Origin: Candidatus Campbellbacteria bacterium RIFOXYC2_FULL_35_25
GTDB taxonomy: Bacteria > Patescibacteriota > Minisyncoccia > Phycocordibacterales > UBA12079
Length of the DNA: 64,000 bases
Direction of reading: 5' to 3'
Assembly: GCA_001774495.1 (NCBI GenBank)
Contig: MFAE01000002.1
Location: forward strand, 42,372 to 106,371
Shown here one piece after another: positions 1 through 64,000 of the stretch (within the stretch, counting starts at the first letter, position 1; the number at the start of each line of letters is the position of its first letter). The notes below the pieces were generated by a model, which did no database searches, was not told the origin of the DNA, and saw only the letters and a list, made by a program, of their open reading frames with translations. A program made the translations under genes and the position numbers.

Positions 1-238
1 TGACAGTACTTTTGTGAGTAAATTGCAGAAGTGAAAATCTGATCAGTGCGACCTAAACCAAATTATTGGTCGGTCAACGGATAATCAGCAGGAAAGACTT
101 GTAATATTTACAAGAATCCTCAGAGACTAAACGCTGAACTAATCTTTAGATTAGAAAATATAGTCCGATCTTATTGGCGACAATAAGGAATAATATACTC
201 CGGTATCGTTCACAGATTAATGTCTGTAACATAAATGC
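1..238 (+). mobile_element. 3' part of a group I intron inserted in 23S just before the CCTAAAGAGTAACGGAGGAGC-equivalent exon
   Basis: Non-rRNA sequence carrying R-like (CAGAGACTAAACG, ~120-133) and S-like (AAAATATAGTCCGATC, ~160-175) group I core elements. The exon resumes at ~239. Confidence 0.45.
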
Positions 239-571
239 CTAAAAAGTAACGGAGGAGCCTATTAAGGTCAGCTAAGCGCGAATGGAAACCGTGCTGATAG
301 TGTAATGGCACAAGCTGGCTTGACTGCAAGACGTACATGTCGAGCAGGTGCGAAAGCAGAGCATAGTGAACCGAAGGTCCGCTTTAGATGCGGCCTAAGA
401 TTAACGGATAAAAGCTACCCTGGGGATAACAGGCTGGTTCCGCCTAAGAGTTCATATCGACGGCGGAGTTCGGCACCTCGATGTCGGCTCATCTTATCCT
501 GGGGCTGGAGAAGGTCCCAAGGGTTTGGCTGTTCGCCAATTAAAAAGATACGCGAGCTGGGTTCAGACCGT

Positions 572-928
572 AAAGTAGCAAAGCTACTTTAAATTTAAAA
601 TGCAAGTTTCAAAAATCAAAATGACGATGAAAAATGTAAAAATAATTTAAAGTTTACTTAGCTGTTTTACAGTCTGAATCAAAACAAAACAAAGAGTTTT
701 TTCGTCTTTGAAAAAGAAAAGAAACCAACCAAACACGGCGGTCCATAAGAAGTAATTCTTATGAGAAAAAGTCGACTTATATCGGTGAAACCCTATCAAT
801 TTTTTTGAGGGCAATACCGAGGGAAGAATTTAATATTCGCCCGTAGAGACTAAATGTTGACATCCAATTATTTATAATTGGAATGTGTTATAGTCCGATC
901 CCTTCAGTAATGAAGGTTAAAACAAAAT
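572..928 (+). mobile_element. ORF-less group I intron in 23S (between GGGTTCAGA and CGTGAGACAG exon blocks)
   Basis: ~357-nt insertion interrupting a universally conserved 23S segment. Contains R-like AGAGACTAAATG (~848) and S-like GTTATAGTCCGATCC (~890) elements. Shares TA(T/A)A(T/C)CGGTGAAACC and GGCAATACCG(A/T)GGGAAG motifs with the downstream intron. Confidence 0.6.
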
Positions 929-990
929 GCGTGAGACAGGTTGGTCTCCTATCTGCTGCAGGCGTTGATTCTTGAGAAGATTTGCTCCTA

Positions 991-1834
991 GTAAATTTTG
1001 CTACTTTCCGTCGAAAGACGGATTGAAAATGTGGCTATAACGGTGAAACCTTCATATGATTGTTGTTCGAGTATTTAACATACTTTCGGTCTCTGTATGT
1101 TACAATATGCTTGAGGACCGCAATCCTCTTTAAGGCAATACCGTGGGAAGTCGATCTAAAACTCATACAAATAATTTAGCGTACATCGCAGGTTTTCTTG
1201 ATGGTGATGGCAGTTTGATGTTACAAATCAAAAAACGTTCCGATACAAAACGGGGCGTAAGGTTTATGGCAACAATCTGCTTATATCAAGATACCCGCCA
1301 TGAAAAACCACTTTTGTGGATGCGTAAAGTGTTTGGAATCGGATATATTTCTCGTCGAAAAGACGGAATATCCGAATTACGAATTAATGGTTACAAAACA
1401 GTAAAAGAAATTCTTTTGCAATTGCAACCTTTTATAAAGTTTAAGTCTATTCAGACAAAAGCTCTTATAGAATCTTGTACTATGTTAGAAATCGTTAAAA
1501 TAAGTGATATGACCAAACAACAATTACGTAAAATAGTTGATTTAGCATTTATAATCAGAAAAGAAAATTATGCTAGTCACAGTACGTTAAATAAAAAAGA
1601 TTTGTACGAGCGTTTAGGTTTGACCCCGTAACGACTTGTTTGTAGAAAATAACCTTTCTGCAACAGACGTATAAATGTGTTGAATCATTTTGTAAAAGAG
1701 TGACAACCTTTATATGTAACACGCCACCACCCCTAGTCCTAAATTCATGAGGAAAGGGTGAAGATATAGTCTGTGCTCCTAGAAATAGGGGAAATTGAAT
1801 TTAATAATATTAATTATTAAATGAAAAACACGAC
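991..1834 (+). mobile_element. Group I intron in 23S carrying a LAGLIDADG homing endonuclease gene
   Basis: ~840-nt insertion between GCTCCTAGTA and CGAGAGGACCGGAG exon blocks. Has the group I core motif GGCAATACCGTGGGAAG, an S-like GAAGATATAGTCTG near its 3' end, and the internal ORF 1143-1631. Confidence 0.7.
1143..1631 (+). CDS. LAGLIDADG-family homing endonuclease (intron-encoded, GTG start)
   Basis: N-terminal LAYIAGFLDGDGSL motif. 162 aa, a typical single-motif LAGLIDADG size. Located inside the rRNA intron. Confidence 0.8.
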   Translation: MGSRSKTHTNNLAYIAGFLDGDGSLMLQIKKRSDTKRGVRFMATICLYQDTRHEKPLLWMRKVFGIGYISRRKDGISELRINGYKTVKEILLQLQPFIKFKSIQTKALIESCTMLEIVKISDMTKQQLRKIVDLAFIIRKENYASHSTLNKKDLYERLGLTP

Positions 1835-2141
1835 GAGAGGACCGGAGTGAACTAACCTCTGGTGTGCCAGCTGTTCCGCCAGGAGCACTGCTGGGTAGCT
1901 ATGTTGGGAATGGATAACCTCTGAAAGCATCTAAGAGGGAAGCCAACTTCAAGATAAGGAATCGTTTAAGATCCCTGAGAGATGATCAGGTTGATAGGCT
2001 CTAGGTGTAAGTGTAGTAATATATTTAGCCGAGGAGTACTAATTCATCGATTTTCTTATTAGGAATTTTAAAGAACGTAATTAAAAAGTAGTTTTTAACT
2101 ATAGTCGATAGATTGTAGTTAAAAAGATGTGATTAAATTTT

Positions 2142-2513
2142 ACCATTATTCAAATATTGAGAACTGAAATGAGGTTTTGTTCTTGAGCGCAAAAAGTGTA
2201 TATGGGCACATTCTCTTAACTCGTTTTTGACACAAGGCTTTTGACACATCGACAGGTTGTATAGCGCGGTGTTATTAGCGAAAGTACTACTCTTAAATGG
2301 GGAGAATAGGGCGTGGTTCGAATCCCGTTGAGCGTTCATTTAATTGTATCGGGGGATACGGTCCCTATCCACACAAATTGGCTTGTTGCTGGTTACTCCT
2401 AAAGGGTAAAAAAGAGGCAAGTCTGGGGGCCGTATCAACCGACCATTTTGAGGAATTAGTGCTTTTTGCGCGAAGTTCCTCACTTCATTTCAGTTCTCAA
2501 ATTATTCAATTTC
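2142..2513 (+). other. Long-stem-enclosed ~370-bp element in the 23S-5S spacer (possible processed spacer RNA / unknown ncRNA)
   Basis: Inverted repeats 2142-2194 (TTATTCAAATATTGAGAACTGAAATGAGG...GAGCGCAAAAAG) and 2457-2513 (CTTTTTGCGCGAAG...CCTCACTTCATTTCAGTTCTCAAATTATTCAA) form a ~50-bp stem around a ~260-nt core. Confidence 0.3.
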
Positions 2514-2548
2514 AAAATTAAATAAGTTTCAACAAAATCAAGTATTTT

Positions 2549-2656
2549 GTGTTGGTGCTTCGTCGGAAGGGGTACACCCGTTCTCATTCCGCACACGGCA
2601 GTTAAGCCTTCTAGAGCCGATGATACTCTTTATGGGGAAAGTAGGTAGGCGCCAAC
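2549..2656 (+). rRNA. rrf: 5S rRNA
   Basis: GGTACACCCGTTCTCATTCCGCACACGGCAGTTAAGCCTTCTAGAGCCGATGATACTC matches the 5S consensus (CCCGTTCCCATNCCGAACACGGAAGTTAAGC...GCCGATGGTA). Confidence 0.8.
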
Positions 2657-2810
2657 ACTAAGTACTTGATTTTTTTGTTACCTATTTTTGCTTTTATACA
2701 CAAAACAAGTTGGGGGAGGTAGGTAGCTTTTTTTCGAAGAAAAAAAGAAATAACAACACTAAGTACTTGATTTTTTTGTTACCTATTTTTGCTTTTATAT
2801 ATACAAAACA
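2653..2810 (+). repeat. Two ~60-bp direct repeats (CAACACTAAGTACTTGATTTTTTTGTTACCTATTTTTGCTTTTATA...); the first overlaps the 5S 3' end
   Basis: Copies at 2653-2715 and 2753-2815 are near-identical. Confidence 0.6.
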
Positions 2811-2881
2811 AGCTGGATTAAGTTAGCTTTTACAGGCTTTTTACACTTGCTACTTAATACTTACTACTTTATACTAATGCT

Positions 2882-3634
2882 ATGTCTTGGTCATCTAGAA
2901 GAAGAACAATTTATTTTGGACTCTTTGCAATGTTTTTGTTGGGTATTTTTTATTCCAGTTTTTACTCATTTTTTTATAAACCCCCCACTTGTTTTGATGG
3001 AAAACAGAATCAAACAGAACAAGGCGTTGATTGTGGTTTCCCTTGTTCATCCGTTTGTAGCTTCCAAACTATGGAGCCAGTTGTTTTGTGGAGTCGAGTG
3101 TTTAAATTAACTAACGATGTTTATAATGCGATGGCTTTAGTTGAAAACGCTAATAGCGAAGCAGAAGCTTTTGGAGTTCCTTATTCTTTTAAAGTCTATG
3201 ATGATAAAAATGTTTTAATATATGAGAGGATCGGAAAAGTTGATCTTTTGGCGAACAGTACTGTGCCAATTTTTGAAAGAACTATTGTGACCGGGGAAAG
3301 AACGCCCCAAAGAACTTTTTTTGAATTTTCTGAAGAGATAAAATGGGAAAAAGCTATAAAAGAACAGCCAGATTTGTTTGTAAAGAATAAGGAGCTTTCT
3401 TATGATAATGGTAAACCTCGCTTAAACGTAACTATAGAAAATCAAACACTAAAAAGTTTTAATAATATTGAGATTACCGCTATTGTTTTTGACAAAGAAG
3501 GTAACGCCATAAATGTTTCTCAGACGATTATTAACTCGTTACCAAAATCTTCCTCAGAAGATGTGGTTTTTACTTGGTCTGAGCCCTTCGTTTCTGAGCC
3601 CGGGAGAACAACAATAATCCCGCTGGTTAAATAG
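2882..3634 (+). CDS. hypothetical membrane-anchored protein (co-transcribed with ftsW/rodA)
   Basis: ATG start and N-terminal TM helix. Its stop lies 3 nt before the SEDS gene start. Confidence 0.5.
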   Translation: MSWSSRRRTIYFGLFAMFLLGIFYSSFYSFFYKPPTCFDGKQNQTEQGVDCGFPCSSVCSFQTMEPVVLWSRVFKLTNDVYNAMALVENANSEAEAFGVPYSFKVYDDKNVLIYERIGKVDLLANSTVPIFERTIVTGERTPQRTFFEFSEEIKWEKAIKEQPDLFVKNKELSYDNGKPRLNVTIENQTLKSFNNIEITAIVFDKEGNAINVSQTIINSLPKSSSEDVVFTWSEPFVSEPGRTTIIPLVK

Positions 3635-3636
3635 CT

Positions 3637-4758
3637 ATGTTTTTCAATTTGAAAACGGACGTTGATTGGATTTTATTTTTTTCGGCTTTGACAATAGTTG
3701 GTGCTGGTCTCATCACAATGAACTCTTTTGTTGGAGAAAACTATTTTTTTGAAAAACAGCTAATTTGGTCTCTTGTCTCAGTATTTGTTTTCTTTTTGTT
3801 TAGTTTTTTTGACTTTAGTTTTCTAAAACAAACAAAGGTTCTTATCTTTATTTTTTCTTTTTTTGTTCTTCTTTTATCAACCCTTTTTTTTATAGGGAGT
3901 GTCTTTAAAGGGGCACAGAGCTGGTTCGATTTAGGACTTTTTTCTTTTCAGCCGGCTGATTTTGTGAAATTGGTCATTATCTTATTGCTTGCAAAATATT
4001 TCTCGAAGAGACATGTTGAAATAGCTCACATAAAACATATCTTAATTTCTGGTATTTACGCTTTTATTTTCTTTGTTTTAGTTTTATTACAGCCAGATTT
4101 TGGATCGGCTATTATTATTTTTATGATTTGGTTAGGGATGGTGCTCGTTTCTGGTATTTCAAAAAAACACCTTCTGGCTGTTTTCACCGTTGGCGTCCTC
4201 GCATTCGCTGTTTTGTGGGGATTTGTTTTTCAGGATTATCAAAAAAATAGAATCACTACGTTTCTACACCCCTTGGCCGATATCCAAGGAGCAGGATATA
4301 ACGCTTTCCAGTCTACCATTGCTGTTGGTTCAGGGCAGATGCTAGGGAAGGGAGTTGGTTTTGGGACACAGTCTCGTCTTCAGTTTTTACCCGAGTATGA
4401 AACAGACTTCATTTTTGCATCTTTTGCCGAGGAGTGGGGTTTTGTTGGTGTTTTAATCTTATTTTTTCTTTTCGCGGTGGTTATCTGGAGAATCTTGCTG
4501 ATTTCTGTTAACGGAACATCAAATTTTGAGATTCTTTTTGGCTTAGGGTTAGCTATTATGTTCATTAGTCACTTTATTGTGCATATTGGAATGAATATAG
4601 GCTTGCTCCCTGTTACGGGGGTTACCATTCCTTTTATGAGCTATGGAGGGTCACATTTACTAACTGAATTTACCGGGCTAGGCATTTTAATGGGTATTAA
4701 ACACCACTCTCAAAGATTTCACAAAGACGATATGCAGAATGAGTTTTTGGGGATTTAA
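3637..4758 (+). CDS. SEDS-family peptidoglycan polymerase FtsW/RodA
   Basis: Polytopic membrane protein with a conserved FtsW/RodA C-terminal core (HPLADIQGAGYNAFQSTIAVGSGQMLGKGVGFGTQSRLQFLPEYETDFIFASFAEEWGFVG). Confidence 0.85.
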   Translation: MFFNLKTDVDWILFFSALTIVGAGLITMNSFVGENYFFEKQLIWSLVSVFVFFLFSFFDFSFLKQTKVLIFIFSFFVLLLSTLFFIGSVFKGAQSWFDLGLFSFQPADFVKLVIILLLAKYFSKRHVEIAHIKHILISGIYAFIFFVLVLLQPDFGSAIIIFMIWLGMVLVSGISKKHLLAVFTVGVLAFAVLWGFVFQDYQKNRITTFLHPLADIQGAGYNAFQSTIAVGSGQMLGKGVGFGTQSRLQFLPEYETDFIFASFAEEWGFVGVLILFFLFAVVIWRILLISVNGTSNFEILFGLGLAIMFISHFIVHIGMNIGLLPVTGVTIPFMSYGGSHLLTEFTGLGILMGIKHHSQRFHKDDMQNEFLGI

Positions 4759-4768
4759 TTCTTTCAGA

Positions 4769-5368
4769 TTAATAAGCGCCAAACAAAATCCAGTTTTTTG
4801 CATTTGGAGTCGATAAAAAAATACTATTGCTTCCTCCCCAAAAAGTTGTATTTTTCATATTTGCAGGTATAGAATTCCAATTTTCGGAAACATTCACCAT
4901 TGCTATTGCGTAATCTTGCATGTTTGCACTTGTTTTGTAGAAGAGCCCATCAAAGGCACCAACGAAGAAGCCAGAAGTGGGTATGGAAGGGTCAATCGGC
5001 CTTGTTTTTAAATAAGGAGAAAGAACTGCTAGTTTGTTTAAATCTCTCCACGCGACAATTCCACATTCCCAACAGTCCATGTTACTAGCCCCTACTGTTG
5101 CGTTGTTTGGGTAACTTCCATTTTCATTGTAATACATCTCTAAAGCAATTTGAACTTGTTGTAAACCCTGCACTCTTTTAATATCTCTCGCTTTCGATCT
5201 CGCGCTATTCAAAGAAGCCATTACTACACTTGAAAGCAAGCCAATAATAGAAATAACTACCAACAATTCAATTAAAGTGAAACCTAGGTTGTTTTTTAGT
5301 TTCGCCGTCGCCTTGAATGAATTATTTAAAGAGTTTTTAGTTTTTGTTAAATTTAATTTTTTAAACAT
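4769..5368 (-). CDS. type IV pilin-like (prepilin N-terminal methylation motif)
   Basis: Leader followed by GFTLIELLVVISIIGLL (class III signal peptide and hydrophobic alpha-helix). Confidence 0.65.
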   Translation of the reverse strand: MFKKLNLTKTKNSLNNSFKATAKLKNNLGFTLIELLVVISIIGLLSSVVMASLNSARSKARDIKRVQGLQQVQIALEMYYNENGSYPNNATVGASNMDCWECGIVAWRDLNKLAVLSPYLKTRPIDPSIPTSGFFVGAFDGLFYKTSANMQDYAIAMVNVSENWNSIPANMKNTTFWGGSNSIFLSTPNAKNWILFGAY

Positions 5369-5373
5369 ATATT

Positions 5374-5637
5374 TTATTCAGGTATTATTACACCCATTTC
5401 TTTTAATTGTTGTAATTCTTCAATACCCAGTTCTCTTCCCGGAGTAGAATTAGTAGATCCACTTGACCAAATTATTACAATAGTCAGCAATACACAAAGA
5501 ACAATAATCCCTAGCATTACTTTGTTAGCTTGTTTTTCATCTTTTACCCCCATTTTCATAAGAAGTTTTGTTATAAAAGAAACCTTTTCTCCCCGAACTC
5601 TACCCCTTACTTCTTCTTGAAATTCTACGTTTGACAT
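5374..5637 (-). CDS. small hypothetical membrane protein
   Basis: ATG start, one TM segment. Co-oriented with the pilin gene. Confidence 0.35.
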   Translation of the reverse strand: MSNVEFQEEVRGRVRGEKVSFITKLLMKMGVKDEKQANKVMLGIIVLCVLLTIVIIWSSGSTNSTPGRELGIEELQQLKEMGVIIPE

Positions 5638-5817
5638 AGTTTTGTTAATTTTTAATATTAATTAGGTTAATTATAGCTTTTTTTGTATTTTTAGGCATTT
5701 TGTGGGTGGGGATATCTTGGGGCGGGGGAGTGGAGTGAAGAGGTGTAGTTAATTTACTAATATAGTTGGTCATTTGAAGAAGAGAATTGATTATTAAATT
5801 TCTAATAAATCAATTGT

Positions 5818-6987
5818 TTATCCCTCGTAAACAGCCAATGTTTCCCAGGCCATTTTTTCAAGGGAAAATTCTTCCATGACTTTAATTTTTATTTTTTTCC
5901 CAAAATCCGCCACTTCATTTTTATTTTCTAAATAAAATCTTATAGCATTGGCGATTTCTTTTTCTGTTTTGGCCCTTACTATGACACCATTTTTCAGATT
6001 ATCAATAATTTCTTCTGTTCCCCCAACTCTGGTTGAAATAATTGTATTCTCTGCTTGCCCCGCCTCCAGTAATGTGAAAGGGAAGCCTTCTTTGACCGAA
6101 GATAATAAAAATATATCAAAAGCCTTTAAATATATTTTTGCATCTTCTATAAATCCTGTTAGAAAAACATTTTTTTCTAAATTCTCTTTTTCTATTAAAT
6201 TTTCTAAATAGCCCCTGTCCTCACCACTTCCTATTATAATAAATACTCCATCCCAATCATCTCCCAAACTTTTTTTGAGTCTCCCAATAGCTTCTATCGC
6301 GTACTTTAAACCTTTATTTTTCGTTAATTCAGAAATAGTTCCTACCCAAATACAATCTTCAAAATTGACAGTACTCGGAGCACTGTCAATTTTCTTTAAT
6401 AAAAATTTTCTAGCGTCATCCTGATTTAAAAATTCTATTTTTGATATTCCGTTATATATTAAAGTGAATTTTTTGGACACCAAAGGCCAACGGGACACCT
6501 GCTCCAATTCTTTTTTTGAAATAACTATCGTCTCGTGCGACATCACGACTGTCATAAAACTAATAAATTTTATGATGAGTCTTTGCCAATAAGGACGGTC
6601 TTCGTTAAAAGCAAAACCATGAGCAGTAAAAATAATTTTTTTAACCCCTGCAATTCTTCCCGCCAAAGAACCCAGCCCTCCAATCTTTGAACTATTTAAA
6701 TGGATAATATCAGGTTTCTCTTTACTAAAAATATTAATTAAATTTTTGAAAGCTTTTATCTCGTCAAGGAAACTAATATCACGGCCCAAGTTTTCTACTT
6801 TGATTTTTTTAATACCACTAGCATCTAATTTTTCTGTTAGTAACCCCTCTCCTCCATATAAAACAGCAACGTCATATTTATCCTTGGGTAAATTTGTTGC
6901 AAGATTATAGACATACACCTGAGCCCCTCCCCAGTTTGATTTGGTCACTATATAAAATATTTTTATTTTTTTGAGATTCTTACCCAT
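5818..6987 (-). CDS. glycosyltransferase family 4 (GT1 fold)
   Basis: C-terminal EGFPFTLLEAGQAENTIISTRVGGTEEII motif typical of GT4 retaining glycosyltransferases. Confidence 0.75.
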   Translation of the reverse strand: MGKNLKKIKIFYIVTKSNWGGAQVYVYNLATNLPKDKYDVAVLYGGEGLLTEKLDASGIKKIKVENLGRDISFLDEIKAFKNLINIFSKEKPDIIHLNSSKIGGLGSLAGRIAGVKKIIFTAHGFAFNEDRPYWQRLIIKFISFMTVVMSHETIVISKKELEQVSRWPLVSKKFTLIYNGISKIEFLNQDDARKFLLKKIDSAPSTVNFEDCIWVGTISELTKNKGLKYAIEAIGRLKKSLGDDWDGVFIIIGSGEDRGYLENLIEKENLEKNVFLTGFIEDAKIYLKAFDIFLLSSVKEGFPFTLLEAGQAENTIISTRVGGTEEIIDNLKNGVIVRAKTEKEIANAIRFYLENKNEVADFGKKIKIKVMEEFSLEKMAWETLAVYEG

Positions 6988-7051
6988 AGTGTAAATTGTA
7001 TCAATTTATGTCTTTCAAAAAAAGCCCCATTGTTGTATTATTTAAGGATAT

Positions 7052-8390
7052 TATGAGTAAAAGGGAATCAGGCCTGCTTTTTGTGGGGGACATACTAGTA
7101 TTTACACTTTCTTTGTGGGTGGTTTTGTTTATTCGTTATTTAGCATTACCTAGTAAAGAAATATTTTTACAACACATTATTCCTTTTTCTATCCTTTTTA
7201 TTTTGTGGTCTCTTATTTTTTTCATAGCGGGTCTTTATGAAAAAAGGGTTCTTATTATAAAAAGAAGGCTGTTCACTAGTATTTTCAACGTTCAGTTGAT
7301 AAATAGCATCATAGCGGCAGCTTTCTTTTACTTTGCATCGTTCTTTAATATTGCTCCAAAAACAAATCTTTTAATCTATTTAGTTGTTTCTTTTCTTTTT
7401 ATTGTAATTTGGAGAGCTTACATTGCTCCTTTTGTGGGAGTCAGGAAAAGAGCCAATGCTATTATCGTTGGAAACAGGGAAGAGATTAACGATATAAAAG
7501 AAGCCATCGAAAAAAATTCTTGGTATAACTTAAATCTTATTTCTACCCTAAATTTAGATAAAATTGATGGCCTAAATTTTCAACAAGATGTTTTGGATTT
7601 GATATACAAAGAAGGGGTCTCTGTTGTTATTGTTGATTTGGATAGTGAAAAAGTTAAACCTCTCTTGTCTCATTTTTATAATTTAATGTTTTCAGATATT
7701 AAGTTTATGAATGCGCATGATGTTTACGAAGATATTTTTGGGAGGATTCCTTTGTCCTTGATTCAATATGATTGGTTCTTAGAAAACATTTCAAATTCAT
7801 CCCACGTTTTTTATGATTCTTTAAAAAGGGTAATGGATGTTTTCGTTTCTCTTATTTTAGGGATCATTTCTTTGTTTTTATATCCATTTGTTTATATCGC
7901 AATAAAACTAGAAGATAAAGGACCAATTTTTTATTCTCAAGAAAGAATAGGACAAGGGGGAAAAAGAATAAAGATTCTAAAATTTAGAAGTATGAAAACC
8001 AATGATTCAGGGATGTGGATAGACGAAGGAGATAAGACAACCAAGGTGGGGAGATTTTTAAGAAAGACCAGCATAGACGAATTCCCACAGCTTTGGGGTG
8101 TTTTAAAAGGTGATCAATCTCTCGTTGGACCTCGCCCAGAATTACCCGAATTAGTTGAAGTTTACAGTAAAGAAATCCCTTATTACAACATTAGACACTT
8201 AGAAAAGCCGGGGCTTTCTGGTTGGGCTCAAATCTATCATAAAGAAGCTCCCCACCATAAGACAGACATCGATAAGACAAAAATAAAATTATCATATGAT
8301 TTGTTCTATATTAAACACCATTCATTTATCTTGGATTTGAAAATAGCGCTAAAGACTTTGAAGATATTATTCTTTAGAAAAAGTTTTTAA
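7052..8390 (+). CDS. polyprenyl-phosphate sugar phosphotransferase (WbaP/CpsE-like bacterial sugar transferase)
   Basis: N-terminal TM region plus a C-terminal bacterial sugar-transferase domain (KGPIFYSQERIGQGGKRIKILKFRSM...DEFPQLWGVLKGDQSLVGPRPELPE). ATG at 7052 has an AAGGA SD; the ORF track begins at an upstream TTG. Confidence 0.8.
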
Positions 8391-8639
8391 GTGATATTAT
8401 AAAAGCATAATAATTAATTTTTAAATTATGAAAAATAAAATAAAATCTGTATTAACAATATTTTCTGTTTTGGCATTAATTTCTATTGCTGTTGCTGGAA
8501 TTATGTTGGTGTTAGATCTTGGAAATGGGCCAGAGATAACGGAGGCTCTTAAAAAGGTAATATATATTTTAGGTATTTTGGTTGTGCTATCTGCTACCGT
8601 TACCGGAATTATTAAAATAAATAAATAAATTTATATAAT

Positions 8640-9461
8640 ATGAAAAAAGGATTTGGTTTAATTGGGATTTTAATAGTTTTAGGATTTATCGCTGTTGTGG
8701 GAGGGGGAGGTTATTTTTATTTAAATAACAGAACAACGCATCTTCTTCATTTTGATAAAACGGTATCAAATCTTGAAATTAGTTGTCAAAAAGATGACGA
8801 TTGTGAGCTTGTTAGTCTGGCTAGTGGATGTGGTGGCCTTACTTCTATTAATAGATTAAATAATCAAGATGATATTGAAAAATTTAATAAAAAAGAAGAA
8901 GCTTTGTTAAGCACTGTTGTTTTTGATTGCGATCTCCCTATGGAAAAATATAATTATAAAGCAATATGCGACAGCGGAGTTTGTAGTATCAAGGAAAATG
9001 AAATTGTAAATTGGGGAACTTACATAAATGAAGAGTTTGGGTTTGAAGTTAAATACCCCAAAGATTTTAATTTAAATATAACAAAAGATTTGCCAATTAA
9101 AATAACAATTTCCAACCAAATTAAACCATCGGCAAACGATTACCTAGGTGGACGGGAGGAACTAAATATTACTATTTTTGATGACAATAATAATTATTCC
9201 GATTATTATCAAAGTTATATGGAGTGGGTGAACAGAGATTTTAATGAACCATTTTTGTCTGGGTATAATAACAAAAAGATATTAGATATAAACGGTTATA
9301 AGTTTGTTTCTTTTGAGGTAGTAAGTGGGATGGATGAGGTAAGAGAATATATATTGAAGGGAGATAATAAAACATTTGTTTTGTCGACCTCTGTCGTTGG
9401 TAAAGATAGTAATGATACCAAGTTACAAGAAATTATCTCAACATTCAGGTTTTTAGAATAA
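8640..9461 (+). CDS. hypothetical exported protein (N-terminal TM/signal, Cys-rich N domain)
   Basis: ORF with ATG start and N-terminal hydrophobic segment. Confidence 0.45.
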   Translation: MKKGFGLIGILIVLGFIAVVGGGGYFYLNNRTTHLLHFDKTVSNLEISCQKDDDCELVSLASGCGGLTSINRLNNQDDIEKFNKKEEALLSTVVFDCDLPMEKYNYKAICDSGVCSIKENEIVNWGTYINEEFGFEVKYPKDFNLNITKDLPIKITISNQIKPSANDYLGGREELNITIFDDNNNYSDYYQSYMEWVNRDFNEPFLSGYNNKKILDINGYKFVSFEVVSGMDEVREYILKGDNKTFVLSTSVVGKDSNDTKLQEIISTFRFLE

Positions 9462-9598
9462 AATCAGTATTTACTAAATATTATACAGCTTTGAACAAAG
9501 CTCAAAATCTATTCCTATAGGTTGAGCTACACTGCTAGGTTTTGCCGATTTCCTAATAGGAGATTCAGAATCTTAAAATTTGTGATAAAATTATATTT

Positions 9599-10372
9599 AT
9601 GAAAATAACAATTTTAGGAAGTGGTTCATTCTATACAAACAAGGAAAGGTCAGGGCCTTCGTATTTGTTAGAAGTTGATGGAAAAAAGATATTAATTGAT
9701 TGCGGTCCTGGAACATTGATGAGACTCTCCCAGCTCGGAGTAAATCCAACAGAAATAGATTATGTATTTATTTCGCATTTTCATGCTGACCATACTAGTG
9801 ATTTATTTGCTTTCCAAATGAACTTCAGATTAAACGACTTTTTTTATGCAAAAAAGTTAGAAAAGTTTCCAACTATTTACGGACCAGTAGGAATTGAAAA
9901 TTTTACTCAAAAATTGTCACAAGCTTATCAGTTACCGGCTTTTGAGGATTGGGTTAACATAAAATATGAGAATCTTAGCAGTACTCTTACGCTTGGGGGG
10001 CTTACAGTGAAATCATTTCGTACAAAACATACTGCTTTTGGGGTTATCGCCGATGCTTACTCATTTAGGTTTGAGTTTGAAGGGAAGTTCGTTGCTTTTT
10101 CTGGTGATAGCATAAAAGACATCGGGGTAGAAAATGCGTCCAAGGATGTAGATTTATTTATTTGTGATTCCTCTTGTACAAAGGGAAATGCTAGTCCGGC
10201 ACATATGGATACTTATGAAATAGGAGAAATCGCTGAAACAAGTAAGGTAAAGAAGGTTGTTTTAAGTCATTTTTATCCAAATACAGAAGATATCGATATG
10301 GTTGGCGAGGTAAAAGAAAAATTCTCAGGTGAAGTCATTCACGGGGAAGATTTTATGGAGTTTAATTTATAA
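9599..10372 (+). CDS. MBL-fold metallo-hydrolase (RNase Z/ElaC-like)
   Basis: LIDCGPG...YVFISHFHADHTSDL matches the HxHxDH metallo-beta-lactamase motif. Confidence 0.7.
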   Translation: MKITILGSGSFYTNKERSGPSYLLEVDGKKILIDCGPGTLMRLSQLGVNPTEIDYVFISHFHADHTSDLFAFQMNFRLNDFFYAKKLEKFPTIYGPVGIENFTQKLSQAYQLPAFEDWVNIKYENLSSTLTLGGLTVKSFRTKHTAFGVIADAYSFRFEFEGKFVAFSGDSIKDIGVENASKDVDLFICDSSCTKGNASPAHMDTYEIGEIAETSKVKKVVLSHFYPNTEDIDMVGEVKEKFSGEVIHGEDFMEFNL

Positions 10373-10641
10373 ATTATTCTATACCGTACAGAGTAGCTTT
10401 CAACTTTCCACTTTCAACTTTTTATCCTATACTAATACCTATGACTGATTTAGAATTAGAAATTCAACTCAAAGAACAAGCTGAAAAATTAGAGAAGATT
10501 TTTGTTTCCTCAGAAAAAGTAAGAAAATATTTTCTTATAATTTTTTGGGTAACTATTATTACTTTTGCCTTACCATTGCTTGGCATGATAATCTTTTTGC
10601 CGACGATAATAAGCACGCTAACAGCAGGGCTTACGATATAA

Positions 10642-11136
10642 ATGAAAAATCAAGAAGTATTAAACAATAATAAAGAAGATTACGGACCTAGCCATAAAGA
10701 ACATATTTTTGCTCAATATAAATTGTATATAACAGGGATTGAGAAATCTAGTGACCGTAGACAAAAAACTAACGATTTTTTTCTTACCATTAACACAGCC
10801 ACTTTAGGTTTTATGGGGGTGGTAAATAAAGTTATTGAAAATGACTCACCTTTTTTGGTGCTAGTTGCATCAATATTTGGAATAATTTTATCAATAATTT
10901 GGTACCGATTAATAAACGCTTATAGAAATATAAATAGAGGAAAATATAAAATCATTCATAAATTGGAGGAACAACTTCCTACAGCCCCTTACAAAATAGA
11001 ATGGGATATATTAGGAAATGGTAAAGACAAGAAAATTTACACACCTATTACTTGTGTAGAAATAGGAGTGCCTGTTATGTTCACCATCCTCTATCTTATA
11101 ATTGTTTCGGTAATTTATTTACCTTATTTTCTCTAA
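10642..11136 (+). CDS. hypothetical membrane protein
   Basis: ORF with TM helices. Follows the 66-aa ORF 10441-10641. Confidence 0.4.
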   Translation: MKNQEVLNNNKEDYGPSHKEHIFAQYKLYITGIEKSSDRRQKTNDFFLTINTATLGFMGVVNKVIENDSPFLVLVASIFGIILSIIWYRLINAYRNINRGKYKIIHKLEEQLPTAPYKIEWDILGNGKDKKIYTPITCVEIGVPVMFTILYLIIVSVIYLPYFL

Positions 11137-11193
11137 CAAAAAATAGTGGATAACTTTTCATCAAAAATTTTTTTCAAATGATACAATTATTCT

Positions 11194-11616
11194 ATGTCTG
11201 ATAATTTTTCCAGCGCCGTTCAATATTTGCAAGAGAATAAAGATAAATATTCTCTTGGTGAATTAAAAGAAAAGCTTAAATTAGCAGGATATTCAGAGGA
11301 TTTAATTTCAAAGGCAGAACAAGCTGTTTCTTCAAATCCAAAACAAAGAGGAAATAACATAAAAGACTTTTTTAAAGGCTTTTTGGGAGTTATTTTAGGG
11401 GTTTTTCTAGTTTTAGGGGTCTTCCGGTTTTTTGTTCCTGTCGTTTCTTTGTTTATTGCTGGTATATTTCTTCTTATAGTTATAATTTTTACTTATTTTA
11501 AGATTAGGAAAAAAAGAAAATATGTTGCAAGAGGGGTTTTGTGGGGATTTTTTCTTTGGTTACTTTTAGTAGCTTTGGTTGGCGCTTTTCTTATTTATTT
11601 GATGATGTTTTGGTAG
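11194..11616 (+). CDS. hypothetical membrane protein
   Basis: Soluble N-domain followed by TM helices. Confidence 0.4.
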   Translation: MSDNFSSAVQYLQENKDKYSLGELKEKLKLAGYSEDLISKAEQAVSSNPKQRGNNIKDFFKGFLGVILGVFLVLGVFRFFVPVVSLFIAGIFLLIVIIFTYFKIRKKRKYVARGVLWGFFLWLLLVALVGAFLIYLMMFW

Positions 11617-11653
11617 TTTTTTTATTTTAATATTATTAATTTTTTATATAATC

Positions 11654-13408
11654 ATGGATAACAATTTTGAGGACAAAACTACAGAGATTCTTAATAGCAG
11701 AATAAATGCTATTCAGTCGAAACTTGAAGAGCACGAAAGAAAAATTAATCTTTTGTTAGAAGAAAAGACCGAAAAATTTTCTAATAATGCTTGGGTTAAG
11801 GGTGCCACGACTACTCCTAGTGGAGCTAGTTCATTAGGAGAAGCTCCTTTGCCGCCATCTCCTACAGATAATCAAAAAACAGGGCCATCTGGTTTTGAAA
11901 GATTTGCTAACTGGTTAAAAGAAGATTGGCTTATAAAATTAGGGGCGCTTATTTTGCTGATAGGTCTTGGGTGGCTCGTGTCTTATGCTTTTCTAAATAA
12001 TTGGATTGGTCCTATGGGGCGTATTTCAATGGGTATTATTCTGGGTGTGGCATTGCTAACTTTCGGTTGGTGGAGAATGAACGAATACAAACATCAGGGG
12101 GGAATTTTTTTGGTGGTTGGTTCAACGGCTATCTTACTAACTATTTTTGCTGCCAGAGAAATATACGGATTCTTTACCCCAACTACCGCCCTCATTATGA
12201 TGTTTTTGAGTACCGCGTTTGTTGCACTAAACAGTGTAAAACACGATAGTCGTTCTCTCGCTATTTCAAGTTTACTTTTAGCAGGCATCGCACCGCTCTT
12301 AACCAATCCCACAGGGCTAACTGATATTGCATGGTTCTCTTATCTCTTTGTGATTACTGCCGGGGCCATATGGGTCGTTTCTCTTACTGGTTGGCGTATC
12401 CTAACATCTTTTTCTTTAATAATGATTGCTTTGTACAGCACTCCTCATTTTAGTTGTTCGTTGAATGAAATCGTTTTGCTTTTTGCCTATGCTTTTGTTG
12501 GAATGTTTTTTATTGTCAACATGCTGGGTTTCTTAAAATTAAAAGCCAAAACTATTGGCCCAGATTTATTTACAGCAGCTGGTAGTGGGTTATTTCTTAT
12601 TGCTTGGATTTTGGCGGCAGCTCAAGATGAATGGAAAAGTCTTATTATGGTGGTTTGGGCATTGGTATTTTCAGTCGGAGCATTTATGGTATTTAAAATT
12701 ACACAGAGAAAAGGTCCTTTCTTTGTCTATCTGGCAGTCAGCCTAGGATTACTAGCCGCCGCTACAGCAGCAGAACTTCAAGGAGCTGCCCTCACGATTG
12801 CTTACACTATTGAGAGCGGACTAGTTTCCATTCTTGCTTATCAAGTTTTACGTAATGTTGATATTGTTAAAAAAACAGCCCTATTATTGATAGGCCCAAT
12901 CTTGTTATCTTTCCAAAGTATGGACGCGTATTCTTGGAGAGAGGGTGTTTTTAATGAAGATTTCTTCGTTCTTCTTATTTTAGCCGTTACTTTGCTTGCA
13001 TCAGGATTTTTCTTCTTAGGCGAAAAAAAGGAAGGAGAAAAAGATTCAATAAATATTGGTGCAATTTTGTTCACCATAGGCACAATTTTTATTTACATTC
13101 TTATCTGGTTATCAACTCACGCTCTTTCTTTTATCGAAAATGATACCGCCACAACAGTCTCTCTGTTTATCTTTACGGTTATAGGAATCGGTACTTATAT
13201 TAAGGGGAAGACAAATGATGTAAAAAGTTTTCGCATCTACGGAGGTTTACTACTATTTTTTGTTGTCGGGAGACTTCTTTTAGTTGATGTTTGGCACATG
13301 GGATTAGGTGAAAGAATTTTTACCTTCCTACTTATCGGAGCGCTTCTTATGAGTACCGCTTTTCTTGGTCGCAAGAAAAAGGAACAAATTAATCTTAATA
13401 ATAATTAA
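11654..13408 (+). CDS. large polytopic membrane protein of unknown function
   Basis: 584 aa with more than 12 predicted TM helices after an N-terminal coiled-coil. Internal ORF-track entries (12001-12249, 12094-12312, 12555-12746, 12841-13083) are overlapping artifacts. Confidence 0.55.
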   Translation: MDNNFEDKTTEILNSRINAIQSKLEEHERKINLLLEEKTEKFSNNAWVKGATTTPSGASSLGEAPLPPSPTDNQKTGPSGFERFANWLKEDWLIKLGALILLIGLGWLVSYAFLNNWIGPMGRISMGIILGVALLTFGWWRMNEYKHQGGIFLVVGSTAILLTIFAAREIYGFFTPTTALIMMFLSTAFVALNSVKHDSRSLAISSLLLAGIAPLLTNPTGLTDIAWFSYLFVITAGAIWVVSLTGWRILTSFSLIMIALYSTPHFSCSLNEIVLLFAYAFVGMFFIVNMLGFLKLKAKTIGPDLFTAAGSGLFLIAWILAAAQDEWKSLIMVVWALVFSVGAFMVFKITQRKGPFFVYLAVSLGLLAAATAAELQGAALTIAYTIESGLVSILAYQVLRNVDIVKKTALLLIGPILLSFQSMDAYSWREGVFNEDFFVLLILAVTLLASGFFFLGEKKEGEKDSINIGAILFTIGTIFIYILIWLSTHALSFIENDTATTVSLFIFTVIGIGTYIKGKTNDVKSFRIYGGLLLFFVVGRLLLVDVWHMGLGERIFTFLLIGALLMSTAFLGRKKKEQINLNNN

Positions 13409-13409
13409 T

Positions 13410-14603
13410 ATGAAATCAAAACTTTTATTTTTCGTTGGTGTAATCTTTTTATCAAGCCTCTTTTCTCTTAATGTTTATGGAAAAGAAATAGAAATAATCG
13501 AAGTTATTCCTAGTTTTAGGCAGTACAAGGACATAAACAATCTTTCTATTGTGGTTCCAACTGTTGTAGAAGTCCCTTTTGACAATGAATATTTTGATAG
13601 ATTTGAGTTCGGAGTTGTCGAGGATGATGGCCCTTTATTTAAACCTTCTTTTTTCAATCGAGACATTATCGAAATTCCTCTAACAGTAAACATCAATGGA
13701 GGAGCGTTAGTTACAGAAATGAATGATAATAATACTAGAACATATTCCGAATTTAGTTTACCCGAAAATGCCCAAGGCTCAGCCCAAATAAATATAGCAG
13801 GAGATAAGCTAATAACCTCGTCTTCTTTAACAGTTCTTCTAGATAACAATGTTGCTTTACCAAGATTTATTGAAATCAGAGCTGAAGTAAACGGAGAAAA
13901 TAAAATTGTTGTGGCACGAAGTGAAATGAAAAGTTCGTCAATTCAATTTCCCAAGACAACTTCTGATAAATGGACTTTTATTTTTACTTATTCTCAACCC
14001 CTTCGTATAACAGAACTACGATTAAACCAAGAAAATAAAACGAAAGAAACACAATCTCTTAGATTTCTTGCTCAACCAGGAAGCACTTATCGAATATATT
14101 TTAATCCAGACCAAAGACCTGGAGATGGTGGAGCTGGTGAGTCTGGCGACTTAAGATCAGATAAGGATGTATTGAGGATAGCCCCTGTTGTTTCTTTAAA
14201 TAATCCATTATATAAAAAAGCTGATATTGACGAAGATGGAATCCCTGATGTAAGTGATAATTGTGTTTTGGTTGCAAATGTGGAGCAAGAAGATGTTGAT
14301 GGTAATGGAAGGGGAGATGTTTGCGATGATTTCGATAAAGATGGATTGATTAACAGTAAAGACAATTGCCCTAACCAACCAAACAGATATCAGGAAGATG
14401 AAGACGGTGATGGGATAGGAAATGTTTGTGACGGAGAAGAAAGTAGAATTACTGAAAAATACCCATGGTTGCCGTGGCTTGGCGTTGGTATCGCCGCTGT
14501 TATACTTGTTGTTTTATTTGTTATTACAGCAAAATCTATGACAGTTAAAAAAGAGGACGACGTTGTTGTAGAGGATAATTCAAATAATTTAGATTCTAAT
14601 TAA
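13410..14603 (+). CDS. secreted/anchored protein with thrombospondin type-3 (calcium-binding) repeats and a C-terminal TM anchor
   Basis: Signal peptide MKSKLLFFVGVIFLSS. Repeated D-x-D-x-D-G-x-x-D-x-x-D-N-C-P motifs (DIDEDGIPDVSDNCV, DVDGNGRGDVCDD, DKDGLINSKDNCPN, DEDGDGIGNVCD). C-terminal hydrophobic helix. Confidence 0.6.
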   Translation: MKSKLLFFVGVIFLSSLFSLNVYGKEIEIIEVIPSFRQYKDINNLSIVVPTVVEVPFDNEYFDRFEFGVVEDDGPLFKPSFFNRDIIEIPLTVNINGGALVTEMNDNNTRTYSEFSLPENAQGSAQINIAGDKLITSSSLTVLLDNNVALPRFIEIRAEVNGENKIVVARSEMKSSSIQFPKTTSDKWTFIFTYSQPLRITELRLNQENKTKETQSLRFLAQPGSTYRIYFNPDQRPGDGGAGESGDLRSDKDVLRIAPVVSLNNPLYKKADIDEDGIPDVSDNCVLVANVEQEDVDGNGRGDVCDDFDKDGLINSKDNCPNQPNRYQEDEDGDGIGNVCDGEESRITEKYPWLPWLGVGIAAVILVVLFVITAKSMTVKKEDDVVVEDNSNNLDSN

Positions 14604-14706
14604 AAGGGCAGAAAATTAATTTAAATTTTAACAAAATAGCAGGTAGCTTACATAACTCCTGTTATTTTGATATAATAACGTTATTATACAATTAATAAAA
14701 TAAATC

Positions 14707-15405
14707 ATGAAAAAAATAAATTTAATTCTAGTTGTGATTTTTGCTTTAGTTTTCGTGCCAGCAATCTCTTTTGCTGATAATGCTAAACAAAATAAAGAAG
14801 AAGAAGAAGAACAAAAAGGAGTTCCGATGTTAATTAGTAACAACGAAGGCCTAGGCGATAATGTGAGCACCACAGAAGCAGAAGATGCTGAAGAAAATGA
14901 CGAGATGGATGATATTGATGCCGTAGATTGTATCGGCGATGATTCCGGAACAACCGATTGCATTAATGATGAAAATGATGATTCTGATTCAGCTCCAAAA
15001 ATGGAAAGAAGAAGAAGCCAGGTTGCAAATGCTGTACAAGAAATGGTTCGAGTTTCTGAAAGAGCTGAAGAAGGAATTGGAGAACAGATTAGAGTTATGG
15101 CTCAAGAACAAGAGCAAGAAAGAGAGAGATTGGAGGCGTCTCTATCAGAAGTTTCAAAAAGAGGAGGTTTCGCAAGATTTTTCATTGGTCCAAATTATAG
15201 TGAAATAAAAAAGGCAGAACAATATGTTGAAAAATATAATGAAAGATTAGAAAAGATGGGAGAATTGTCTGTAGAAGTAACAGGAGAAGATTTTACAACA
15301 GCAATTCAATCCCTAAAAGAAGTTGGTGATGAGTTAGACCAAGAAATCGAAAATCAAAAAGGAGGTTTTAGCCTATTTGGTTGGTTGAACAGATTGTTTA
15401 ACTAA
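14707..15405 (+). CDS. acidic secreted coiled-coil protein, hypothetical
   Basis: Signal peptide, E/D-rich region and a C-terminal amphipathic GGFSLFGWLNRLF segment. Confidence 0.45.
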   Translation: MKKINLILVVIFALVFVPAISFADNAKQNKEEEEEQKGVPMLISNNEGLGDNVSTTEAEDAEENDEMDDIDAVDCIGDDSGTTDCINDENDDSDSAPKMERRRSQVANAVQEMVRVSERAEEGIGEQIRVMAQEQEQERERLEASLSEVSKRGGFARFFIGPNYSEIKKAEQYVEKYNERLEKMGELSVEVTGEDFTTAIQSLKEVGDELDQEIENQKGGFSLFGWLNRLFN

Positions 15406-15432
15406 TTTATCTATCTAACTTTTTCGTCTTTG

Positions 15433-15500
15433 CGAGGAAGTTTCCAAAAAATTTAAAAAACTTGTTACGTAGCATGCTACGTAACAAGTTTTTTAAATTT
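15433..15500. repeat. 68-bp perfect palindrome (family P copy 1) with core GTTACGTAGCATGCTACGTAAC
   Basis: TTTCCAAAAAATTTAAAAAACTTGTTACGTAGCATG | CATGCTACGTAACAAGTTTTTTAAATTTTTTGGAAA, intergenic between two + strand genes. Confidence 0.8.
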
Positions 15501-15601
15501 TTTGGAAACTGACGTGGCAATCCAGAATCATACAGAAAGTAAGGCAAGGCCTTACTTTTACTTTATGGACTTTAAAAACTTTTAACTTTATACTTATATT
15601 C

Positions 15602-16354
15602 ATGAATAAATTAATATTTTTAGATACAGAAACAACAGGCAACGATTTAAAGGAGGATCGTTTGTGTCAGGTTGCCTACAAAATAGAAGGTGAGGAAATA
15701 AAAACCAAAAATTTTAAACCAACAGTTCCCATTTCTATCAAAGCCATGAGTATCACCAATATTACAAATGAGATGGTTGAAAATGAATCAGCCTTTAAGG
15801 GGAGTGCCATGGCCGAGGAATTACAAAGTTTGTTTAAAGATGATGTTCTTGTTGCTCATAATGCCAAATTTGATATCGCTATGTTAGAAAATGAAGGGTT
15901 AGAAATTTCTAATTATATTTGTACATTAAGGTTAGCTAGATATTTAGATGAAGAGCAAGAAATTCCAGAATATAATTTGCAATTCCTAAGATATTATTAT
16001 GCTGTTAAATTTTCCGCCGGAGGCGGATCCGCCTCAGGAGGAGATGTTGAAATAGTTGCTCACAGTGCCGACGGGGATGTCCTTGTACTAGAGGCTGTCT
16101 TTAAGCATCTTTATGCTAAAGCAAAAGAAAAATCTAACAATTCTAGCCACGAAGAAATAATAAAAAGAATGATTGATATTTCCAACAAGCCTTCCCTTAT
16201 TCGAAAATTTGCATTTGGAAAACATATCGGGCGTCTTACGGAAGATGTTTTAAAAGAAGACAGGGGATATTTGGAATGGCTGTTGCGAACAAAAAAAGAA
16301 GAGGGAACTGATGAGGATTGGATTCATACTCTTAATTATTACCTATCTAAATAA
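15602..16354 (+). CDS. DEDD-family 3'-5' exonuclease (DnaQ/Pol III epsilon-like)
   Basis: Exo I motif FLDTETTG, Exo II VAHNAKFDIAML and a C-terminal Exo III region. Contains an in-frame Gly-rich insertion encoded by a palindromic mini-repeat (16015-16050). Confidence 0.7.
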   Translation: MNKLIFLDTETTGNDLKEDRLCQVAYKIEGEEIKTKNFKPTVPISIKAMSITNITNEMVENESAFKGSAMAEELQSLFKDDVLVAHNAKFDIAMLENEGLEISNYICTLRLARYLDEEQEIPEYNLQFLRYYYAVKFSAGGGSASGGDVEIVAHSADGDVLVLEAVFKHLYAKAKEKSNNSSHEEIIKRMIDISNKPSLIRKFAFGKHIGRLTEDVLKEDRGYLEWLLRTKKEEGTDEDWIHTLNYYLSK

Positions 16355-16379
16355 ATAATTCCAAAATCGGCGCATAATT

Positions 16380-16545
16380 TTGTCGTTTTCAGAAAAATTA
16401 TTTTCACCTTATGTTCATAAGGCTCAAACAATTTTTCCTCAACTCCTCGTTCCGCATCCAATTTTGGAATTATTTAAAAAATTACGAACAGAGGCCGGGT
16501 CTCTGCGAAGTGAGAGACGCGGCGTCTGGCAGTAATTTTAAAATA
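16380..16545. repeat. Composite intergenic repeat (family A copy 1 followed by family C copy 1)
   Basis: Family A module CAGAAAAATTATTTTCACCTTA..AAGGCTCAAACAATTTT(C)CTC is shared with 33228-33320 and more loosely with 35582-35700. Family C module GGTCTCTGCGAAG...GGCGTCTGGCAGTAATTTT is shared with 59678-59765. Confidence 0.6.
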
Positions 16546-16604
16546 ACCCAGAAATCAAAAAAGCCTCGCGCTGTGACGCGGGGCTTTCGTCTTCTCAAAA
16601 AAAG

Positions 16605-16889
16605 TTACAGAAATTTCTTCAGTTTGGAAATATAAGGATCTTTCCCTCTTTTTCCACTTTTCCGCCTTCTCTTAGAAGGAAGGTCTCCCAAGAGATTTAT
16701 TGTTGGGATAGGCTCTTGGTGACGAGTCTCGAGAATAAATATTTTCAAAGGATCAGTGTCGCTTTCAACAAGAACGATGTTTGGGTCAGCCCCCAAGAGC
16801 TGTTCTAGCAGAACGCCCTGTGTAACCATTTGATTTTTACCGCAAATTATTAAGGCCATAGTAATAGAACATCGATTGTTTATAGGCAT
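16605..16889 (-). CDS. hypothetical small protein (94 aa)
   Basis: ATG with AGGAGG SD 8 nt upstream. Its promoter region carries the GCTCAAC-N2-GTTGAGC palindrome. Confidence 0.5.
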   Translation of the reverse strand: MPINNRCSITMALIICGKNQMVTQGVLLEQLLGADPNIVLVESDTDPLKIFILETRHQEPIPTINLLGDLPSKRRRKSGKRGKDPYISKLKKFL

Positions 16890-16957
16890 TCTTTTTCCTC
16901 CTAAAGAAATAGTTTAATATTCAAGACCTTTTCTACACAAGAGAATATCACAATTCC

Positions 16958-16976
16958 CTGAACGGCTCAACAGGTT
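16958..16976. promoter_or_regulatory. palindromic operator-like site GGCTCAACAGGTTGAGCT upstream of the 94-aa gene
   Basis: Inverted repeat overlapping a -35-like TTGAGC, with TGTGATATT (extended -10-like) 15 nt downstream on the minus strand. The same architecture recurs at 17478-17503. Confidence 0.4.
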
Positions 16977-17074
16977 GAGCTAGTCAACCGTCTTTGCAAG
17001 GGCAAAGCTCGAAGCAATCCAGAAATTAAAAACCCCCGCATAACACGGGGATTTTGCTCTTCACGAAAGAGACA

Positions 17075-17407
17075 TCAAGTATTTTTTACTAATGAAATAA
17101 ACTGAGTCTCTCTTTTTTTCTTTCCTCCGAGGCCAAGAGATTTTCCCTCTCGTATACTTCTTGCTTGGACAGCCTCTTCTGGGGACACTTGGAGGATAGA
17201 CATCCTTTCCCAAGCTATTAATTGGCACACAGGACATTCCCGAACAAAAATTGATTGGCTCATTTTTGCACAAAGAGCATCTTCATCCTTTGGCTTCTCG
17301 GAAAATTGCCTCTGGATTTCTTCCTGCCTTTGTTTAGGGTAAAGAATACCATGTTTAGCACACAGAACCCATTTTTGATCATCAAAACCGTGCTCGTTTA
17401 AAGACAT
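17075..17407 (-). CDS. hypothetical small protein with CxxC zinc-ribbon-like motif (110 aa)
   Basis: ATG with AAGGAGAG SD. CPVC and additional Cys/His residues. Confidence 0.5.
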   Translation of the reverse strand: MSLNEHGFDDQKWVLCAKHGILYPKQRQEEIQRQFSEKPKDEDALCAKMSQSIFVRECPVCQLIAWERMSILQVSPEEAVQARSIREGKSLGLGGKKKRETQFISLVKNT

Positions 17408-17477
17408 CTTTTCTCTCCTTATCTTGAAGTAAGTTTATTTTCTACACTTTTCCTATTTAGAGAATATCATAATTCCT

Positions 17478-17503
17478 TGAATGGCTCAACCAGTTGAGCC
17501 ATT
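17478..17503. promoter_or_regulatory. perfect palindrome GAATGGCTCAACCAGTTGAGCCATTC in the divergent promoter region between the 110-aa gene and the ECF sigma gene
   Basis: 26-bp perfect inverted repeat sharing the CTCAAC..GTTGAG core with 16958-16976. Followed on the minus strand by AATTATGATATTCTC, as in the other copy. Confidence 0.45.
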
Positions 17504-17557
17504 CAAGGAAACGAAAGAAAATTCTTCCCAATCGTGTATTAAGGTATAATTACCAAT

Positions 17558-18133
17558 ATGCAGACAAGCAAAAATTGTGAGAATAAAACGGACGAAGAGT
17601 TAGTTGACTTAACTTTGAAAGATAAGGACTATTTTGCGTGTATTATAAGTAGATATGAGGAAAAGCTTTTACGGTATATAAAGAGGATCACAAATATGTC
17701 TAATGAAGAATCCGAAGACATTTTGCAAGAAACTTTCATAAAAGCATATTATAATTTAAATAGTTTTGATTTAGATTTGAAATTTTCTTCCTGGATTTAT
17801 CGTATAACCCACAATCAAACAATCAATGCTCACAGAAAAAACAAGGCTCGCCCCCAAGGGAATTCCGTTGATATAGAAGATCATGTTTTAGAAAATATCA
17901 TCCAGGATTTTGATTTTGTTGAAGAGATAGATTCAAAGTATTTAGCCAAAGATATCAAAAAAATTTTGGATAAATTAGACGAAAAATATAAAGAAATTCT
18001 TATACTAAGATTTTTTGAAGAAAAAGATTACAAAGAAATTTCTGATATTTTAAAGAAGCCGATGGGAACGGTCGCCACATTAATCAATAGGGCCAAAAAA
18101 CAGTTTAAAGATGAGTACCAAAAAATAAATTAA
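17558..18133 (+). CDS. ECF-type RNA polymerase sigma-70 family factor
   Basis: Region 2 (ILQETFIKAYYNLNSFD...FSSWIYRITHNQTINAHRK) and region 4 HTH (ILILRFFEEKDYKEISDILKKPMGTVATLINRAKKQFK). Confidence 0.8.
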   Translation: MQTSKNCENKTDEELVDLTLKDKDYFACIISRYEEKLLRYIKRITNMSNEESEDILQETFIKAYYNLNSFDLDLKFSSWIYRITHNQTINAHRKNKARPQGNSVDIEDHVLENIIQDFDFVEEIDSKYLAKDIKKILDKLDEKYKEILILRFFEEKDYKEISDILKKPMGTVATLINRAKKQFKDEYQKIN

Positions 18134-18134
18134 T

Positions 18135-19010
18135 ATGAATAAATTTTCAGAAAAAATACTAAAGAGAATAGAGGAGAAGCATATTTCTCCCAAACCCAGG
18201 TGGCAATTTTTGACCAAAGATATCTTTGTGTGGTTTTTGGGTGCGATTTCTATTTTAGTTGGAGGAATTGCTACTTCTGTAATAATTTTTGTTCTAGTTA
18301 ACAGCGACTGGGAGTCTTACCGTTTTCTTAGCGGAAGTCTGCTAGATCATATAATAAATGTGGCCCCAGTTCTTTGGGTTATTTTCCTAGCTTTTTTTAT
18401 TTTAGGGGCGGATTATAATTTTAAAAATACAAAGAAGGGCTACCGATATAGTGTTTCTGAGGTTGTGGGGATGAGTATATTGGTCAGTGTTATCTTGGGG
18501 GGAATTTTTTACCAAATTGGATTGGCTCATATTACTGATTACGAATTAGGGAATCTCATTGATTACAAAAGATTTACCGAGAAAAGACAGGGTTTATGGA
18601 ATCATCCTAGTGAAGGACTGTTAGTCGGAGCTATCGTTCCTTCAGAAAAAAATGACATTTTGACCTTAAAGGATGCTGATGGAAAAGAATGGAATATCAC
18701 TGTTGGAAAGCTCATGCCTAGGCATTTTATTATATTAGACAATGTTTCCATTGTTTCTTTTAGGGGGGAACAAATTGATGAGAAAACCTTTGAGGCTTGT
18801 GATGTTCGTCCTTGGCAAATTAAGGGAGAAAGTTCTTATTTGCGTAAAAAAATAATGAAGCAAATGGAAGAAGAGGGATTTGAACCTCCAATGATTGGTA
18901 TGGGGATAGGTCCGGGTAAATTAAACGATATTAAGATGAAATTTAAAGAAAATAATTTTGATGAAAGAAATATTTTTCAAATGCGTAATAATAATTGTGA
19001 GAGAGAGTAA
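18135..19010 (+). CDS. putative anti-sigma factor / membrane protein co-transcribed with the ECF sigma
   Basis: Start is 2 nt after the sigma stop. Short N-terminal cytoplasmic segment, then TM helices and a C-terminal soluble domain. Confidence 0.4.
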   Translation: MNKFSEKILKRIEEKHISPKPRWQFLTKDIFVWFLGAISILVGGIATSVIIFVLVNSDWESYRFLSGSLLDHIINVAPVLWVIFLAFFILGADYNFKNTKKGYRYSVSEVVGMSILVSVILGGIFYQIGLAHITDYELGNLIDYKRFTEKRQGLWNHPSEGLLVGAIVPSEKNDILTLKDADGKEWNITVGKLMPRHFIILDNVSIVSFRGEQIDEKTFEACDVRPWQIKGESSYLRKKIMKQMEEEGFEPPMIGMGIGPGKLNDIKMKFKENNFDERNIFQMRNNNCERE

Positions 19011-19129
19011 TTTCACTTTTACAAAATCCGGATATTATTAAATTAAAAGCATGTGAAGTTTGTTTTTGGTAAAGGAAAAAGTTTTTAAAATTAAACCCTA
19101 CACCCTAAACACTTCATCCTAATATAATT

Positions 19130-19642
19130 ATGAAGATAAACAAAATATCAATTATAGTTTTCGCACTTTCTCTTATAATCGTAGGCGCCGGGGTAACCAG
19201 TGCTTATGGAGGATTGGGAACAGGAAAACCAGAATTAACAGATGAACAAAAAGCTACCTTAGAACAGATGCATGACCTAAGAATGTCTGGTGACACAGAA
19301 GGGGCTAAAGTTTTGGCTGAAGAGGCAGGATTTCCTCAAATGGGGTTTAGAGGAGAGAGGAGATGTCAATTTACGAATGAACATAGAGAAGATGCCGAGG
19401 AAGCTGTAGAAAATAACGATTACAATGCATTCTTGACAGCCGTGGTAGGTTCTCCGATGGAGGATGTAATTACCCCAGAGATCTTTGCAAAAATGGTTGA
19501 AGCTCATAGTCTTCGCGAAGCAGGAGACATTGAAGGAGCTAGAGAAATTATGCAAGGTCTAGGAATTGGAAAAGGTGAGGGCCAAAAATTATGGGGAGAA
19601 CGACAAGGAAGAGGTATGGGCAGAGGACATTGGAATAAATAA
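19130..19642 (+). CDS. hypothetical exported protein
   Basis: Signal peptide, charged helical repeats and a C-terminal Gly/Arg-rich tail. Confidence 0.45.
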   Translation: MKINKISIIVFALSLIIVGAGVTSAYGGLGTGKPELTDEQKATLEQMHDLRMSGDTEGAKVLAEEAGFPQMGFRGERRCQFTNEHREDAEEAVENNDYNAFLTAVVGSPMEDVITPEIFAKMVEAHSLREAGDIEGAREIMQGLGIGKGEGQKLWGERQGRGMGRGHWNK

Positions 19643-19664
19643 TTAAAAATTTAATAAACCCAAA

Positions 19665-19706
19665 AAACAACTCCCAGGGGCAAGGCTCCTGGGAGTTGTT
19701 TTTAAT
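19665..19706 (+). terminator. rho-independent terminator
   Basis: AACAACTCCCAGG-GGCAAGGCT-CCTGGGAGTTGTT followed by TTTTT. Confidence 0.65.
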
Positions 19707-19818
19707 TTTAAAATTTCGAACGAGAGGTCATTCCTCCTTATGTAGTGTTGCGCCCGCCCCTGACTGGGAAGCGGAGGGAGAGGTGGGACCTCTTTGAGAA
19801 ATTTGATACAATTTACCC

Positions 19819-20526
19819 ATGTCTTTAACTCAGCTAAAAAAAGAATTAAAAAATAATGCCAATTCGGAACAAGCCAAGAATCTTCAGAGATTTTTTAAAA
19901 CAGGCAAGGGGGAATATGGAGAAGGTGATATATTTTTAGGTATCTATGTTCCTGTACAAAGAAAAATTGCAAAGAAGTACGATCTAGAATTGGTAGATAT
20001 TCAAAAGTTATTGAATAGCAATATCCACGAGGAAAGACTTGTTGGTTTGTTTATTTTGATTGATAAATACCAAAAAAGTGGGGTATCTGTTACTCAGCAA
20101 AAACAAATTTTTGATTTTTATCTTAAAAATACTAAGAGCATAAATAACTGGGATTTGGTAGACCTTTCCGCCCCTAAAATAACGGGACGGTATTTGCTAG
20201 AGAAAGACAGGAATATATTATATAAATTAGCCGAATCTAAAAATCTTTGGGAAAAACGGATTGCGATTTTATCTACATTTGCTTTCATTCGAGAAAACCA
20301 ATTTGATGACACTTTAAAAATTTCAGAAATTTTGTTAAATGATAATCACGACTTAATCCACAAAGCCGTTGGCTGGGCACTCCGAGAAGTAGGGAAGAGG
20401 GACATGAAAGAAGAAGAAAAATTTCTCAAAAAATATTACAAAAAAATGCCTCGTACAACGCTTCGTTATGCGATAGAAAAGTTTCCCGAAGGTTTAAGAT
20501 TAAAATATTTAAAAGGTAAAATTTAG
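19819..20526 (+). CDS. DNA alkylation repair protein, AlkD/AlkC-like HEAT-repeat glycosylase family
   Basis: Conserved N-terminal signature ([27 protein letters not shown]), [11 protein letters not shown] and [12 protein letters not shown] motifs characteristic of this family. Confidence 0.7.
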
Positions 20527-21060
20527 GAATAAAAAAAGACCTGCCTCCTTGAATCAAAAATCGATCCAAGGGTTGGCAGGTCTGCCCACAACTTTTAGGA
20601 GATAAAACGCCCCCCAGTTTTCCAGAGAGGATTTTCAAACCTTTCCTGTAAAGAGGTTTTTTTCCTTTTTTTGAAGGGGAGAAGGTAAAAACCTCTTTTA
20701 CCTGATCTTTTTTGGAGGCAATCCAGATTGATGCCTCTAAAAGAGATTTTCTCGGCCCTGTTGCTGATTTTCCTAGTTACTTTCTTTCTTCTCCTAGAAC
20801 GACCAGTAAAATCGGTCCAGAATTCCTGGGAAAGAAATATAAAAATTTTCGCTTCTTTTTTTAGACGACCAAAGAGATCGTACTGTATTTTTTGGCAAAA
20901 ACTTGGCATGGCGGTATCCTCTAGTGTGTTTAATGTCACAGATTGTGATGACTGTCCTATCTGTAATAATAACATACTATTAGTCATTATGTCAAATAGT
21001 GTCCAATATTAAAATCCACAGGGGCCAGGCCCCTGTGGATTTTAAGCTTTACAATATAGG

Positions 21061-22818
21061 CTATTTTCCTTCTTTTTCCAATTTCTTCAAGAAATCTTCA
21101 ATACTCATTTGCCCAAGATTTCCTTGATCACGGCTTTCCACCGTAATCGTCTTTGTTTTTATTTCTTCATCACCAATCACCAAAAAATAAGGAATTTTTT
21201 CTACCTTTGATTTTCTTATTTTTTTACCAAGGTTTTCGTTGTCATCATCTAGTTCTACTCTGAAATCTTTCTCTTTTAATATTTCAAAAATTTCTTTCGC
21301 ATATTCTTTATGAGCATCCGTTATTGGCAAAACTCTAATCTGAACAGGAGAAAGCCACAAAGGAAAAGCTCCGGCGAAATGTTCAATCATCACAGCGATA
21401 AATCTCTCCAGAGAACCAGCGATAGCTCTGTGAATCATTACAGGAGTTTTCTTCAGGCCATCTTTATCTGTGTATTCCAATTCAAATCTTTCTGGCATTA
21501 TAAAATCTAGTTGAGCAGTAGCCAATTGTCTTTCTCTCCCCAAAGCATCTTTAAACATAAAGTCTAGTTTGGGTCCATAAAAAGCCGCTTCACCCTCAAC
21601 TCTTTTGTAAGGAAGTTTCTCTTTTTTAGCAATTTTTTCTAAAGTACTTTCTGCTTTGTCCCAAAGTTTTTCATCCCCTAAATATTTTCCTAAGTCTTTT
21701 GAATCTCTCACAGACAAAGAAACCCAAAAGTCGCCTTCTTTAAACATATCCAGTGACTGATAAAATTCTTTAATAACATTAACAATATTTCCGACTTCTT
21801 CTTCAATTTGATCAGGAGAACAGAAAACATGTCCATCATCTTGGGTAATACTTCGTACTCTGGCAAGTCCAATAAGTTCTCCCGCTTGTTCGTCTCGATA
21901 AACCTTTGTTGTTTCAACATAACGGATAGGCAAGTCTTTGTAGCTTACTGGTTTGCTGGCATATATCTGGGTGTGGTGAGGACAGCTCATTGGTTTTATT
22001 ACAAATTCTGTTTCACTTTTTCCTTTTACTTTAAATAATTCATCGCCAAATTTTTCCCAGTGTCCAGATTTTTTGTACAGATCACTTTTTGTGATATGAG
22101 GGATATCAACTCTTTGATAACCATAAACCTTTTGAATCTTTTGAATCTTGTCAATGATTAAGTCTCGAATCAGAGTTCCTTTGGGAGTAAATAATGGAAG
22201 TCCTGGGCCGATTAAGTCAGAAAAAGTAAATAAATCTAATTCTTTCCCTAGTTTTCTATGGTCTCTCTTTTCTGCTTCAACAAGCATTAGTTTATAGTTT
22301 TCCAATTCCTCAGGAGTCTCAAAAGCCACTCCATAAATTCTGCTTAACATTTTGTTATTTTCATCATTCCTCCAATAAGCCCCAGCAATCTTTGTTAATT
22401 TAAAAGCTTCCATGTTAACTTCTCCTGTTGATTTTAAATGAGGACCTTTGCACATATTTATAAAATCACCCTGTTTGTAAAAAGTAATTTCTTTTTCCCT
22501 CTTTTCTTTTAGTTCCTCGGCTAGTTCAAGAGTATAAACATAATTCTTCTCTTTCAAAAGTTTAATTCCTTCATCGATAGACATTGTAATTTTTTCAATC
22601 GGGAAATCTTTAGAAATAATTTTGAACATTTCTTTTTTAATTTTTTTCAAATCAGCTTCCGTAATTTTTTGCTCAGAATCAAAATCATGGTAAAAACCAT
22701 CTTCAATAGCAGGACCAATTGCTGGGACTGCTTTATAAAGGTTCTCCAAAGCCTGCATCATAATATGGGCGAGTGAATGTCGCAGTTTTTCTAGTTGCTC
22801 TTGATTATTTTTTCTCAT
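21061..22818 (-). CDS. thrS: threonyl-tRNA synthetase (short form lacking N-terminal TGS domain)
   Basis: SLAHIMMQAL, RDHRKLGKELDLF, class II aaRS motifs and a C-terminal anticodon-binding domain. 585 aa. Confidence 0.9.
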   Translation of the reverse strand: MRKNNQEQLEKLRHSLAHIMMQALENLYKAVPAIGPAIEDGFYHDFDSEQKITEADLKKIKKEMFKIISKDFPIEKITMSIDEGIKLLKEKNYVYTLELAEELKEKREKEITFYKQGDFINMCKGPHLKSTGEVNMEAFKLTKIAGAYWRNDENNKMLSRIYGVAFETPEELENYKLMLVEAEKRDHRKLGKELDLFTFSDLIGPGLPLFTPKGTLIRDLIIDKIQKIQKVYGYQRVDIPHITKSDLYKKSGHWEKFGDELFKVKGKSETEFVIKPMSCPHHTQIYASKPVSYKDLPIRYVETTKVYRDEQAGELIGLARVRSITQDDGHVFCSPDQIEEEVGNIVNVIKEFYQSLDMFKEGDFWVSLSVRDSKDLGKYLGDEKLWDKAESTLEKIAKKEKLPYKRVEGEAAFYGPKLDFMFKDALGRERQLATAQLDFIMPERFELEYTDKDGLKKTPVMIHRAIAGSLERFIAVMIEHFAGAFPLWLSPVQIRVLPITDAHKEYAKEIFEILKEKDFRVELDDDNENLGKKIRKSKVEKIPYFLVIGDEEIKTKTITVESRDQGNLGQMSIEDFLKKLEKEGK

Positions 22819-23110
22819 AATATTTTTTAATTAGTTTGGTAAAACAAAAAATTTAGTCTGTGTTAATAAAACAAAAAATTCGTCCCAATATTGAAACCTT
22901 GAAAGGTTTCAATATTGGGACGAATTTCTCCGCGGTTCCACCCAAATTGTCTAAAGTTTAGACCACTTAATTTTACCCTTAGTTTGGTCTGAATATTATC
23001 CAGATACTTTTTCAAGTATTGTGTTTGGTGAACACAACAATCACCTCGGATACTTTATATAGTACAGTAGCTAGTTTTTTTGTCAAAGGGCTTGATTTTT
23101 CTCTTGAAGT
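22819..23110 (-). promoter_or_regulatory. T-box riboswitch-like leader of thrS (minus strand)
   Basis: Reverse complement of 22921-22934 gives GGGTGGAACCGCGG (T-box consensus AGGGUGGNACCGCG). It is followed by a 20-bp-arm terminator hairpin (AATTCGTCCCAATATTGAAACC...GGTTTCAATATTGGGACGAATT) and a U-tract. A candidate ACU specifier (aaACUaag) lies upstream in a stem I-like region. Confidence 0.5.
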
Positions 23111-23209
23111 TTGAGTTTGTTTGATTTCCAGACTTGATTATTGTAGTATGATTCAGGATGTAACTCTTTGATTTCATTGATAACCTTAATCTTTTGGAGG
23201 AATAAAGCG

Positions 23210-23935
23210 ATGACGACAGGAACCGGATCAACAAAAAAACAGGAAGAGCAAGTTTCAAGACTCGGCATGGCTGTTAACACTGGTAGTATCAATCCTGAAA
23301 ATTTAACCGCTGTTGATTGGAAGATGCTCGTTTCAGAATCTCTATCTTCATGCAAGAGTATTTTGCCCCAAATGGCCAAAGAATACGGTCAGGCGAAAAC
23401 TTTTCTCGAGTGTCTAAACCACAATCTTGAGGGGAGTTTTGGCGAGAAAAGAATCACCAAAGCGGAGATTTTCGAGACACTCCCTAAAGCTTTTCTCGTA
23501 AATGACGGGTGGTTATTGATCCCGGTAGGAATCTTGTCTACGTCGGAAGAAAAAGGCCAGTTTTTTGAGAGGTCCTTGTTCATCATCGCAGATTTGGCCG
23601 CTCTTCTTATCGTGGATGTTTTTTTTCGCAAGGAGCCTATTGAAGGTTTGTCTCGGAAGGAAAACCCCCCAAAAATAAATGAGAATGTCGTTGAGTGTCG
23701 TTTGTTCGCTGATAGCAGCATATTCGAGTTTGATACTCGGGAGGAATTCAATGAGATTATCCTTCCATTTTATGCTGACCCCAAATTGAAGCTCGGTAAA
23801 AACATCATCGACTACACTCTCGAAAGAGCAGTTGCTATTTTGAGGGAAAAGAAGCGGGCGGTAACAGAAATGGAAGAATCTTTGCGCCGGTTTCTGGGGA
23901 TAAGGGATCGACTCGGGGTAATGAACCATCTCTGA
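23210..23935 (+). CDS. hypothetical protein (GC-rich relative to neighbours)
   Basis: ATG with GGAGG SD 9 nt upstream. The ORF track begins at an upstream in-frame start; 23210 is preferred because of the SD. Confidence 0.5.
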   Translation: MTTGTGSTKKQEEQVSRLGMAVNTGSINPENLTAVDWKMLVSESLSSCKSILPQMAKEYGQAKTFLECLNHNLEGSFGEKRITKAEIFETLPKAFLVNDGWLLIPVGILSTSEEKGQFFERSLFIIADLAALLIVDVFFRKEPIEGLSRKENPPKINENVVECRLFADSSIFEFDTREEFNEIILPFYADPKLKLGKNIIDYTLERAVAILREKKRAVTEMEESLRRFLGIRDRLGVMNHL

Positions 23936-24094
23936 GTTCTCAAAAATGTTCCAGTCCTGCAGGTTTACGCCTGCAGGGCTGTTTTTTAAATAGCTGTTAG
24001 CTACGAGCTGTCGGCTGTCAGCTTCTCTAAATTTTTTGTATACCCCCACACCTTTCTTTTACAAAAGAAAGGTGTGGGGGTAAACTTAAATAAC

Positions 24095-25009
24095 ATGAAT
24101 GAACAAAAAATTCTTATTATCCTCGGTCCAACATCATCGGGAAAAACGGACCTAGCTGTTGATTTGGCCAAAAAATATAATGGGGAAGTTATTTCTGCTG
24201 ATTCTAGGCAAGTTTTTAAAGGCCTAGATATTGGAAGCGGAAAAGTAACAAAAAAAGAAATGCGAGGAATTCCTCACCATCTTTTAGATGTGGCCAGCCC
24301 TAACCGTGCTTTTTCTGTTATTCAATTTAAGAAAAAGGCTGATAGTGTAATCAAAGATATTTTAAAAAGAGGGAAGTTACCAATTATTGCAGGAGGAACT
24401 GGTTTTTATATTCAGGCTATTGTAGACAATATTGTTTTGCCGGAGGTAAGTCCAAATTTAACGTTAAGAAAAGAATTAGAAGGACTACTCAGAGAAGACA
24501 GGGAGAAAGCGATAAAAGAAATGGGTAGGCGATTAAAAAAATTAGATCATCGTCGCTTCAGAGAAATAGATCAAAAAAATCCTCGCCGTTTAATGCGAGC
24601 TATCGAAATTGCCACTGCTCTCGGAAAAGTCCCAAAACTAAAATTGCCAGTGGCCTTGCCCCTGTCAATTTTGCAGATTGGGATTAGGACAGATGACGAT
24701 GTTTTAAAAAAGAGAATCGGAGGGAGGTTCGAAAAAAGAGTAAAAGCAGGAATTGTTGCTGAGGCTGAGAATCTTCACAAAAAAGGGATGACATGGAAAA
24801 GGATGAACGAAATAGGCTTAGCTCACAAGCATATTGCTAGTTATTTAAAAAATAAAATTTCCAAAGAAGAAATGATAGAAAATTCTATTAAAGAAGAAAA
24901 GAAATATGCCAAGCGTCAAAAAACTTGGTTCAAAAGAGACAAAAGAATCATTTGGGTTAATCTTGAGAATCATGAGAGAATTGATAAATTAGTTACCGAT
25001 TTTTTGTAA
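24095..25009 (+). CDS. miaA: tRNA dimethylallyltransferase
   Basis: P-loop ILGPTSSGKTDLAVDLAK, SADSRQVFKGLDIGSGK and MiaA-specific downstream motifs. Confidence 0.85.
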   Translation: MNEQKILIILGPTSSGKTDLAVDLAKKYNGEVISADSRQVFKGLDIGSGKVTKKEMRGIPHHLLDVASPNRAFSVIQFKKKADSVIKDILKRGKLPIIAGGTGFYIQAIVDNIVLPEVSPNLTLRKELEGLLREDREKAIKEMGRRLKKLDHRRFREIDQKNPRRLMRAIEIATALGKVPKLKLPVALPLSILQIGIRTDDDVLKKRIGGRFEKRVKAGIVAEAENLHKKGMTWKRMNEIGLAHKHIASYLKNKISKEEMIENSIKEEKKYAKRQKTWFKRDKRIIWVNLENHERIDKLVTDFL

Positions 25010-25109
25010 TATCTTAAAATAGCTTGCAGGCAATATAGAAAGTAAGGCATTACTCAATTTTTTTAAAAGATGCTAAAATATAGAAGAATAAATTAACTTT
25101 ATCAAACTT

Positions 25110-26642
25110 ATGAAAAAAAAATACATTATATATACTGTAGTAATAATAGCCGTTATATTAGGGGCTTATTTCTTGTTCTTCAGGGGAAATGATAGCAACT
25201 CATATGAGTTTGCTGTTGCGGAAAGAGGTGATATTCGGCAAGAAGTGGGAGTAACTGGAAAGGTGAAACCTTCAAGTAAGGTTGATTTAGCCTTTGAATC
25301 TGGTGGAAAAATAGCGAGTGTTTTTGTTGATGTGGGGGATAAGGTTTATGTAGGTCAACAATTGGCGGCATTAAATAATTCTCAATACCAGGCACAGTAT
25401 GCCCAAGCCCAAGCCCAATTAGAAGTTGAAAAAACAAGATTAAAAGACTTAGAAGAAGGAACAAGGTCTGAAGAAATTTTAATTCAACAGGTGAGGGTTC
25501 AAAATGCAGAACAGTCTCTCTCTGATGCCAAGAATAGTTTAGTTGATAAAATAAAAGACTCTTACACCAAATCAGATGATGCTATTAGAAATCAAACAGA
25601 CCAACTTTTTATTAATCCAAGAAGTACTAATCCGCAGTTAATTTTTAATACCAGCTCAGGCTTAGAGATAGATATCGAGTCCAAGAGAATGGCAATTGAA
25701 AGTACCTTAACTTCTTGGAGCACGAGCTTGTTAAATGATCAAAATATTTTTTCCAATCTTTCCAATTATGCCAATATCGCGAAACAAAATTTAAGTGAAA
25801 TAAATTATTATTTGGACAAAGTTGCTTTGGCAGTAAACGGCATGAGTGCTAATTCCAATTTCTCCCAAACCACGATTGATGGTTACAAGTCTGATGTAAA
25901 TATTGCCAGAACAAGTGTTAATACAGCCATCGCTAATATTTCTGCGTCTGATGAAAAATTACGTACAGCCGAATCTACTTTGTCACTTGCCAGACAAGAA
26001 CTGGTTTTGAAAGAAGCCGGAGCAACAGAAGGACAAATCGCTGAACAAAAATCTAAAGTAAAATCAGCTGAAGCCAACGTTAATAATTACAGTGCTCTTA
26101 TCGGGAAAACAATAATTTACTCACCGATAAAAGGCATAGTAACAAAAAGAGAAGTCGAAGTGGGGGAAATTATTCAGCCAAACGCCCTGGCCTTCTCTGT
26201 TATAAGCGAGGCTCAATTTGAAATAGAAACAAATGTTCCAGAAGCTGATGTGGCAAAGATAAAAACAAACGATACGGCTGAAGTCACGTTAGACGCTTAC
26301 GAAGATGATACTATTTTTATGGCAAAAATTGTTTCAATTGAACCAGCCGAAACTATAATTGATGGCGTTTCTACTTATAAAACAATTTTACAATTTGTTG
26401 AAAAAGATGATCGAATCAAATCAGGAATGACAGCTAATATTGATATTCTTACAGGTGTTCGTGAAAATGTAATATCTATTCCTGCTCGGGCTATCCACAG
26501 CAATGGAAGAAAATATGCAGAGGTTCTTGTGGGGGAAGAAATTGTTGAAAGAGAAATCGAAACTGGGCTAAGAAGCACCAGCGGAAGCATCGAAATAATT
26601 TCAGGGCTAGAAGAAGGGGATAAGGTTATTACAAGTAAGTAG
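25110..26642 (+). CDS. HlyD-family periplasmic adaptor (membrane fusion protein) of an ABC efflux system
   Basis: N-terminal TM, long coiled-coil and beta-barrel/lipoyl-like domains. Immediately upstream of the MacB-like ABC genes. Confidence 0.75.
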   Translation: MKKKYIIYTVVIIAVILGAYFLFFRGNDSNSYEFAVAERGDIRQEVGVTGKVKPSSKVDLAFESGGKIASVFVDVGDKVYVGQQLAALNNSQYQAQYAQAQAQLEVEKTRLKDLEEGTRSEEILIQQVRVQNAEQSLSDAKNSLVDKIKDSYTKSDDAIRNQTDQLFINPRSTNPQLIFNTSSGLEIDIESKRMAIESTLTSWSTSLLNDQNIFSNLSNYANIAKQNLSEINYYLDKVALAVNGMSANSNFSQTTIDGYKSDVNIARTSVNTAIANISASDEKLRTAESTLSLARQELVLKEAGATEGQIAEQKSKVKSAEANVNNYSALIGKTIIYSPIKGIVTKREVEVGEIIQPNALAFSVISEAQFEIETNVPEADVAKIKTNDTAEVTLDAYEDDTIFMAKIVSIEPAETIIDGVSTYKTILQFVEKDDRIKSGMTANIDILTGVRENVISIPARAIHSNGRKYAEVLVGEEIVEREIETGLRSTSGSIEIISGLEEGDKVITSK

Positions 26643-26762
26643 AAAGTTTATAAAGGTATAAAGTTAAAAGTGACGGATTTTGCTTCGCAAAATCCGTCAA
26701 TAAAACTCAAAAACCTTCAACTTTCAACTTTAAAAACTTTATAAACTTTTAACTATATTTTT

Positions 26763-27479
26763 ATGCAACCTTTAATTTCAGTCAAAGATTTAGAAAAAAC
26801 TTTTTATGATAGCGAGATTCCAACACAAGCTCTTCGTGGGGTGACTTTTGATATTCAGAAAGGCGAGTTTGTTGCAATAATGGGAGCTTCTGGCTCGGGG
26901 AAGTCGACGTTGCTTCATATGATTGGCTTTTTGGATCAATACACAAAAGGTGAATATTTTTTTGATGGCGAAAATATCGCTAATTTTGATGACGATGAAA
27001 TCGCTCATATAAGAAATAAAAAAATAGGTTTCGTTTTTCAGTCTTTTAATTTACTTTCTGGAACTAGTGTTTTGGAGAATGTTAAGTTGCCACTAGTTTA
27101 TTCAGATGTTCCAGAAAAGCAGTGGAATGATTTGGCCACGAAAGCTATTGAAGCCGTTGGACTTTCTCATAGAATAGGGAATGATGCTCAGCGACTTTCT
27201 GTTGGAGAAAAACAAAGGGTTTCAATCGCTCGCGCATTAGTTAATGACCCTGATGTTATTTTTGCCGACGAACCGACAGGGAACTTGGATTCAAAATCTG
27301 GTGGGCAGGTTATGGATATTATAAAAAGATTGTCTCACAAAGGGAAAACTGTCGTCCTGATTACTCACGAAACCCACACTGCAGAATACGCCCAAAGAAT
27401 AATTAGAATCCTCGATGGTAAAATTTTTTCAGATGAAAAAGTCGCCCACGTAAGGGAAGAGGGTGAATTCATCAAGTAA
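26763..27479 (+). CDS. ABC transporter ATP-binding protein (MacB/LolD-like)
   Basis: Walker A GASGSGKST, ABC signature LSVGEKQRVSIARAL and Walker B DVIFADEPTGNLD. Confidence 0.85.
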   Translation: MQPLISVKDLEKTFYDSEIPTQALRGVTFDIQKGEFVAIMGASGSGKSTLLHMIGFLDQYTKGEYFFDGENIANFDDDEIAHIRNKKIGFVFQSFNLLSGTSVLENVKLPLVYSDVPEKQWNDLATKAIEAVGLSHRIGNDAQRLSVGEKQRVSIARALVNDPDVIFADEPTGNLDSKSGGQVMDIIKRLSHKGKTVVLITHETHTAEYAQRIIRILDGKIFSDEKVAHVREEGEFIK

Positions 27480-27498
27480 AATTTAAAATTCTCCTAAT

Positions 27499-28740
27499 AT
27501 GCAAATAAAACACTTATTCAAAACTTCATACATGGGATTAAGAACGAACATGGTTCGGTCCCTTCTAACTATTTTAGGAATCGTTATTGGTATTTCTGCG
27601 ATCATATTAATTTTTTCTTTAGGAAAAGGAGCCGAGAATTTAATAATGGGGGAGTTAAGCGGAATGGGAACAGATACGATAGTCATTCGACCAGGACAAC
27701 AACCAAAAGGACTTTCTGATATAACAGATGCTCTTTTTCTTGATTCTCTGACCACAGAAGATGTTGAGGCTCTAAAAAGAAAAAGTAATGTACCCTATTT
27801 AGCAGAAATTGCCCCAGCCGTTATGGTGCCCGGTACAGCTTCTTATCGAGGAGAAACCTTTAAGGCCACCAACTTTGGCTGGTCTGCCGAATTGATGGTA
27901 AAGATGTTCGGAGCAGAATTAGAATCAGGGGTTTTGTTTGATGATATAGATATAAAAAATAAGGCTAGCGTAGCTGTTATCGGCTCAAAAGTAAAAGAAG
28001 AATTGTTCGGGAATGAAGAAAATGTTATCGGTAAAAATATAAAAATTAAAGGAAGAAATTTTAGAGTTATTGGGGTAATGTCTTCTCGTGGACAAGTTTC
28101 AAGTTTTAACGTTGATGAGATAATCGTAATACCTTATTCAACCGCGCAGGTTTATTTGTTGGGTATCAATCATTATCACGAGATAATTTTAAAAGCGACT
28201 AGCGCAGAATTTGTTAACCAGACGGTCCAAGATATAAAAGATACCTTAAGAGAGAGACACGATATCACCGATATTACTAAAGATGATTTTTTTGTTGTCA
28301 CTCCCGAGGGAATGCTTGATCAAATTAGTACTATCCTTGATGCTTTGACCTTATTTCTTTCCGCTGTGGTAGGAATATCTCTAGTGGTTGGTGGAGTCGG
28401 TGTTATGAATATTATGCTTGTGTCTGTTACCGAAAGAACAAAAGAAATTGGATTAAGAAAAGCTATCGGAGCAACCAACAAAGACGTCATGGTGCAATTT
28501 CTTTTTGAGGCAATTATTCTAACAATCACTGGGGGTATCGTCGGAGTTCTTCTTGGGGCAGGTCTAGCCACCTTGATAACATTTGGTTTAAATCTCGCGG
28601 GGTATACTTGGTCCTTTAGTTTCCCTCTTGGGGCAGCTATATTAGGATTAGTTTTTTCTATTGCTATTGGATTGATTTTTGGAATTTATCCTGCTCGCAA
28701 GGCTTCCCAAAAAAGTCCAATTGAAGCCTTAAAGAGGTAA
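27499..28740 (+). CDS. ABC transporter permease (FtsX/MacB-type)
   Basis: N-terminal TM, large periplasmic domain and C-terminal 3-TM FtsX-like domain (LRKAIGATNKDVMVQFLFEAIILT). Confidence 0.8.
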   Translation: MQIKHLFKTSYMGLRTNMVRSLLTILGIVIGISAIILIFSLGKGAENLIMGELSGMGTDTIVIRPGQQPKGLSDITDALFLDSLTTEDVEALKRKSNVPYLAEIAPAVMVPGTASYRGETFKATNFGWSAELMVKMFGAELESGVLFDDIDIKNKASVAVIGSKVKEELFGNEENVIGKNIKIKGRNFRVIGVMSSRGQVSSFNVDEIIVIPYSTAQVYLLGINHYHEIILKATSAEFVNQTVQDIKDTLRERHDITDITKDDFFVVTPEGMLDQISTILDALTLFLSAVVGISLVVGGVGVMNIMLVSVTERTKEIGLRKAIGATNKDVMVQFLFEAIILTITGGIVGVLLGAGLATLITFGLNLAGYTWSFSFPLGAAILGLVFSIAIGLIFGIYPARKASQKSPIEALKR

Positions 28741-28805
28741 CAATTTGTCTCTAAACCATAAATTTTTCTTACTACTTATTGCTTGGTACTTAGTACTTTT
28801 TTAGT

Positions 28806-28834
28806 TTGATTAATTTTATCTTGTTTGTTATAAT
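28806..28834 (+). promoter_or_regulatory. sigma70-like promoter (TTGATT -17- TATAAT) upstream of the KH-domain gene
   Basis: -35 at 28806-28811, 17-bp spacer, -10 at 28829-28834. Confidence 0.3.
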
Positions 28835-28939
28835 TTTTTTAGCAGTTAGAAAAAAATAATGTGTTTTTCTAATGATAGGAAACACGAAACGGTCGAATTA
28901 CTGCCTGAATATTAAAAGTATTATTATTGAAATATAAAT

Positions 28940-29278
28940 ATGGATAGCGATCAGAAATTTTTACAATTTGTTGTTGAACAATTAGTTGACGAACCAAACG
29001 CAGTTAAGATTAACAGAAAAGTTGACGAGATGGGAGTTTTAATGACTCTCGATGTTGCTCCTGCAGACATGGGTAAGATCATTGGCCGAAGTGGTAATAC
29101 TGCTAAGGCTATTCGAACACTACTTAGAGTTGTTGGAATGAAAAATAACGCTCGTGTTAATCTAAAGATTAACGAACCAGAAGGAAGTACAAGATTCGCT
29201 GGTGAGAACAGAGAAAACAATGTTGTTGCTGCCGATAGCGCAACTGTCGACCAAGCAATCGAAGACCTAAAGATGTAA
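28940..29278 (+). CDS. KH-domain RNA-binding protein (KhpA/YlqC-like)
   Basis: GKIIGRSGNTAKAIRTLLRVVG KH motif. 112 aa. Confidence 0.7.
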   Translation: MDSDQKFLQFVVEQLVDEPNAVKINRKVDEMGVLMTLDVAPADMGKIIGRSGNTAKAIRTLLRVVGMKNNARVNLKINEPEGSTRFAGENRENNVVAADSATVDQAIEDLKM

Positions 29279-29283
29279 ATCAA

Positions 29284-29325
29284 AACAAAAAAACAACGAG
29301 GCAAACGCCTCGTTGTTTTTTTGTT
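29284..29325 (+). terminator. rho-independent terminator
   Basis: AACAACGAGGC-AAAC-GCCTCGTTGTT followed by TTTTTTGTTTT. Confidence 0.65.
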
Positions 29326-29415
29326 TTAAAATTTAAGTTTGATAAAAACCACAAAAAACCGTAGTATATTACTATAGTTTGTTATTTTACAAAATAATTC
29401 TAAAAACTAAAAACT

Positions 29416-30057
29416 ATGAACTTCCACATTATTACACTATTCCCCTCAGCTCTCGACTCATACCTAAATGAGTCTATTTTGGTTAGGGCAATCAAAGATA
29501 AAAAAATAAAAATTAAATTTTACAATCCTCGTGATTTCGCCAAAAATAAAAGACAGGTTGACTCCAGGCCTTATGGAGGGGGCCCAGGGATGGTGATAAA
29601 AGCCGAACCGGTGATAAAAGCGGTTCAAAAAGCCAAAGGCAAAAAACAAAAAGTAAAAATAATCTTTCTTTCACCCTCAGGAAAGCAATTTGATAATGTT
29701 TATGCAAAAAAGATTTCTAAAAATTATAAAGACGTCATTATTATTTCAGGACATTATGAAGGTATCGATGCCAGAGTAAAAAAGGTTTTTAAAACTGACG
29801 ATATAACTATCGGCCCTTATATCTTAACCGGTGGGGAATTACCTGCCATGGTTCTAATCGATACAATCACCCGCCAAGTCAAAGGTATTTTAGGGAATGA
29901 AGAGTCTTTAGAAGAAAGTAGAATCGCTTCTTCCGAAGTTTACACTCGCCCCGAAAGCTTTAAATACAAAGATAAAAATTATAAAGTTCCAAAAGTTCTC
30001 CTTTCTGGCCACCATAAAGAAATAGAACAGTGGAAAAAATTAAAGAACGGTAATTAA
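29416..30057 (+). CDS. trmD: tRNA (guanine37-N1)-methyltransferase
   Basis: MNFHIITLFP...SRPYGGGPGMV and TrmD SPOUT-knot motifs. Confidence 0.85.
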   Translation: MNFHIITLFPSALDSYLNESILVRAIKDKKIKIKFYNPRDFAKNKRQVDSRPYGGGPGMVIKAEPVIKAVQKAKGKKQKVKIIFLSPSGKQFDNVYAKKISKNYKDVIIISGHYEGIDARVKKVFKTDDITIGPYILTGGELPAMVLIDTITRQVKGILGNEESLEESRIASSEVYTRPESFKYKDKNYKVPKVLLSGHHKEIEQWKKLKNGN

Positions 30058-30076
30058 AGTCTGTTATAATCAAATA

Positions 30077-30607
30077 ATGAATCAAATAATTTTTACTTTT
30101 TTAAATAATTTCGCGCTTCAAAATCATTGGTTAGGTACCTTTATAATTTTTTGTGCCACGTATCTTCCTTTTTGGTTGGTAGCTATTCTAGTTTCTTATT
30201 ATTTATATAAATTTTTCAGAAAGGGGGAACTCTCCCTTTATAATTTAAAAGCAGTTTCTGTGATTATACTTTCAGCTTTTGCTGTTTGGGGGATCTCCCA
30301 AATTATAAATTTTCTTTATTATAGCCCACGGCCTTTTTGGTTTAATGATAATATTAATCTACTTTTTACCCACGGTGATGTAGATTCATTTCCATCAGGT
30401 CATACGACTTTCTTTTTTACCCTTGCTTTGATGAGCTATTATTATCACCCAAAATGGCTATCCAATTCTCTATTGATAGGAGCCTTCCTAATCGGACTAG
30501 CCCGTGTAGTAGCAGGAGTCCATTGGCCACTAGATATAGTGGGAGGAATCCTTTTGAGTATTGTTGGGGTATGGGCAATAAGAAAAATATTTAAGTCTAA
30601 AAAATAA
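30077..30607 (+). CDS. PAP2-family phosphatase (undecaprenyl-diphosphatase-like)
   Basis: PSGHTTF and HWPLDIVGG acid-phosphatase motifs in a TM-helix context. Confidence 0.7.
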   Translation: MNQIIFTFLNNFALQNHWLGTFIIFCATYLPFWLVAILVSYYLYKFFRKGELSLYNLKAVSVIILSAFAVWGISQIINFLYYSPRPFWFNDNINLLFTHGDVDSFPSGHTTFFFTLALMSYYYHPKWLSNSLLIGAFLIGLARVVAGVHWPLDIVGGILLSIVGVWAIRKIFKSKK

Positions 30608-30762
30608 AATTGACAGAGGCAAAGCCACTGTCAATTTTATTTTTTACTTTACTAAACTCGTGCTTGTTTTTTGTTTGTTTATTGTGTTATCCTAAATACC
30701 GGAATAAGAGTTCTATTTCATATCGAGGCTAACGACAATTTTTTCACAAGGAGGGTTGCACC

Positions 30763-31707
30763 ATGGTTCAGACCGCAAAAAAGAAAACTGGGCAAGACAA
30801 AGTGGTTCAACTCATTCCAGCCGTAGCCGTTGCTCCGAAAGGTCGGGTTCTTGAAACCATCATGGTTCAGGCTCGCCAGATTCGGCCTTGTTCTTTTCAA
30901 CCGAGAAAAGAATTTGGCGATTTAAAATTGTTGAAGGAAAGTATCGAGGAAGGAGGTCAATGTAAAAGAATTGAAGTTTTTCGTGTTCTCGTTGATGACC
31001 CAAAGTCTTCTATCGAGTTTGAGCTTGTTGACGGCGAAAGGCGGTGGAGAACTTGCCAACCCCTTGAGTGGCTTGAGGTTGACATCGTCCGTGAGCCGGA
31101 ACACAAAATGAATCATCATTTGCAATCTTTGATTGCCAACAATTGTGGCAAGCCCCATACCCATATGGAGTTGTCTGAGGCCATTTGGTTACAGACTTCA
31201 AAAAATGGGAAAAGTGTTTACCAGTTGGCAAAGTTGTTGGGGATGTCGCAGTCTACCTTATATTGCTATCTTCGTTTGCAGGAGCTTTTGCCACAATTGC
31301 AGAAACTCATGGGGAGCGAAATCGAAAGTGATAAACAGTTGCGCTTCAATGAAGCCGTTGCTATTGCTAGAGTCCCCAAAGAAAGGCAGATGGAGATTTA
31401 CAACAAAAATCTTGAGTTGCCCCTTCAACTAAGGGTCGAAAATTCAAGGCAAATGGCTGACAACATCGTCGGCAAAAAAACTGGCAAGAAAAAGGACGCA
31501 TGTGATATCAGAAAATCATTTACTAGTCTTGTCTTTAGGCTGGGGATGCAATTGAAAAAAAATTTCCCCCAAGTGACTTCTCAGGTAGTTCAGAACATCG
31601 TGAAACAGGCGGCATCAACCACCGAAGTGGATGATATGGTTGATACTCTTCGCCGTTGTGCCGGTGAGTTCGCAAGAATCGCCGACGAGCTCGATTCCGC
31701 GTCCTGA
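30763..31707 (+). CDS. ParB/Srx-fold N-terminal domain protein with HTH (orphan ParB-like)
   Basis: LVDGERRWRTCQ (ParB GxRR box) and LAKLLGMSQSTLYCYLRLQEL HTH. Strong SD AAGGAGGG. GC content clearly above neighbours. Confidence 0.65.
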   Translation: MVQTAKKKTGQDKVVQLIPAVAVAPKGRVLETIMVQARQIRPCSFQPRKEFGDLKLLKESIEEGGQCKRIEVFRVLVDDPKSSIEFELVDGERRWRTCQPLEWLEVDIVREPEHKMNHHLQSLIANNCGKPHTHMELSEAIWLQTSKNGKSVYQLAKLLGMSQSTLYCYLRLQELLPQLQKLMGSEIESDKQLRFNEAVAIARVPKERQMEIYNKNLELPLQLRVENSRQMADNIVGKKTGKKKDACDIRKSFTSLVFRLGMQLKKNFPQVTSQVVQNIVKQAASTTEVDDMVDTLRRCAGEFARIADELDSAS

Positions 31708-31840
31708 AAAGGACGCACAAACAAAGGCCAAGGCCCGAGGATCCGCAAGGATTCTCGGGCCTTAAATAATTTTAAAAATTGCATATTCTTTCCATTTGAT
31801 ATAATATAAACAATGTTTTATTTACACAGAAAATAAATTT

Positions 31841-33214
31841 ATGAAAATTAGAATAACAGCGATATTTTTAATAATAATAGGTGGATTAATTGGTTATTTC
31901 ATTTATAATTCTCAAGTAAATCCAGAATCAAAATTTTCCTTCAAACTAGGGCTTGATTTAGCTGGAGGAACTCAGTTGGTCTATAACGCTGATACTTCAA
32001 AGGTAGGAGGAGGGGTAGACGCAAAGGATGCAATGGACGGGTTAAGAGATGTTATCGAAAGAAGAACAAACCTTTTTGGTGTTGCTGAACCATTGGTACA
32101 AATAGAAAAAGCTGGTGAAGATTACAGACTTATTATAGAACTTCCCGGTGTTACAGATATTAACCAAGCAGTAACTCTTATCGGAGAAACACCGTTGCTA
32201 GAATTTAAAGTAGAAAGACCAGACGGAAAAACTCAGGAGATTTTAGCTGCGCAAGAAATTTATTTCCAAACTTTACAAAATGTAGAAATTATAGGAGATG
32301 GACAAGTTACTCCAGAGCCAGACCCACTAGCTTTGGAAGAACCTTTTTTGGATACTGGTTTAACCGGCAGTCTTTTAGATAAAGCTCAACTTTCTTTTGA
32401 TTCAACAACAGGTGAGCCAACGGTTTTACTTTCCTTCAACGCAGAAGGGAAAGCTATGTTTGCTGAAATAACTAAAGAAAATATTGGTAAAATAGTAGCA
32501 ATTTATTTAGATGGTGCCCCAATAACAACTCCTGTTGTTAGGGAAGCCATAAGAGATGGTAAGGCAGAAATTTCTGGTGGATTCAGTCCTGAAGAGGCAA
32601 AAAAACTTGTTAGAGATTTAAACTACGGAGCTTTGCCTGTGCCGATTGAATTGCTTTCTACCCAAACTGTTGGAGCTTCTTTGGGCGAAGGCGTGTTTAA
32701 CAAGGGAGTTAATGCAGGACTTTATGGTTTAATCGCGGTGGCATTCTTTTTACTTATTTGGTATCGATTACCTGGTTTTATTTCAGTTGTCGCTTTAATG
32801 TTTTATGTAGGGATTATGTTGGCACTATTCAAAGTTGTCCCGGTTACTTTGACATCAGCAGGTATCGCAGGATTTATTATGTCTATTGGTATGGCAGTGG
32901 ACGCAAATGTTCTTGTCTTTGAAAGAGTAAAGGAAGAATTGAGAAAGGGCTTGGATATAGAAAATGCTATAAAGGAAGGTTTTGCAAGAGCTTGGCTTTC
33001 AATTCGTGACTCAAATATTTCAAGTATTATTACTGCGGTGATTTTGTTCTGGCTTGGAACATCATTGGTTCAGGGGTTTGCTTTGACTTTCGGTATCGGA
33101 GTTCTAATCAGTATGTTCACAGCCCTTACAATAACGAGAACATTGCTTTTGGCAATTGCTCCAAAAAAGGAGGGAGATTTATCCAAATTTTTATTTAGCA
33201 ACGGGCTTAAATAA
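31841..33214 (+). CDS. secD: protein translocase subunit SecD
   Basis: LGLDLAGGTQLVYNAD, large periplasmic domain and C-terminal 6-TM SecDF core. Confidence 0.9.
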   Translation: MKIRITAIFLIIIGGLIGYFIYNSQVNPESKFSFKLGLDLAGGTQLVYNADTSKVGGGVDAKDAMDGLRDVIERRTNLFGVAEPLVQIEKAGEDYRLIIELPGVTDINQAVTLIGETPLLEFKVERPDGKTQEILAAQEIYFQTLQNVEIIGDGQVTPEPDPLALEEPFLDTGLTGSLLDKAQLSFDSTTGEPTVLLSFNAEGKAMFAEITKENIGKIVAIYLDGAPITTPVVREAIRDGKAEISGGFSPEEAKKLVRDLNYGALPVPIELLSTQTVGASLGEGVFNKGVNAGLYGLIAVAFFLLIWYRLPGFISVVALMFYVGIMLALFKVVPVTLTSAGIAGFIMSIGMAVDANVLVFERVKEELRKGLDIENAIKEGFARAWLSIRDSNISSIITAVILFWLGTSLVQGFALTFGIGVLISMFTALTITRTLLLAIAPKKEGDLSKFLFSNGLK

Positions 33215-34672
33215 TCAAATTCGGCACATTTCTTCGTCAGCTTCAGAAAAATTATTTTCACCTTATAGAAAATAAGGCTCAAACAATTTTCCTTCGCTTC
33301 CTCGAACTGTATCCAAATTTGATTATTTAATAGTTTTCTCTACGAGGTGAAGCGGGGGATAGCACTTGGGGCAAGCCCTCGGGTAGCGAAGTGAATGGAA
33401 GATTTTACCTTGAGAACTTTTGAAATTTCTAAATCTCAAAAAAGACGACGAATAGCTCCACCATTCGTCGTCTTTCGTCTTTGTGAGGGCTTTGGCCCGA
33501 AGCAATCCAGAATCTTTTATTTTCCATTGCAAACCCCCTCCTATTTTGCTATATTCAACCCAGAAACATAGGCGATTTTGACAATAATCTTTGATAAGGG
33601 ATAAGACTATGAAGGCCATCGACAAAAAAGATGTAAGGCTAGGAACTGTGGTTATGGTGGCGAGTTCCGTATTAGGAGTTTTTTTTGGAGTTGTCATTTG
33701 TCCGGAGGCTTGGCTTAAGTTAGCCAACAAAACAAATACCTTCTCTTTTAGTGACACCATTTCATTAGAAAAAGGAGGATACCTTTATCTTAAAGTGTTG
33801 GGGGATTTAAGATATAGAAATTGTATCATTGAATACGATGTCGTTGACCCTGAATTTGGCTGGAATATCATTGCTGGGAACAACAGTGAAGAAGTAGAAT
33901 GCTTAGTAAATGGCTTATTAAGCAATAAATACTACGGGCCTGTAGGCGATTTGTTTACCCCCCAAGACTTTGATCCATTATCTAGTTGGGGGTGGGCTAA
34001 GCATGATTTACATATGTTAAGCGTTTACCTTCAGGGGCAGAGTCATCCCGGTTCATTTTTTTCTGCTAAACAAAATGAACTTCTTCGTATCTTCCACAAA
34101 GGAATCCCTCTCAACTCAAAGGTTAGTCTGAAGGAACACCCAAAATCATTGTACCCAAGTAAGGTCGTAGACGACAGTGACCTCAGAACCGTCGGCGAAA
34201 GGGAACTTTCCGAAGTGCTCCTTCGTAGGAAAGACACGAAACCGACCATTATCTCGGTACCGACCAAGGAGCAATTGGACTCCACTCCACCCGAAAAGGT
34301 TTGGGATCGTAAGGTTGACCCCATCGCCTCTTGCTCCGATGAAGGATTTCAACCGGGGCTGGAAATTCCAACTGTCAAAATTCCCCAAAAAGTCGAAGAA
34401 GGTATTGACGAATTATCAATGCCGATGGCTCTGTAAAATCTACATTGTCGTTAGAGGTTCTAAACCGCAGGGAGCTGTCCCATACAGCCTCCTGCGGTTT
34501 TTTTGCCCTTTTATTAAGAACAAAGAGGTGAGAACTTGCCCATAAGCCCCTTTTGGTATAATATAAACACATTAATTTTTTAAAAAAATTAATAATTAAG
34601 ATTCACGAGAAAGCTTGTGAAGTAAATTTTTTTGACTTACTACTTATTACTTAATACTTACTACTAATCATT
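33215..34672. mobile_element. ~1.45-kb insertion separating secD from secF: repeat family A and B copies, one GC-rich ORF and a terminator
   Basis: secD and secF are normally adjacent or fused. The insert starts with family A (33228-33320) and family B (33418-33512) elements. It carries ORF 33609-34436 with foreign-looking composition and ends with a terminator (34458-34500) and a TACTTACTAC motif. Confidence 0.4.
33609..34436 (+). CDS. hypothetical protein (GC-rich cargo of the secD/secF insertion)
   Basis: ATG with AAGGGA SD. N-terminal TM helix. No recognisable domain. Confidence 0.45.
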   Translation: MKAIDKKDVRLGTVVMVASSVLGVFFGVVICPEAWLKLANKTNTFSFSDTISLEKGGYLYLKVLGDLRYRNCIIEYDVVDPEFGWNIIAGNNSEEVECLVNGLLSNKYYGPVGDLFTPQDFDPLSSWGWAKHDLHMLSVYLQGQSHPGSFFSAKQNELLRIFHKGIPLNSKVSLKEHPKSLYPSKVVDDSDLRTVGERELSEVLLRRKDTKPTIISVPTKEQLDSTPPEKVWDRKVDPIASCSDEGFQPGLEIPTVKIPQKVEEGIDELSMPMAL

Positions 34673-35581
34673 ATGTTTGTAATTAAATACAGAAAAATAT
34701 TTTATACGATCGCAGTCTTGTTAGTAGGATCTTCGTTTTTCGTGATGGCCTTCTACGGGGTTAATCTCAGTATTGATTTCACAGGAGGAGCAATCACCGA
34801 GGTTATTTATCCTGAAAGTGAAATCGATTTGCCATCTATCAGAGAAGATTTAGATAAATTAGATCTTGGAAATTACACGATTCAGAAAGCCGGAGGGGAC
34901 GGGGTTATTTTGAGAACCAAAGATTTAACCGAAGAAGAAAGATTAGGTGTTATGAGTTCTCTTGCTCTTGGTGATACTGTAAAAATTGAGGAAAAAAGAT
35001 TTAACTCGATTGGTCCTGTTATTGGAGAAGAATTGAAAAGCAAGGCTTTGTGGGGTCTTATCTTGGTCATTATTGCTATTATTTTATTCGTCGCTTTTTC
35101 TTTTAGAAAAGTTTCTGAATTAGGAAAAGAAAGTGTCTCATCATGGAAATATGGAATGGTGGCTATTTTGGCTCTTATTCATGACATTTCTATCCCAACT
35201 GGTATCTTTGTTATATTAGGTCATTTCTATATTGATTATCAAATTGATATTTTGTTTGTGACTGCTCTCTTGGCGATTCTCGGATTTTCAGTGAACGATA
35301 CTATCGTTGTTTTTGACAGGGTTAGAGAAAATCTTAAAAATAGCCTAAAAGGGGAAACTTTTGAACAAATTGTTGGGAAGAGTTTAAGTCAAACTTTTGC
35401 TCGTTCTATAAATACATCTTTAACTGTTTTGATTGCCCTTGGCTCTTTGTTTTTCTTTGGAGGAGAAACAACAAAACAATTTGCATTGGTTCTCGTCTTT
35501 GGAGTTACCTTTGGAACTTACTCATCAATATTCCTGGCTTCTCCTTTGCTTGTTACTTGGCAAAAATTCTCTAATAAATAA
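34673..35581 (+). CDS. secF: protein translocase subunit SecF
   Basis: SecF N-terminal TM, P1 head region and the 6-TM SecDF C-terminal core (VVFDRVRENL). Confidence 0.9.
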   Translation: MFVIKYRKIFYTIAVLLVGSSFFVMAFYGVNLSIDFTGGAITEVIYPESEIDLPSIREDLDKLDLGNYTIQKAGGDGVILRTKDLTEEERLGVMSSLALGDTVKIEEKRFNSIGPVIGEELKSKALWGLILVIIAIILFVAFSFRKVSELGKESVSSWKYGMVAILALIHDISIPTGIFVILGHFYIDYQIDILFVTALLAILGFSVNDTIVVFDRVRENLKNSLKGETFEQIVGKSLSQTFARSINTSLTVLIALGSLFFFGGETTKQFALVLVFGVTFGTYSSIFLASPLLVTWQKFSNK

Positions 35582-35700
35582 TCCAAATTTGACGAACTTC
35601 TTCGTCGACTACGAAAAAAACTTCCTCACCGTATATTAAATACGGCTCGGAAGTTTTTTTCTTGTCTCCTCAAATTTCATCCAAATTTGAATCATTTAAG
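35582..35700. repeat. family A-like repeat (copy 3) immediately after the secF stop
   Basis: TTCTTCGTCGACTACGAAAAAAACTTCCTCACC-hairpin-CTCGGAAG...ATCCAAATTTGAATCATTTAA parallels 33228-33320 (TTCTTCGTCAGCTTCAGAAAAATTATTTTCACC-hairpin-CTCAAAC...ATCCAAATTTGATTATTTAA). Confidence 0.5.
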
Positions 35701-36156
35701 TTCGTCGGCAAGTTTACAATTTCATTCGGGGCCTTCGGATTATAATAATCAAAAAGAAAAAGCGTGGTGGCCTCCGGGCACCACGCTTTTTATTTTTTTA
35801 TTTTCCCCAACAGGGCGAAGATACAATACACAAGTGTCATCAATATATCTTCCCTTGAGGTAGGAATCAAAAAAAGTTTCAAAGACCTCGTTTCGTGATC
35901 GGGGCTTAACGCCCACTCAACCAACTTGGCATCAATAATCTCAGCAAGATTTATCGAAATTACCATCATTGTGATGACGATGCCCACAACAAACCATACC
36001 GATATTTCTCTCTCCCGTTGGTTTTGCATGAAATCCCCCTTAAAGAAAAAGAACAAGTCTATCAAAAAAGAAACAATTTTTTACTTATTTTATTATATAC
36101 TAAAAAAAAAGCCCCGCGCAAGCGTAGGGCTCTCGAAATCTTCAACAAAGAAGACT

Positions 36157-36492
36157 TCACTTTTTTCGAATGAACTGAAAAATCTTTCGAGGAAAATCAG
36201 GTGGTCCAAGGGTTTCTTCCCAACAACCCCTTTCATCGTTTGGAGGAGGGTCTCCTTTCCCACATACAAACGATTTTATTTCCAAACTCTTTTCTCCATG
36301 GAGTTTGATTTTTTTTCCGTTTAATTCTGCGATGGCGTTAATATTTAGAAAGTGGTGAATTCGGATAGTGTCGTCGGGAATATGAATTTTTGTTAAATCA
36401 AAACCATTGATTACTTTTGCTTTTTCTTCTCCCTTTCCTGTGGCTAATAAAAAGTATCCAGTTAAGATGGGTCGTATAGGTTTCAGTTTCAT
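36157..36492 (-). CDS. hypothetical protein (111 aa)
   Basis: ATG with GAGGAG SD. GC-rich. Confidence 0.45.
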   Translation of the reverse strand: MKLKPIRPILTGYFLLATGKGEEKAKVINGFDLTKIHIPDDTIRIHHFLNINAIAELNGKKIKLHGEKSLEIKSFVCGKGDPPPNDERGCWEETLGPPDFPRKIFQFIRKK

Positions 36493-36715
36493 GGAGGGGC
36501 TCCTCTCTAAAGTTTTTCTTCGAAAGACTGTTATTTCTCAAGTAAAATTTACCACAAATTTCTCATCTTAGCCAATCTTAATTAAATAAAAATCCCCAGT
36601 AACCGGAGCACTGTGGATTTTAAAATTTTGTTGCGATAACGGTCAAGACTATGTTATATTTTACTCAGAAAATGTCGTTTAAGATGAATCTATGTTCCTT
36701 TGAGAGGAGGTTGCC

Positions 36716-37096
36716 ATGAAGTTCCCTAATTGTATTTTATCTAACAGAAAAAAAGATAAAAAAACACAGTTCAATTGCATCGGACTTGTTTTTTCAGAAG
36801 GGGGGAGGATGGTGGTCTTCACTGATTTTTTTCCTCCCGAGAATTCTGGCTTCCAAGTACACGAGCAAAGGTTACAGGGGGTCACAGAAAACAGAGATTG
36901 GCTCCCAATTCTAAACATGGCAACAGGGGTTGTCGAAAACTGTGGAGAGCTTCACGACCCGTCCGAGGAAGAGATTTCTCAAATCCGCAACACTCTCCGA
37001 GGAGAGAAAGATTTTTCCCTTTTCGTGGAGACTCTCCGAAGGAGAATCGCCAATTCCTCAGGAGTTGAGCCACTAAGAGCAGTAGCTCTCGGCTGA
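36716..37096 (+). CDS. hypothetical protein (126 aa)
   Basis: ATG with GAGGAGG SD. GC-rich. Followed by a terminator at 37112-37145. Confidence 0.45.
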   Translation: MKFPNCILSNRKKDKKTQFNCIGLVFSEGGRMVVFTDFFPPENSGFQVHEQRLQGVTENRDWLPILNMATGVVENCGELHDPSEEEISQIRNTLRGEKDFSLFVETLRRRIANSSGVEPLRAVALG

Positions 37097-37378
37097 CAGA
37101 AACGTAGTTCTTGTAGAATAAAGAAAGGCCCACTCCTGTGGGCCTTTTAATTTTTCCCTTATTACTTACTACCAACTACTCACTACCTACTACTAACTAT
37201 CCCTTTATCGTTGTATTTTAGTACCGTCTTTGATAGTATGAATCCAGTTTTATTGGGGTTGTCCCGATCACAGTCCTTTGACGTTTAAGGAATAAAAACA
37301 GTAAACAAAGGAGGTCATCGTCCGAAACAAAACTGGCCAGAACTTACTGACAAAAAATAACAAGGAAGGAGAAACGCC

Positions 37379-38101
37379 GTGAACTTTAATGGAAAGATTT
37401 GGGCAGCATTGGACACAAACAAAAAGCGCGCTTTGGAAATCGCCAAAATGATAGCGCCGCACCCGTCCATTTTTGGCTTCAAAATCAATCGGTTGGTTGA
37501 TCAAGAAGCCTTTCGCAAAGACGGCGAACCTCGGCTATTTGAAGAATTGGCCCAGTATGGCAAACCCATTTGGGTTGACCTTAAGTTTTTCGATATCCCT
37601 AGGACTGTGGTTGGAAGACTCGAACCATATATTTCTTCGGGGATGGTTCAATTTGTAACCGTTATGGCCAAGGGCGAGGTTGACATGATGTCAGACGGGG
37701 TCAATGCCTGTGGTGATAATGCGTCAATTATCGCTGTCACGGAACTGACATCGTTTTCTGAAGAATTGGTTCACCTTGGAAGCGGGCACCCATCAAAGGC
37801 CTCAGTTATTAGTTTGGCCAGGATTGTTGTTCTCTCGGGCGTAAAATATCTAGTTTGCTCCTCCAAAGAGTTGCCCGTTTTGAATGAACGCCGAGAGCTC
37901 ACAGGCCTCAGAAAGTTTGTCCCAGGGATTACCCCCGCGTGGAAACTTACTGGTGACGAAGTTGACCAGAAGAGAACAGGGACTCCTGGATTTGCCCTGA
38001 GCAACGGTGCCGACAAAATAGTCATTGGTGGGGCTATCGTTAATGCGGATGACCCGCTCGACGCTGTCGAAAAAACAGCACAGGAAATCTTTCGTATTTA
38101 A
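37379..38101 (+). CDS. orotidine-5'-phosphate decarboxylase family (PyrF/KGPDC/HPS TIM-barrel) protein
   Basis: AALDTNKK...FKINRL...DLKFFDIPRTV (the D-x-K-x-x-DIP-x-T motif of the OMPDC suprafamily) and a C-terminal IVIGGAI motif. GTG start with GGAGGA SD. GC-rich. Confidence 0.55.
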   Translation: MNFNGKIWAALDTNKKRALEIAKMIAPHPSIFGFKINRLVDQEAFRKDGEPRLFEELAQYGKPIWVDLKFFDIPRTVVGRLEPYISSGMVQFVTVMAKGEVDMMSDGVNACGDNASIIAVTELTSFSEELVHLGSGHPSKASVISLARIVVLSGVKYLVCSSKELPVLNERRELTGLRKFVPGITPAWKLTGDEVDQKRTGTPGFALSNGADKIVIGGAIVNADDPLDAVEKTAQEIFRI

Positions 38102-38222
38102 CCGTTTTTATTCTTCAATCAAGAAAGGCCCACTCCGGTGGGCTTTTTTACTTACTCCTTGATACTTGCTACTCACTACCAACTACCAACTACCAACTAA
38201 ATACTGTTATAATAAAACTCAT

Positions 38223-38663
38223 ATGGAAAATAAAGAACCAATTTTATTTTATGAAAAAAAATTTTATTGCTTTTCAAATTTTTCATCCTTTGCTGTTGAA
38301 TGGAAAGGTTCCTTATGGATGACATTAGAACACGCTTATCAATCCGCAAAATTTACAGACGAAAATATTATCAATGAGATTAAAAATGCTCGTTCATCTT
38401 ATGATTCAAAAAAAATAGCCCAGAAATATCCGGATAAAGTAAAAAATGATTGGGAAGATCTTAAACTATCTATTATGGAAGAAATCATTCGAGCTAAATT
38501 AGAACAACATCCATATATTCAAGAGAAATTATTACAAACAGAAGAACGCGAAATCATTGAGGATTCTCACAAAGATGCTTTTTGGGGTTGGGGGCCAAAC
38601 AAAGATGGAGAAAATCACCTTGGTAAACTTTGGATGAAATTAAGATCTGAAATTAATAAATAA
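38223..38663 (+). CDS. NADAR (YbiA-like, DUF1768) family protein
   Basis: FYCFSNFS...LEHAYQSAKF...DAFWGWG...NHLGKLWMKLR matches the NADAR N-glycosidase family signature. Confidence 0.7.
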   Translation: MENKEPILFYEKKFYCFSNFSSFAVEWKGSLWMTLEHAYQSAKFTDENIINEIKNARSSYDSKKIAQKYPDKVKNDWEDLKLSIMEEIIRAKLEQHPYIQEKLLQTEEREIIEDSHKDAFWGWGPNKDGENHLGKLWMKLRSEINK

Positions 38664-38745
38664 AAGAAAGAAAAGAAATAAAAAAAACAACATTCTATCA
38701 TTCTATAGAATGATAGAATGAAAAAATAGGAAATAAAAAAGGCTA
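38664..38745. repeat. island repeat copy 1: AAAAGAAAGAAAAGAAATAAAAAAAACAACATTCTATCATTCTATAGAATGATAGAATG + A-rich tail
   Basis: Contains the 30-bp perfect palindrome CATTCTATCATTCTA|TAGAATGATAGAATG. Its 5' part is identical to copy 3 (40139-40200). Confidence 0.75.
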
Positions 38746-38929
38746 ACGTGTAGGCATCACGTCGCCTTTATTCGCTTCGGGTATCTAAAGCCCTAGATAT
38801 TTTCCCCTTAGTCGCCACCGCTTTTAAGGTGGTAGTTTCGTTACCTAGCAATAGAATTGCTCGATAACATTACTATCATATTATCATATTAAAAACATTT
38901 GTCAATGGAACCCCCCAACCCCAAACATT

Positions 38930-39035
38930 AAAAAATAACATTCTATCATTCTATAGAATGATAGAATGAAAAAATAGAAATTAAAAAATAGAAATAAAAA
39001 AAGCCCCGCGTTTCCACGGGGCTTTGGAAGAAACG
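38930..39035. repeat. island repeat copy 2 (palindrome + AAAAAATAGAAAT modules + GC hairpin terminator)
   Basis: Same palindrome followed by AAAAAGCCCCGCGTTTCCACGGGGCTTT. Confidence 0.75.
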
Positions 39036-39046
39036 GTTTCAAAAAC

Positions 39047-39788
39047 CTATTCTTCAGCCAATAACAATCCATATTCTTCCAAATCAACAACTATTCCGTT
39101 GGCTGTACCTAGTCCAAAACCATGAATTCGCCGGAGTTCTTTCCTGGTTTTTTTGAGCAGATCACCGATTGTAGTGATACCAGATCCTTTTAGGCATCTT
39201 GTTCCACGAATCGATAAAAAAAGCTCGTCAATACTTAGCTCCCTAATCGGATCTAACCCTATATCAGGATTAAAATTCTCCAAGAGAGATTTTCTCCAAC
39301 GTCTTTGCCAATCGGCTCTTCCCAAGTCTTTATAGGCTTCAGAGATTTCCCGGCGTTTTTCTGCAACAATTTTCTCGAGCTCTTTTTCAAGCTCGGAAAT
39401 AATTCGCTGTTTTTCCTCCACAGTTTTTTTGAAGTGAATCCGAAGAAGCTTTTTTACTGAAATGTTGAAAATTTTTGATTTCCCCAACATATCAAGTAAT
39501 GTATCTTTAACTTCGTCTTCTTTCTTCAAAATAACATGTTCAGGAACATCATATAGATGGGCAATATCTTTCCTCGTTTTTCTTTTTTTTCCACCCAGAC
39601 CAAACTTCCACCCAATAATCAGTGAACCCATTTCCCCAAGGGAATCAACAAGGTCATTGATTATGGTGATGTCACTTTCTATGAATGGCAGCATTCCCTT
39701 GGTCGCTTTTTCAGACGAATTTACTCCGAACAAAAAAAGGATCAATTTCCTATAACTCTTCATCGCTGAATCTTTCATGGCAAACTCC
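39047..39788 (-). CDS. protein with C-terminal RNA polymerase alpha-subunit CTD-like (HhH) domain and novel N-terminal domain
   Basis: C-terminus LSIDELFLSIRGTRCLKGSGITTIGDLLKKTRKELRRIHGFGLGTANGIVVDLEEYGL aligns with the alpha-CTD consensus (L..S.R..N.L..agI.tigdL...t..EL..i.nfG.kS..Ei...L...gl). ATG with GAGGAG SD. TTGACA-17-TATTCT promoter upstream on the minus strand. Confidence 0.55.
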
Positions 39789-39896
39789 TCGTGTTGAATA
39801 GTCTTTAAATTGTCAAAAACAAAATCAAATCTCGTACAAGAATACAAGATTTACTTTCATTTGTCAATCTCCAACCCCCAACCCAAATCTTAAAAA

Positions 39897-39945
39897 ATTT
39901 TGTTACGTAGATTGTTACGTAGCACGCTACGTAACAGATGCTATA
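39897..39945. repeat. family P palindrome copy 2 (TTGTTACGTAG + GTTACGTAGCACGCTACGTAAC), in the divergent promoter region
   Basis: One central mismatch relative to copies at 15433-15500 and 59770-59815. Extra half-site direct repeat. Confidence 0.7.
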
Positions 39946-39979
39946 ATAAAAATATTAAAAAAATAACTATTCAAATTAT

Positions 39980-40138
39980 ATGGAAAAATATACTAGAAAA
40001 GTTACGAGGGTGGGGAAGAGGAGTTTATCCGTCGTAATTCCTGCTGAAATCGTCGATGAATTAAAAATTCGTGAAAAACAAAAACTCAACATCCACCGCT
40101 CAGGAAAAAAAATCATAATCGAAGATTGGAAAAAATAA
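39980..40138 (+). CDS. AbrB/MazE/SpoVT-type swapped-hairpin small DNA-binding protein (52 aa)
   Basis: Hand translation MEKYTRKVTRVGKRSLSVVIPAEIVDELKIREKQKLNIHRSGKKIIIEDWKK, with the VTRVGK..L.VVIP.EI..EL.I pattern typical of the AbrB/MazE fold. Below the ORF-track length cut-off. Confidence 0.5.
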   Translation: MEKYTRKVTRVGKRSLSVVIPAEIVDELKIREKQKLNIHRSGKKIIIEDWKK

Positions 40139-40255
40139 AAAGAAAGAAAAGAAATAAAAAAAACAACATTCTATCATTCTATAGAATGATAGAATGAAAA
40201 AGTAGAAATTAAAAAATAGGAATAAAAAAAGCCCCGCATCTTCGCGGGGCTTTTT
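40139..40255. repeat. island repeat copy 3 (palindrome + terminator AAAAAAGCCCCGCATCTTCGCGGGGCTTTTT)
   Basis: 5' 60 nt identical to copy 1. Both directly follow a + strand stop codon. Confidence 0.75.
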
Positions 40256-40277
40256 GGGCTACTTGAAAAGGTACAAG

Positions 40278-40532
40278 TTACTTGAGTTTGTCGGCGTGGA
40301 TTTCTTCCAAGCGGCAAACAATATCCTCGGCTGTTTGGGGGTAATCGTAGATAGCTATGGCCCCCTTGTTTTGAAAAGCAATTACAGTCATCCACTCTAT
40401 TAGATTATCTTTTACCCACGCCACAACATTTTCTCGATGGTTCTTTAATCCATCAATCAGAGCTGTTATGACCTCTTCTTCGGTGGGAGTAATATAATCA
40501 TCAATAACCTGTTGGACTATTTCTTTCCGCAT
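40278..40532 (-). CDS. hypothetical small protein (84 aa)
   Basis: ATG with GGGGTGA SD. Flanked by repeat copies 3 and 4. Confidence 0.45.
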   Translation of the reverse strand: MRKEIVQQVIDDYITPTEEEVITALIDGLKNHRENVVAWVKDNLIEWMTVIAFQNKGAIAIYDYPQTAEDIVCRLEEIHADKLK

Positions 40533-40639
40533 TTTTTCACCCCATAGTTTGTATAAGAAAGTTCACAAAAACCTCTTTTTTCTGCTTAAAACATACATCA
40601 CGAAGCTTGATTTGTAAAGGATTTTAATTCTCCCAACTC

Positions 40640-40740
40640 CAACCATTAAAGAACAACATTCTAACATTCTATAGAATGATAGAATGAAAAAATAGAAATA
40701 AGAAAACCGCCCAATAGAAACGGGCGGTTTCTTTTTGGGC
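40640..40740. repeat. island repeat copy 4 (palindrome variant CATTCTAACATTCTATAGAATGATAGAATG + terminator AAACCGCCC...GGGCGGTTTCTTTTT)
   Basis: Fourth copy of the palindrome module. Confidence 0.7.
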
Positions 40741-40767
40741 GGGTGTTGTTTTGGAAGTGAAATCAGA

Positions 40768-41049
40768 TCAAATTAAAGTGATATCCTCTACCATGCAAGA
40801 TTCTTTCGGTACTCCGGCCCAGAAGTTATCGATTTCCATCTTGGAAACCTGAAAGTAATTTCTGATGACAACTTTAAGGTCGCCATCATGAATTTTATTC
40901 AACCAATCTCCGATGGCCCTTCTCATCCTCTTGTATCGAAAATATTTTGTTCCCGGATCAGTGAGATAAATACTCGCTTCATGGGTTTTGCCAGAAACCT
41001 GATAGGAATAATGGATAAACCAATGGGAACCGAATTTTTCTAGTGCCAT
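40768..41049 (-). CDS. hypothetical small protein (93 aa)
   Basis: ATG with AGGAGG SD. Confidence 0.45.
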   Translation of the reverse strand: MALEKFGSHWFIHYSYQVSGKTHEASIYLTDPGTKYFRYKRMRRAIGDWLNKIHDGDLKVVIRNYFQVSKMEIDNFWAGVPKESCMVEDITLI

Positions 41050-41225
41050 CTTTTGCTTCCTCCTTTTTTCTATGTGGTTATGTCCTAAAGGACAGTCTGT
41101 CTCCTATTTCTAAACCATTAAAGCAAAAAATAGTACTCGGGTCAACGATTTAAGAATCTCCTGTCTTTTTTTATTCAAAATTGGTATCATTTAATTATTA
41201 TATTACTAAATTAATTGAAACTATT

Positions 41226-42392
41226 ATGCAAATTAAAAAAGCTATTTATTTAATACTTGCCTTAACTTTTGCATTTTTTGCAACTGCAGGAAGCACTCAA
41301 GCAGCAGATTTTCGTGCGGCAGCTAAAAACGGGGGCAATGTAACTGTTAGCCAGGAAGAACAAATCACAAATCTTTATACGGCAGGGAATGTTATCTCAG
41401 TCGATGCAAATATAGAAAAAGGTTTGCATGCTGTGGGAAATATTTTAAACATTAATGGAAATGTTGGGCAGTCTATTTATTCAGGCGCTGGGACTTTATT
41501 GATAAAAGGAGACGTTGGAGGGAGCGTCCACGGAGGTGGGGGAAATATTGTTATTGAAGGAAAGATTACAGATGATTTGATTCTGGGTGGAGGGAATATT
41601 TCTATCTCGAGTAAAGCTTCTGTCGGCGGAGATTTAGTTGCCGGAGGGGGAGTGGTAGATATCCAAGGACCAGTTACTGGCAATATTTATTTGAGTGGCG
41701 GAGTTTTAACTATCAATAGTGAAATTGGTGGCAATGTGAAAATTGATAAAGTTGATGAGATCAGACTCGGAAGTAATGCCGTGATAAAAGGAAACCTCGA
41801 ATATTATTCAACCAAAGAAATTGTGATGGATGAAGGAGCCGTTGTTTTGGGAGAAACGATTATAAATGAAAAAGGAGCAGGGAAGCATGATCTAGACAAG
41901 GGAGCATTGGCAGGATTTATCTTTGCAATCATTTCTGTAGCACTTTTAATCAAGTTGATAGGAATGATTATTGTAGCTTTGTTTTTCGCCTACCTATTTA
42001 AAAAATTTACTACTGCAGTGGTTAAAGAAAGCATTACTAGTTTTTGGAAAAGTTTAGGGACAGGATTTGCTGTTTTGATATTAGTGCCAATCATTATGGT
42101 TATCTTGATGATTACTGTAGTTGGTATTTGGCTTGGGTTGATTGTTTTGACAATTTATTTGTCATCAATAATAATTGCGAGCGCTTTGGCGGGTGTAACT
42201 TTTGGAAGTTGGTTAATTTTGGCAATTACTAAAAAAGACAATTATTCTGTAAATTGGAAGACGATACTCTGGGGTTCCGTTGTTTTAACTATTATCGGTA
42301 TTCTTCCCGTGATTGGTTGGCTCATCGTACTTATCCTTATACTGATAAATTTGGGCTCAATTTACCAAGTTTTCTTTAGAATGCATAAATAA
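41226..42392 (+). CDS. exported Gly-rich beta-repeat protein with C-terminal multi-TM anchor (bactofilin/adhesin-like repeats), hypothetical
   Basis: Signal peptide. Repeated G-x-V-x-G/GGG-N-I/V-x-I-x-G motifs over ~200 aa. Four C-terminal TM helices. ATG at 41226 preferred over the upstream TTG. Confidence 0.5.
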   Translation: MQIKKAIYLILALTFAFFATAGSTQAADFRAAAKNGGNVTVSQEEQITNLYTAGNVISVDANIEKGLHAVGNILNINGNVGQSIYSGAGTLLIKGDVGGSVHGGGGNIVIEGKITDDLILGGGNISISSKASVGGDLVAGGGVVDIQGPVTGNIYLSGGVLTINSEIGGNVKIDKVDEIRLGSNAVIKGNLEYYSTKEIVMDEGAVVLGETIINEKGAGKHDLDKGALAGFIFAIISVALLIKLIGMIIVALFFAYLFKKFTTAVVKESITSFWKSLGTGFAVLILVPIIMVILMITVVGIWLGLIVLTIYLSSIIIASALAGVTFGSWLILAITKKDNYSVNWKTILWGSVVLTIIGILPVIGWLIVLILILINLGSIYQVFFRMHK

Positions 42393-42427
42393 AGAGAAGC
42401 TCATAGCTTGTAGCTGATAGCTGATAG

Positions 42428-42502
42428 AAAAAGACGACGAATGGCTCCGCCATTCGTCGTCTTTCGTCTTTGCGAGGGCTTTGTCCCGAAGCAATCTAGA
42501 AA
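42428..42502. repeat. family B repeat copy (AAAAGACGACGAATGGCTCCGCCATTCGTCGTCTTTCGTCTTTGCGAGGGCTTTGTCCCGAAGCAATCTAGAA)
   Basis: Near-identical to 33418-33512. Partial copies at 15417-15445, 16975-17015 and 45413-45455. Confidence 0.7.
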
Positions 42503-42568
42503 ATAAAAAAAAGACCACCTCAACCCCTAGGGACATTTTGGTAGTCTTTTTCGGTGAAGCTGTTCTTG

Positions 42569-42844
42569 TTATTGCGAACGGTAGGCAATTTTAAGTTGTG
42601 ATGGATTGCGACAAAGTCTGACTTTTCCAGAGTCTTTGTCGGCAGCCACCCAGAGCTGGCCATGAATATCTTCACCCATAATTTTTCCGAAAGTGCATCT
42701 CATGTATCGCACAGAGGCACCATGATTAAATCCATACTTCTCACAGGAGTGAGGGTCTAGCTTTAATTTTATCCCTGTGACAGAAGTCGCTTCAAGACTG
42801 AATCTTTCTTTTAAAGCTGGAGTCGTTCCTTGTTCTTGTTGCAT
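42569..42844 (-). CDS. hypothetical small Cys-containing protein (91 aa)
   Basis: ATG with AAGGAG SD. GC-rich. Confidence 0.45.
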   Translation of the reverse strand: MQQEQGTTPALKERFSLEATSVTGIKLKLDPHSCEKYGFNHGASVRYMRCTFGKIMGEDIHGQLWVAADKDSGKVRLCRNPSQLKIAYRSQ

Positions 42845-43361
42845 GCATTCTCCTTATGAATTGAAAGCAAAATTTGCGAAAAAATCATTGAAAGGACTAT
42901 AATTACTGGCAACACTATACTCAAAACATCTGTTTTTGTCAATCATGTAAACGTAATTAAACCCATAGGCCTTACAAACACTCGACTTCTTCTAATCATT
43001 TAACAATGTTATTTGTTAGGATTATTTTGGTATAAACTAAGAAGCGAGAGTTCTTCAAAGGAACGAAAAAAATTGCTTGCCTTTTTTTTATATATCTATA
43101 TAATAGTCTCTATTCTGATAAAGATAGTTTCTTTGAAAACTTAATAGTTTTTGAATTGCTTTAGGCAATTCAAAGCAACATGCATCTGATTTGTTTAAAA
43201 ACAAATCAAAAAAACGACAAGTCCAAAAGTTTTGAGTGGCGAATTTTATTTCGTAATTCAAAACCGAAAAAAACAAAAGAAGATATTATTTTTCTCTTGT
43301 TTCGTTTCATTTCAATTTTTCTAATACAGATTTATTCTGTTTACTAGGAAACTTTATTTTA

Positions 43362-44930
43362 GAGTTTGATCCTAGCTCAGGATGAACGCTGGCTGTGTGG
43401 ATAAGGCATGCAAGTCGAGTGGGTTTAGACCCACGGCGAACGAGGTAGTAACACGTAGGAATCTCCCCCAAAGTCAAGCATAACCCATCGAAAGGTGGGA
43501 TAATTCTTGATAGTCCCGCAAGGGTAAAGATTTATCGCTTTGGGAAGAGCCTGCGAAGTATCAGCTTGTTGGTAGGGTAATGGCCTACCAAGGCAATGAC
43601 GCTTAGGGGAGGTGAGAGCCTGGCCCCCACCGATGGCACTGAGACACGGGCCATACTCCTACGGGAGGCCGCAGTCGAGAATCTTCCGCAATGGACGAAA
43701 GTCTGACGGAGCGACACAGCGTGATCGATGAAGCTCTTCGGAGTGTAAAGGTCTTTTATGAGTGAAGAAGTTTATTGACATTAGCTCATGAATAAGGGGT
43801 TGCTAAACTCGTGCCAGCAGCAGCGGTAATACGAGTGCCCCGAGCGTTATCCGGAATTATTGGGCGTAAAGCGTGTGTAGGCGGTTTTGTTAGTCTTTTG
43901 TTAAAGCCCTGGGCTCAACCCAGGATCTGCAAAAGAAACGGCAAAACTAGAGAGTGTGAGGGGTGAATGGAACTCATAGTGTAGGGGTGAAATCCGTTGA
44001 TATTATGGGGAACACCAAAAGCGAAGGCAGTTCACTGGCACATTTCTGACGCTGAGACACGAAAGCGTGGGTAGCGAATGGGATTAGATACCCCAGTAGT
44101 CCACGCCGTAAACGATGTTCTCTAGCTTTTTGGAGTATCGACCCTCTGAGAGGCGCAGCTAACGCGTTAAGAGAACCGCCTGGGTAGTACGAGCGCAAGC
44201 TTAAAACTCAAAGGAATAGACGGGGACTTGCACAAGCGGTGGATCACGTGGTTTAATTCGATGATACGCGAAGAACCTTACCAAGACTAGACATCTAGCT
44301 TATGTTTTTCTAGAAATAGAAAATCCTAACGGCTAGACAGGTGATGCATGGCCGTCGTCAGTTCGTGGCTTGAGCTGTTCCCTTAAGTGGGGAAACGAAC
44401 GCAACCCTTATCGTCTGTTACAAGTGTCAGGCGAGACTGCCCAGCCTAGTGCACATGAATGTGCAGTTTGTAGTTGGTAGTTAGTAGTTGATAGTAAAAA
44501 ATTTGCAAAGCAAATTTTTTCTCTAAAAACTAAAAACTATAGACTAAAAACTGTATTCACTTCGTGAATACTAGGCTGGGAGGAAGGCGAGGATGACGCC
44601 AGGTCAGCATGTCCCTTGATGTCTTGGGCTACACACATGATACAATGGCTGTGACAATAGGTCGCGACGGGGTAACCCTGAGCTAATCCTTCAAACACAG
44701 CCCCAGTTCGGATTGAGGTCTGCAACTCGACCTCATGAAGTTGGAATCGCTAGTAATCGCTGGTCAGCACACAGCGGTGAATATGTTCTCAAGTCTTGTA
44801 CTCACCGCCCGTCAACTCAAGGAAGTCGGGAGTGCCCGATGGCCGTCTTTATGACGGACTAAGGTAAGTTCGATAACAGGGAGTAAGTCGTAACAAGGCA
44901 CGGGTAGCGGAAGCTGTTCGTGGATTATTT
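43362..44930 (+). rRNA. rrs: 16S rRNA (3' boundary uncertain; see findings)
   Basis: Starts AGAGTTTGATCCTAGCTCAGGATGAACGCTGGC. Conserved blocks follow (GTGCCAGCAGCAGCGGTAATAC, GGATTAGATACCC, GCATGGCCGTCGTCAG, CCGCCCGTCA, AAGTCGTAACAAGG). Confidence 0.85.
44441..44580 (+). other. ~140-nt expansion/intervening sequence in 16S helix 40-41 region
   Basis: CCCAGCCTAGTG ... CACTAGGCTGGG stem replaces the short CCAGUGAUAAACUGG hairpin between GACTGCC and GAGGAAGG. Confidence 0.6.
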
Positions 44931-45465
44931 CAAATTGAAACTGTTTATTTCCTACGGGAAATAGACTTAAATGGTTGGAACTGAATTTTCTAGCTTGCTA
45001 GAAAATTCAGGAGACAATGATATTGCATCTCAAATCTATATCCGTTATCCCAGATATGCGTTACTGGGAAATGAAGCGAAACAAAAGAAAGGTTGTACCT
45101 TCTTAGTTTTTAGTTGATAGTTTTTAGTTTTTAGAAAATTCTAAATTTTATCTTTGTCGTTTGATGCATGTAAATATAAGAAATTAAAAAACTCTATGAA
45201 GTTTATTAGCTTGCTAATAAACTTCATAGAGTTTTTTAAATAATCCTAAAATTAGCGTACTTTGGCGTCGCGATTCATAAAATATCAGTCGTCGTATAGA
45301 AAATACGCCTCCTTCTCTTTTATTCTCGCTCCACCAAATTACATCTAATTTTAAAATTATTTTTTAATTGCGAAAAACGTAACATTTTGTTATATTTTAG
45401 AGGTTAATTTTGAGGAAAAATCGTCTTTGCGAGGCGAAGCCGAAGCAATCCAGAATAAATAATAT

Positions 45466-45665
45466 GCGAGTGTAGCTCAGGTGGACTTTTTTCTGAAAGA
45501 AAAAAGCAACGGCTAAAGTGTTTAGGCTTTTTATCCGGTTTCTGCCAAAGGCAGAAAATCGCCGAAGTGAGTCCCTAAGGGCGAACAGGCGATAGGAGGA
45601 TAGAGCGGTTCGACAGTCTTCCAGATTGTCTCACCTGATAACGACGAGGGACCTCGTCATTGTAA
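45466..45665 (+). pseudogene. degenerate partial copy of tRNA-Ile (5' acceptor/D-arm and anticodon-arm remnants with ~150 nt of insertions, no T-arm)
   Basis: GCGAGTGTAGCTCAGGTGGA is identical to the tRNA-Ile 5' end. The later GATAGAGCG and CTGATAACGACGAGG resemble D-stem and anticodon-arm segments. Confidence 0.45.
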
Positions 45666-45695
45666 TTATTTGAAAGTTTAATATAGTAAACACAG

Positions 45696-45769
45696 GCGAG
45701 TGTAGCTCAGGTGGTTAGAGCGCGTCACTGATAATGACGAGGTCGTAGGTTCGAGTCCTACCATTCGCA
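45696..45769 (+). tRNA. tRNA-Ile (anticodon GAT)
   Basis: GCGAGTGTAGCTCAGGTGGTTAGAGCGCGTCACTGATAATGACGAGGTCGTAGGTTCGAGTCCTACCATTCGCA. Cloverleaf with 7-bp acceptor stem (one G:U), GTTCGAGTC T-loop and anticodon loop CTGATAA. Confidence 0.85.
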
Positions 45770-46200
45770 CAATTTTAAAACACCAAATCTTTGATTTGGT
45801 GTTTTAAAATTGTGCGAATGGAGTAAAGTGCCTGCGCACTTTACGTTAGGACGAGAAAGGCGGAGACATGTTTCTGTAGCGAAGTGAAAGAAACAGTCGA
45901 GCCGTGACGACAAGTTCTTAATAAAAATGAGTCCGTAGGATGAAATTTTTATTAAGAAACTTGAAGTCGAGTCCTACCATTCGCACAAAAATATAATAAA
46001 ACCAGAGCAATTCTCTGGTTTTATTATATTTTTGTAGCAGAATGGTATGACTCGAACGGCGGAGGCGGTATGCAAGATAAATTTTTTCGTAAAAAAATTT
46101 AGGCTTGTCGCCGAGCCGCGTTCAGCGATACTTATTATTTCTGAGTGCGAAGCACAAAGAAAATAATTAGTAATCGCGGGACGAGTCCTACCATATTGCA
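45770..46200. repeat. array of structured modules each ending in a copy of the tRNA-Ile 3' end (GTCGAGTCCTACCATTCGCAC at ~45968-45990; GACGAGTCCTACCAT at ~46180-46195; inverted copy TTGTGCGAATGG at 45810-45821)
   Basis: Direct and inverted copies of the T-arm/acceptor 3' half. Long hairpin GTTCTTAATAAAAAT...ATTTTTATTAAGAAC. Modules are homologous to those at the tRNA-Gln locus. Confidence 0.55.
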
Positions 46201-46261
46201 TAGTTTATCGTTTTTTATTTTCTGATATAATTTAAAATATAATAATTAACCTTTTATAATT

Positions 46262-46543
46262 ATGAAAATATTATCAAACATACTTTTCTTTCTTAATATT
46301 TTGTTATTTTTTGTTGCAGGACTATTCGCCATGTTATCTGGTATGATAAGCGATGTTCCAGGTGATCATTCTTGGGATGTCCTTTTTTTATTAATGAGTT
46401 TTTTACTGCCCATTTTGATTTTAATATCTTTATTTTATTCTAGAAAATTTTATAAGGAACAATATTACAACAAATCAAATTTAATCTATGTAATTTTGTT
46501 TGTATACTATATTTTTCATTTTTTTGTATTAAGTTTGTTTTGA
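46262..46543 (+). CDS. small hypothetical membrane protein
   Basis: ORF with three hydrophobic helices. AT-rich. Confidence 0.35.
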   Translation: MKILSNILFFLNILLFFVAGLFAMLSGMISDVPGDHSWDVLFLLMSFLLPILILISLFYSRKFYKEQYYNKSNLIYVILFVYYIFHFFVLSLF

Positions 46544-46632
46544 CCAGTAACTCCTCCCACAGGATCAGTCGTTTTAAATTTACATGAAATAAGAGGGTAG
46601 AGAGATATTTAAAAATGCTATAATACTTCCCA

Positions 46633-47925
46633 ATGAATTTAAAAATTCTCAAAAAAATTCACTTTATAGGAATAGGCGGAATCGGTGTTTCGGCTGTTGC
46701 TAGGATGATGTTGGGAGAAGGGAAGTTGGTTGTTGGTTCAAACTTGGGCGAATCAAAAATAACTCAAGAATTAAAAAAACTTGGAGCCATCATTTATATT
46801 GAACACAACGAAAATAATCTAGACGACGATACTGATTTGGTAATTTATTCACCCGCAATTACAAAAGGGAGCTCGGAACTTCAAAAAGCAAAAAAATTAA
46901 ATATCCCCGTAATCTCATATCCCCAATCCTTAGGATTAATTTCTAAAGATAAATTTACTATTGCTGTTTCTGGAACTCATGGAAAAACTACCACAACCGC
47001 AATGTTGGCAGAAATTTTTATTGATGCTCAGCTAGACCCAACAGTTATTGTAGGAAGTCTTCTCAAGAAGCAAAAGACCAATTTTCTTAATGGGAAAAGT
47101 GAATATTTTATAGTAGAAGCCTGTGAATACAAGAGGTCTTTTTTACAACTCCAACCAAACATTTTGGTGATTACAAACATAGACGAGGACCATTTAGACT
47201 ATTATAAAGACATGGCTGATATACAGAGTGCCTTTAAAGAATTAGCCTTAAAAATGAGTGAAAAAGACTTTATTGTCTGTGACCCCAACAACCCTACCAT
47301 TATACCAGTATTAAGCGGTATAAGGGCAAAAATCGTCGATTATAGGCAATATAAAAGCGATAACCTGAATCTAAAAATCCCAGGAAAGCATAATATCCAA
47401 AATGCTTTGGTTGGGCTAGCTATTGCAGATATTTTGAACTTAAACAAAGAGGAAACAGAAAAATCACTCAATAATTTTGAAGGCACTTGGCGACGTTTTG
47501 AATGTAAAGGAAAGACAAAAAATGGAACATTAATTTATGATGATTATGCCCACAATCCGACCGAGGTAAGAGCGACTCTTCAAGGAGCAAAAGAATTTTT
47601 TAAAGACAAAAAAATAACTATTATTTTCCAACCGCACTTGTATAGCCGAACAAAAATATTTTTAGAAGATTTTGCTGAAAGTTTCGATGATATCGATAGA
47701 GTAATTATTCTTCCGATTTATGCCGCCAGAGAAAAAAATGACCCGAGTATAAACTCGGAGATACTGGTTGAAAAAATAAAAAAATTTAATCAAAATGTAT
47801 CTTATTCAGAATTCGAAAATATTTCGGAGAAAATAGATTTAGAAAGTTTTGGTTCAGGAGATGTAATTTTTACAATCGGTGCTGGAGATGTATATAAAAT
47901 AGGAGAGACTCTCTTGGCTGTATAA
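46633..47925 (+). CDS. murC: UDP-N-acetylmuramate--L-alanine ligase
   Basis: N-terminal GIGGIGVSAVARMM, Mur ligase P-loop VSGTHGKTTTTAM, central and C-terminal Mur ligase domains. Confidence 0.75.
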   Translation: MNLKILKKIHFIGIGGIGVSAVARMMLGEGKLVVGSNLGESKITQELKKLGAIIYIEHNENNLDDDTDLVIYSPAITKGSSELQKAKKLNIPVISYPQSLGLISKDKFTIAVSGTHGKTTTTAMLAEIFIDAQLDPTVIVGSLLKKQKTNFLNGKSEYFIVEACEYKRSFLQLQPNILVITNIDEDHLDYYKDMADIQSAFKELALKMSEKDFIVCDPNNPTIIPVLSGIRAKIVDYRQYKSDNLNLKIPGKHNIQNALVGLAIADILNLNKEETEKSLNNFEGTWRRFECKGKTKNGTLIYDDYAHNPTEVRATLQGAKEFFKDKKITIIFQPHLYSRTKIFLEDFAESFDDIDRVIILPIYAAREKNDPSINSEILVEKIKKFNQNVSYSEFENISEKIDLESFGSGDVIFTIGAGDVYKIGETLLAV

Positions 47926-47993
47926 AAATACCAAGGGCCCGCAACTTCACGGGCCCTTACCCATTTGAGAGATATAATTATCATTATTGGTTC

Positions 47994-48254
47994 CTATTGG
48001 TCCCTGAGAAGTTTGCCGAGTTTTTTTCCTTCGGCTAAGTGTGCACTTCTTTCTTGTTCTTGCCTTTGGGCAAGGTCATCGGTGCTCCCGAAAAGGGTTA
48101 TCGCCAAGTCGTCGATAGCTGATTGCCTATCTGAACTGGCCCTTTTCCAAAATATTGGGTTTTCTAAAAGAATCCCCAAAACCTCTCTTTGTTGTTCTTG
48201 TGTGGTAGTCATGTTTCCGCCCCCTTTTACCACCCTGAACTTTGATAATAACAT
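47994..48254 (-). CDS. hypothetical small protein (86 aa, GC-rich)
   Basis: ATG with AAGGGGGCGG SD. Confidence 0.4.
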   Translation of the reverse strand: MLLSKFRVVKGGGNMTTTQEQQREVLGILLENPIFWKRASSDRQSAIDDLAITLFGSTDDLAQRQEQERSAHLAEGKKLGKLLRDQ

Positions 48255-48699
48255 CTCCCTCTTTCTATATTTAATTATACAACATATCTATAAAAGACAA
48301 TAGAGTTATCCCCAGTTTTGTCTTTTATAGAGACAGTGTCTTTGATGTCTTTTTTATCATCTTTCAATTAATTCACGGGGTTGATATAATTTAAAGCAAT
48401 GGATTTAGAAATAACATTAAAAATTTTGATCTTGGTTCTTGTTATAGGAACAATTTACGCTTGGTATCAGTTCTACCAAATTTTAGTAAAGAGATGTGAC
48501 ACCTGCTCTGTGGGGTTAATGAAGAGTCCCTTTAAATCAAAGTGTTTTGTGGGGGCACTTTTTTTCACAGCTGCACTTGCCTTAGCTATCTACGCTTTTT
48601 CTCTTATCTAAAGTAAACCAAGGTCTGACATATAAATCGTACTTGAAGTTTTCACTTTGAGGTTAAACTTTCAAGTGGAGTAGTGCGGAAATTACTTGC

Positions 48700-49578
48700 A
48701 TGGAAAAAGAGGAAATAAAAAATAAAATTAAAGAATTGGAATGGCAAATGGGTCAGGTAGATTTTTGGCAGAACAAAGACGAAGCACAAAAAATTATAAA
48801 AGAGTTGAACAATTTAAAAGATGAGTTGGAAGGAGCAGGGAAGTATGACAAAGGTAGTGCCATCATTACTATTTTATCTGGAGCAGGAGGAGATGACTCT
48901 GAAGATTTTTCAAGGATACTTTATAATATGTATTTAAAATTTTCTCAAAATAAAAATTGGGAAACTTTTTTGATGCATTCAAATGAAAATGATCACGGAG
49001 GATATCGAAATATAACTTTTGAAGTGATTGGAAAAGGGGCTTATGGAAAACTTAAAAATGAATCCGGAGTTCATCGTCTCGTAAGAATTTCTCCATTCAA
49101 CGCCCAGAAAAAAAGGCACACTTCTTTTTCAATGGTTGAAGTAATTCCAAAACTTGAAAAAGCGAGGGATATGCAAATTCCAGAAGATGATTTAAAAATT
49201 GAGTTTGCGAAATCAAGTGGGCCCGGAGGTCAAAATGTAAATAAAAGAGAAACAGCTGTGCGAGTTGTACACCTGCCAACAAATATTTCTGCGCAGGTTG
49301 AATCAGAAAGGTCCCAACAACAAAACAGAGAAAAGGCCATGGAAATGATTGAAGCCAAGCTTATCAAAAGACAAGAAGAAGAAATGAGGGCAAAAGAACA
49401 AGGAATGCAGATAAGTAAAATGACTGAGAATGAATGGGGAAGCCAGATTCGTTCCTATGTTATGCACCCTTATCAGATGGTAAAAGACCACCGTACCGGA
49501 GTAGAAGTGAGGGATATTAACAAGGTTTTGGAGGATGGGGATTTGGACGAGTTTATTGAAGCAGAAAAGGGGTTATAA
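48700..49578 (+). CDS. prfB: peptide chain release factor 2 (single ORF, no programmed frameshift, short domain 1)
   Basis: SPF tripeptide-anticodon motif (VRISPFNAQ), GGQ motif (SGPGGQNVNK) and the RF-2 domain 1 motif VDFWQNKDEAQ. Confidence 0.8.
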   Translation: MEKEEIKNKIKELEWQMGQVDFWQNKDEAQKIIKELNNLKDELEGAGKYDKGSAIITILSGAGGDDSEDFSRILYNMYLKFSQNKNWETFLMHSNENDHGGYRNITFEVIGKGAYGKLKNESGVHRLVRISPFNAQKKRHTSFSMVEVIPKLEKARDMQIPEDDLKIEFAKSSGPGGQNVNKRETAVRVVHLPTNISAQVESERSQQQNREKAMEMIEAKLIKRQEEEMRAKEQGMQISKMTENEWGSQIRSYVMHPYQMVKDHRTGVEVRDINKVLEDGDLDEFIEAEKGL

Positions 49579-49760
49579 AAAATTGAAAAAAAACGAGAGT
49601 AACGTATAATGTACTAGTGAGTAGATAGTAATAAGTAGTGAGTAGTAAGAAAAGAATTTTCGCTTCGCGAAAATTCTTTAATGAAAAAATTTGCTTCGCA
49701 AATTTTTTACTATAGACTATATACTATCAACTACAAACTAATTTTTTTATAAAAAATTCA

Positions 49761-50441
49761 ATGATTTATTTCGAAAAAGTATCAAAAACATATAAAAATG
49801 GAGATAAGGTTTTAGATTGCGTTACCTTCAAAATTGAACCAAGGGAATTCGTTTCAATTGTTGGTCATTCTGGTGCAGGGAAAACAACTCTTCTAAAAAT
49901 GCTTTTAGCCGAGGATCACCCAACCGAGGGGTTTGTTTTTTTTGGTTCCTCTGATGTTAGCAAACTCAAAAAAGATCAAAAGAATAAATTCAGAAGAAAG
50001 GTAGGAGTAATTTTCCAAGATTTCAGACTTCTTCCTCATAAAACAGCTTATGAGAATGTTTCTTTTGCAATGGAAGCAGCAGGGAGGACCGAAGAAGAAA
50101 TAGAATCAGATGTTCCTCACGTTTTGGAATTAGTTGATTTGGGAGATAAGATGTGGAATTTTCCTCATGAATTATCAGGAGGAGAAAAACAGAGGCTCGC
50201 TATTGCTCGCGCGATAGTCAACCAACCAGACCTTTTGATTGCTGATGAACCTACAGGGAACCTTGACCCAATAAATACTTTTGAAATAGTTCAAATCTTA
50301 AAAAAGATAAACGAGCTGGGAACAACTGTCATTTTAACAACCCACAATAAGGGAGTAATAGATTCTGTAGGGAAGAGGGTTATCACAATGGATAAAGGAA
50401 GAGTAACGAGAGATGATAAGTCGGGTAAATTTTCGTTGTAA
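49761..50441 (+). CDS. ftsE: cell division ATP-binding protein FtsE
   Basis: Walker A GHSGAGKTT, signature LSGGEKQRLAIARAI and Walker B LLIADEPTGNLD. Followed by ftsX. Confidence 0.85.
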   Translation: MIYFEKVSKTYKNGDKVLDCVTFKIEPREFVSIVGHSGAGKTTLLKMLLAEDHPTEGFVFFGSSDVSKLKKDQKNKFRRKVGVIFQDFRLLPHKTAYENVSFAMEAAGRTEEEIESDVPHVLELVDLGDKMWNFPHELSGGEKQRLAIARAIVNQPDLLIADEPTGNLDPINTFEIVQILKKINELGTTVILTTHNKGVIDSVGKRVITMDKGRVTRDDKSGKFSL

Positions 50442-50473
50442 GTAAATAATTAAGAGTAAATAAAAATTTTACC

Positions 50474-51385
50474 ATGTTTATAACAAATACAAAAAGAATA
50501 ATAAAAGCAGCCCTAGTAAATTTTTGGAGAAATAAGACAGTTTCCATGTCAGCTGTTTTGGTAGTTTCTATTACCTTGCTTGTTTTTGGTTCTCTTATTT
50601 TTAGCAATGCGGCACTAGACTCTGTTTTATTACAATTGAAAGACAAAGTTGATATTAATGTTTATTTTACCGTTGATGCTGGTGAGGAAGATATCCTAGA
50701 ATTAAAAAAATCTCTAGAAAGTTTTCCTGAAGTAGAGTCTGTTGAGTATGTTTCTAGGGAAATGGCTCTTGAGAATTTTAGAAAAAATCATGAAAATGAT
50801 CAAACAACTCTTGAGGCCTTGGATGAACTCGGAGATAACCCACTAGGGGCTACTTTAAATGTTCAAGCTAACGAAACAGATCAATATGAAAGTATTGCGA
50901 AATTCTTGGGTGAAAATAGTAGTTCCTCGTCCATAATAGACAAGGTAAATTATTATCAAAATAAATTAGTGATTGATAGGCTGACAAAGATAATAAGTAA
51001 TACCGAACGAGTCGGTTTTGTTGTTACTTTAATTTTAATTATTATTTCAATAATAATTACCTTTAATACTATTCGCCTCGCTATTTATATTGCCAAGGAG
51101 GAAATTTCTGTAATGATGTTGGTTGGGGCAAGTAATCGATATGTTAGAGGCCCGTTTGTTATAGAGGGGGTTTTGTACGGGATTATTTCTTCGGCTCTTG
51201 CTTTAATTATATTTCTTCCAGTTACTTTCTACTTAGGTTCTTTTACTGAAAAGTTATTAGGAGTGAATGTCTTTGAATATTACCTAACTAATTTTTTTCA
51301 TATTTTGCTCATACTTTTAGTTTCGGGTGTCTTCTTGGGTGTTTTCTCAAGTTACTTAGCGGTAAGGAAGTATTTAAAGGTTTAA
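50474..51385 (+). CDS. ftsX: cell division permease-like protein FtsX
   Basis: N-terminal TM, periplasmic domain, C-terminal 3 TM. Follows ftsE by 33 nt. Confidence 0.8.
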   Translation: MFITNTKRIIKAALVNFWRNKTVSMSAVLVVSITLLVFGSLIFSNAALDSVLLQLKDKVDINVYFTVDAGEEDILELKKSLESFPEVESVEYVSREMALENFRKNHENDQTTLEALDELGDNPLGATLNVQANETDQYESIAKFLGENSSSSSIIDKVNYYQNKLVIDRLTKIISNTERVGFVVTLILIIISIIITFNTIRLAIYIAKEEISVMMLVGASNRYVRGPFVIEGVLYGIISSALALIIFLPVTFYLGSFTEKLLGVNVFEYYLTNFFHILLILLVSGVFLGVFSSYLAVRKYLKV

Positions 51386-52065
51386 ATAGCATTGAACCCC
51401 CTTCTTTGCAGAAGGGGGTTTAACCATTTGGCCATATGGCCTTTTTCTCTCTGTACGATTTAAAGAAGTGAGCTGAACATAAAAATAACCCGGTAAAAAC
51501 GAAACCCGCAATCCATGGATGCTTAAAGAAAAGCAACAGTCCTCCTAATCCAAGGGATAGGACAAGGAAAACAAGTCCAAAATTTAGGTCTCCTTTGCAG
51601 TCAATCATTCTCGCCCTCCTCGTCTGACTCATCTGCTTCGACGAGACTTTTGTTCTCGTAAGAAGAAACAGCTAATATTCCTCCAATAAAAATTATAGCG
51701 ATTGAGGCGCCTCTATCCTTTTCAGAGTCTTCTTCGCCGAAAAATATGCCGGATAATCCGATTAAAATGAAAACGATTCCCAGTAAGACTTTGCCATTTA
51801 TTTTATATTTCCCCATCCTTTTTCTCCTCACTACTTGTTTTTGTTGAGAAAACTGTTTCTAATCAGAGTATAACAGGATTTTCTGTTGATTCAAACAAAA
51901 AAGAGATATTCATACAAGTGAGCAAGAAAATACTTGATTTTTTGTCCGTAAAAAGCTTTAATCATAGTTATATTATAAGATCGTTTAATCTCGTAGCAGA
52001 TCATTTCGCCGGATCGTCGAAGTGGTGGAAATGAAAAGCAAACTGGTTTAGTATTAATATAATAT

Positions 52066-52136
52066 TGCCGGATCGTCTAATGGTAGGACTGCGGTTTCTG
52101 GTACCGCCAATCTAGGTTCGAGTCCTAGTCCGGCAG
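52066..52136 (+). tRNA. tRNA-Gln (anticodon CTG)
   Basis: TGCCGGATCGTCTAATGGTAGGACTGCGGTTTCTGGTACCGCCAATCTAGGTTCGAGTCCTAGTCCGGCAG. U1:A72 pair, anticodon loop TTCTGGT, T-loop TTCGAGT. Confidence 0.65.
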
Positions 52137-52575
52137 CAACAAATAAAAACAACAGCTTTTAGCTGTTGTTTTTATTTGTTTTGATGCCGAGACTAGCAAG
52201 GTACCTGCGTACATTGCGTAGGATTCGAACAGGCGGAGGCTTGTCGCACGGAGCGAAGCGAGTACGACAGCCGAGCCGAGCCTACGAACACTTAGGCTTT
52301 TGGAGTGCGAAGCACGAACAAAAGACTTAGTGATTCGGAGGTCGAGTCCTAGTCCGGCAGCATAAGATCGTTAGACCCTGAGTGATGAGCTTAGGGTCTT
52401 ATTATTTTACCTGACGGACTAGGACTCGAAAAGAGCGAAATATATTTTTTCGTAATGAAGTGAAGAAAAAAATTTGAGCGACGTGACGACGAGTTCTTAA
52501 CAAAAATGAGTCCACAGGATGAAATTTTTGTTTAGAACTGGAAGTCGAGTCCTAGTCCGGCAGCTTTGGAAAGAA
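52137..52575. repeat. array of modules each ending in a copy of the tRNA-Gln 3' end (TCGAGTCCTAGTCCGGCAG at ~52342-52368 and ~52548-52570; inverted copy at ~52410-52435); an upstream 5' partial copy GCCGGATCGTCGAAGTGGTGG lies at ~51997-52020
   Basis: Modules share long stretches with the tRNA-Ile locus array (GTGACGACNAGTTCTTAANAAAAATGAGTCCNNAGGATGAAATTTTT...GAAGTCGAGTCCTA; GGCGGAGGC...TTAGGCTT...GAGTGCGAAGCAC). Confidence 0.55.
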
Positions 52576-52646
52576 ATCAAAATGATTGGTGTGGGGGGGG
52601 GTGAAAATCCTAGTCTCATAACATCCCCCTATGATATAATTTCAAC

Positions 52647-53057
52647 ATGAAAATATTTATTATTTGCAGTAAAAATTTTTACGATAAAATCCCAGGTATT
52701 GAAAAGACATTGGAAGAAAATGCTCACATAATAACTTTACCTAATTGTTTTAAAGATCCTGCTACTGAAGGAAGATTTCGAGACCTTGGAAGAGAAGAGC
52801 ATTCTAAATGGAAAGCCGAAAAGTTAAGACATAGTAGTGATGTTATTGAAAATAATGATGCCGTGCTTGTTCTTAATTTTGAAAAAAATGGTATGAGCAA
52901 TTATATTGGAGGTGCCACTTTTTTAGAAATGTATGACGCCTTTAGATTGAGCAAAAAAATATTTTTATATAACGATATTCCCGAAGGAATTTTGAAGGAT
53001 GAAATTATTGGTTTTAATCCAATACTTATTGGTGGTGATTTGAGTGTTATTAATTAA
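52647..53057 (+). CDS. nucleoside 2-deoxyribosyltransferase-like / Rossmann-fold nucleotide-binding small protein (putative)
   Basis: MKIFIICSKNFY...YIGGATFLEMYDAFRLSKKIFLY pattern resembles the nucleoside deoxyribosyltransferase-like fold. Assignment is tentative. Confidence 0.4.
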   Translation: MKIFIICSKNFYDKIPGIEKTLEENAHIITLPNCFKDPATEGRFRDLGREEHSKWKAEKLRHSSDVIENNDAVLVLNFEKNGMSNYIGGATFLEMYDAFRLSKKIFLYNDIPEGILKDEIIGFNPILIGGDLSVIN

Positions 53058-53116
53058 TTTCTCCCCCAAAACAGAAAATACTTGCCTTCATAGATAATAT
53101 GATATAATAAAACTAT

Positions 53117-54055
53117 ATGAAAAAAACCATTATTATCCTTTTAGCTATTATTCTTATAGGCGCAGGCGTATATTTCTTTTTTATTAAAAGTTCTTCTGAT
53201 AGTGTCGTTATCAGTAACGAGAATGAAACCGCTGATCTCATTCATTCCGAGGGGAGTGACGAAACAGGTGACCAGGTAGAGGGGCAGACAAATGAGCCTC
53301 AAGTCGATGAGAGTAAAACTGTCATAGGAAAATCTGTTGATGGTCGCAACATCACTGCTTATCATTATGGTAGTGGTGATACAGAACTGCTATTCATTGG
53401 TGGTATCCACGGAGGATACTCTTGGAATACAGCCCTAGTTGCATATGAGTTAATGGACTACTTAGAAGGAAACCCTAGTTTGATCCCTGACAATGTTAAA
53501 GTAACTGTGATTCCTGTATTAAATCCTGACGGGTTAAGCAAGGTTGTTGGTACTGCTGGGCGCTTTGCTTCAACAGATGTTCCTTCTTTACAAGAAAAAA
53601 CAATCCCAGGACGTTTTAACGCAAACGAAGTGGACCTTAACCGTAACTTTGATTGTGATTGGCAGTCTACTGGTAAATGGAACAGCACGACTGTCAGCGG
53701 AGGAAACACAGTCTTTTCTGAACCAGAAAGTTTAGCTATAAAAAATTATGTAGAAACCCGCAAGCCGACGGCTGTTGTAGTTTGGTATAGTGCTGTCGGA
53801 GGAGTATTTTCTTCAAGTTGTCACAATGGTATTTTAGATGAGACGCGAACAATTACAAATACTTATGCAAAGGCATCTGGCTATCCTTCCTACGAGGAAT
53901 TTGATTTTTATGAAATAACAGGGGACATGGTAAATTGGCTTGCTAAGAAAAATATTCCTGCAATTAGTGTTCTCCTTTCTACACACGAGGATATTGAATG
54001 GAGTAAAAATCTAGCAGGTATAAAGGCACTACTTAACTATTACTCTAAATTCTAA
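53117..54055 (+). CDS. M14-family zinc carboxypeptidase-like protein (paralog 1)
   Basis: Signal/TM. GGIHGGYSWNT (Zn-binding HxxE region), VIPVLNPDG and RFNANEVDLNRNFDCDW (cf. carboxypeptidase A VDANRNWD). Confidence 0.65.
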   Translation: MKKTIIILLAIILIGAGVYFFFIKSSSDSVVISNENETADLIHSEGSDETGDQVEGQTNEPQVDESKTVIGKSVDGRNITAYHYGSGDTELLFIGGIHGGYSWNTALVAYELMDYLEGNPSLIPDNVKVTVIPVLNPDGLSKVVGTAGRFASTDVPSLQEKTIPGRFNANEVDLNRNFDCDWQSTGKWNSTTVSGGNTVFSEPESLAIKNYVETRKPTAVVVWYSAVGGVFSSSCHNGILDETRTITNTYAKASGYPSYEEFDFYEITGDMVNWLAKKNIPAISVLLSTHEDIEWSKNLAGIKALLNYYSKF

Positions 54056-54058
54056 ATA

Positions 54059-54949
54059 ATGAATAATTTTTTCTCTAAAAAGATTATTCTGGTTATTCTT
54101 TTGTTATTAGCAATTGGTATTGGTTCCTTTATATTTTTCACTTTGAGGGTTCACGACGCCCCAGATTTGTCTGTCGATTTAGTTGAACAAAAAGTTTTTG
54201 AAACAAAACATGAGGTGATTGGCTCTTCTGTAGAAGGAAGAAACATTGATGCTTACACCTACGGAAACGGAGAAACGCACATTGCATTTGTTGGGGGAAT
54301 CCACGGTGGCTACGAATGGAATAGTGTTCTTTTGGCTTACAAGTTTATGGATTATTTGGATGACAATCCAGATGTTCTCCCTAAAAATATAACCGTAACT
54401 GTTATTCCCTCTGCTAACCCTGATGGAGTTTATAAAGTAGTTGGTAAAGAAGGTCGGTTTACTTTTGCTGATGTGCCAGATGATGGTCTTGCTTCGGCTG
54501 GACGCTTTAATGCAAACGATGTAGACCTCAACCGCAATTTTGATTGTAAGTGGAAACCAGAGAGTACTTGGAAGGGAAATATAGTGAGTGCAGGATCAAC
54601 CGCCTTTTCTGAACCAGAAGCCAAAGCCCTTCAAGGTTTTGTTTCAAAAAATAAACCAAAAGCTGTTATTTTTTGGCACAGTCAGTCCAATGCCGTGTAT
54701 GCATCAGAGTGTGAGAAAGGGATTCTTCCTGAAACAATTGATATCATGAATACTTATTCATTTGCATCAGGTTATCAGCCAGTTAAATCTTTTGACGCCT
54801 ATGAAATTACGGGCGATGCTGAAGGGTGGTTGGCTTCGATTAATATACCTGCAATTACAGTAGAACTTAAAACTCATGAGGATATCGAATGGAGTAAGAA
54901 TTTAGCTGGTATCAAAGCACTTTTTGAATATTATAAAAACGCGAAGTAG
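54059..54949 (+). CDS. M14-family zinc carboxypeptidase-like protein (paralog 2, tandem duplicate)
   Basis: Same motifs (GGIHGGYEWNS, RFNANDVDLNRNFDCKW, HEDIEWSKNLAGIKAL). ~45% identical to paralog 1. Confidence 0.65.
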   Translation: MNNFFSKKIILVILLLLAIGIGSFIFFTLRVHDAPDLSVDLVEQKVFETKHEVIGSSVEGRNIDAYTYGNGETHIAFVGGIHGGYEWNSVLLAYKFMDYLDDNPDVLPKNITVTVIPSANPDGVYKVVGKEGRFTFADVPDDGLASAGRFNANDVDLNRNFDCKWKPESTWKGNIVSAGSTAFSEPEAKALQGFVSKNKPKAVIFWHSQSNAVYASECEKGILPETIDIMNTYSFASGYQPVKSFDAYEITGDAEGWLASINIPAITVELKTHEDIEWSKNLAGIKALFEYYKNAK

Positions 54950-54996
54950 GGTAAACACCTCCTAATATTTTTCTAAAAAATTGTTATAATATATTC

Positions 54997-55965
54997 ATGT
55001 TTCATAAATTTAAAATAGCTGTTCTTCGTGGGGGATACGACCGTGAGTACGAGATGTCCATGAAAAGTGGTGGTGAAATTTTAAAAAATTTATCTTTAGA
55101 TAAATATACTGTTTATGATGTTTCTATTTCTAAAAATGGGGCTTGGTACTTAAATGGTGAACAGATTAGTCCAAATAGTATTTTGGAAAGAGTCGATTTC
55201 GTTTTTAATTCTCTTGGCTGTGGAGGAGATAACAAAAACATTGTAAGGATGCTAGAAAGTTTTGCCATTCCTTACTCCGGCTCTAACCCTATGGCTTCTT
55301 CCTTGAGTGCGAGTAAAATAATTTCAAAAAGAATTTGCGAAACCGAGGGAATAAAAACTCCTTACTACAGCACCATCAGGAGAGATGAGTATGACGAAAA
55401 GAAAAGCCACGATGTTTTTAGGGAAATCATTATGCCTTGCGTGGTTAAGCCTTCGGACAGCGGGTACTCTGTGGGAGTTCACATTGTTTCTTCCGCAACA
55501 GAACTAAAAGAAGCGATTTTAAATGTTTTCGAAATATCAGACGCTGTCTTGATTGAAGAATTAATTAAAGGTAGGGAAATAACCTGTGGAGTAATCGAAA
55601 ATTTTAGAGGAAATAAAAATTACTCATTATTGCCATTAGAAATTTCTACCCCTGATGAGTTTAATTTTTTAAATCATGATTTTAAGAAAGAGGGAAGTTT
55701 CGACCATACTACTCAGATCCTAACCAGAGAAGAGCGAGAAAAAATTCAGGAAATATCTTGGAAAATACATAATATTTTGAATATCCGTCATTACTCCCGT
55801 TCGGATTTTATTTTTACACCCAAGGGAGATATTTATTTCCTAGAAGTTAATTCTTCACCAGCATTGCACAAGGATTCGTTGTTCATAAAATCTTTGGAGG
55901 CTGTTGGGTCTGATTTGCCAGAATTTTTGAACCACCTAATAGAATTTGATAGAGATTTTATTTAA
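54997..55965 (+). CDS. ddl: D-alanine--D-alanine ligase
   Basis: N-terminal KIAVLRGGYDREYEMSMKSG and ATP-grasp core with C-terminal YFLEVNSSPAL motif. Confidence 0.85.
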   Translation: MFHKFKIAVLRGGYDREYEMSMKSGGEILKNLSLDKYTVYDVSISKNGAWYLNGEQISPNSILERVDFVFNSLGCGGDNKNIVRMLESFAIPYSGSNPMASSLSASKIISKRICETEGIKTPYYSTIRRDEYDEKKSHDVFREIIMPCVVKPSDSGYSVGVHIVSSATELKEAILNVFEISDAVLIEELIKGREITCGVIENFRGNKNYSLLPLEISTPDEFNFLNHDFKKEGSFDHTTQILTREEREKIQEISWKIHNILNIRHYSRSDFIFTPKGDIYFLEVNSSPALHKDSLFIKSLEAVGSDLPEFLNHLIEFDRDFI

Positions 55966-56018
55966 TCAAATTTTACCTAAATTTGTAATTTCATCTTTAA
56001 TATTGTATCATTTTGTTA

Positions 56019-56903
56019 ATGGATATAGAGAAATTAACAAAGGCTCAAATCGTTTTACTAACACTTCTAGTTAGTTTTGTGACTTCTATGGCTACTGGAA
56101 TAGTGGCGGTCACACTGATGGACCAAGCCCCTCCTGGGGTAACTCAGACAATACAAAGAGTCGTCGAAAGGACGATAGAAACCGTAACTCCGAACACACA
56201 GGTTATCACCGAGAAGAAAGAAGTTGTTGTTACAGAAAGAAATTTGATTGCAGGAGTTGTTGAAAAAAATTTAGAAAGCTTTGCTCGGATTAAAAAAATA
56301 GATGATGAAACTTTTACTGATTTAGGAATTTTTGTCGATAGAACCGGAATTATTTTAACTAGCAGCGAGGGTATTTTAAAGGACGGGAGTTACTACATCG
56401 TTAACAATAAAGGTGAAAATAATAGTTTAACTTTATTAGATTTAAATGCAGACAAGGGGATTGCTTATTTCCGTGTAGTGAATCCTGAGGGGAAAATATT
56501 CAAACCAATTTTTAAGACAGTGAGTATCGCCGATTCTTCACGATTAAAGTTAGGGCAGTCTGTCGCTGCATTGAGCGGAAAGGATTCAACAGAAATTTTG
56601 ACAGGGATTGTCTCAAGTTTTATTGAAATAGAATTAGCAATAAAGGACGAGGTTCCTGGTTTGGGAAATAGTGCTGAAGAAATTGATAAAGAAATAATCC
56701 CGAAAAACACAATAGCCGGTCTAAAAACTAACATTCTTGCTTCTGATATAGTAGCAGGGACCTCCCTCTTAGATTTAGAAGGAAATATTATTGGGATTAA
56801 TATTGATTCTAACAAGAGTTCATTTATTGTCTTAGATTTCGTAAATCAAGACCTACAAACTATCTCAAGTTTGAGTAAGGAAGTTGTCTCCTTGACTGAG
56901 TAA
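56019..56903 (+). CDS. membrane-anchored hypothetical protein with trypsin-like (HtrA-like) fold features
   Basis: N-terminal TM, then a region with weak similarity to S1C peptidase beta-barrels (GQSVAALSG...LTGIVSS). Catalytic triad not confidently identified. Confidence 0.35.
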   Translation: MDIEKLTKAQIVLLTLLVSFVTSMATGIVAVTLMDQAPPGVTQTIQRVVERTIETVTPNTQVITEKKEVVVTERNLIAGVVEKNLESFARIKKIDDETFTDLGIFVDRTGIILTSSEGILKDGSYYIVNNKGENNSLTLLDLNADKGIAYFRVVNPEGKIFKPIFKTVSIADSSRLKLGQSVAALSGKDSTEILTGIVSSFIEIELAIKDEVPGLGNSAEEIDKEIIPKNTIAGLKTNILASDIVAGTSLLDLEGNIIGINIDSNKSSFIVLDFVNQDLQTISSLSKEVVSLTE

Positions 56904-56981
56904 GTTCATTTTATTATATTGAACTTTCAGGTATTAAAAATTAAATTTACTAAAAACTATCAACTAAAAATTATCATAATT

Positions 56982-59654
56982 ATGCCCCCATTAAATCACT
57001 TAACCACAAAAGCAAAAGAAGCAATAAAAAAGGCTCATGAGTTGGCTATTGAGCGTGGGCAAAATCACGTTGGGCCGATTCATCTTTTTGCGGCTTTAAT
57101 GTTACAAGAAGAAAGCCTCGTTATTTCAATCCTAGAGAGGCTTGGGGTTGATACACTTCTGCTGACAGATTCTTTATTTGAAATGCTAGAAGAACCAGAA
57201 AGAGACTCTACACTTAGCCCTTCCTACCAAATATATTTAACACCAGAATTAGCAAAGGTTCTTGAAAATTCTACTCAAATTGCTGCGTCTATGAAAGATG
57301 AATTTATCTCCACCGAACATTTTTTGGTTTCCCTTTTAGATGCTCCAGGAAATGTTAAGGAATTAATTTCTAGATTTAAAATTGACAAGGATTCCATTGT
57401 AGATGTCCTTCAAGAAGTTCGGGAAGGGAAGATTACAGATATCAAACAACCTAAAAAATTTAAGGCATTAATTAAATTTACCAGAAACTTGACCAAACTT
57501 GCTATGGAAAACAAACTCGATCCTGTGATAGGGCGAGATGATGAAATAAGAAGAATAATCCAGATTCTCTCTAGAAGGACAAAAAATAATCCAATTCTGA
57601 TAGGGGAGGCTGGTGTGGGAAAGACCGCTATCGTTGAGGGTTTGGCATTGAGAATCACACAAGGTGACGCGCCAGAATCTTTAAAGGAAAAAGAATTATT
57701 ATCTCTTGATTTGGGTCTTTTAGTAGCGGGAACAAAATACCGAGGAGAATTTGAAGATAGGTTAAAAGCAATAATGAAAGAGGTTGAAAATTCTAACGGA
57801 AAAGTAATTTTGTTTATTGATGAGTTGCATACTATTGTTGGGGCGGGAGCATCAGAAGGTTCAATGGATGCTTCCAATATGATAAAACCGGCTTTAGCTA
57901 GAGGAGAAATGAGAGCTATTGGAGCCACCACGACGAAAGAATATCAAAAGTATATAGAAAAAGACCCAGCATTATCTAGGAGATTTCAGCCTATTTACGT
58001 AAACGAGCCATCTCTTGAAGATGCTAAGGCAATTTTGCGTGGGTTGAAAGAAAGATATGAACTCTATCATGGAGTAAAAATTACCGATGATGCTATTATT
58101 GCTGCTGTGGATTTATCTAGTCGTTATATCACAGATCGTTTTCTCCCTGACAAGGCTGTTGATTTAATTGACGAAGCTGCCTCAGCCCTAAAGATTTCTC
58201 TTGAAAATAAACCTCCTGTTTTGGAGGATGCACACCGCAAGATTATGCGTCTGGAAATTGAAAGGCAAGCGCTTAAAAAAGAAGAATTTAAGAAAAATAA
58301 AAAGAATAGTGTCCGCTTGAAAGAGATTGATAAAGAAATAAGTGACTTGCAGGAAAAGACTTCCGAAATTGAGTTAAAATGGAAGAATGAGAAGCTTGCT
58401 TTATTTGATATAAAGAAAATTAAAAAAGGACTTGAACAACTGAGAGTTGAAGCTGAGCAGGCCGAGGCAATCGCCGACTTATCTAGGGCTGCTGAGATTC
58501 GTTATGTAAAAATTCCTCAATTCGAAAAAGAACTAAAAGCCAATAACTCAAAACTTCAGAAGTTGCAAAAATCAAGAAAGATTTTGAATGAAGAAATAAC
58601 AGAAAGTGAAATCGCTGATATAGTTAGTCGGTGGTCAGGGGTTCCTGTTACTAGGATGCTGGAAGAAGAGGTAAATAAATTGAGTAGGATGGAAGAGGAG
58701 TTACAAAAAGTTGTTATTGGGCAAGACGAAGCCATTAAAAAAATCTCTGATGCTGTAAAGAGGTCTCGAGTAGGTATATCCGATCCCAATAAACCAATAG
58801 GTTCGTTTATGTTTTTGGGCCCAACAGGAGTTGGAAAAACAGAGTTAACTAAAAAATTAGCTGGGTTTTTGTTTGATGATGAAGATGCTCTGATTCGGGT
58901 TGATATGTCAGAATTTATGGAAAAACATTCAGTTTCTAAGTTGATAGGTTCTCCTCCTGGTTATATTGGACATGAGGAAGGTGGATATTTTACGGAAATA
59001 GTTCGTCACAGACCTTATTCTGTAATTTTGTTTGATGAGATTGAAAAAGCACACCCAGATGTATTTAATATTTTACTCCAAGTTCTTGATAGTGGAACAT
59101 TGACTGATGCTAAGGGACGAGCTGTTAATTTCAAAAATACTGTAATAATACTAACATCTAACATTGGATCTCAATTTATCGATAAAATGGAATCAATCGG
59201 ATTTGGTCAAAATAAAGACGACAAAGAAAATTACCGAGATGCCAAGGACAATGTCATGAAAGCTTTGAAAGATAATTTTAGACCAGAATTTATAAATCGT
59301 CTTGATGAAATAGTTATTTTTGATATTTTGTCTCCTGAGGTGATAAAGGAAATAGTTAATATTCAAATTGGTATTGTTAGAAAAAGATTGATAGAAAAAG
59401 AAATAAAATTTAATTTGTCAGAATCAATACTGTCATATTTATCCAAAGAAGGATACAACCCACAATATGGAGCGAGACCTTTAAAGAGACTAATTCAAAA
59501 TAAAATTTTAACACCCATTGCTTCTTCAATGATTGAGAATAATATGATGGTTGGAGGAAGTGTTTCAATTGATATGAAAAATGGCGAGATGGTTTTTGAT
59601 GTGAAGAAAAAGATAGTGAAGCCTAAAAAAATTACAAAATCCACAAAAAAGTAA
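56982..59654 (+). CDS. clpB: ATP-dependent chaperone ClpB
   Basis: Clp N domain repeats, two AAA+ modules ([15 protein letters not shown]; [15 protein letters not shown]), long coiled-coil M-domain and C-terminal D2 small domain. Confidence 0.9.
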
Positions 59655-59677
59655 AAACCAAGGTTTAGAAAAATTAC

Positions 59678-59765
59678 GAGGAAAGGTTAGGTCTCTGCGA
59701 AGCGCCGTGTCCGCCTCTGGCGGGGAAGAGGAGTGAGAGGCGTGGCGTCTGGTAGTAATTTTTAT
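59678..59765. repeat. family C repeat copy 2 with a nested CCGCCTCTGGCGG palindromic mini-element
   Basis: GGTCTCTGCGAAG...GGCGTCTGGTAGTAATTTT matches 16493-16545. The inserted CGCCGTGTCCGCCTCTGGCGGGGAAGAGGAG segment relates to the 62885-62925 and 16015-16050 elements. Confidence 0.6.
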
Positions 59766-59769
59766 TCTG

Positions 59770-59815
59770 ATTTAAAAACCTTGTTACGTAGCATGCTACG
59801 TAACAAGGTTTTTTA
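59770..59815. repeat. family P palindrome copy 3 (AAAAACCTTGTTACGTAGCATGCTACGTAACAAGGTTTTT)
   Basis: 40-bp perfect palindrome with the same 22-bp core as 15433-15500. Confidence 0.8.
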
Positions 59816-60062
59816 TTTTTGGAGCAGAATTTGGTCTTCCATTTCTAAATGGAATTGATAGTGATTCGGTCATAAATATTTTTCCTGACGGAAAAATTTT
59901 GCGACCCCGCCTCGCGGTGCTCGCCTTGTGTTTGCAAAGCAAACACAAACTCGCACATCACTCTGGCTTTCGAATCCTACACATAAGGCAAGCAGGTGCC
60001 TTATTCTCGGCGACACTAAATATTAAAAACCCTAAGCTTTTTGCTCAGGGTTTTTAATATAG

Positions 60063-60144
60063 TGCGCCGGGTAGGATTCGAACCTACGAAGGCTAAGCCA
60101 GCAGATTTACAGTCTGCTCTCGTTGACCGCTTGAGTACCGACGC
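60063..60144 (-). tRNA. tRNA-Tyr (anticodon GTA), class II with long variable arm
   Basis: Reverse complement: GCGTCGGTACTCAAGCGGTCAACGAGAGCAGACTGTAAATCTGCTGGCTTAGCCTTCGTAGGTTCGAATCCTACCCGGCGCA. Anticodon loop CTGTAAA, T-loop TTCGAAT. Confidence 0.8.
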
Positions 60145-60552
60145 ATATTCTTATTACTATACTATTATATTGTAAATAATACTACTTTTAACTGGTTGAT
60201 TATAAACGAAAAAGTTGATTATGTAAATTAAAAAATTAAGTCAATAAACAGAAGAAAAAAGTATAAAAAACTATTGCCACAGTTTTTTATGCCAAAAAAA
60301 CTTGTTAGCTTTGGTTTTTTTGAAAAACTGAATCTTACATTTAAAATAAAAATTAAGTTTTTAAAAAATATAAAATTTTTTAAAAAAAATAAAATATTTT
60401 TTATTTTTTTTTAAAAAACTTTTCCACAGTTTTTTCAAAAAAATATTCTTTTAAAATAAAAAAGTAGTATAATTAAAGTTAGGAAAAAGATTTTTTAATT
60501 TTGATTTTTAAAAAAAGGTCGATAGATATTTAATAATAAATAATTATTTTTA

Positions 60553-60726
60553 TATGGCAACAAAAAAGAAAGTAGCAAAGAAGAAAGTTGTAAAGAAAGC
60601 TGTAAAGAAAGTAGCCGCAAAGAAGAAAGTTGTAAAGAAGGCTGTAAAGAAAGTAGCAGCAAAGAAGAAAGTTGTGAAGAAAGCTGTAAAGAAAGTAGCA
60701 AAGAAGAAAGCAACAAAGAAGAAATA
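60553..60726 (+). CDS. histone H1-like lysine-rich nucleoid protein (57 aa, KKAVKKVAAKKKVV repeats)
   Basis: Hand translation MATKKKVAKKKVVKKAVKKVAAKKKVVKKAVKKVAAKKKVVKKAVKKVAKKKATKKK from a 45-bp tandem coding repeat. Followed immediately by hairpin terminator AAACCACCGAATAGGTGGTTTTTT. Below the ORF-track length cut-off. Confidence 0.5.
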
Positions 60727-60800
60727 GTTTCTTCTTGAAGAAACCACCGAATAGGTGGTTTTTTCTTTACATATGCAATCTAAAAATATACACTTTAAAA

Positions 60801-61886
60801 GTGCTTAAAACAAAGGGTAAAAAAGTGTTTGTTGGCTTATCAGGCGGGGTAGATTCGTCTGTTTCAGCCTCTCTATTAAAGAGACAAGGTTATGATGTAA
60901 CGGGTGTTTTTATAAAGGTTTGGCAACCCGAGTTTGTTAAGTGTGACTGGAGGGAGGACCGTCTTGATGCGATGAGAGTTTGTGCCAAACTGGATATTCC
61001 TTTTCTAGATTTAGATTTGGAAGAAGAATATAAAAAAGAAGTTTTTGATTACATGATTAAAGAGTACAAAGAAGGTAGGACTCCAAACCCAGACGTTATG
61101 TGTAACAAAAGTATTAAGTTTGGTGGATTTTTAAAATTTGCTTTAGATAGTGGAGCGGACTATGTTGCAACAGGACATTATGCGCACAATTTTTTTGAGG
61201 AAGGAAAATTTAAAATGTTAGCAGGAAAAGATAATAATAAAGATCAATCATATTTTTTGTGGACTCTCGGGCAGGAACAATTAAAATATATTCTTTTTCC
61301 TGTTGGTCATTTAGAAAAACCAGAGGTTAGAAAGATTGCAAAAAAAGATGACTTACTTACAGCGGAAAAAAAAGATAGCCAAGGGTTGTGTTTTGTTGGG
61401 ATGGTTGAGATGAAAGATTTCTTAAAAAGATTTTTGCCTGAAGAAAAAGGGGATATTTTAGATGAAGAAGGAAAAGTTATTGGAGAACACGATGGGGCTC
61501 ATTATTTTACCATCGGGCAAAGACATGGATTTTTGGTAACGGAAAAAACTCCTGAAGACAAACCTTATTTTGTTGTCTCAAAAGATGTTGTTAAGAATAC
61601 AATTATCGTATCTCAGAAACTACAAAAGAAAGATAGTTTTGACAGAAAAGAAATCATCATAAAAAATATTAGTTGGATTAGTGGAGAAAACCCAAATTTT
61701 GATAAAAAATATCAGGCTAGAATTCGTTACCGTCAAATCCTCCAAACCTGCAAAATTGACAGTACTCCGAGCACTGACAATTTAAAGGTTATTTTTGACG
61801 AACCACAAAAAGCCGTATCGGAAGGACAGTCATTGGTTATTTATGACGGAGAAGAGTGTTTAGGAGGAGGGGTGATTGGGGGGTAA
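60801..61886 (+). CDS. mnmA: tRNA-specific 2-thiouridylase MnmA
   Basis: PP-loop KKVFVGLSGGVDSSVSA, catalytic Cys motifs, C-terminal beta-barrel domain. Start assigned to GTG 60801; the ORF track starts at a TTG inside the upstream terminator. Confidence 0.8.
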   Translation: MLKTKGKKVFVGLSGGVDSSVSASLLKRQGYDVTGVFIKVWQPEFVKCDWREDRLDAMRVCAKLDIPFLDLDLEEEYKKEVFDYMIKEYKEGRTPNPDVMCNKSIKFGGFLKFALDSGADYVATGHYAHNFFEEGKFKMLAGKDNNKDQSYFLWTLGQEQLKYILFPVGHLEKPEVRKIAKKDDLLTAEKKDSQGLCFVGMVEMKDFLKRFLPEEKGDILDEEGKVIGEHDGAHYFTIGQRHGFLVTEKTPEDKPYFVVSKDVVKNTIIVSQKLQKKDSFDRKEIIIKNISWISGENPNFDKKYQARIRYRQILQTCKIDSTPSTDNLKVIFDEPQKAVSEGQSLVIYDGEECLGGGVIGG

Positions 61887-62004
61887 CAAGTATTAAGTAG
61901 TAAGTATTAAGTATTTGGTAGAAATAGACTTTGGCTAAAAAATAATCTATCTTGGTTTTTGTTATTACTTTCTACTTTTTAATTTTTCATTTATAATATT
62001 CTAT

Positions 62005-62865
62005 ATGCATAAACAAATAAATATCACAAAAGCTGATGGGGAAAGAGAAATATTTGATATTACTAAATTGGAAAGTTCTTTAAAGAGAGCTGGTGCTAAT
62101 GATGGTACTGTGATGGAAATATCGCAAACGATAGAAGATGAGTTGGTTGAGGGGATGCATACAATGGAAATTTATAAAAGAGCCTTTTCTTTACTAAAGA
62201 AAAAAGAAAAAACGGCAGCCACAAGGTATTCCGTCCGTCGAGCTATTATGGATATGGGACCCAATGGTTTCCCTTTTGAGGATTTTGTTGGGGAAATTTT
62301 TAGAGCGAAAGGTTATCACGTTGAGGTTGGAAAAACAGTAAGGGGGTTTTGTGTTTTGCATGAGCTTGATATCACCGCAGAAAATGATAAGGAATTTATT
62401 GGAGCCGAAATCAAATTTCATAATAGTTCAGGGATTACATCTGACATAAAGACAGCTTTGTATGTTAAAGCCCGTTTTGATGATTTGGAGAAGGGGGATT
62501 TTTACAAAAAGATAGATAAAAAGAAGAAAAAGATAAAAATGCTTATTACTAACACTAAATTTTCTTCGAGAGCGGTTGACTACGGGGTTTGCGTTGGTTT
62601 AACAATGATTAGTTGGAATTACCCAGAAAAGGGTAATTTGCAAGATCTTATTGAAGAAAATAACTTACATCCCTTAACCTGTTTAACTTCTTTAAATAAA
62701 CAAGAAAAACTAAAGTTCTTAAATCAAGGAATAGTTTTGTGTCGTGAGATAAGGGGAGGGGGTGAAAATATTCTAGGCACAGTTGGTGTTCGTGGAAATA
62801 GGGTAAACCAAGTTTTGGAAGAGGCACGTAATTTGTGCCGACCAGGCTCATTTAGTAGCAATTAA
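62005..62865 (+). CDS. ATP-cone domain fused to a restriction-endonuclease-like (Mrr-cat-like) domain protein
   Basis: N-terminal ATP-cone pattern (ITKADGEREIFDITKLESSLKRAG...EIYKRAFSLLKKKE) and a central FEDFVGEIFRAKGYHVEVGKTVRGFCVLHELDITAEND resembling the Mrr/NucS-type PD-(D/E)xK core. Confidence 0.5.
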   Translation: MHKQINITKADGEREIFDITKLESSLKRAGANDGTVMEISQTIEDELVEGMHTMEIYKRAFSLLKKKEKTAATRYSVRRAIMDMGPNGFPFEDFVGEIFRAKGYHVEVGKTVRGFCVLHELDITAENDKEFIGAEIKFHNSSGITSDIKTALYVKARFDDLEKGDFYKKIDKKKKKIKMLITNTKFSSRAVDYGVCVGLTMISWNYPEKGNLQDLIEENNLHPLTCLTSLNKQEKLKFLNQGIVLCREIRGGGENILGTVGVRGNRVNQVLEEARNLCRPGSFSSN

Positions 62866-62884
62866 TTTAAAATTATGTACGATT

Positions 62885-62925
62885 TTTCAAAATTTTCCGC
62901 CAGAGGCGGATCCACCTCTGGCGGA
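62885..62925. repeat. palindromic mini-element TTTTCCGCCAGAGGCGGATCCACCTCTGGCGGAAAA (family D)
   Basis: Perfect 16+16 palindrome around GGATCC. Related copies lie inside the exonuclease ORF (16015-16050) and nested in 59700-59735. Confidence 0.7.
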
Positions 62926-62956
62926 AAAAATTAATATTAATCTAACCATTTACATT

Positions 62957-63505
62957 ATGTATAATTTTGTTGAATTTAAAAAAGAAATCAAAGAAATAGA
63001 AGATTGGTTGGCTAAAGAATTTTCTGGCATTAGGACTGGGATGGCTTCTCCAAATCTTCTGGATGGAGTTAGAGTTGAGAGTTATGGAGCTGTTTTGCCA
63101 ATAAATCAAGTTGCTAATATTGGAATAGAAAATGCTAGAACTCTCAGAGTGGCTCCATGGGATTTGTCTCAGGTTAAAGCTATTGAAAAAGCAATAACAC
63201 TCGCGGATTTAGGTGTTTCTATTTCAACTGATAGTAACGGGGTAAGAGTTTCTTTTCCAGAGTTAACTTCAGAGAGAAGAGGCGTGCTTATGAAAATGGC
63301 AAAAGAGAGATTAGAAAAAGCCAGAGTTTCTCTTCGAGGAGAGAGGGATAGTGTTTGGGAGGAAATTCAAAAACAAGAAAAAGATGGAGAACTAAGTGAA
63401 GACGAGAAATTTAGGTTAAAAGAAGAAATGCAAAAAATAGTAGATGAAACAAACAGAAAATTTGAAGAGGTTCTCGCAAAAAAAGAAAAAGAGATAAGTT
63501 TATAA
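62957..63505 (+). CDS. frr: ribosome recycling factor
   Basis: 182 aa, with LRVAPWD...ADLGVSISTDSNGVRVSFPELTSERR conserved RRF core. Confidence 0.9.
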   Translation: MYNFVEFKKEIKEIEDWLAKEFSGIRTGMASPNLLDGVRVESYGAVLPINQVANIGIENARTLRVAPWDLSQVKAIEKAITLADLGVSISTDSNGVRVSFPELTSERRGVLMKMAKERLEKARVSLRGERDSVWEEIQKQEKDGELSEDEKFRLKEEMQKIVDETNRKFEEVLAKKEKEISL

Positions 63506-63978
63506 TGGAAATTCAAAATCAAGAACTTCATAGAGTTACTTCTACTGCGATTATTTATAAAGACGGTAAATATTTGATTACCCAGAGAAGTAAAGAAAAA
63601 AAAGCTTTCCCTGGAAAGTGGACTGTCCCTGGCGGTGGATTGGAAACCGATGATTATGTCCACAATCCTCCTTCTACAGCGGCAGGTCAATGGTATTCCG
63701 CAATAGAAACTTCTTTGAGGAGAGAAATTATGGAAGAGTGTAATATAGAAGTTGGGAAATTAAATTATCTTATAGATGTTGCATTTATAGCACCAGGAGG
63801 AAAACCGGTTATTGTTTTGAGTTTTTATTGTGACTACAAAGTAGGTGAAATTAAGTTAGATGACGATAGTATTGATTACGCTTGGGTGACCGCCGAAGAA
63901 GCAAAAAATTATGATTTGATAGACGGGATTGCGGAGGAGATTGAGATGGTGGAAAAAATCAAGCAGAGCTTGAGTTAG
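63505..63978 (+). CDS. NUDIX hydrolase
   Basis: Nudix box GGGLETDDYVHN...SLRREIMEECNIEV (GX5EX7REUXEEXGU pattern). Confidence 0.75.
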   Translation: MEIQNQELHRVTSTAIIYKDGKYLITQRSKEKKAFPGKWTVPGGGLETDDYVHNPPSTAAGQWYSAIETSLRREIMEECNIEVGKLNYLIDVAFIAPGGKPVIVLSFYCDYKVGEIKLDDDSIDYAWVTAEEAKNYDLIDGIAEEIEMVEKIKQSLS

Positions 63979-64000
63979 TGCCAAGTATCAAGTATCGGGT

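Follow-up and report, generated by a model that had tools for sequence, protein, structure and literature searches.

The closest described counterparts of the sequences treated here are the RtT repeats of Escherichia coli (RF00391, rttR), 178-bp repeats of the tyrT-tyrV region. The tyrT transcript reportedly releases the rtT RNA, which may be connected with the stringent response (Bosl and Kersten 1991, as cited in PMC3318445 and bioRxiv 10.1101/2024.07.17.603846). In the E. coli genome (NC_000913.3) four RtT units lie behind tyrT/tyrV and score 133-138 bits with the Rfam model RF00391. Each unit starts with GGGGAAGGAU and ends in AAUCCUUCCCCCACCACCA, with an insertion and a diverged T-arm 5' copy in between; the Rfam structure draws the GGGGAAGGAU-type complement and the AAUCCUUCCCCCACCACCA copy as a closing stem.

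Other RNAs carry tRNA-like handles or mimics (mascRNA of MALAT1, the t-elements of plant mitochondria, viral TLS and bacterial YrlA), in which an acceptor/T-stem-like helix sits on another RNA and may recruit tRNA-processing enzymes; these keep the T loop or the elbow. Partial tRNA copies in genomes are widely ascribed to integration (PMC9897764). In Patescibacteria, introns recognised by the group I model interrupt functional tRNA genes in the anticodon loop (Nakagawa et al. 2026, PMC13011429).

Here we describe structured modules adjoining the tRNA genes of a 64-kb stretch of DNA (the window, 64,000 nucleotides). The modules are a previously undescribed relative, in design, of the E. coli RtT repeats and most likely not integration scars. 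Our preferred reading, to which we give a probability of roughly 0.55, is that they are RtT-like structured RNA modules, co-transcribed as part of tRNA trailers, which duplicate and spread among the tRNA loci of a Parcubacteria (CPR) group.

Anatomy of the modules at the tRNA-Ile locus

As folded, a module is a three-way junction of 130-180 nt. Its closing helix, P1, consists of the duplicated last ~20 nt of the adjoining tRNA (T loop to discriminator) paired with their complement. An optional hairpin with a CNNY loop, P1a, takes the position of the D and anticodon arms, and the T loop is replaced by two arms, P2 and P3. P2 contains an invariant G-R-A / G-A internal loop, while P3 (68 nt) has a CUUA/UUAG box, a GA/GAA loop and a GAA-triloop tip. 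Each module thus amounts to the acceptor/T-stem minihelix of a tRNA whose T loop carries an insertion of ~110 nt. ARAGORN and the Rfam tRNA model call only three real tRNAs in the window and do not recognise the modules as cloverleaves. Around one of the three, tRNA-Ile, the features are as follows.

45368-45396, plus strand: promoter-like site (TTGCGA, 17 nt, TG-TATATT) upstream of the 5' module; weak, from a consensus scan only
45466-45665, plus strand: 5' module upstream of tRNA-Ile, from repeats and folds
45660-45687, plus strand: promoter-like site (TTGTAA, 16 nt, TATAGT) ending 8 nt before tRNA-Ile, from a consensus scan only
45696-45770, plus strand: functional tRNA-Ile(GAU), CCA not encoded (ARAGORN; Rfam tRNA 72.2 bits)
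45761-45821, plus strand: perfect palindrome, 29-nt arms 45761-45789 / 45793-45821, 3-nt loop (repeat search)
45810-45988, plus strand: module A, type A, from folds (shuffle z = -10.7; model R1 77.9 bits sense, 24.4 antisense)
45810-45821, plus strand: module A, 5' strand X'
45823-45844, plus strand: module A, hairpin P1a with CUGC loop
from 45847, plus strand: module A, complement of T stem and T loop
45859-45904, plus strand: module A, P2 with the motif GGC[GGA]GAC...GUC[GA]GCC
45903-45970, plus strand: module A, long arm P3
45967-45988, plus strand: module A, 3' strand X, a copy of tRNA-Ile positions 56-75 plus 2 nt
45985-46035, plus strand: second perfect palindrome, 23-nt arms 45985-46007 / 46013-46035, 5-nt loop (repeat search)
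46036-46200, plus strand: module B, type B, from folds (shuffle z = -7.3; model R1 78.6 bits)
46038-46057, plus strand: module B, 5' strand, complementary to tRNA-Ile positions 53-70
from 46058, plus strand: module B, P2
46117-46184, plus strand: module B, P3 with GUGC-GAA-GCAC tip
46182-46200, plus strand: module B, degenerate 3' copy CGAGTCCTACCATATTGCA

The preliminary description of this DNA had noted that the modules end in copies of the tRNA 3' terminus, and the repeat search bears this out. The 22-nt TCGAGTCCTACCATTCGCACAA occurs exactly at 45751-45772 (the end of tRNA-Ile) and at 45967-45988, where strand X of module A is identical to the tRNA end at 22/22 positions; CGAGTCCTACCAT occurs for the third time at 46182-46194, within a degenerate copy in module B that equals the tRNA end at 20/24 positions. 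The start-to-start spacing of these copies is 216 and then 214 nt. Allowing at most one mismatch, GTCGAGTCCTA occurs 7 times in the 64-kb window against 0.41 expected. Also correctly noted was an inverted acceptor segment downstream of the tRNA, TTGTGCGAATGG at 45810-45821, which lies within the palindrome with 29-nt arms; this palindrome takes in the last 10 nt of tRNA-Ile, a terminator-like hairpin and then strand X' of module A. The terminator-like hairpin AAAACCAGAG...CUCUGGUUUU between modules A and B is the second palindrome. A similar ACCAGAG hairpin was seen after a tRNA-Ile 3' copy in the Campbellbacteria contig L126.

Two statements of the preliminary description need amendment. The conserved long hairpin attributed to each module has a homologous arm in module B, but the quoted sequence (TTCTTAATAAAAAT 45915-45928 / ATTTTTATTAAGAA 45945-45958) is that of module A only. 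The modules, said to carry no ORFs, are crossed by mechanical minus-strand ORFs at 45758-45913 (51 aa) and 45974-46201 (75 aa), which had no Pfam match where the gene caller reported one.

In module A the 5' strand complements the module's own 3' strand exactly (A opposite U68) and is not copied from the 5' strand of the tRNA, which has G opposite position 68. In module B the closing helix, as read from the sequence, is still paired though both strands have drifted from the tRNA sequence. Strain variants of the contig are identical over the locus except for a 10-N scaffold gap (L004), and no empty site was found among them; extending the contig gave no further tRNAs of the same genome.

The upstream element was first taken for a degenerate 5' copy of the tRNA lacking a T arm. 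The missing T arm and a 19-nt match stand (GCGAGTGTAGCTCAGGTGG, exact at 45466-45484 and at 45696-45714 within tRNA-Ile), but the element is more than a degenerate copy. Exact tRNA-Ile positions 1-19 are followed by a ~110-nt structured D-loop insertion, the D-stem 3' strand GAGC, the anticodon loop CTGATAA, GACGAGG (the 3' anticodon stem) and a terminal hairpin formed with an inverted complement (45643-45658 in the module as drawn, 45650-45661 in the repeat search); past the first 19 nt these remnants were matched by eye, automatic gapped alignment to the tRNA being uninformative there. About 100 nt of the insertion are homologous to one that precedes tRNA-Tyr in L160, a related contig; over the last 42 nt of this homology 37/42 positions agree, with the compensatory change ATCGCC/GGCGAT to ATTGCC/GGCAAT. 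Related modules occupy tRNA 5' leaders as well. The consensus scan found no promoter-like site between tRNA-Ile and the modules, which have no recognisable promoter of their own.

The tRNA-Gln and tRNA-Tyr loci of the window

Search of the remaining tRNA genes for the same modules, as the preliminary description had suggested, was rewarding: both types recur at tRNA-Gln, a divergent one lies at tRNA-Tyr and others were found in related contigs (see below).

about 52008-52030, plus strand: short 5' partial copy near tRNA-Gln
52066-52137, plus strand: tRNA-Gln(CUG), second locus of the same arrangement (tRNA call)
52185-52362, plus strand: type B module behind tRNA-Gln, from folds (model R1 79.1 bits)
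52412-52564, plus strand: type A module behind tRNA-Gln, without P1a, from folds (model R1 72 bits)
59859-60018, minus strand: divergent module behind tRNA-Tyr, from folds and repeat comparison
60062-60144, minus strand: tRNA-Tyr

Between the Ile and Gln loci the type A modules are 79% and the type B modules 64% identical. Both modules behind tRNA-Gln terminate in the 3' end of that tRNA, type B closing in TCGAGTCCTAGTCCGGCAGCA and type A through a contiguous helix of ~18 bp. The tRNA-Tyr module has an X' strand (TAGUGUCGCCGAG), a P1a hairpin with a CCUGCU loop, a T-arm complement and a P2 of the form GCC[AGA]GUG...CAC..GA GGC; its P3 is of another kind and gave no match to the canonical P3 model, and its 3' copy is only partial (CGAAUCACUA). 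Contig L171 was considered as a natural variant of the tRNA-Tyr locus and set aside, the acceptor pairing being broken and the contig probably a chimeric low-coverage assembly.

Distribution among related contigs

A strict pattern scan of metagenomes yielded 7 more loci, all on AT-rich contigs, and in 7/7 the match follows a tRNA immediately and in the same orientation (Glu three times, Lys, Ser-GGA, Ser-GCU and Val). Further modules follow Trp and Leu tRNAs in contigs L129 and L159. Modules of at least two types are recorded behind at least ten tRNA species or isoacceptors, in a family that was gathered with a pattern taken from this window and is biased in its ascertainment accordingly. A genome-contig scan with the pattern GGCGGAG..CGAGCCG..TCGARTCC was swamped by chance matches in GC-rich genomes, and its contigs L006-L125 were dropped after a GC check. 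Three patterns run against viral contigs (IMG/VR) returned chance or GC-rich matches or none, with no sign of the family, and blastn of the module array against phage records found no match.

The ends of the modules are matched to the local tRNA: in 10/14 the 3' strand is a near-exact 19-27 nt copy of the end of the adjoining tRNA, and the 5' strand pairs with it. The 5' strand must have been re-templated when a module type moved between tRNAs. In L161SerB the 5' strand suits the tRNA of L163 and not its own, so re-templating does not accompany every transfer.

These observations bear on serial site-specific integration, the process favoured by the preliminary description, in which the modules would be CIME-like miniature elements bounded by attL/attR tRNA cores and served in trans by a tyrosine integrase whose gene lies elsewhere. 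The repeat spans the T loop to the tRNA 3' end (~20 nt), the typical extent of an att core, direct repeats equal to the 3' segment of the target tRNA are present, and the units stand in tandem arrays. Presence and absence differ between the syntenic relatives L159 and L129, and relatives bear other 5' and 3' partial tRNA copies around their tRNAs. So far the att-like repeats and the occupancy differences fit that proposal, yet the elements measure only ~200 nt, and the Pfam tables for the 64 kb, in which some short ORFs are unannotated, contain no integrase, transposase or reverse transcriptase, in line with the earlier remark that no integrase is nearby. The same interior is found behind tRNAs for Ile, Gln, Val, Lys and Ser, each time with ends proper to that tRNA, so that one element type does not go with one att sequence; with different, locally matching tRNA ends around shared interiors, one attP cannot account for the modules. 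The complementary 5' strand, which integration does not need, is kept paired by compensatory and G.U changes. Some arrays in L159 are plain tandem duplications that take in the trailer, as unequal crossing-over would. We consider integration unlikely.

The tRNA-Glu loci argue in the same direction. Their modules contain no tRNA-derived repeat at all and are nonetheless conserved, 87-89% identical in three species at orthologous loci whose downstream flanks are unalignable; a recognisable promoter lies upstream of the tRNA only. Module occupancy varies between close relatives, as expected of selfish elements. The Leu-Lys spacer is 26 nt in L129 against ~300 nt with a module in L159, two genomes too diverged for the boundaries to be set. 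In L131 a tRNA-Leu lies nested within a second one, itself split in the D loop.

Covariation and strand

In the P3 alignment 89.9% of the cells are paired compared to 71% in shuffles (0/500 as high) and 37-47% in slid controls, and 17/25 pairs show compensatory changes. For P1a the values are 96.7% paired and 8/9 pairs compensatory, the hairpins having been chosen by eye before counting. The inner helix of P2 varies around its fixed loop (GAC/GUC, GGC/GCC, GCG/CGC, GCC/GGC, GUG/CAC), and in P1 of module B and of L164ValA the pairing has been kept by compensatory and G.U changes after divergence from the tRNA. Decaying tRNA pseudogene fragments that, together with ordinary terminators and chance hairpins in AT-rich spacer, would serve no function could explain the degenerate third 3' copy and the abundance of partial tRNA copies in these genomes. 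Such decay does not predict the covariation, the invariant internal loops, the z-scores of -7 to -11, the cross-species identity at tRNA-Glu next to unalignable flanks or the recurrence behind at least ten isoacceptors. The decayed remnants envisaged in the preliminary description are already disfavoured, and we regard them as the least probable of the explanations considered.

The signal belongs to one strand. The sense MFE is below the antisense MFE in 14/14 modules, G.U pairs number 32 in sense and 15 in antisense, model R1 scores 72-85 bits across the modules in sense against 14-24 in antisense, and its strong matches (15/15) all lie on the tRNA strand downstream of a tRNA. Together with the covariation and the ~88% conservation at the tRNA-Glu loci, several lines point to a probably functional RNA encoded on the tRNA strand, and the small-RNA option of the preliminary description is well supported by them.

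Perfect palindromes of 20-30 bp recur at module loci, which brings to mind elements recognised as folded single-stranded DNA, such as REPIN/RAYT, the ends of IS200/IS605, integron attC and the attP of CTX phage; here the stem would mimic the duplex of the tRNA-gene end. Mini-hairpins of the GCGAAGC type are unusually stable as DNA; they occur in the modules, and the closing stem does reproduce the tRNA-gene duplex. Selection on a DNA hairpin, however, leaves the strand asymmetry unaccounted for: the tRNA strand has twice as many G.U pairs, the sense fold is the stabler one in every module, the antisense model score is ~50 bits lower and all copies are co-oriented with the tRNA. The Pfam tables of the window also list no HUH, tyrosine transposase, Xer or integron integrase. 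A DNA-level hairpin element is therefore, in our judgement, very improbable.

Searching 45300-46300 and 51900-52650 against Rfam at E up to 10 gave no family match for the modules; the palindromes drew only nonspecific matches to long hairpins of the miRNA type. Hammerhead and K-turn readings of the junction and of the GGA/GA loop were dismissed by eye, their consensus nucleotides not being conserved. A group I intron was likewise rejected, with no Intron_gpI match at E up to 10 and an uninterrupted functional tRNA.

Comparison with known systems and proposed mechanism

Like the modules, RtT units lie in the 3' trailer of a tRNA, on the same strand and in tandem, begin with a complement and end with a copy of the tRNA from T loop to 3' end that together form the closing stem, can be read as a partial tRNA copy whose T loop holds an insertion, and contain GAA-triloop hairpins and GAGCGAAAGCGAG-like motifs. 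The RtT model gave no match to the modules in 45300-46300 and 51900-52650 at the gathering threshold or at E up to 10. Conversely, the P3 model matches only the 13-nt GAA-triloop tip of E. coli RtT at E ~2, and we therefore claim no homology between the two. The E. coli units examined follow the tyrT/tyrV tRNA-Tyr only, whereas the modules are of at least two types, follow at least ten tRNA species and have tRNA-specific ends. Unlike in RtT, P1 spans the whole acceptor strand with CCA not included, related 5' modules occur upstream of tRNAs, there is no Tpr-like ORF and the host is a CPR bacterium.

The att copies of genomic islands, prophages and CIMEs resemble the modules in their 3' repeats that start at the T loop, tandem accretion and partial copies near an intact tRNA, but att elements are kilobases long, whereas the modules have ~200 nt, no integrase, a selected complementary strand and RNA-type covariation. 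Group I tRNA introns share with the modules the phylum and the tie of structured insertions to tRNA genes and loops; here, in contrast, the functional tRNAs are intact and the insertions lie in the T and D loops of partial copies. From tRNA mimics the modules differ in that a junction takes the place of the T loop and the helix repeats the sequence of its neighbouring tRNA.

We propose that transcription from the tRNA promoter runs on through the modules, that each folds independently, that the tRNA end-processing machinery may trim them at the tRNA-like helix and that they may then serve as stable protein-binding RNAs. Arrays would expand by unequal recombination between the repeated tRNA ends, and recombination through shared T-arm sequence would carry modules to other tRNA loci. 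Two features sit uneasily with this scheme: the terminator-like hairpins between units could stop read-through, and P1, which in several modules runs past the discriminator (12 bp, including 'ACAA'), does not suit trimming by RNase P or RNase Z well.

The perfect palindromes and the re-templating of the 5' strand hint at a DNA-level copying step beyond the RtT-like RNA reading. Along these lines the modules might be self-propagating, intron-like or guide-bearing elements that home to tRNA loops, 3' modules to the T loop and 5' modules to the D loop, with the E. coli RtT as a distant relative. Their ends would pair with the flanking tRNA like internal guide sequences, and on insertion fold-back or template switching would produce a copy of the target's complement, leaving perfect palindromes such as those of 20-30 bp seen here. 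Insertion points recur, at position 54/55 (T loop) and at 18/19 (D loop). The T-loop position holds several unrelated interiors (type A, type B, the Leu type of L159 and the Gln copy of L127), interior homology connects the 5' and 3' module types, and RtT itself is readable as a T-loop insertion. The exact complementarity of the module A strands, including the A opposite U68, and the nested tRNA-Leu with its host split in the D loop also agree with homing. Against it stand the missing match to any catalytic RNA family (Rfam, E up to 10), the fact that no associated protein was found, the L161SerB strand, which suits another tRNA, and the orthologous conservation at tRNA-Glu, which points to selection at the level of the host. 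We hold homing to be a minority possibility, though not a negligible one. With similarly limited confidence we raise the idea that T-loop and D-loop modules, and perhaps RtT, form an unrecognised class of small, protein-less mobile RNA/DNA elements whose guide-like ends are re-templated at each new tRNA and which may drive the replacement of tRNA genes. Such replacement might leave old 5' halves upstream and 3' halves downstream (cf. the nested tRNA-Leu of L131).

The finding has consequences beyond this locus. For annotation, module loci yield partial tRNA matches, spurious small ORFs and assembly breaks or chimeras (the N-gap in L004, the switch in L171). The RtT repeats have been an unexplained oddity since 1978-1991, for ~45 years, and the same design is now that of a multi-member family with strong covariation, of which many sequences are available for comparative and biochemical tests. 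CPR genomes are strongly reduced, and the expense of 400-700 nt per tRNA gene on modules argues for a function or for very effective selfishness. That the RtT design recurs in a distant, extremely reduced lineage suggests a general solution to the handling of tRNA transcripts or a general selfish element.

The tRNA-Ile locus and its repeats

The host of the window is a CPR bacterium, whose MurC shares 67-69% identity with proteins labelled Candidatus Campbellbacteria or Patescibacteria, and the contig is present in several wastewater-type metagenome assemblies. Every repeat that the preliminary description had placed around tRNA-Ile was confirmed.

tRNA genes and repeats at the tRNA-Ile and tRNA-Gln loci
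From 45466: copy of the tRNA-Ile 5' end, 19 nt, exact (repeat search)
45696-45770: tRNA-Ile(GAU) (ARAGORN and Rfam)
45810-45821: inverted acceptor segment (repeat search)
45967-45988: T-loop-to-3'-end copy, 22 nt, exact (repeat search)
46182-46200: third T-loop-to-3'-end copy, degenerate (20 of 24 positions match)
52066-52137: tRNA-Gln, followed by two modules

The locus also holds two perfect palindromes (arms of 29 and 23 nt), and the folds of the two units behind the tRNA are much more stable than those of shuffled sequence (z = -10.7 and -7.3). The 16S rRNA gene lies ~760 nt upstream of tRNA-Ile(GAU) and a terminator-like hairpin (45190-45233; bidirectional, its 20-bp stem perfect) stands between the two, thus tRNA-Ile is probably not part of the 16S transcript. 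The 16S gene is itself unlinked from 23S/5S, ~40 kb away. The 3' part of 23S (1-608) and 5S (2551-2657) are ~1.9 kb apart; a LAGLIDADG_1 ORF (1143-1631) lies within this gap and a LAGLIDADG_2 ORF runs across the window start, both of which look like intron or homing-endonuclease insertions in rRNA.

Anatomy and distribution of the modules

Read from 5' to 3', a module opens with X', which is complementary to the 3' strand of the tRNA acceptor stem. P1a, a hairpin that has a CNNY tetraloop, is optional and comes next, ahead of a stretch complementary to the T-stem 3' strand and the T loop. P2 is a variable-length hairpin on GGC[GGA]GNC...GNC[GA]GCC. P3 is an arm of 68 nt in which a CUUA...UUAG box is conserved; it also has a GA/GAA internal loop, and its 4-bp tip is capped by a triloop (GAA, GUA or ACA). 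The last element, X, copies tRNA positions ~55 to 73/74 and pairs with X' as the closing helix, therefore the module is a tRNA acceptor/T-stem minihelix with a two-armed insertion in place of the T loop. A terminator-like hairpin separates each unit from the next; since X' complements the end of the tRNA itself, this hairpin becomes part of a long perfect palindrome.

The preliminary description had proposed looking for the same modules at further tRNAs. Behind tRNA-Gln the interiors are homologous to those at tRNA-Ile, in reverse order (79% identity between the A types, 64% between the B types), and both modules terminate in the 3' end of tRNA-Gln itself, TCGAGTCCTAGTCCGGCAGC (each at 20/20 identity). 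On the minus strand, tRNA-Tyr has a hairpin behind it and then a divergent module, the start of which complements the acceptor strand and T arm of this tRNA; thus all three tRNAs in the 64 kb have such modules. By a long-arm covariance model the window holds exactly four canonical copies, each adjoining a tRNA. Between the clpB end and the tRNA-Tyr array, a GC-rich segment (ccagacgccacgcctctcactcctcttccccgccagaggcgg..., 59680-59760, minus strand view) is conspicuous in this AT-rich genome.

Outside the window, a strict three-anchor pattern derived from it yielded seven metagenome loci, all AT-rich and all directly 3' of a tRNA in the same orientation: Glu (three contigs), Lys, Ser-GGA, Ser-GCU and Val-UAC. 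Modules at tRNA-Trp and tRNA-Leu(UAA) were added from contigs of protein-defined relatives. X is a near-exact, 19-27 nt copy of the adjacent tRNA end, paired with X', in 10 of the 14 modules analysed; in the three tRNA-Glu modules the closing helix is unrelated (UUUGUG/CACAAA) and the module begins 8-20 nt past the tRNA. No copies were found in viral contigs and phage records. The related sequence analysed, from close Parcubacteria relatives, came to ~0.25 Mb in all. In Campbellbacteria, canonical modules are missing from the loci orthologous to Ile and Gln, where other 5' and 3' partial tRNA copies occur. In one contig (L127, 8370-8500) a 3' half of tRNA-Gln that begins in the anticodon loop has, at the T-loop position used by the window modules, an unrelated structured insertion of ~95 nt. 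In L126 (1720-2115; also L127 and L128) tRNA-Ile is flanked by exact copies of positions 1-38 upstream and 43-75 downstream, with a 26-nt inverted repeat (GTGAAAATAAAATTTTTGAAAATAAT) across the two spacers, a layout reminiscent of split tRNA genes or of a tRNA-carrying insert in an anticodon loop.

Evidence for an RNA on the tRNA strand

P3 positions are paired in 89.9% of cells, against 71% in column shuffles (reached by 0 of 500) and 37-47% in slid controls, with compensatory changes in 17 of 25 pairs. P1a is 96.7% paired, a figure inflated by choosing the hairpins by eye, which leaves the covariation (8 of 9 pairs compensatory) unaffected. The inner P2 helix varies around an invariant loop (GAC/GUC, GGC/GCC, GCG/CGC, GCC/GGC, GUG/CAC). 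The sense fold is the stabler in 14/14 modules, G.U pairs are twice as frequent on the sense as on the antisense strand, and the covariance model gives the tRNA strand 72-85 bits, the opposite one 14-24. This asymmetry disfavours DNA hairpin elements, an explanation we consider very improbable.

Across three species, the module at the orthologous tRNA-Glu locus keeps 87-89% identity while the flanks past it are unalignable, and the sole promoter-like element is upstream of the tRNA. Such conservation speaks against decay, so that the "decayed remnants" of the preliminary description are scarcely credible; its small-RNA option gains from the covariation, the sense-strand asymmetry and the tRNA-Glu locus. 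In module B and in a module behind tRNA-Val (L164ValA), X has drifted from the tRNA and X' has changed in step (G-C to A-U exchange, G.U pairs included), so selection acts on closing-helix pairing rather than on identity to the tRNA.

Comparison with RtT and other known systems

The tyrT operon of E. coli contains 178-bp repeats, each ending in the last 19 nt of tRNA-Tyr, which are the source of rtT RNA. We checked this layout against MG1655 (L167, NC_000913.3 1286700-1287500): four units stand behind tyrT and tyrV, each starting with GGGGAAGGAU, drawn by Rfam as closing stem, and having the end AAUCCUUCCCCCACCACCA. Each also has CUUCGAC(C/U)AAGGUUCGA, which is a diverged version of the variable arm and T-stem 5' strand of tRNA-Tyr, with the insertion after it, thus RtT too is a partial tRNA that has an insertion in its T loop. 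It shares this and the complement design with the window modules, as well as similar GAA-triloop motifs; since no homology was detectable in either direction, we take RtT as a design analogue and not as their family. Bosl and Kersten (1991), as cited in PMC3318445 and bioRxiv 10.1101/2024.07.17.603846, are reported to have found that rtT RNA arises by processing of the tyrT transcript and may be tied to the stringent response. An Rfam scan of the modules (E up to 10) gave no family match beyond hairpin noise, and ARAGORN did not call them as tRNAs. They are also distinct from the group I introns that a recent study describes in tRNAs of Patescibacteria (PMC13011429).

Upstream modules

Related units occur 5' of tRNAs. 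The 19-nt copy at 45466 is followed by a ~110-nt structured D-loop insertion, the D-stem 3' strand, a CTGATAA loop and GACGAGG, and the unit closes in a hairpin formed with the inverted complement. About 100 nt of the insertion are homologous, with a compensatory change, to that in the 5' copy upstream of tRNA-Tyr in L160, and the insertion resembles one upstream of tRNA-Glu in L162. Position 18/19 is a recurrent breakpoint of 5' copies at several tRNAs, and 5' and 3' modules have in common a P1a-like hairpin, GAGCGAAGCGAAG and a GAGUCC..GGAC-GAA tip. In L131 (6150-6500) an intact tRNA-Leu(CAG) lies inside a second, different tRNA-Leu(CAG) split in the D loop (5' part GCTGGAGTGGTGGAATTG, 3' part ending CTCCAGCA), all outer stems of which have kept their complementarity; in the insert, the left arm has a P3-like hairpin, GCGC-GAA-GCGC. 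The arrangement may reflect replacement of a gene through insertion, or an intron that contains a tRNA.

Turnover, spread and origin

The modules at tRNA-Ser-GGA (L161) and tRNA-Ser-GCU (L163) are 97.7% identical over hairpin, 5' strand and interior; each 3' strand is that of the local tRNA and the 5' strand no longer fits in L161, a combination that indicates recent transfer from one locus to another. The tRNA-Leu to tRNA-Lys interval is ~300 nt with a module in L159 versus 26 nt in syntenic L129, and the L159 repeat units take in trailer and spacer, as in unequal crossing-over. In L160, a close relative (MnmA 78% identical), the occupied side of tRNA-Tyr differs from the window. Its second tandem tRNA-Glu module (5250-5520) has a ~130-nt extra insertion between P2 and P3; a ~30-bp palindrome between the tRNA and the first is absent in L158 and L162, hence long palindromes may be separately inserted units. 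Contig L171 (150-250) is identical to the window up to the tRNA-Tyr T stem and then switches to TCCACCCACCA and tRNA-Thr, which leaves the acceptor strands unpaired; the contig is probably a chimera from low-coverage assembly, with its join in the conserved T arm. Together with a 10-N gap at the tRNA-Ile start in L004, this suggests that module-bearing loci disturb assembly.

We propose, with a probability of roughly 0.55, that these are RtT-like RNA modules, putatively co-transcribed with the tRNA. The tRNA-like closing helix would serve folding and end-processing, the invariant loops are predicted to bind protein, and arrays would grow by unequal recombination at the repeated tRNA end. The strongest rival, a loop-homing, guide-bearing insertion element, is possible if unlikely: unlike the RtT-like reading it accounts for why the palindromes are perfect, why breakpoints recur in the loops and why X' has to be re-templated on a change of tRNA, but the L161/L163 pair shows that re-templating is not obligatory. 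Serial site-specific integration, the lead idea of the preliminary description, fits the extent of the repeats and little beyond it; the window has no gene for an integrase, a transposase, a reverse transcriptase or an HUH enzyme, which extends to all 64 kb the earlier remark that no integrase is nearby, and integrase footprints are improbable. The readings are not fully exclusive, as a selfish element can also be a stable RNA.

The window also encodes an RNase T-like exonuclease (15602-16354) and a 257-aa metallo-beta-lactamase-fold protein (9599-10372; Lactamase_B_2 / Apyc1-type matches). The latter could be the RNase Z of this organism, in which case it would bear on the processing of its CCA-less tRNAs and of the modules.

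Follow-up and report, generated by a model that had tools for sequence, protein, structure and literature searches.

Structured tandem modules ending in local tRNA 3′ sequence at several tRNA loci of a Campbellbacteria genome: an architectural analogue of the Escherichia coli RtT repeats

INTRODUCTION

To our knowledge, the repeats of the Escherichia coli tyrT locus and their RtT RNA, familiar for decades, have no accepted origin or function and have stayed unexplained since 1978. The tyrT repeats have a 178-bp period, and each unit contains an inverted copy (19/22 positions), GC-rich hairpins and a direct copy (23/23 identity) of the last ~19–23 nt of tRNA-Tyr; the T-loop is where the direct fragment is broken, and the closing stem is seen both in the repeats and in the Rfam consensus structure (RF00391). 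E. coli genomes carry between 1 and 10 copies. RtT RNAs have been described as released from tRNA-operon transcripts, and have been detected on Northern blots, beside tRNA-Asn and tRNA-Lys genes, in Actinobacillus (PMC4986893).

Here, we analyse a 64-kb stretch of DNA from a groundwater member of the Campbellbacteria (the window), in which a first-pass annotation had seen a tRNA-targeting integrative mini-element without a match to any described family. Two further systems bear on such a locus. CIMEs are ORF-less derivatives of integrative elements in tRNA genes, for which tandem accretion is known. Homing endonucleases are also found with tRNA genes, as for SegB of phage T4, a GIY-YIG homing enzyme in a tRNA gene cluster; small GIY-YIG genes are abundant in CPR genomes.

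RESULTS

Two tandem units follow tRNA-Gln(CTG)

The tRNA-Gln(CTG) gene lies at 52066–52137 on the plus strand, has no encoded CCA and is recognized by ARAGORN and by the Rfam tRNA model (55.6 bits). Its 3′-terminal 19–20 nt recur downstream as two direct copies, one inverted copy and one interrupted inverted copy. In particular, TCGAGTCCTAGTCCGGCAG lies inside the gene at 52118–52136, with direct copies at 52342–52360 and 52545–52563 and an inverted copy with one mismatch at 52411–52429, giving four matches at the locus versus 0.00 expected from shuffles. These are the three extra downstream copies, one of them inverted, that the first-pass annotation had reported; it had overlooked the second inverted copy (52186–52230), which is interrupted by a hairpin with a CCTGC loop. 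It had also correctly recorded a partial 5′ copy of the gene (GCCGGATCGTCGAAGTGGTGG, 52008–52028, plus strand), identical to the tRNA 5′ end at 18/21 positions and located 38 nt upstream. Related genomes have comparable 5′ fragments upstream of their tRNAs.

The array begins with a terminator-like hairpin (T1, 52138–52180, plus strand), an inverted repeat with 20-bp perfect arms and a T-rich tail that separates the tRNA from the first unit. Unit Gln1 (52185–52361, plus strand; fold of −75.7 kcal/mol, z = −5.2; 125 bits with our covariance model R1) is composed of the inverted tRNA 3′-end copy at 52186–52230, split by the CCUGC-loop hairpin, followed by stem P2 (GGCGGAG-hairpin-CGAGCC, ~52232–52277), stem P3 (~52280–52340) and the direct tRNA 3′-end copy (52342–52361). 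It is followed by an intrinsic-terminator-like hairpin (T2, 52362–52410, plus strand; stem-loop at 52373–52399, then a T tail), and T2 and the second unit travel together as a single repeat. Unit Gln2 (52411–52564, plus strand; fold of −61.2 kcal/mol, z = −9.1; 144 bits with R1) has its inverted copy at 52411–52430, its P2 region at ~52435–52484, a P3 formed by the GTTCTTAAC...GTTTAGAAC hairpin (~52485–52546) and its direct copy at 52545–52563. The direct copies are spaced 224 and 203 nt apart, start to start. The array is 99.3–100% identical in nine independent metagenome assemblies and is therefore not an assembly artefact.

The tRNA-Ile and tRNA-Tyr loci

ARAGORN finds only three tRNAs in the window, and no tmRNA. 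The tRNA-Ile(GAT) gene (45696–45770, plus strand; ARAGORN and Rfam) has the same layout as the Gln locus, with direct copies at 45967 and 46182 (spacings of 216 and 214 nt), inverted copies at 45810 and 46040, and an array that is likewise invariant in nine assemblies. The hairpin that precedes its first unit (45761–45821) is a perfect palindrome with 29-nt arms that takes in the tRNA-Ile 3′ end. Unit Ile1 (45810–45988, plus strand; z = −9.3) contains an inverted acceptor copy, a CCUGC hairpin, P2, P3 and a direct copy at 45967–45988; Ile1 and Gln2 are 89% identical over 74 nt (E = 2.6e-17). The distal unit Ile2 (46037–46203, plus strand; z = −7.3), which is homologous to Gln1, has two closing arms that have both diverged from the tRNA sequence yet still pair. 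Identity to the tRNA extends over 20–25 nt in the proximal units and over 20/24 aligned positions, with one gap, in Ile2.

Upstream of tRNA-Ile lies a pseudo-copy of its 5′ two-thirds (45466–45661, plus strand), the D-loop of which holds a structured insertion of ~125 nt; the hairpin at the end of the pseudo-copy contains tRNA positions 38–49 in antisense. Its D-loop module is homologous to modules at the tRNA-Tyr and tRNA-Thr genes of relatives, with flanks that are local in each of the Ile, Tyr and Thr fragments. On the minus strand, tRNA-Tyr (60062–60144) is followed by a decayed unit (Tyr1, 59826–60018) with an inverted acceptor and T-arm copy that carries a CCUGC hairpin, and with a degenerate direct arm that is partly complementary to the inverted arm. 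Terminator-like hairpins lie on either side of Tyr1 (60020–60060 and 59774–59813).

A three-way junction with covariation and strand bias

A module spans ~200 bp: a terminator-like hairpin and then a non-coding element of 150–175 nt, which is predicted to fold on the tRNA-sense strand as a three-way junction of P1, P2 and P3. In the closing stem P1 (17–20 bp), the inverted copy of the tRNA 3′ end pairs with the direct one. The 3′ strand of P1 matches the adjacent tRNA from C56 in the T-loop to the discriminator plus 1 nt, and the 5′ strand is complementary to it. P2 takes the form GGCGGAG-hairpin-CGAGCC. The long, AT-rich hairpin P3 lies between GTTC and CGAGTCC, the place of the T-loop in the tRNA 3′-fragment copy. 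All four Gln and Ile units of the window share the fold (z-scores of −5 to −9). In Ile2 and in the decayed Tyr1, arms that are unlike the tRNA still pair.

Covariation and strand bias mark the module bodies as structured elements rather than decayed coding DNA. Both sides have changed in 12 of the 17 base pairs of P3, giving a covariation score of 0.484, compared to 0.229 ± 0.026 for shuffles and at most 0.20 for slid alignments. The CCUGC-loop hairpin has unrelated stems in each of the three units Gln1, Ile1 and Tyr1. Moreover, the sense strand folds better than the antisense strand in 10/10 units, by 2.9–12.8 kcal/mol; on this bias and the ARAGORN results, a reverse-strand or permuted tRNA was rejected. 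A retroelement primer-binding site was also rejected, as the inverted copy has no TGG to pair with CCA. Rfam searches at the gathering threshold and at E ≤ 5 returned generic hairpin noise and no group I or group II intron, tmRNA or Y-RNA. A look at the sequence preceding the units revealed nothing that resembles a promoter. GCGAAGC, a stable DNA mini-hairpin, is enriched (10 occurrences versus 2.9 expected); it is not specific to the units, because ordinary terminator hairpins elsewhere in the window are topped by it too.

One module family at several tRNA genes

The family occupies tRNA-Ile, tRNA-Gln(CTG) and tRNA-Gln(TTG), and in decayed form tRNA-Tyr. The locus-specific part is mainly the acceptor-derived 8–11 nt, and P2/P3 bodies are common to different tRNA loci, with the homology between loci stopping at conserved T-loop and T-stem sequence. 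Both proposals of the first-pass annotation on this point hold, namely that the Gln and Ile bodies are homologous (their alignment is not low-complexity) and that one family sits at two or more tRNA genes, each copy ending in local tRNA 3′ sequence. GAGTGCGAAGCACRAA, GGCGGAGRC and the AAAATGAGTCCNNAGGATGAAATTTT motif are confined to the Gln and Ile loci, and R1 finds family members solely at tRNA loci in the 288 kb scanned.

T2 and unit 2 of the Gln(CTG) locus recur at Gln(TTG) with ~96% identity. At the latter locus, the acceptor sequence left of T2 is TTG-type, the unit's inverted arm is CTG-type, and the direct arm of the distal unit has no acceptor part. The GlnT1 unit is ~99% identical between L035, which carries the ungapped Gln(TTG) locus, and the complete genome CP011215, although MurC identity between these two Campbellbacteria lineages is only 67%. 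From these alignments, we conclude that modules do move or exchange between loci and lineages. Unit turnover between related genomes is rapid. For example, the Tyr unit is missing from L040 and L043. A related tRNA-Thr module with a 61-nt direct repeat is present in L043 and absent in L044, a difference that a deletion between the repeats or an assembly collapse could also produce. Further, a 43-nt hairpin occupies the P3 apex in L022, and a second copy occurs in L017.

A motif scan of genome contigs gave one match, in CP011215.1, and a scan of the same kind of contigs for the P3 loop motif gave none. The metagenome scan gave eight loci, a count that includes chance matches: L023 and L025 lie within a DNA-methyltransferase gene, and L028 is probably a third such chance match. 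L009 was not accepted as proof of linkage between the two Gln loci, being a scaffold with an N gap, and L035 was used instead.

Comparison with the E. coli RtT repeats

The first-pass annotation knew of no described family with these features; the tyrT/RtT repeats have the same anatomy. RtT and CPR units are tandem, share the strand of the tRNA gene that they immediately follow, and have a period of ~180–225 bp. Each finishes with the last ~19–25 nt of the tRNA, from the T-loop onward, and opens with an inverted copy of that segment, so that a closing stem forms; both hold small GC-rich hairpins, including GAG-C-GAA(A)-G-CGA motifs, and both vary in copy number. In both, the direct tRNA fragment is broken at the T-loop, and the E. 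coli insert sits at the same position as P3. In contrast to RtT, an intrinsic-terminator hairpin stands in front of every CPR unit, CCA is not encoded, P3 is long and AT-rich, and the units occur at several tRNA species with locus-specific ends; their Patescibacteria hosts are very distant from Gammaproteobacteria.

As a positive control, the Rfam RtT model gives four matches of 133–137 bits in E. coli. On the window's Gln and Ile arrays (51950–52620 and 45380–46260) it gives no match at its gathering threshold (45 bits) or at E ≤ 5, and reciprocally R1 gives no match to E. coli RtT at E ≤ 1. With neither covariance model recognizing the other family, only architecture links the two, and the CPR modules are an analogue of RtT, not a demonstrable homologue. 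The shared GCGAAGC was discarded as proof of kinship, since it also caps ordinary terminators in this genome.

Recombinases and endonucleases

No integrase, transposase or any other ORF was found inside the arrays, and neither the scanned ORFs of the window nor the annotated genes of the related loci that were retrieved include a Phage_integrase or another recombinase; the label 'integrative' in the first-pass annotation was therefore not borne out. Three scans of viral contigs for ORF-bearing relatives returned 0 matches. No GIY-YIG gene was found in the window, and its units contain no endonuclease ORF. Solely at a related locus (L040/L041) is an endonuclease ORF found inside an element: a tRNA-Thr copy in L040 carries a cassette with an 82-aa GIY-YIG ORF and 14-bp terminal inverted repeats, exactly in the T-loop after G53. 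An intact tRNA-Thr lies upstream of this copy, and the same trailer and terminator are repeated. The cassette has no sequence relation to the window's P3; it is one lead on mobilisation. In addition, L026 has a GIY-YIG gene immediately 3′ of its tRNA-Gln unit.

DISCUSSION

The reading that we favour, to which we give an even chance of being right, is that the units are RtT-type tRNA-trailer modules. Alongside the observed anatomy, homology, fold and strand bias, we infer their transcription, their processing and a recombination route. The modules would be non-autonomous passengers of tRNA operons that multiply, are lost, and cross between loci and genomes by recombination through tRNA-derived repeats and the conserved sequences of the T- and D-loops, a process that an endonuclease cutting such loops may at times start. 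Read-through transcripts from the tRNA promoter would fold, locking a spare tRNA 3′ end into P1, a stem that would resemble the acceptor/T-stem helix, discriminator included. A stable small RNA could then be freed by RNase P, RNase Z and the CCA-adding enzyme, in line with what has been reported for E. coli RtT; the sense-strand folding bias lends such a release indirect support. Three results speak against this reading: the lack of a promoter-like site before the units, the failure of the covariance models, and the missing acceptor part in the direct arm of the distal Gln(TTG) unit. Read-through may be rare, because a strong terminator-like hairpin precedes each unit, and the rapid turnover of units, with the Tyr unit absent from two relatives, argues against a conserved locus-specific function. 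That both P1 arms gain the local acceptor sequence is not readily explained by recombination alone.

An unlikely alternative is that the units are miniature CIME-like elements, each a minimal attP moved by a tyrosine integrase acting in trans with crossover in the tRNA T-loop or 3′ end, so that a new 3′ end and terminator displace the old ones and successive insertions build the array. Like tRNA-gene integrative elements, the units lie in an array at one tRNA gene between direct repeats that correspond to the classical identity block of tRNA genes (T-loop to gene end plus a few nt), and some CIMEs also have no recombination genes. The repeat unit of terminator plus element is expected if the element supplies a new tRNA end; the distal units are more diverged, hence older, than the proximal ones; near-identical units occur in divergent genomes; and L043 and L044 resemble filled and empty sites, although the empty state could also stem from assembly collapse or simple deletion between repeats. 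Against this, neither a cognate integrase nor a full-length ORF-bearing relative with the same ends turned up in the window, the fetched loci or the viral contigs. Unlike CIMEs, the units measure only ~200 bp, fold in a conserved way as a single strand and repeat the att-like block as a 20-nt inverted copy; double-stranded attP arms require neither a covarying three-way junction nor such an inverted core copy. Moreover, the mixed TTG and CTG acceptors at the Gln(TTG) locus and its acceptor-less last direct arm fit a T-loop crossover poorly.

Somewhat less probable is that the modules are relics of homing, in which a GIY-YIG enzyme cuts T-loop or D-loop DNA, break repair copies a cassette and a restoring tRNA duplicate from the donor, and P3-like hairpins are what remains after gene loss. 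The L040 cassette beside its intact tRNA-Thr resembles tRNA-associated homing-endonuclease genes, and the L026 gene, the shared T-loop position of P3 and the RtT insert, the D-loop module with its local flanks, and the end of inter-locus homology at conserved T-loop/T-stem sequence all point the same way. However, this single clear ORF-bearing case is unrelated in sequence to the window's P3, the window's modules are ORF-less, and no GIY-YIG gene was found in the window; GIY-YIG adjacency could be chance, because such small genes are abundant in CPR genomes; and simple homing does not predict an inverted tRNA copy.

We consider it improbable that the arrays are inert by-products of fold-back or template-switch errors at tRNA and terminator palindromes, together with unequal crossing-over, with no function or dedicated mobility. 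The perfect palindrome at 45761–45821 that includes a tRNA end, the variable E. coli copy number and the rapid turnover between relatives agree with such an origin, but it leaves unexplained the homologous P2/P3 bodies at different tRNA species, the 99% identical units in divergent genomes, and the compensatory changes and conserved loop motifs (CCUGC, GAG-hairpin-CGA). Least credible of all are folded single-strand recombination sites akin to integron attC or the CTX-phage attP hairpin, with an ssDNA fold that mimics the tRNA-gene end and is joined to it by a host recombinase into cassette-like arrays: the layout by a fixed chromosomal site (core site, cargo, then inverse core and core around a structured region), the one-strand structure and the enriched GCGAAGC are suggestive, but neither an integrase, whether of integron type or another, nor a GTTRRRY-type core was found, the 'cargo' is a mere 45-nt hairpin without coding content, GCGAAGC is not specific to the units, and single-stranded DNA intermediates, of which there is no sign, are assumed.

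The modules also resemble REP, BIME, REPIN and MITE sequences in being short, non-coding, hairpin-forming and intergenic, in forming arrays of alternating orientation, and in nesting small GC-rich hairpins (the 43-nt hairpin of L022 and L017). They differ in that their terminal inverted repeats are copies of the adjacent tRNA and vary by locus, no target-site duplication flanks them, and there are no dispersed copies away from tRNA genes in 288 kb.

With an RtT architecture present in a CPR bacterium, and at several tRNA species, what was a curiosity of one organism can be treated as a comparative problem; the CPR case brings ends specific to each locus, a conserved structure and signs that transfer was recent. 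Taken together, the two cases suggest a general rule, in which a structured insert at the T-loop goes with one inverted and one direct tRNA 3′ fragment. Candidate enzymes follow as well: for processing, RNase P, RNase Z and the CCA-adding enzyme, and for mobilisation, GIY-YIG. A broader and distinctly tentative possibility is that these are a new class of mobile modules at conserved tRNA loops (T-loop, D-loop and anticodon loop), always with a restoring tRNA duplicate, some with a GIY-YIG gene and most being ORF-less structured derivatives that cross tRNA species via universal loop sequences; they would be hosted by Campbellbacteria and perhaps by bacteria generally, with E. coli RtT as a fossil of the same process.

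Such repeats break and mis-join metagenome assemblies at tRNA genes, and in the annotation of CPR genomes they can mask real tRNA genes or pass for them. One locus set aside (L033), in which the T-arm of tRNA-Tyr runs into a foreign acceptor and tRNA-Thr, is a probable assembly chimera. L035 is a candidate part of the window's own genome, coming from the same five samples and having a similar GC content.

Structure of the tRNA-Gln array

The tRNA-Gln(CTG) gene (52066-52137, plus strand) is one of three tRNA genes in the window, together with tRNA-Ile (45696-45770, plus strand) and tRNA-Tyr (60062-60144, minus strand). Downstream of it lie, in order, T1, a hairpin with 20-bp arms; the unit Gln1 (52185-52361); T2, a terminator-like hairpin; and the unit Gln2 (52411-52564). 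The repeats of the tRNA-Gln 3′ end reported by the first-pass annotation are real: the 19-mer TCGAGTCCTAGTCCGGCAG inside the tRNA has direct copies at 52342 and 52545 and an inverted copy, with one mismatch, at 52411 (4 matches versus 0 expected), and the reported upstream partial copy of the 5′ end is 21 nt long and lies at 52008-52028. A second inverted copy of the 3′ end, at 52186-52230, had been missed because a CCTGC-loop hairpin splits it. The array is present in 9 independent assemblies at 99.3-100% identity.

Every unit opens with the tRNA 3′ end in reverse complement and closes with a direct copy running exactly from T-loop C56 to the discriminator +1 base, so that, as originally described, the units end in their local tRNA's own 3′ sequence. 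Gln1, Gln2 and the two tRNA-Ile units, Ile1 and Ile2, share one fold (z-scores of -5 to -9), composed of a 17-20 bp closing stem (P1), a P2 of the form GGCGGAG-hairpin-CGAGCC, and a long AT-rich hairpin (P3) whose apex is GAG-minihairpin-CGAA. In most units, P3 is placed between GTTC and CGAGTCC, which is the expected T-loop position of a tRNA 3′-fragment copy; read this way, each unit would be a tRNA 3′ fragment whose T-loop holds a structured insert, with the fragment's own complement in front. The CCUGC-loop hairpin is built on three unrelated stems, in Gln1, Ile1 and a decayed unit at tRNA-Tyr. In the latter unit and in the distal Ile2, both P1 arms have diverged from the tRNA with their pairing retained.

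Sharing of units between loci and genomes

Pairwise alignment confirms the homology of the Gln and Ile arrays. Over 74 nt, Ile1 and Gln2 show 89% identity and a single compensatory change in P3, while GGCGGAGGC, TTAGGCTT and GAGTGCGAAGCAC are common to Gln1 and Ile2; what differs from locus to locus is mostly the 8-11 nt derived from the acceptor in each P1 arm. A covariance model trained on seven units (R1) matched exclusively at tRNA loci in the 288 kb searched, including a unit outside the training set in the related locus L017.

A tRNA-Gln(TTG) locus (L035), which shares the window's five samples and GC content, has an array of its own, whose first unit ends in a TTG-type acceptor. Its second unit is a copy of T2 plus Gln2, about 96% identical and differing by 5 substitutions and one 1-base indel over about 180 nt, and has a direct arm that ends early, at CGAGTCCTAG; since T2 and Gln2 recur together, the repeat unit is 'terminator + element'. 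Leaving aside a 43-nt hairpin nested within the apex of P3, the first TTG unit and one in the complete genome CP011215.1 share about 99% identity. CP011215.1 matches L017 at 98% identity, and between L017 and the window MurC identity is only 67%. The window itself derives from Candidatus Campbellbacteria bacterium RIFOXYC2_FULL_35_25, its ThrRS being identical to OGD67686.1; its closest MurC relatives are other Campbellbacteria (67-69%). Set against the MurC divergence, the near-identity of the units points to a recent transfer. Arrays at orthologous loci vary strongly among relatives.

One CP011215.1 array (L022 2150-2520; L029 1480-1845) is without an intact tRNA, and consists of a degenerate 3′ end, a spacer, a tRNA-Gln 3′ half from the anticodon loop, a terminator and a unit. 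L017 shares the right flank, has an intact tRNA and has lost the sequence between two GGTTC repeats; a second copy of the GC-rich 43-nt hairpin lies at L017 6765-6808.

Comparison with E. coli RtT repeats

The first-pass annotation could match the arrays to no described family, but the RtT repeats of E. coli have the same architecture. On NC_000913, the Rfam RtT model finds four units, of which three form a tandem array behind tyrV with a 178-bp period; genomes of E. coli carry 1-10. Each unit has an inverted copy of the tRNA-Tyr T-arm and acceptor, GGGGAAGGATGAGAAGCTTCGA (19/22 complementary), GC-rich hairpins with GAGCGAAGCGA-type motifs, and a direct copy of the last ~19-23 nt of the tRNA. 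This direct fragment reads CTTCGACCAAGGTTCGACT[~70-nt insert]AATCCTTCCCCCACCACCA and is therefore broken in the T-loop. The Rfam model does not match the CPR units, nor does R1 match E. coli RtT, and we thus class the CPR units as an analogue and new variant outside the RtT family. RtT RNAs are described as being released from tRNA-operon transcripts, and in Actinobacillus RtT-family RNAs are reported to be expressed beside tRNA-Asn and tRNA-Lys genes (PMC4986893); in Erwinia, the positions of RtT copies vary by strain (PMC7542023).

Ordinary terminator-like hairpins in the window (26672-26698 and 49650-49705) are capped by GCTTCGC/GCGAAGC, a 7-mer that occurs 10 times versus 2.9 expected.

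Proposed mechanisms of spread

We give roughly an even chance to the units being non-autonomous, RtT-like, tRNA-end-capped structured modules, spread by recombination and probably processed as tRNA-like RNAs. Such modules would ride in tRNA operons, spread by a putative recombination at tRNA-derived repeats, and yield predicted tRNA-like RNAs, probably by processing. The earlier interpretation, a tRNA-targeting integrative element, holds insofar as one module family occupies several tRNA loci; its 'integrative' part lacks support, as neither those window ORFs that were scanned with Pfam nor the precomputed gene annotations available for the fetched loci yielded an integrase, transposase or reverse transcriptase. 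We consider it unlikely that an integrase moves the modules in trans. A 275-nt module behind tRNA-Thr occurs in filled and empty states with identical flanks (L043 1-400 versus L044 270-480). It is bounded by a 61-nt direct repeat of tRNA positions 22-74 plus 8 nt, and the empty state could stem from a deletion between the repeats or an assembly collapse.

Somewhat less probable still is homing driven by a GIY-YIG enzyme, for which the related locus L040 provides a lead. Here (487-1170), tRNA-Thr precedes its trailer and terminator, an inverted D-arm copy, and another copy of the tRNA whose D-loop holds a ~110-nt module. Exactly in its T-loop, this second copy also carries a GIY-YIG ORF of 82 aa flanked by 14-bp inverted repeats CCCAGCACTCAATT; the first trailer and terminator are repeated afterwards. 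In the same region of L041, an interrupted tRNA-Thr(TGT) is the only one seen, which could reflect deletion, assembly collapse or a T-loop intervening sequence. In the window, a pseudo-copy of the 5′ two-thirds of tRNA-Ile (45466-45661) lies upstream of the gene, between a promoter-like site (45368-45396) and a terminator-like hairpin (45643-45658). The D-loop module of L040 (~640-745) is homologous to the ~125-nt structured insertion in the D-loop of this pseudo-copy and to a module upstream of tRNA-Tyr in L043 (8844-8976; 78% over 86 nt, E 1.6e-15); the insertion also has a homologue in a tRNA-Thr fragment of L043 (~170-300).

From the D-loop and T-loop cases, modules are thus found in tRNA fragments at the conserved loops, with flanks that are local. 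The pattern would suit our preferred reading, in which modules spread through the conserved loop sequences and a loop-cutting endonuclease may at times start the process.

That the modules are inert by-products is improbable, and we put very little weight on a folded single-strand recombination site.

Together with the unrelated CCUGC-loop stems and the retained P1 pairing, two results indicate that the fold is meaningful. Across an alignment of seven units, both sides have changed with pairing kept in 15/29 pairs, 12 of the 17 P3 pairs among them, and the covariation score is 0.484, compared to 0.229 ± 0.026 for shuffles and at most 0.20 when partners are slid. The sense (tRNA) strand folds better than the antisense by 2.9-12.8 kcal/mol in 10/10 units.

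Other tRNA-linked arrangements

L040 also has a (GGTAGTT)n tandem repeat directly upstream of tRNA-Thr (415-486). The short motif CGTCTTTGCGAGG-(mini-hairpin)-CCGAAGCAATCYAGAA, which appears to be a short repeat family of its own, occurs at 42463-42500 and 45421-45458 and at L032 ~12120-12158, preceded by a hairpin at 42433-42462 and in L032. At tRNA-Ile in L016 (1809-2117; also L017-L019), an exact 5′ half (to anticodon-loop position 37), 85 nt, the intact tRNA, 65 nt and a 3′-part copy are nested, and the two spacers hold a perfect 26-nt inverted repeat GTGAAAATAAAATTTTTGAAAATAAT. Judged from sequence, the RNA would present an intact tRNA at the tip of a long stem within a second, split tRNA-like molecule.

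The tRNA-Tyr gene lies between clpB and mnmA in the window, in L040 (9253-9335) and in L043 (9027-9109); its strand is minus in the window but plus in the other two, which indicates a local inversion. No unit was found downstream of it in L040 or L043; L043 has a 5′ pseudo-copy upstream. In L033 (1-250), tRNA-Tyr equals the window's up to the T-stem and continues into a foreign acceptor strand that encodes CCA; tRNA-Thr(TGT) comes next. The join probably arose by chimeric assembly at the conserved T-arm, or possibly by real recombination.

The rRNA operon is split, with 40 kb separating the 16S gene (43354-44935) from the 23S and 5S genes (1-2657; 5S at 2551-2657). The 23S match ends at 608 (model position 2632 of 2925), past which lies a LAGLIDADG endonuclease ORF (1143-1631); the gene is probably interrupted by an intron or insertion.
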